Shown one piece after another: positions 1 to 20,000 of a DNA stretch of 20,000 bases. The notes under the pieces were generated by a model. That model did not search any database. It had not been told where the DNA came from and was given only the letters and a program-made list of their open reading frames with translations. The translations under genes were made by a program, and so were the position numbers. Every line of letters starts with the position of its first letter. Position 1 is the first letter of the stretch. This DNA is from Trichodelitschia bisporula (lineage: Eukaryota): the NCBI GenBank assembly GCA_010356995.1, contig ML996690.1, positions 932,155-952,154 of the forward strand, read 5' to 3'.

Positions 1-1332
1 AGCGACGTTCCCACCCAGCAATCCACCACCAAAAACGCGGGGTCCAAACCGCCCCGCGCCCACACGTTTGCACCTGCAACAGCCTCTGCTCGAGACGCAG
101 ACGACTGTTACGCAGAACACGCCCCCGCGGCACGCAAAACACGCCACATCAGAAACCACCCTTCAAAAACCACACTCGCAGAAACCACGAACAAGCCTGC
201 CCACATAGCGTAGGAAAGAAGGAAAATCCCCATTCCCAGCGCTCTAGCCGCAACAACCCATCATCGTTTGCATCTTCAGGTAGACAAGCTCCCGGCGCAC
301 GGTTGCTGCTCCCAAAAATATAGCCTGCGCGTCTCCCGCCCGAGGCAGCCCAAGACCAGGCTTTTGCCGACCGGCTCTCAATCCATCTTTGTGAATCGAG
401 AAAGGGCACGGACTGGATCCGCGGCGCGGGTTGACGCTTCCAGCCTCAGCTTCATTGCGTGCACGGGGGTGCTCCCGCGTGCTCAATGACGCGCTCTGGG
501 CGGCAACGTGTACTGCAGTCGGAGAGATGGACATGTTCCAGATTGTCTGCGTTTCATGTCTTCTTGGTGACGTCGGTGAGAGGTTTCTTCGCCGCGGCCG
601 TTTGGACGAAGATGAAGACTGAGAGCGAGAATTGTGACGCACTAGACGGTCGATGCATGGCGGCAGTGTTTGCGTGCGCTGCAGTGTGTATTTCCGCTTC
701 TGACTACAGGTGGCCTTCTGCTTTGGGTAACTATATCATCGCTCTTATGCCGTCAGCTTCACGTCGCTTTCCTAGCCAGTGCTAGTAGGCGCGCTTTACG
801 GGTGGCTGTAGCTGCACGTTCCTGCGCTTCTTTCAGCGCGCTGATGAGCCCCAAGGGGCAGTTCGAAGACACCAGCACCACGTATTCGCCGTGAATGACC
901 TGTGGCCGCTGACGAATCTTTTGCGTACGCAGCATATTCTTGCTAAAGGTTGACCCGTGATCTCAGTCCTTTATGGATACGAGGATAAGGTTATGCAAGG
1001 CTGCAGATCGTATGGCCGTGGCTGGCCAGGTGGAAATCCGATATCGGCATCGCGCACGCCGCCCTGCGGAGGCGGAGCAGGAGCCCTCCTCAGATGCACC
1101 TTCGGCTCCCGGCACAGACACCCTTAAACCGATGTGCCTTGGCCTGCGGCGCTCACTGCCGTGCAACAGTAGAGGCCACCATCACTCATGTGTAAACAAC
1201 ATCACAGCAGCAACACAGGACATGAGCGAACAGTCTGGCATTACTACTACCGCACTGCCAGTCCCCCCACCCGCAGCGTAGGACACAAGGCCCTCGCCAT
1301 GAAGCCCGTCAATCACGCAGTGTTTATGGCAC

Positions 1333-1747
1333 TTAAACCAGCACCGACGCAACCTCAGCAGCATTGCTCTCGCTCACACCCTCAACCTTCTTGATCTCGG
1401 TGCCATCCTTGAAGATGACCACAGTGGGGGTGACCGACACCTTGAAGTATTCCTTCGCGGCGGGGTGCTTCTCCACATCGACCTTGTACGCATCCGTGCT
1501 GGAGGCGTGCTTCTCGGCAGCACTGTCGCGGAGGGTTAGTCTCTGCCATGATGCCCAGGGGGTTTTTGGTGTAACTGACGCCTCGGCGGCTGCGGGGACC
1601 TCGCCCGAGTAGGCGTAGATGAGCACGTATTTGCCCTTCGTGCCAACGGCAGCCTCAAAGTCGGCCTTGCTGGTGGGGAGTTAGCTGGGTGCGGGGAAGG
1701 AGTGGATCGGGAGGAGTGTACCTGTTGAGCTCCGTGTGACCGGCCAT
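1333..1747 (-). CDS. Cysteine-free thioredoxin-fold protein, 101 aa, 3 exons (1747-1722, 1669-1580, 1522-1333)
   Basis: ATG at 1747. Intron 1 is 1721-1670 (GTACAC..CTAAC..CAG) and intron 2 is 1579-1523 (GTCAGT..CTAAC..CAG). The spliced CDS is 306 nt: MAGHTELNSKADFEAAVGTKGKYVLIYAYSGEVPAAAEAAAEKHASSTDAYKVDVEKHPAAKEYFKVSVTPTVVIFKDGTEIKKVEGVSESNAAEVASVLV*. YKVDVE and VTPTVVIFKDGTEIKKVEG match the thioredoxin pattern (KVDVD..MPTFxxFKDGxxxxxVVG). Confidence 0.85.
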
Positions 1748-1846
1748 TTTGGTTTGAGGTAAAAGTATGAGGTGTTGAGTTGCTTGTTGTTTTTGAGATG
1801 AGGAAGTTGTGCTAGTTGATGAGCAGCAAAATGGTGTCCGTCGTCC

Positions 1847-1854
1847 TTTATATA
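1847..1854 (-). promoter_or_regulatory. Probable TATA box (TATATAAA) of the thioredoxin-like gene
   Basis: tttatata on + reads TATATAAA on -, about 100 nt upstream of the ATG at 1747, in otherwise GC-rich sequence. Confidence 0.6.
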
Positions 1855-3945
1855 TCCCTTTTACCCCTCATCTGCACCCCCCACCTTCCCCCCTCTCCCC
1901 TCGTACTGCCCCCTCTCTGCCCCGCGCACCCCACCTCAGCCACCGCTTTTCTGCACCGCACGCTACTCGCCTGGGCCTAATAGGATGAGGCCTATCTGAC
2001 ACGGCACGCCCTGGCTGCATTGCCATCCCGGCCAGTGCGCGAGCCAATAGCACCCGATCTCCATGCCCAGCCCCCGCATTTAGCGGCGGGTAGCGGATGT
2101 GGAGGGACGGATGCGGTACATTGCGTACCTGTCTATGCCCTTTGTGGACGGAGGGGTTCGGATGGGGAAAGTGACGGCACGATGAGCGGAGAAGATGAGC
2201 TACAGTGAGTACAGTCGGTTCGTTGTGATGCTGCCCTTCGGTGGGCGAGGCTGTGTCTCGGCTGAAGAAGCTAGGTTGCACAGCCTTGACTTGTTTAGAC
2301 ACTTTAACGGAGAGGAGGTTTCGCGGTGATGGCGCGCCTGAACCATCACCACAGTAACGGCTAATAAAAGCGCGAGCATTGCGGACGAGGCGTTTCACCA
2401 CCGAGGCGGTGCGGACGAGCTGAACGCGCGCGGCGCCGGCAGCCCACCTTACTCCACACCATGCTGTGTGAGCATAACATGAACGCAGTGTGATGAGCGC
2501 GATGGGCGTGAACATCACTCAAAGTCCGCATTTTGTAAAGCAAACCCATGCGGACGGGGTTGGTGGGTTTCCTATCCGGCCCGAGAGGGTTCGATCATCG
2601 CAGTGTGTGTCCGCTGCGCGTCACGTAGCCCGTCACGGTTTCAGGCACACCCACGTAATCCGATACGAGCCTTGATCTCGGCCTGGGGCTTGGTGGGGTG
2701 GCCCCGGGCATGCGATGCCACGCTGGAAAAAAATAACGTTCGAACCGATCCCGCGACCGCTTTCTGCCCCACTTTGCTGCGATATTGAGGGCGTAGGTTA
2801 TGAGCGTGCAGTTGACAGTGGCTAGCGGCATGCAATGATGCGCAAGCCTGGCTCGGCGTAAGAATCAACAGCCAGCTCCTCTGGCTGGCTGGTTCGCAGG
2901 CTGGGGCCGTTATCGGTGGCGCTTGGGATGGTGGGGGGCAAATGAGTGAGCGACACCGGGGAATGAGGCAGGCTTGATGAACGGGGGTATATCAGCGAGG
3001 CAGGTCTGAGGTTGGTGATGCAGCGGGAGTCGTTGCGGGTGGGACGTGTCGGGGGTACGTTGATCCGCGGAACGGGCTCCGGACTTCGAGGGCCGGGCCG
3101 TGGTGTGTTCGCCCCGCTTCCCCTGCTTTTCCTGCCCCACTATGCTATCTCTTACCGCTTAAGTGATGCTGTTTGGGCTGCTTATGCAGCACAGCATCTT
3201 TCAATTGATGTATTACTCTCACCGGTCTTCTGGTTTCGGCAGGCGTTCTGGGGGCCGGGAAAGCGGTCGCTGAATCTTCAACCCCACTCACGGCTACAGA
3301 TGTTGTGGAACTACTGGAAGCACTGGATCACATCTTGCTTACTATCAAAAGGAGTGTTACTGAACCGGTGAAGCACGAGCAGTGATCGAATTTACCTAGA
3401 TGTCTAGGCTTTAGGTAATTGATCGGAGTGGCGAGGTCCGCTCAGGTTACCCGGCACGGGAATCTCAACGGCCGCCTTCCCCTGAGCAGTACCTGATCCC
3501 ATTGATACAACGCGATTCATTTCATAGCCCAAGCAGGATCGCCCCGATACACTGTGGCCTTGCAACCCTTGGTTTTCTCCACAGGCCGTCTCCCAGGCCG
3601 CACATCATCACGGTTCCGCAATTATCAACCACATACGGCCATAGATCACAGACATATACCTATATCCGCGGAAAATAGCCGCCAAATCCGACGGTTTGTA
3701 ACGGGGTTTCTGGCGTCAGATTTCCCCAATGCAGGCTTCCAAGAAAGCGGGCGCTTAGAGTGTTCAGTATCCCTGTTGATGGCTAACAAATTCCAGCGGA
3801 CGAATTATTTGAATTAGAAAATCTAAAAAGCGGCTTACCCCGCATCGAGAATCAGCCCTCCGCCACTTCGTCTAGCTTCCGCCTCGTGCCCCGCTTGGGT
3901 TTCCCCATCGCCGCCGCCTAAATGCGTCCTCCCGCATGCCGCTTT

Positions 3946-4010
3946 TTCGTCTCGCCCACCCCTTCGTCTCGCCCGCCCCCTTCGTCTTGCCCACTTCTTC
4001 ATCTCGCTTT
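3946..4010. repeat. Degenerate 17-18 bp pyrimidine-rich minisatellite, about 4 units
   Basis: ttcgtctcgccc-like units start at 3946, 3963, 3981 and 3998. Confidence 0.7.
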
Positions 4011-4029
4011 ACCACTTGCCTCGCCTACC

Positions 4030-4400
4030 TTTTCGCCTGATCTCGCCCTTGCAGCCACGCTGCCCGAGCACAGACCGTCTACTTGGCTCGCGTGGGGCAT
4101 TGAGGCGGGCCTGTCGGGCGCGCTGGCGGATGAGGACGGGGCCGTATGAGGGCTCGTTGCTGGGCGTTAAGTTGTTTGGCGACCGTAATGTGCCGTACGA
4201 GCAGCACACGTTCGTGGCGCCAGATATTGGGAGCGCGAATTTCGTACGGCGTGCGCGGGAGGAGCCGTTTCGGGGGGGAGGGGCAGCGTGCTGGTCAGCA
4301 AGGAGGTGGCGTCGGTGATTAGGCTAGCGTCCGAGGGAGAGCCAGTGCTATGGACGAAGCCACGGTGGATCGGGGTTAGGACGTGGATGAGTATGGGTTC
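4030..4400 (+). pseudogene. Decayed fragment of a fungal F-box protein C-terminal domain (DUF3506/Cyclin_D1_bind-like)
   Basis: Translates to YEGSLLGVKLFGDRNVPYEQHTFVAPDIGSANFVRRAREEPFRG. This resembles the remembered family motif YxGxLEAIKLTGDPNVPRGEYTFxAxDIG..RxAxExPFxG. It is frameshifted, has no recognisable start, and is homologous to 10530-10760. Confidence 0.6.
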
Positions 4401-4424
4401 TGCGGGCGCCTATACGAGAAGTAG

Positions 4425-4720
4425 GAGTAGGGAGGTGCGAGGGTCACGAACTGGCGGAGGTTTCGGCGGTGCTGCGGGGGGGTCGGGAACTGCGAGTAGT
4501 TTTGCTTGCGACTACCGGATGAGTTGCTGCAGCTGCTGGTAGTAGACTGGTAGTAGTAGAGGCTATCCGTTGGGCCGCAGGAGGGGCTGTGCGGGAGAGG
4601 TTGCGAGAAGGGCGGCTGCGTGTAGGTGCGGGCGGCGGTGGGGTAGTTGCCGGTGAAGGTTTGCACACCGGGAAGCGACACGCTGATATGTAAGGCTTTG
4701 CGCGGCGTGACTTGCTGCGG
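4425..4720. repeat. Segment with a degenerate second copy at about 15440-15640
   Basis: Shared blocks cgttgggcc, taggtgcggg, gccggtga.ggt.tgca..ccggg and gcggcgtgacttgctgc occur in direct orientation. 4426-4476 matches the reverse complement of 15452-15500. Confidence 0.65.
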
Positions 4721-7700
4721 GTATGCCTAGGTGATTTCCGATAGCCCATCCGACGAGGGAAGAGCTGGGCGCGGCTTATTCGCAAACGAAGAGGTGGTAG
4801 AATGGGGTACTTACGAAGCCGGAAATGCGATAGATACGGGCCACGCGGGGCCGCTTGATGGACGGGAGGAGCCGCCAGGCTAGTTCGAGGGGAAGCTAGG
4901 CGCTGTCTATCCCTTCAACCTTTTGCCCTTGTTAGTCTGTTGACGACAAGTTGTGAAGTTGTGGATGGATAATCGTTTCTCCTCGATGGGGATGAGACCT
5001 TTCCTTCGCAGTTAGAATAGCCGCACGCCGCGGGCTCAATTGTTCCACGGTACTGTATGTTTCTCGAGTCCCGCGCTAACGACACGATACAACATGACTG
5101 ATACGATGTTGTCTGCTCAACTCCAATCGAGCCTTTAATCCAGCACCAGGACGCTTGCTAACACCCATCTCACACATTATCCGGTCACCTCTTCCACAGA
5201 ATCAACTACGTATCTCCTCCATCGGAACAGTCTGTATGCCCCCTCTATCCCTCACTGCGCTGCCAAACTCCCACCCAAAACCATGACCGCCACTCCGGCA
5301 TCCTCCTGAGCCTGTTTATGCTCGAGCCCTGGTCAGTCTCGATATCCCGTACAGCACCTACGACGCGGGCATAGACGACGCAAGCAGCGTGGGCGGTGCA
5401 CATGGATGAACAACCGGGTATGTCCTCCAGCGGAATCTTCGTCTATGAACTGATCAGTTGGTAGGAGAATTTGATGCTCTGTGGCATGTAGCTGTCTCCT
5501 CTAATCTCGTTCTCCCCCTCCGCGCCCGACAGCTTACAGCCTCATTCTTGGCATTCTGCCCCGCAGTTGAGCTCAGCCGGAAGCCCCTAAACCTCGCCTT
5601 TACCCTCGAGTTCCACTCCTGCAATTTCATAAGTCCGCAGTTTCTTAACTAGCATCATTATTTCCAAGATGCCACCTGCAAAGCTGGTCCCGACACGGGA
5701 CCGCTTCCATGCCTCTTCTAGTCTTTCACGACCCTCCTCACCTGTTACTGGTGAGACTACTACACCTGCCCCCGCGAGCAATATCAGCCAGACCTTAACC
5801 TTACTACTTACCCTCCAGAGAACCACCAACAGAAAGCCAACCCGCCGACTTCGTCACGAAGACTATACAATAGGATGGATTTGCGCGCTCCCGATTGAAC
5901 TTGCAGCAGCCCAGGAGATGCTTGATGAAGAGCACCGACCTCTTCCCCAGGACGCGTCCGATCCCAATAGCTACACGCTCGGCCGTGTTGGCGAACACAA
6001 TACGGTCATCATGGTCTTGGGGCTGACGGGCACAAACTCAGCGGCCACGGCGGTTGCTCGAATGCAGTCAACCTTCACTTCGGTCAGCTCGGCGTCATGG
6101 TCGGCATCGGAGGCGGTGTACCAAGCTCAGAAGCCGACATCCGGCTTGGGGACGTTGTGGTTTGCCAGCCGTCCAAGGATTGTGGCGGAGTGATTCAGTA
6201 CGACTTGGGCAAGACCAGGCCGGACGGAGTTGAACGAACTGGATTTCTGAACGCGCCCCCAATGGCCTTGCTGAGCGCGCTGGTGAGTCTGAAGGCTAGC
6301 CATCTAAAAGGAAGAGTCGGTTTCCTAGATCATTTTGCAAAGCTCAGCAGCCAGTCTCTTTTCGCTCGCGACAAGGCTGGGCCCGATATCCTATACGACC
6401 CTGTGTACAACCATGAGGGGGGAGAAGAAAACTGCAACAATTGTACGAAAGAATATAGCGTGCGGCGCCAGACGCGTGGCGAACATGTCATAGTTCACTA
6501 TGGTACGATTGCCTCGGGGAATCAAGTCATGCGCGATGCCAAGGAACGCGACAAAGTCAGCGAGAAACTCGGAGGCGTCCTGTGCTTCGAAATGGAAGCC
6601 GCCGGGGTGATGAACAGTCTTCCATGCCTGCCTGTACGGGGAATCTGCGACTACTCGGACTCTCACAAGAGCAAGAGCTGGCAGCCGTACGCGGCGGGAA
6701 CGGCGGCAGCGTTCGCTAAAGAGCTTTTGTTGCGGCTTCCGCCGGCCAAGGTCAAGATGCCTGAAAGCGAGACAGACCCATCCGCGCCGGCAATGCCCCT
6801 AAGCTTACCCAGGGCTGCAGACACACCATCCAACCCATACGAGCGGAAAAAATCGCCTTGCTTGACTGGTACCCGTGTTGAACTTCTCAAACAGATATAC
6901 GCCTGGGCTTACGGGGAGAACTCGCCAAATATTTTCTGGTTGAGTGGTTTAGCTGGCACCGGCAAGTCCACCGTGGCTCAAACTGTGGCCGCCGAATGTT
7001 TTCAGAAGGGAAAGCTTGGAGCCAGCTTCTTCTTCTCGCGAAGTGGCGCAGATGTCCGGCATGCCGGCAAGTTCGTGACAAGCATCGCAGCGCAACTTGC
7101 AGACAATGTGCCGGGGGCAAAGCGGTCTATCTACAAGGCTCTGAAGGAGCGGGACACCATCACTGAAGAGCCTATCCGCAGTCAGTGGCATCATCTCATC
7201 CTCGGTCCCATGTCGAAGCTCGAAGGCGACACCTCTGCTCCGTACATCCTGGTAATCGATGCCCTGGACGAATGCGAGGGCGAGGACGACATAGGGGAAA
7301 TTCTGAATCTCTTTCTCTCGCTGAAGAAAACCCGGCTCCGGCTGTTTTTAACGAGTAGACCTGAAGTGTCAATCCGGTCTCAGTTATCCGAAATGCCAAC
7401 AAGCGAGCACCTGGACTTTGTGCTCCACAGAATTGAGAAGTCGACTATTGACAATGATATCCGCTTCTTCCTACGGCACGAGCTCGAACGTCTAGCCCGG
7501 GAACGCTCTTTTGACAAAGATTGGCCAGGCGAGCAAGACATCGACTCTCTTGTCCGGAATGCCAGTGGCCTGTTCATCTGGGCCGAAACCGCATGCCGCT
7601 TTATTCGACAGGGAAAAGCATTGGCTCCCGAGAAACTAAGCTTGATCCTCGACCAAAGCCATAGTACTGTGAAAGCGCCAGAGAAGCATCTCGACGAGAT

Positions 7701-8175
7701 CTACGCGACTGTTCTTCGCCAATCCCTTACCGACTATGAAGACGATGATGCAGAGAAGCTGCGATCCACATTGAAGGAACTGCTTGGAAGCATCGTGGTC
7801 ATGTTCAATCCACTTTCCGCCCAATCCTTGAGTGGGCTTCTCAAAATCCCCCAATCTAAAGTGAATGGAGCACTGAATGATCTCCACGCAATTTTGGACA
7901 TTCCAGAAGAGCCAGCCAATGCACTCCGCTTACATCATCCTTCGTTTCGTGACTTCCTTCTCGATTCGAGGAGAAGCGGAGATACGGGTTTCTGGGTAGA
8001 CGAGAAGCAAGCGCATCAAACCCTTGCCACAAATTGCATGGACCTGATGTGCAAGTTCCTGAAGTAGGACCAATTGGAGATCGGCCAACCAGGTGCACTT
8101 GCAACAGATACAGATTCGAGTCGAGTCGACCGATGTCTTCCTCCCGAAGTTCAGTACGCATGCCTCTACTGGATC

Positions 8176-8379
8176 CAGCATCTTGAGAAGGGCGGCTCCC
8201 AGCTTAAAAATCACGGCCAAATCTCTCAGTCCCTGCCGAAACGCCTCCTTCATTGGGTGAAGGCGCAGGGGCGGACGCAGCATTTTGAGAAGGGCGGTTC
8301 TCAGCTTAGAGATGACGACCAAGTCCATCAGTTTCTAAAGAAGCATCTCCTTCATTGACTTGAGGCGCTTGGCTGGATG
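8176..8379 (+). repeat. In-frame 102-bp (34 aa) diverged tandem duplication inside the NLR
   Basis: QHLEKGGSQLKNHGQISQSLPKRLLHWVKAQGRT (8176) is followed by QHFEKGGSQLRDDDQVHQFLKKHLLH*LEALGWM (8278). The paralog has one unit. Confidence 0.9.
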
Positions 8380-8694
8380 CAGAAAGTTTCTGAAGGGTTT
8401 CATGCCATCGCGTCTCTGGAGTCCATGATATCGGCAAGCTGGACGTAAAGCAGAGTGGGGATACTTGGCTGATACTTGGCTTAGGCGCAGATGTGTCCCC
8501 AACTATCGGAGTTTGTTCATGACATGAAACGACTTGTCCTCTACAACCGGTCAGCCATCGAACTAGCTCCCTTGCAGACATACTGCAGTGCGCTGGTATT
8601 TTTCCCGGCAGCAAGTCTTGTAAAAAGGCAGTTTCAAAGCCAAATGCATCTGTGGATGCCCGGACTACCGCAGGTTAGGGACAACTGGGATGCC

Positions 8695-9534
8695 TTGCTG
8701 CATACGCTCGAGGGCCATTCGACTTGGGTCAGCGCCGTAGCCTTCTCGCCAGACGGCAAGCAGCTGGCGTCGGCATCGCACGACTCGACGATCAGGCTGT
8801 GGGACGCCGGCTCGGGAAAGACGCTGCAGANNNNNNNNNNNNNNNNNNNNNNNNNNNNNNNNNNNNNNNNNNNNNNNNNNNNNNNNNNNNNNNNNNNNNN
8901 NNNNNNNNNNNNNNNNNNNNNNNNNNNNNNNNNNNNNNNNNNNNNNNNNNNNNNNNNNNNNNNNNNNNNNNNNNNNNNNNNNNNNNNNNNNNNNNNNNNN
9001 NNNNNNNNNNNNNNNNNNNNNNNNNNNNNNNNNNNNNNNNNNNNNNNNNNNNNNNNNNNNNNNNNNNNNNNNNNNNNNNNNNNNNNNNNNNNNNNNNNNN
9101 NNNNNNNNNNNNNNNNNNNNNNNNNNNNNNNNNNNNNNNNNNNNNNNNNNNNNNNNNNNNNNNNNNNNNNNNNNNNNNNNNNNNNNNNNNNNNNNNNNNN
9201 NNNNNNNNNNNNNNNNNNNNNNNNNNNNNNNNNNNNNNNNNNNNNNNNNNNNNNNNNNNNNNNNNNNNNNNNNNNNNNNNNNNNNNNNNNNNNNNNNNNN
9301 NNNNNNNNNNNNNNNNNNNNNNNNNNNNNNNNNNNNNNNNNNNNNNNNNNNNNNNNNNNNNNNNNNNNNNNNNNNNNNNNNNNNNNNNNNNNNNNNNNNN
9401 NNNNNNNNNNNNNNNNNNNNNNNNNNNNNNNTTACGTCATGGCCGTGGCCTTCTCGCCGGACGGCAAGCAGCTGGCGTCGGCATCGGGCGACTCGATGGT
9501 CAGGCTGTGGGACGCCGGCTTGGGAAAGGCGCTG
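8695..9534 (+). repeat. 126-bp high-identity WD40 repeat array containing a 601-N assembly gap (8831-9431)
   Basis: Near-identical units flank both sides of the gap. The AVAFS codons at 8734 and 9442 are 708 nt apart (about 5.6 units), so roughly 6-7 repeats if the gap size estimate is right. Confidence 0.85.
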
Positions 9535-10099
9535 TCGCTATCCACGAAGGTAAGGTTGGCTGGGGATGTCCGTCTGGTCGAGTGCTGTGCATGGAATTCA
9601 TTTGCTAAATATTTCTCTCAACCTCCTCCCCACCCACCTACGTTGCGGTCGTAGCCCTTTTATACCTTTTTGAGAGTGAAAGTGGTAAAGTATTATAAAT
9701 GGGAATGGTACGGGTTTGAAATCAAGCACTCCAATAGCAAATGGTAACAGTGGCGTACAAAAATGTCGCCAGATCAGTGAAGTAGGAGCTTCAATGCAAA
9801 GGGGATCTAGAAACATCTAGAATTAACCATTCCTTCAGTGCACAGAGAAGGTATGATGGAATGTAGTAGCTGTGTTTAATGTTTTCTACTCCCAGTTCTT
9901 GCGTCGAGCAGAGCGTTGATGAAGACGGGACCAGGCCCCAGCTCAACCTGGTCAAAGCCGGAAAAGGGAGACGGTCACGCACGCAAATCCTCTCATTAGC
10001 CTCCATTGATAAAACTGACGTGAAGTTATGTTGGTATGCTAGGCGAATAATCCTGCGTACGCCATCTAAGACCTTGCATAGAGAGCCCAGTTCTTAAGC

Positions 10100-10765
10100 G
10101 CCACCTCCACCCGCGCCACTAACCTCACCTGCGCCACCCCTGCCACTGCTTCAACTAGGCTTCCCTTCCCCCTGTCTCGCAACCTCCTCGCGCGAACATG
10201 CCAAGCCCTCCGCGCCTATGCCCAGGCGACCTGCTCTAGAACGCCTTTATCGAAGACGCACTCCATGCGGACCACACCCCCATCACCACCGCCGACATGA
10301 GCACCGCCTCCTTCCGCATCCAGCACAACAAACCGTAAATCCTCGGCTCTCGCCAACCTGCCCTACAACCCGATCCTCGAGCTCGTGACCTGGGCCTCAC
10401 TGTCCGGAGAGGCCGTGACTTCAACAGCATCCCGCACGTACCGCAGCATCAGGGTCGGTGACTGCCACAGCCACGGCGAGGAGTTCATCGCTCTGCTGCA
10501 GCCCGGTGCGCCCGTTAACTGCCCTTCTCCGCCCTGGCGGCCGCGCTGCCCGAGCGCAGACTGCTCACGTAGTTCGCGGGGGCACCGAGGCGGGCGTGTT
10601 GGGCCCGCTGGTGGATGGACGGAATGTACAAGGGCTAGTTGCTGGGCGTTAGGTTGACTGGCGACCGTAATGTGCCGCACGGGCAGTACACGTTCGTGAC
10701 GCCAGATTTCGGGAGCAGGGATGTCGTGCGGCGCGCGTGGGAGGAGCCGTTTCAGGGCGCAAGGC
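10100..10765 (+). pseudogene. Second, longer decayed F-box/DUF3506-like gene fragment
   Basis: Fragments DMSTASFRIQ, YRSIRVGDCHSHGEEFIALLQP (cf. remembered family motif xRGIWVGDYSGHGCEFLLxHQP) and GDRNVPHGQYTFVTPDFGSRDVVRRAWEEPFQGAR. There are several stops and frameshifts, and the fragment is cut off at about 10765 by LTR-like sequence. Confidence 0.65.
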
Positions 10766-11015
10766 TAACTCGATGACGAGCCCCCACCCGCCGGGCCGGG
10801 ACAACGATTACTCGGGCATCGATGGCAATCCATATAGCAAGCCCGATCACCTTCTTCAAAGGTTATCCGCTCGCTCTGTTTCTGATCCTCAACAATCACC
10901 CGTGCAGCCAGCCCGTCAAATACCCATCCCAAGCGTAGAGTGCATACTCTCTTGCTTACACGACCTTCACTGTTTTCCCAACGATGTTCCTTGTGACCAA
11001 GCGCACCCCGTGACA
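10762..11015 (+). mobile_element. Degenerate solo/partial LTR, related to the LTR at 14546-14737
   Basis: Ends in CACCCCGTGACA, a 12/12 match to the 3' end of the minus-strand LTR at 14546. It also has collinear blocks (tatagca/tgtagca, ttcaaaggttat/ttcagaagttat, catcccaagcg/catcccaaagcg). No target-site duplication found. Confidence 0.55.
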
Positions 11016-11170
11016 CATAGTGGGAGTTGTAGACGGGCTGGATAGCAGATGGTCAGAGGTGAAGTATTGATAGAGTGGGGTCCAAGGCTGAGCCTGGGGT
11101 GAGCCTACGGCTCAGCCCAATTTACAGCCTGAGGCAGGACCTGAAGCTCACAGGAAGGTTAAGACAAACT

Positions 11171-13405
11171 TCAACAAATGAATTCCATGCACGACACTCG
11201 GCCGGACGCACACCCCAAGCCAACCTCACCCCCGTGAAGAGCGACGCTCGCCTCGCGGTACTCGGCTGGAAGCCAAGGACGCCTTTCTGCGCCTACAGTT
11301 ACCCATTGCTCCTTGACCATGATGGAGCGTGGAAGATCTGATCGGGGACTTCCTAGCAGCTTGCCGTCCGGCGAAAAGGCCACGGCCCAGACATGAACCG
11401 AATGGCCCTCGAGCGTCTGCAGCGCCTTTCCCGAGCCGGCGTCCCACAGCTTGACCGTCATGTCATCCGATGCCGACGCCAGCTGCTTGCCATCCGGCGA
11501 GAAAGCCACGGCGTTGACCCAAAATAAATGGCCTTCGAGCGTCCGCAGCATCTTTCCCGAGCCGGCGTCCCACAGTCTGACCGTCGAGTCGTGCGATGCC
11601 GACGCCAGCTGCTTGCCGTCCGGCGAGAAGGCTACGGCCCAGACCTTACCCGAATGCCCCTCCAGCGTCTGCAGCAAGGCATCCCAGTTGTCCCTAACCT
11701 GCGGTATTCCGGGCATCCATAGAGGCATTTGGCTTTGAAACCGCCTTTTTACAAGACTTGCTATCGGGGAAAATACCAGCGCGCTGCAATATATCTGCAA
11801 GGGAGCTAGTTCGATGGCTGACCGGTTATAGAGGACAAATCGTTTCAAGTCATGAACAAACTCCGATAGTCCGGGACACCTCTGCGCCTGAGCCAAGTAT
11901 CAGCCAAGTATCCCCACTCTGCTTTACGTCCAGCTTACCGATATCATGGACTCCAAAGACACGATGACATGGAACTCTTCGGATACCGTTTGCATCCATC
12001 CAAGCGGCTCAAGCCAATGGAGGAGATGCTCCTTCAAGAACTGATGAACTTCGCCGTCATCGTCGAGCTGAGAGCCACCCCTATGAAGATGCTGCATCCA
12101 GTAGAGGCATGCATACTGCTTCTCAGGATGGAGGGAGCCTTCAACCCTATGACGTTCGACCTCTGTCACAAGTGCACCAGGCCGACCTATTCCAAGCATA
12201 TCCTGCTTGAGGAAGTTAGACATTACTTGTATGCATTTTGTGACAAGGGCTTGATGCGCTTGCTCTTCATCAGCCCAGAGACCTGTCTTCCCGCTTCTCC
12301 CTGGATTGAGATGGAAGTCACGAAACGAAGGGTGATGTAAACGGAGTGCGTCGCCTGGTTCCTTTGAAATGTTCAAAACGGCGTGAAAATCATCCAGTGC
12401 CAGAGCCACATTCTGGACAAGTAGCTCACTCAAGGACCTGATCGAAAGTGGATCGAACAGGATCACGACGCTTCCAAACAGTTCCTTTAGCGTCGATCGC
12501 AGTTCCTCCACATCATCGTCTTCATAGTTGGAAAAGTATTGGCGAAGAACAGTCGCGTAGATCTCGTCGAGATGCTGCTCTGGCCCTTTCGTGGTACTAT
12601 GGCTTTGATTGAGGATCAAGCGCAGTCTCTTGGGTGCCAATGTTCTTCCTCGTTGAACAAAGCGGCATGCGGTTTCAGCTCAGATGAACAGACCACTGGA
12701 ATTCCGGACAAGAGAGTCGATGACTTGCTCGCCTGGCCAATCTTGGCCAAAAGAGCGTTCCCGGGCTAGACGTTCGAACTCGTGCCGTAGGAAGAAGCGG
12801 ATATCATTGTCAACAGTCGACTTCTCAATTCTGTGGAGCACAAAGTCCAGGTGCTCGCTTGTTGGAATTTCGGATAACTGAGACCGGATTGGTACTTCAG
12901 GTCTACTCGTTAAAAACAGCCGGAGCCGGGTTTTCTTCAGCAACCGAAAGAGATCCAGAATTTCCCCTATGTCGTCCTCGCCCTCGCATTCGTCCAGGGC
13001 ATCGACCACCAGGGTGTACGGAGCAGAGGAGGTGTCACCTTCAAGCTTCGACATGGGACCGAGGATGAGATGGTACCACTGACTGCGGATAGGCTCTTCA
13101 GTGATGGTGTCTCGCTCCTTCAGAGCCTTGTAGAGAGTCTGTTTTACCCCCGGCACATTGTCTGCAAGTTGTGCTGCGATGCTTGCCACGAACTTGCCGG
13201 CATGCCGGACATCTGCGCCACTTCGCGAGAAGAATAATCTGACTCCAAGCCTTCCCTTCCGAAAACATTCGGCGGCCACAGTTTGAGCCACGGTGGACTT
13301 GCCGGTGCCAGCTAAACCACTCAACCAGAAAATATTTGGCGAGTTCTCCCCGTAAGCCCAGGCGTAGATCTCTTTGAGAAGTTCGGCCCGGGTACCAATC
13401 AGGCT
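11171..13405 (-). pseudogene. Inverted, 5'-truncated NACHT-WD40 paralog of the 5669-9608 NLR (no PNP domain)
   Basis: Homology starts at LIGTRAELLKEIYAWAYG (about 13403), with Walker A GLAGTGKST and Walker B LVVDALDEC. One in-frame TGA at 12682-12680 replaces the W of GLFIW. A GT-AG intron lies at 11938-11888, followed by about 2.5 WD40 units and the C-terminus [10 protein letters not shown]. No convincing ATG or effector domain upstream. Confidence 0.92.
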
Positions 13406-13884
13406 CTTTCGTTGGCCAAGATTCAAGCAACTTAACTGAACGAGCGAACCGGCAGGATACGCCTCGCTCACCCAATTCGCTGACGAGAAGACAACAATGG
13501 CCCAAGATACACCATTGTACGACGCTGGCTTAGGGGCGGCCTCCGTTGGGCAGCAATGCAAAGCGGGGGAAGGTTGACAAAAAACGGCCGATAAATGTCA
13601 AATCTGCCCTACCCTCGTTGGCTTAGGGTGTAATTTGCTCCAAGCAAAGGGGGTGGTTTGTAGATTAGTTGGTGGTCGGACCGGATTACCGGTCCCCGAG
13701 GATCACCACGTATGAACCTGGGCAACCGGAGATCTCGAGGAGATCAACGGTTCGCACTGTACCTTTCGCACTATTTGCATCCGCTATTGACTGGATTAGC
13801 TCGCCTAACTACCTATCAATCCACTAAGAAACACCTTTATTGCTTACATTCGAACCGTTCACCCCCAGGGGCAGCGGCATAGCG

Positions 13885-14545
13885 ATGGCAGTCCCCAAGA
13901 ATGCCCACTCGGCTCCAAAGGCAAGCAACCCACCCGCGAGCTGATATCTGATGCTGCAGAACCCTTGGGCACTCCAACGGCTTCCTCTGCTATCGAATTC
14001 ATCGTCCCAGAAGAGCGGTACCGCGGTTCGCAACGCGTCATTCCTGGGGACAACCCCGGCGAAACGAACTTCCGGCACGACAAGTCGAATTAGCCGCCTG
14101 ATGACCAGGCCGACTCTGAAGACGAAAGGGACAACTCCTATCGCACTCGCACTCTGCCGGCTGAGGCCTCGGCTAGAACTCTTTCGTCTCCGAGCGATCG
14201 TGGCCTGGGAAGAGGAACGTCTCGAAGTGCTGAAACTTCGCGCACGCCCCCATGCAATTCAGGAAGCTGTCGAAGCTGAAGATCGCGGTGAGAGCACCCT
14301 TCTCCACAACCCGCTGGAAGTGACTGGCATCACGCAAGCCAACGCCACAATGACGGACTTCTCCCAGCCGGTGCCGCGGGAGTGATGCCAGCACTCGTAC
14401 TTCGTCGTTCTCCCACCCCGCCGGGAGTAGATGCCATCCTTGGCATGCCTTGGCTCGAGACCTTCAACTCCGCGTTGGATCTCCGCCGCAAGACGATGAC
14501 CTTCCGCGGGAACCCGCCCGCTTCCACAACGATGCGACGGCTACT
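13885..14545 (+). mobile_element. Ty3/Gypsy retrotransposon remnant (possible gag start plus C-terminal half of aspartic protease)
   Basis: LHNPLEVTGI..., then from 14430 DAILGMPWLETFNSALDLRRKTMTF, matching the retropepsin C-terminal motif DxILGMPWLxxxNPxIDWxxxTMTF. It has stops and frameshifts and ends where the next LTR begins. Confidence 0.7.
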
Positions 14546-14945
14546 TGTCACGGGGTGAAGCTGGACGCAGGTTGCACCCGCTTTGGGATGTAAAAGAGTT
14601 TCAATAACTTCTGAAAGAAAGCTCTCACCGATGCTACATAGAGTGGATGTCGGGGGTGGCCTTACTATTCTCCGGTCTACGGTCGCTAGCGCAGGCCGCA
14701 GGCCTGTGCGCCAGCTTCAAAGGGTTAGCCCGTCATATCACACCCCTCCTCCGCCTCCGCTATAGGTCGGTTCATCTGCAGAGCCTCCCATTGATCCAGG
14801 GCGGCTGTCTCCACGTTCTCCGCCGGTTCCCAAGTTGGAGTCGGCCAACCCATTTGACGAGGAATTGGCGTACTGTTCGATTTCCTTTGCCGGGTAGTCG
14901 TTTGAGGCGTTCACCAACGATCTCCTCCGCACCGTATTCTTCGCC
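14546..14945 (-). mobile_element. 3' end of a chromovirus (Ty3/Gypsy): chromodomain, polypurine tract, 3' LTR
   Basis: The minus strand gives GEEYGAEEIVGERLKRLPGKGNRTVRQFLVKWVG/PTWEPAENVETAALDQWEAL (chromodomain with one frameshift, about 14945-14780). The PPT GGAGGCGGAGGAGGGG is at 14758-14743. The LTR runs from TATGACGGG (14737) to CCCCGTGACA (14546). Confidence 0.85.
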
Positions 14946-15062
14946 GGATCCTCACCGCTATTCATCCTGTAGGGTAGTGCAGTTCCGGTCGGCAGACTGG
15001 GCTTGGTATTGTCCTACCGATCATCACTTCGCCTTGATTGAAGCAAGGGTATGAATGTTAGA

Positions 15063-15352
15063 AGGGTTTTCCGGCCGACAGCCCTCTACACAGCAAGTGA
15101 CGATCAGGCACGTTCAACGTAGCGACGCATGAATCAAACCACAAAATCCACTCGGTGGGTATCGGCCAGCCACACCAATGCTCGCCTTCGATCCCTCTTC
15201 TCCACCTCGCTCCCAAAGCCCAACCCCACTCCAAACGCGCATTCCCTACCCTATACTCACCGCTTGCACTGCGCCACTCATATCCGGCCACGCTCCCTCT
15301 GGCTCTCAGCCGCACTCACACCAATGCACTTCTCGAAATCACACTGAACAAA
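15063..15352 (+). repeat. Left arm of a ~290-bp degenerate inverted repeat
   Basis: Blocks ttccggccgac, gtgacg, aatccactcgg, gccttcg.tccct, ttctccacc, ccacgctccc and ctcgaaatca..ctgaacaa recur in order on the minus strand of 16260-15990. Confidence 0.8.
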
Positions 15353-15749
15353 ACGGTTGGGGCGGGATGCCGTGCGAGAGCAGGGTGTACCACAGGAGTG
15401 TGCCGTTCTGCGGCTGCTGAGGCGTTGGATGGGCGCAACCTCTACTACTAACGTAGCACTGCCAAAACCACCGCCAATCCGCGACCCCCGCCTCCCTCCT
15501 CGTTGGGCCATCGGAGGGATTGCGTTGGGAAGGAACGGGTGGTTGTGCCTAGGTGCGGGGAGCGGCGGCCGGTGAGGGTCTGCATGCCGGGGCGATGCAC
15601 TGGTACGGAAGGGTTTTCGTGTGCGGCGTGACTTGCTGCTGGGCTGCAGCTGGCTCTGGCTGGCGGGCCGTCATACTGGCTGACCACGGGTGGGAAGGCA
15701 GAGTAGCCGTTTCCAGTAGGGCCGCGGATAATTGCCGTGACATGCTTAG

Positions 15750-16001
15750 GGACGAAGTGGAGCAGGAATGGAGACGGATCGTGGGAGATAGCACGGCGGC
15801 AGAGACAGCGTGTTTCAGTTGCAACTCACTGATCCAGGACGGTGAGAATATCCATCAGCAGCGCGTCCAAGTCGCTATCCCGCGCCGCCTCTTGCTGTGC
15901 GCGTTCCGCCTCTTGCTGTGCGAGTTTCTCCTCTTGCCGTGCAAGTTTCTCCTCTTAGAAAAGCTTTTGTAGTCCGGCGATTCAGGCAGGTTGTTCAGCA
16001 T
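15750..16001 (-). pseudogene. 5' remnant of a coiled-coil-leader gene with 21-bp tandem repeats (15888-15956)
   Basis: ATG at 16001 gives MLNNLPESPDYK, then a 1-nt shift to LF*EEKLARQEEKLAQQEAERAQQEAARDSDLDALLMDILTVLDQ. The unit cctcttgc.gtgc starts at 15888, 15909 and 15930, with a partial unit at 15951. Confidence 0.55.
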
Positions 16002-16260
16002 GATTTCGAGTGCGAATGACGTCACGTGTATTCGTGCGAGTGGGAGCGTGGTTGACGTGAGTGCGAAGTGCTTGTGGATGGAGAAATGCGGGGTGGAGAA
16101 AGGTGGGTGGAGAAAGACAGGCAAAGGGACCGAAGGCAAGCTTCATCGGTGCTCGCGGATTAAGGATCAGCCGATCTCCGAGTGGATTCGGTGGCTTGAT
16201 AGAATCGCATGGTGGCTAGTGCACGGCGTCACATGCCATGAGAGTCGGCCGGAACAACCT
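15990..16260 (-). repeat. Right arm of the ~290-bp degenerate inverted repeat
   Basis: Its reverse complement aligns blockwise to 15063-15352, and its inner end contains the ATG at 16001. Confidence 0.8.
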
Positions 16261-16743
16261 TGGTACGCCCGCCCTAGTCAATGCATCAATGCGCCAAGCC
16301 ATGTCGATGCCCCAATCAACGCGGCCAAGTCATGCGTCAGCACCCATGTCAATGCGCCCATGGATTGCAGACCTGGTTCATGTCGTGTTTCTCAGTTTTA
16401 GAGCGTCTGTCATTTCTCGGCATCGGCAACATTAAGCGTCTAACCAACCAAGTCGAAAGTGCCATGCAAGCCATTCATTATTGGAAAAGATTTGAAAGGA
16501 TGAGCACGTTCGCTAGAACAACAACAAGAGCTTTCGAACAATTAGAGACACAAGGAACAACATGAAATTGAAAATAATGGCCTCCTGCTGAAGCTCGTGT
16601 CCCAAATTTGTCGACCAGGAAACCCTCGTACTCCTACGCTATCAAGACGACCCCTCACCCGAGTCACTCCACCAAAAAAACGCCTGTAACTCGAACAGGA
16701 GCCGGATTGCCCTATCCACCACCTACGAAGTATTGAATTTCCA

Positions 16744-16920
16744 TCACGAGTTAGCGTTACAGCGTTGGGGACAACTGCACTTGTGGATGGCGAGGTTCCC
16801 ACGTTGGGAAAATTCCTGGCCACATTCACAGGCAAACGGCTTTTCCCCGGTATGGGTGCGCTTGTGGTCAATCAAGGGGTCCGACCGTGAAAAGGCTATG
16901 CCGCAGTTGGCAACGTGTCA
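16744..16920 (-). pseudogene. Tandem C2H2 zinc-finger remnant
   Basis: Reads (TGA)[57 protein letters not shown], with the canonical HTGEKPF linker. The first Cys position is TGA (16920-16918). It is not in the ORF track. Confidence 0.8.
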
Positions 16921-17685
16921 GGGGCTCACAGAGTATCACGATAAACAACTGGGGGGGTTGACGCTGCATTCTAACTACGGGGAAGAGAGAATGGGGAAGG
17001 CTTAACAGCGAGCTCTTTAGGAAAGCTCGCAAATCTTTGCCAAGACTAGTGGTCGCTTCGTCATCCACTTCTTGATGAGTTGGTCCTTCCTCCCATGATG
17101 CTTCCACCTCCCATCCCACCTATCCTAGGGTAGAACCATGACATGATCCCCCCCTTCTATGCGCTGCCCCTGCGAGCATTCTTTTCTTCCATCTTTCGTT
17201 TCTCCGTCTGTATAGTCTTCTGGCGCTGCTCTGTGTTTCACAGCCCGCCCGCGGGCGGGATGTGTTCCTCTTGGATAATAATGGTTGCAAGTTCCTTCCT
17301 ATCTCCCTGTTCACGTCTTCTTCCCAGTTGTCCCATGTTTCTTCTGTGTAGTTCTTGAAGCTCTCGGGTGGTCCCGATTTGGTGGTGTATCGTTTGTGGT
17401 AGTCATTGACTAACTTGGGGCCGTTGGAATGCGTTGGCTGTGTTCAGCCTTACCCAGTTTCACCCACAAAGCTCGAGTATAAGAAGACTCGGGGTCCCCA
17501 CCTCTTTGACAATCAAGCAACTTGTTCATGACAGACCTTCGGTCCAACTTGTGATGCAGTGATGTTTCCATTGATCACGCATCGCCTTTTAACACTCTTT
17601 TGCATGGAACATGCTGGAGACATTTCTTGCACAATGTTCATTCCTTTATTCCTTCATGGTACCATGAATGTACAGCGTCGTTACC

Positions 17686-20000
17686 TTATGCGCCAAAGTG
17701 AACATACTGTGCCCAAAGCAGCGGTTGCTTTAAAAAGCCGTCCCTAACCTCCACTGCGGCCTTGTGCAGGGCCACTGCAACCGCTCTGTCGTCAAACTCT
17801 GCCACGCCGTCTTGAAAAACCCGGGAGTAGAACAATTTCGCAACCTTGACACATACTCTGTCACTGGACGGCCACAAGCACCCAACCACATGTCTAAATC
17901 CGGCTACTTGGAATCCACTGACGACGTGCACCACTTCGTCCATCAGCCTGGCTGCTTGATTTTCCGCAGTAGAGCATGCAGAAAGATATGCAATCTCGCC
18001 GTGTGGAAGCCGCATCTGAGATACTTGGCGAACACTAAGCGTTTCCCCTCCTAGCTTTCGGTCTGCTCCCCCAGCCGCCTGTAGAAGTAGGCCACTTTCG
18101 GACGGGTCGGTGGAATGCGATACTCCATGGCAAGCAAAATGAGCAATGTCAGACTCTCCAAGATGCCGCACAACCGTCGCAACGTCGGGCAGATCGAGAT
18201 GTCGTATCCGAGCGGAAGCCCCAACCGCGGCTTCGACCTCACACCGCTCAGCCTTCACTCCGTCAAGGCTGTGCGCATCTGGTGTAGTCCCCATAGTAAC
18301 AATGAGCAACGCCGGCTGGCGGCTACGTGATACAGCTTCGCCAGACGCCCGCTCTCTGGAATAAGCAAGAGCTTTGATTGATGGCGTGTATGACGACACA
18401 GCGCAACAGTATGCATTTTCCGATGCGTGTCCGGTTTCGCCGGCAGCGTGAAACGGGAAAGAACTAGCAAGGCCTGTGCCGATCCACCAGACCCTAGGCA
18501 AGGAGTCTGCTGAGAAGGAGTCTGCTGAGGTTTCGATACGGTACCGAAGCTCCTGAAAAACAAGCTTCACGCAGTTTTGCCACAACCACAAAAGGAATTC
18601 GCGATAGGCCTTGTTCCTTGCGCCACGATCGCCCGACGATGCATTGGTGAGGTCTCGATCCAGCCAATCTTTAGCTCCGGATGCACCGAGGAGAGGAAGG
18701 GGGATGGCTGCGCAATTGGTGGGTGAGATGATAATCGCATCGCTTCTGAGATCGGTGGCATTGACGACAATGATGCATCCTTCTGCTGAACACTTTTGCA
18801 TTTCTTCAATGGCGAGTGCCTTCTGGAACCGGCTGAATTGCGGTAGTCTCCGTATCTCCTCTGTGCACTTTTCCAGCTCTTCAATAGCCTCTGAGAATCT
18901 CTCCAGAGCTATCTGTCGTAGACGCTGATCGGTGTTGCTCTTGATGGGGGTATTGACTTCCTCGCGGAGGCTCTCGTATTTCGTGCAAAGATCCGGGTAC
19001 ACCGCTCGTAGCGCAGAAACGTCACTTCGATCGTCGATGAGGAGTCCGAGAATGAGTGCGCGTCCCTTCTCTAATACTTCTAGAGCCTCGCTTGGAGGTT
19101 TCCCCAATTGAAGGGCAAGAGAGCATGCGCTGGTCGCCAAACCAGAGAACAAGGAGACAACATGCTGCTGATCGTTCCGGCTCAATGATCGAGTGTGAAC
19201 GCGAGGGAGGAGATCGAGAGCATCAACTGAAATGCGATAAGCTGCCTCAAAGTCTTCTCGGTCTTGGAGCAACAAGAGAGCATGCCTGGAGGCACGTAAC
19301 CGGACGAACGGGGGAGCGTTGGGGCAATGCCAAGCCCGTCTATAGGTGTCGAGAGCTGCGGCACTTGAAGACTTTAGGAGAAGCGCCCCTCCCAAGCTGA
19401 GAAGATACGTTGCGAGATCTGGATGACCGCTAGGCGTGATATCGACTGCCGTCCGGGTCACTTTGACCGCCTCTTCGAGGTCGTCCATCTTGCCCGTCCG
19501 CCGATATCGGCTTGCGAGTTTGTTCCCCCAGTTGTTCAGCCATATTGCGAGATCTGGATGATCGCCAGGCGTGATATCGACTGCAGTTTGGGTCACTTTG
19601 ATCGCCTCTTCGAGGTCGTCCATCTTCCCCGTCCGCTCATATCGGCTTTCGAGTTCGGTCCCCAAGTTGTTCAGCCTCCCGGCGAGATCTGGATGATCGC
19701 TAGGCGTGACATCGATTGCCGTCTGGGTCACTTTGATCGCCTCTTCGAGGTCGTCCATCTTNNNNNNNNNNGGGTCACTTTGATCGCCTCTTCGAGGTCG
19801 TCCATCTTGCCCGTCCCTCGATATCGGCTTGCGAGATGGCTCCCCAAGTTGTTCAGCAGCACCGCGAGATTTGGATGATCGCTAGGCGTGATATCGACTG
19901 CCGTCCGGGTCACTTTGATCGCCTCTTCGAGGTTGTCCATCTTGCCCGTCCGCCGATATCGGCTTGCGAGTTTGTTCCCCAAGTTGTTCAGCCTCCCCGC
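17686..20000 (-). CDS. TPR-repeat CHAT (caspase-like, clan CD) protease, 5' end outside the window
   Basis: Open 690-aa frame from 19758 to 17686. CHAT motifs PRVWWIGTG, FPFHAAG, AHFACHG (catalytic His), AYLSACSTA (catalytic Cys), DEVVHVVSGFQVAGFRHVVGCLW and WAQYVHFGA are present. The N-terminal 45-aa TPR-like repeats continue beyond a 10-N gap (19762-19771). Confidence 0.93.
18500..18529 (-). repeat. Perfect in-frame 15-bp tandem duplication in the CHAT domain
   Basis: aaggagtctgctgag occurs twice, encoding SADSFSADSL. Confidence 0.9.
19400..20000 (-). repeat. 135-bp high-identity TPR coding repeat array
   Basis: MDDLEEA starts at 19758, 19623 and 19488 (period 135). Further units start at 19940 and 19805, beyond the gap. 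Confidence 0.93.

Follow-up and report, generated by a model that had tools for sequence, protein, structure and literature searches.

The feature at the far end of the 20,000-nucleotide stretch of DNA analysed here (hereafter the window) is probably the 3′ part of a Pezizomycotina gene encoding a HET-Q2-like TPR-CHAT protease, and this identification, together with gasdermin activation as the mechanism in which the protein would take part, is the explanation that best accounts for the data. The gene class has already been catalogued as that of the gasdermin-associated HET-Q2-like proteases and so, as judged by eye, has the window protein itself. The locus is a good instance of a known principle within a known gene class.

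Gene identity and the protease domain

The coding part of the feature comprises the following elements.

17686..19758, minus strand: open frame of 690 amino acids plus stop (stop codon at 17686-17688), containing the repeat units U3-U5, a helical linker and a C-terminal CHAT domain, with no stop or joint inside
17692..18585, minus strand: CHAT (caspase-like) protease domain, open-frame residues 392-689 (Pfam PF12770, E 4.4e-31)
18127..18129, minus strand: His544 codon (motif HFACHG), predicted catalytic histidine, an invariant column of alignment A1
17974..17976, minus strand: Cys595 codon (motif YLSACSTA), predicted catalytic cysteine

This open frame is the 3′ portion of a gene that runs on upstream across a scaffold gap, and a contig of X3, one of the public sequencing runs, spans positions 16833-19444. 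A total of 555 residues follow the last repeat unit in the window, compared with a median of 564 in the relatives, in keeping with a complete 3′ part. The initial reading of the protein as a caspase-like protease of the TPR-CHAT type was borne out by the Pfam CHAT match, which reached 108.8 bits (cut-off 24) and covered profile positions 7-288 of 289, and by the conservation of HFACHG and SACST in an alignment of 76 sequences (A1), in which H540, A542, H544, L592 and S593 were invariant and C595 was conserved in at least 90% of the sequences. His544 and Cys595, which we take to be the catalytic pair from what is known of the caspase and CHAT families, are both in place, so that the predicted dyad is intact. 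The HET-Q2-like proteins are defined by an S8 or CHAT protease domain within a multidomain protein, and such an arrangement was found in the window gene. No Rfam match was obtained over positions 13600-20000, and no internal repeats were found over positions 13000-17700.

Comparison with published proteins placed the gene more precisely. By eye, the window protein agrees in every letter, over both its protease part and its N-terminal part, with KAF2403023.1, which is listed in Dataset S2 of Clavé et al. (2022) with an N-terminal part of 412 aa, and which Dataset S1 of the same study pairs with the het-Q1 (gasdermin) homologue KAF2403024.1. The motifs HFACHG and AYLSACSTA are common to the window protein and to CAP71703.1 of P. 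anserina. However, the repeats of the P. anserina protein that was tested are degenerate and bear no Pfam repeat annotation in the published table, whereas the full units of the window protein are 73-78% alike; neither the internal conservation of these repeats nor their variable positions are a topic of the accessible part of Clavé et al. (2022). Relatives of near length (379-1208 aa) numbered 394, and the 120 of them listed are fungal proteins with TPR and CHAT. Proteins of Streptomyces and Nocardia matched the query over its full length (about 30-35% identity), and their units have the same 45-aa spacing, although they belong to another kingdom and the examples listed show low internal conservation.

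It could be supposed that the gene encodes a true NLR, in which a NACHT or other NOD domain lying beyond the window would complete a NACHT-TPR-CHAT protein. Such an architecture exists in the relative P0145, in which a NACHT domain at residues 195-361 is followed by TPR and then by CHAT at residues 1248-1537; NACHT or NPHP3_N is listed in 5 of 104 longer relatives, and two other NACHT genes are found in the window. However, these two genes lie downstream of the TPR-CHAT gene, one of them on the other strand, and a NOD domain is listed in none of the 120 near-length relatives. Moreover, the first unit begins at a median residue of 82 in 195 fungal relatives, and a divergent gasdermin-like gene, found in 11 of 42 related loci, starts there 300-1000 bp ahead of the first unit, leaving no space for a NOD domain. 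The visible 766 residues of the window protein contained no NACHT or NB-ARC domain. A NOD domain in the window gene is unlikely on these sequence comparisons, and the NLR architecture as a whole is highly improbable.

The repeat array and the scaffold gap

The protease is preceded by 135-nt (45-aa) TPR units on the minus strand, for which TRF returned a period of 135 nt at 19410-19761 (2.6 copies, 89% matches, score 564). The units are listed from the window end towards the CHAT domain.

19941..20000, minus strand: U0p, last 20 aa of a further unit (GR/NK/A/RR), cut by the window end
19806..19940, minus strand: U1, full 45-aa TPR unit (VL/SH/A/RG), unit HMM i-E 1.9e-22
19772..19805, minus strand: U2p, opening 11 residues of a unit truncated by the gap, 34 of 34 bases identical with the beginnings of both U3 and U4
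19762..19771, no strand: 10-N scaffold gap within the array
19624..19758, minus strand: U3, full 45-aa TPR unit (GR/TE/E/ER), unit HMM i-E 5.9e-27
19489..19623, minus strand: U4, full 45-aa TPR unit (IW/NK/A/RR), unit HMM i-E 7.6e-26
19354..19488, minus strand: U5, last unit, second half degenerate (unit HMM profile positions 1-36 at 19381-19488)

Two matches to TPR_10 (Pfam PF13374) scored 38.7 and 32.8 bits (cut-off 27.5), with a unit of 45 aa instead of 42. This longer period is a family-wide character, since 1337 unit spacings measured exactly 45 aa (1793 ungapped units, 212 of 224 proteins). The TPRs of kinesin light chain (PDB 7ai4, 3nf1 and others; E 5e-4) were the only solved structures reached by sequence search, which returned no CHAT structure, and they share with the window units a helix A motif of the type DHPD-A--LNNL; unlike the window protein, they are built of 42-aa units, lack a CHAT domain and serve an unrelated function. 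Alignment with them placed the three extra residues of the 45-aa unit in the loop after helix B.

The original prediction had described the units as near-identical and almost invariant, which was too strong: in pairwise comparison U1, U3 and U4 agree at 33-35 of 45 residues (73-78%) and at 87% of bases, and U5 shares 25-26 of 45 residues with each of the three. The window array lies below the HIC criterion of Dyrka et al. (2014), which is at least 85% identity over at least 100 aa. Against a looser criterion of repeat similarity of at least 0.7, expressed as T-REKS Psim (GBE 2026), the pairwise values are 0.73-0.78, though these are identities rather than Psim and come from three full units only. 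In the family, the medians are about 9 units and about 80 leading residues, and 26 of 208 relatives have at least three units of which each has a partner unit at 85% identity or more. The scaffold of each unit would most likely be kept alike through unequal crossing-over or gene conversion between units.

A patch at 19937-19980 that had been reported as identical to 19485-19528 in another unit was indeed so (44 of 44 bases), and the identity reaches 46 nt. The claim that the variants had been recombined across units was not confirmed: of four combinations that could occur, the three seen (GR+NK, GR+TE, IW+NK) can be explained by a plain tree. At the protein level, a four-gamete test between the variable blocks, which is a weak test, was positive in just 1-2 of 26 arrays per block pair.

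Only part of the array is visible, since the window ends inside it at base 20000 and the 10-N gap also interrupts it. The flanks of this gap overlap by exactly 37 nt and the reading frame shifts across it, so that neither the adjacency nor the number of units can be read from the assembly. It is a real possibility, though not the one we expect, that short-read assembly of near-identical repeats created, in whole or in part, the unit order, the seeming recombination of variants and the 46-nt patch in common, which would then not be the genomic arrangement; HIC arrays are known to be broken or scrambled in this way (the literature on fungal NLR HIC repeats, as far as accessible; Ament-Velasquez et al. 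2025). In addition to the broken frame and the overlapping flanks, a second gap of 601 N follows the repeats of another gene in the window, and no contig bridging the gap was present among the pieces listed from four public runs. In run X1, the summed contig depth at 19806-20000 was about 100 times that of the single-copy flanks, a figure that does not represent a copy number and that indicates many similar units elsewhere which are open to confusion with those of the window. However, codons 27-28 and 34-35 are just 15 nt apart, and all the variable codons of a unit fit within one read, so that the combinations within units are probably real. The published gene model also spans the same sequence, and mosaic patterns occurred in all 11 related arrays examined, which are themselves short-read metagenome assemblies.

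Variable positions and the helix face

Within the units, variation falls where it was first placed: positions 27-28 read GR, VL, GR, IW and TY, positions 34-35 read NK, SH, TE and NK, and positions 37 and 41-42 vary as well. The multi-nucleotide codon changes also proved correct, codons 27, 28, 35 and 41 differing by 2-3 bases. In the family, the variable positions were 24, 27, 28, 34, 35, 37, 38 and 41, and variability peaked at 24, 27, 28, 34, 35, 37 and 38 both in a set of 13 and in a set of 26 internally conserved arrays. Seven of the 14 variable positions of the window are among these eight family positions (hypergeometric P = 5e-4). The helix-A region accounted for 62% of the within-array entropy, and its variability moment pointed 180 degrees away from the hydrophobic moment, an opposition matched by 36 of 5000 permutations. 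This helical periodicity suggests that, on the helix aligning with TPR helix A, the variable positions occupy the side turned towards the solvent. In TPR proteins, the inner groove is lined by helix A, and the variable positions would thus be placed on the concave face.

These features made the comparison with the HIC repeats of fungal NLRs, as first proposed, an apt one, since the same positions vary throughout the family and lie on what appears to be the exposed face of helix A. As in the HIC TPR, ANK and WD40 repeats of fungal NLRs (HET-E/HET-D/NWD), the units are alike and variation is limited to a few fixed positions, surface-exposed as judged from helical periodicity, and the mosaic site patterns between units are a further likeness. 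Dyrka et al. (2014), in the part of that work accessible to us, mapped the variable positions of NLR TPR repeats to the concave side, within alpha-helices. The differences concern the 45-aa unit, the identity among units, which remains below the 85% criterion, and the architecture, as the window protein is most probably NOD-less and its repeats are N-terminal, not C-terminal, to the effector domain.

The distribution of substitutions was examined by crude pN/pS ratios. In the window, the ratio was 1.52 at the variable codons and 0.50 at the others, from very few sites. Across 17 related loci, it was 0.79 at the variable codons versus 0.44 elsewhere and exceeded 1 in only 7 loci; by position, it ranged from 1.05 to 1.81 at 27, 28, 34 and 35 and from 0.40 to 0.57 at 24, 37, 38 and 41. 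Of the per-codon dN/dS excess that was to accompany a diversified recognition surface, the rise at the variable codons among units and related loci was found, and a value clearly above 1 was not.

Such values leave room for a reading that involves neither diversifying selection nor a special recognition repertoire, in which variation collects at the surface residues that this TPR type constrains least, and recent tandem duplication or gene conversion makes the rest of the unit look uniform. The pooled ratio below 1 is consistent with it, as are the elevated pS at the variable codons (0.39 versus 0.22) and the ranking of positions, which changed little in 135 arrays lacking internal conservation (Spearman 0.89). 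Nevertheless, in every one of the 17 loci pN/pS was higher at the variable codons than at the rest, and the ratios above 1 are those of positions 27, 28, 34 and 35. Furthermore, six core positions contribute 39% of the within-array entropy in internally conserved arrays versus 21% in the others, and Nei-Gojobori counts are saturated where codons differ by 2-3 bases, which biases pN/pS downwards. Positively selected sites on the concave face have also been reported for related NLR TPR repeats in the accessible part of Dyrka et al. (2014). Relaxed constraint without selection is rather unlikely, and diversifying selection at the exposed helix-A positions is a presumed part of the main reading.

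The probable gasdermin partner and the presumed sensor

The window takes in the whole downstream side of the gene, and the upstream site of a partner would fall beyond base 20000. Pfam searches of 25 ORFs of 13600-17750, with E up to 1, gave only chance-level matches and no gasdermin; PADLOC on 27 window proteins gave two chance-level matches only, and a profile of the neighbour family run against the six frames of the window (E up to 100, filters off) found nothing. The HET-Q2-like class is also characterised by a gasdermin (het-Q1 homologue) gene within 10 kb of the protease gene. The window itself contains no partner gene, a difference from the HET-Q2-like pairs, and the evidence that the window gene is paired with a gasdermin comes from the published table and from where the partner lies in relatives. 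Of 42 related loci, each with at least 2.5 kb of upstream sequence, 11 have a gasdermin-like ORF in the 5 kb ahead of the repeats and none was found in the other 31; a partner was located downstream in 1 of 49 loci. This neighbour family was recognised through look-alikes in the ESM Atlas only, with no PDB or Pfam sequence match, and none of 79 neighbour ORFs of related loci matched a Pfam gasdermin.

For the mechanism suggested for the window protein, experimental evidence comes from the work of Clavé et al. (2022) on P. anserina: in the part of their study accessible to us, the CHAT domain of Q2L-6 alone cleaved the neighbouring gasdermin Q1-6, giving cell death. The repeats are the presumed sensor of the TPR-CHAT family. 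Binding of a ligand to the variable helix face would free the protease from inhibition, the freed protease would remove the inhibitory tail of the gasdermin encoded alongside, and the cleaved gasdermin would make membrane pores leading to cell death.

Alternatively, the repeats might sense no foreign or non-self ligand, serving instead to keep the protease inactive or to dock its own gasdermin, with their variation tracking co-evolution with this partner. Clavé et al. (2022), in the accessible text, used the CHAT domain alone, reasoning that the full-length protein might be inactive because repressed, and described gasdermin and protease genes as linked over long evolutionary times. However, a single partner surface cannot be tracked by differences among the units of one array, and the repeats of the P. 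anserina protein studied are degenerate and not internally conserved, which indicates that the basic protease-gasdermin pairing needs no high internal conservation. A purely inhibitory or docking role is for these reasons distinctly improbable, and ligand sensing by the variable units would remain the preferred reading.

More tentatively, it may be proposed that NOD-less TPR-CHAT gasdermin activators constitute a second class of immune-type receptors in fungi, in which, with no NOD module for oligomerisation, a ligand-binding groove is diversified at 6-8 positions of 45-residue units that are otherwise kept alike. The 45-residue unit and the overall architecture, both held in common with actinobacteria, would point to an old cross-kingdom route to pyroptosis-like death, in which sensor and caspase are joined in one protein. 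Within the accessible parts of the literature searched, no paper described internal repeat conservation for TPR-CHAT gasdermin activators. As the window locus shows, the gene models published for such proteins from short reads are cut short or joined by splicing over assembly gaps, and domain tables built on these models understate the repeat region, as illustrated by the N-terminal part tabulated for KAF2403023.1 when set against the family medians of units and leading residues.

If true, this proposal would mean that the strategy of fungal NLRs, to keep the scaffold and vary the contacts, works without a NOD domain. To our knowledge, the executioner and the protease of fungal gasdermin pathways are known, and the trigger is not. 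If the variable groove positions are the recognition surface, the TPR-CHAT family would offer many natural variants for a ligand search, and the relatives with strongly homogenised arrays would provide the material for it.

The repeat array and its protease

Within the TPR-CHAT protease gene, the repeat array occupies 19354-20000 of the minus strand and is built of 135-nt (45-aa) units in tandem, head to tail; TRF reported over 19410-19761 a period of 135 with 2.6 copies, 89% matches, and a score of 564. The units are arranged as follows.

U0p, 20000-19941, minus strand: 20 aa, truncated by the end of the window
U1, 19940-19806, minus strand: full unit
U2p, 19805-19772, minus strand: 11 aa
Scaffold gap, 19762-19771: 10 N, inside the repeat array
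U3, 19758-19624, minus strand: full unit
U4, 19623-19489, minus strand: full unit
U5, 19488-19354, minus strand: second half decayed

The flanks of the 10-N gap share an exact 37-nt overlap, and the reading frame is unlike on either side. A plain overlap without a missing unit is the simplest solution, although any number of units could be hidden, and no bridge was found among the contigs listed from four public runs.

The original prediction had described the units as almost invariant. They are clearly homogenised, but U1, U3, and U4 agree at only 33-35 of their 45 residues (73-78%) and at 87% of their bases. Its variable residues were recovered as given, at positions 27-28 (GR, VL, GR, IW, TY), 34-35 (NK, SH, TE, NK), 37, and 41-42, as were the multi-nucleotide codon changes, several codons lying two or three bases apart between units. 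The patch at 19937-19980 repeats 19485-19528 exactly, the identity running to 46 nt, but the two copies cannot be called non-adjacent, since the gap may hide units. The variants had also been read as recombined across units; however, GR+NK, GR+TE, and IW+NK make up three of the four combinations that could occur, and no recombination is needed to explain them.

In most relatives, a DLEEAI-type anchor is repeated at 45-residue intervals. Of 224 proteins, 212 contained ungapped units recognised by a unit HMM, 1793 in total, with 1337 spacings of exactly 45. The only solved relative by sequence was kinesin light chain (E 5e-4), from which the unit of this family differs by three extra residues in the loop after helix B. 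Among 208 proteins with at least three units, mean pairwise unit identity had a median of 0.51 and was at least 0.7 in 30, and in 26, three or more units each had a partner with identity of 85% or higher; the value in the window, about 0.76, lies in the upper part of this range. Internal conservation of units is thus common in the family, not universal.

The CHAT domain occupies residues 392-689 of the open frame 17686-19758 (690 aa), with 108.8 bits against a cut-off of 24, and TPR_10 was above cut-off in both pieces of the gene. A search of 5.8 billion proteins yielded 394 near-length relatives; the 120 listed among them come from fungi, measure about 670-1200 aa, and combine TPR with CHAT families. 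In a 76-sequence alignment of listed relatives, H540, A542, and H544 (HFACHG), as well as L592 and S593, were invariant, and C595 (SACST) was at least 90% conserved, so that the caspase-type His/Cys dyad is intact. The closest among the matches listed, P0030 (546 aa), shares 92% identity over 525 residues and is a copy of the CHAT part resembling a paralogue. The stretch after the last unit has a median length of 564 residues in fungal relatives, compared with 555 after U4 in the window; these relatives carry a median of nine ungapped units (maximum 15), the first at median residue 82. By these lengths, the 3′ part of the gene is complete, and about 80 residues plus several units are absent.

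TPR-CHAT proteins of Streptomyces, Nocardia, and related bacteria (P0140, P0155, P0164, and others) showed about 30-35% identity over the whole fungal query. These actinobacterial relatives keep the 45-residue spacing, and the unit length is therefore common across kingdoms.

Variation within units and possible exchange between them

Within-array entropy peaked at positions 24, 27, 28, 34, 35, 37, and 38, followed by 41, both in the 13 relatives with the strongest homogenisation and in 26 arrays defined by HMM. In the window, seven of 14 variable positions fall within this set of eight (hypergeometric P = 5e-4). The same positions were the most variable in 135 non-homogenised arrays (Spearman 0.89), six core positions holding 39% of the entropy in homogenised arrays versus 21% in the others. 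The helix-A region (positions 23-42) accounted for 62% of within-array entropy, and its variability moment pointed 180 degrees from the hydrophobic moment, with a size reached by 36 of 5000 permutations. These opposed moments suggest that the variable residues form one exposed stripe on the helix carrying the conserved LNNLG motif. Helix A of a TPR lines the inner groove, and by analogy the variable stripe would be presumed to face it. Homology models of NLR TPRs, as far as the available text of that study describes them, agree with this placement (Dyrka et al. 2014, PMC4986451).

Over three units only, the window gave a Nei-Gojobori pN/pS of 1.52 for the set of eight family positions (pN 0.43, pS 0.28) versus 0.50 elsewhere. 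For a larger sample, units were cut from the DNA of 79 related metagenome loci, and 17 loci were retained with at least four units, each having a partner of at least 85% nucleotide identity; L035 was left out because its 10 units were identical to those of L036. Per-codon ratios had been proposed with the original prediction, and here the pooled value at variable codons, where the counts were saturated, was raised to 0.79 (pN 0.309, pS 0.392) against 0.44 elsewhere, but did not exceed 1. In each of the 17 loci, the variable codons had a higher ratio than the remaining codons, and in seven their ratio exceeded 1.

pN/pS at the variable codons in the 17 loci
Position 24: 0.57
Position 27: 1.05
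Position 28: 1.32
Position 34: 1.34
Position 35: 1.81
Position 37: 0.52
Position 38: 0.56
Position 41: 0.40

Amino-acid change is therefore raised about threefold at the variable codons, which falls short of demonstrating positive selection.

The four-gamete test needs four sequences, for which the array in the window is too small. In 11 related arrays, all four combinations occurred in 25-61% of informative-site pairs outside the variable codons, and their share tended to be higher in distant than in near pairs (for example, 53% versus 30% in L010). This pattern fits gene conversion or unequal crossing-over between units, although chimeric assembly paths could yield the same picture, these 11 loci being short-read metagenome assemblies.

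Reads and neighbouring sequence

Among contigs from the four runs covering the stretch, X3 and X4 were labelled RNA as a guess only. Their contigs carry a joined form without 13784-13847, with GT..AG on the minus strand, that is absent from the DNA runs, and their cover is very uneven, X3 having 0-8.6 over 14670-16381 versus 200.9 over the TPR-CHAT gene; in these two respects both behave like RNA. A single 2613-nt X3 contig spans 16833-19444 without a joint, a weak hint that the TPR-CHAT gene is transcribed without an intron in that part.

The minus strand also bears a NACHT-WD40 gene (11171-13597), whose WD40 repeats, of 126 nt each, lie at 11355-11676 (80% matches). Because X3 and X4 skip the 64 nt at 13784-13847, an upstream exon reaches into 13848-14596, which gave no Pfam match. 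A second immune-type gene (5971-8067, plus strand) has a NACHT/NPHP3_N domain (112 bits) and a PNP_UDP-like N-terminus below cut-off (E 5e-4), and is followed by 102-nt (34-aa) tandem repeats (8176-8368) and a 601-N scaffold gap (8831-9431), which together look like another array that the assembler could not resolve. An open frame at 1333-1680 (minus strand) contains a thioredoxin domain (30.1 bits, cut-off 23.5).

In the DNA runs, summed contig depth directly 3′ of the CHAT stop codon (about 17238-17665) was about 150-440 times the level of the single-copy flanks, and loose contig ends were numerous at 17423, 17530, and 17595. This stretch looks like a very high-copy dispersed element; it gave no Rfam match, and no second copy was found within 13000-17700. 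Two other stretches, 16491-16915 and 15740-15953, also look like dispersed repeats, since in the DNA runs their depth is raised and variant letters are frequent; the latter overlaps a 21-nt tandem repeat at 15885-15956. Between the NACHT-WD40 and TPR-CHAT genes, a weak match below cut-off to the retroviral-type aspartyl protease RVP_2 (14292-14558, plus strand, E 0.007) may be a decayed retrotransposon relic.

A possible upstream domain and the expected gasdermin partner

No NOD family was found in the 120 listed near-length relatives; among 104 longer relatives, NACHT or NPHP3_N occurred in five, P0145 having the order NACHT, TPR, CHAT, and an AAA domain in one. From these frequencies, a NOD domain upstream of the repeats would be possible but unlikely.

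According to the available part of Clavé et al. (2022, PMC8851545), a CHAT protease gene is found no more than 10 kb from 19% of 1,884 fungal gasdermin genes, many CHAT proteases near gasdermin genes bear TPR, ANK, or WD40 repeats, and in P. anserina the CHAT domain of the TPR-CHAT protein Q2L-6 by itself processes the adjoining gasdermin, leading to a cell-death reaction. No gasdermin-like sequence was found within the window. In related loci, however, a recurrent ORF family of 280-310 aa adjoins the TPR-CHAT gene. It had no Pfam or PDB sequence match, and its ESM Atlas look-alikes included bacterial gasdermin clusters (feature score 0.94), an ascomycete cluster meeting the PF26164 bar, and gasdermin D. 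Of 42 loci whose sequence extended far enough upstream, 11 had this ORF no more than 5 kb ahead of the first unit, in most cases on the opposite strand at a distance of 300-1000 bp; on the downstream side it occurred in one of 49 loci. By this arrangement, the partner of the gene in the window would be expected beyond base 20000.

Other neighbouring ORFs in the metagenome loci L001-L079 often belonged to further non-self-recognition or mobile-element families, among them NACHT, NB-ARC-TPR, HET (2), PNP_UDP, NACHT_N, WD40, ankyrin, DDE_1 transposase, and DUF3435 (3). One 559-aa ORF (L004:4064-5740, minus strand) was matched by PNP_UDP_1 (E 1.4e-10) as well as by the profile of the gasdermin-like neighbours (E 1.5e-34) and may be a fusion or a mis-joined frame.

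A search of Datasets S1-S3 of Clavé et al. revealed that the gene is already catalogued. The protease and N-terminal sequences of KAF2403023.1 in Dataset S2 match the window translation letter for letter, by eye, and its partner in Dataset S1 is the het-Q1 (gasdermin) homologue KAF2403024.1, the accession order agreeing with a position beyond base 20000. In that gene model, translation begins with the first Met of U1 and passes directly from U1 residue 26 to the start of U3. This splice crosses the assembly gap, so the 412 aa given as the N-terminal part are an assembly artefact. The 92% paralogue is likewise tabulated, with a gasdermin of its own.

In the portion of the literature searched, no publication was found that describes the repeats of TPR-CHAT proteins without a NOD domain as internally conserved. 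The array is real, and the likening to fungal NLR sensor repeats was sound. Both halves of the gene, however, belong to types already known: the protease is a HET-Q2-like TPR-CHAT protein, and the sensor repeats are homogenised, with variable positions that are fixed.
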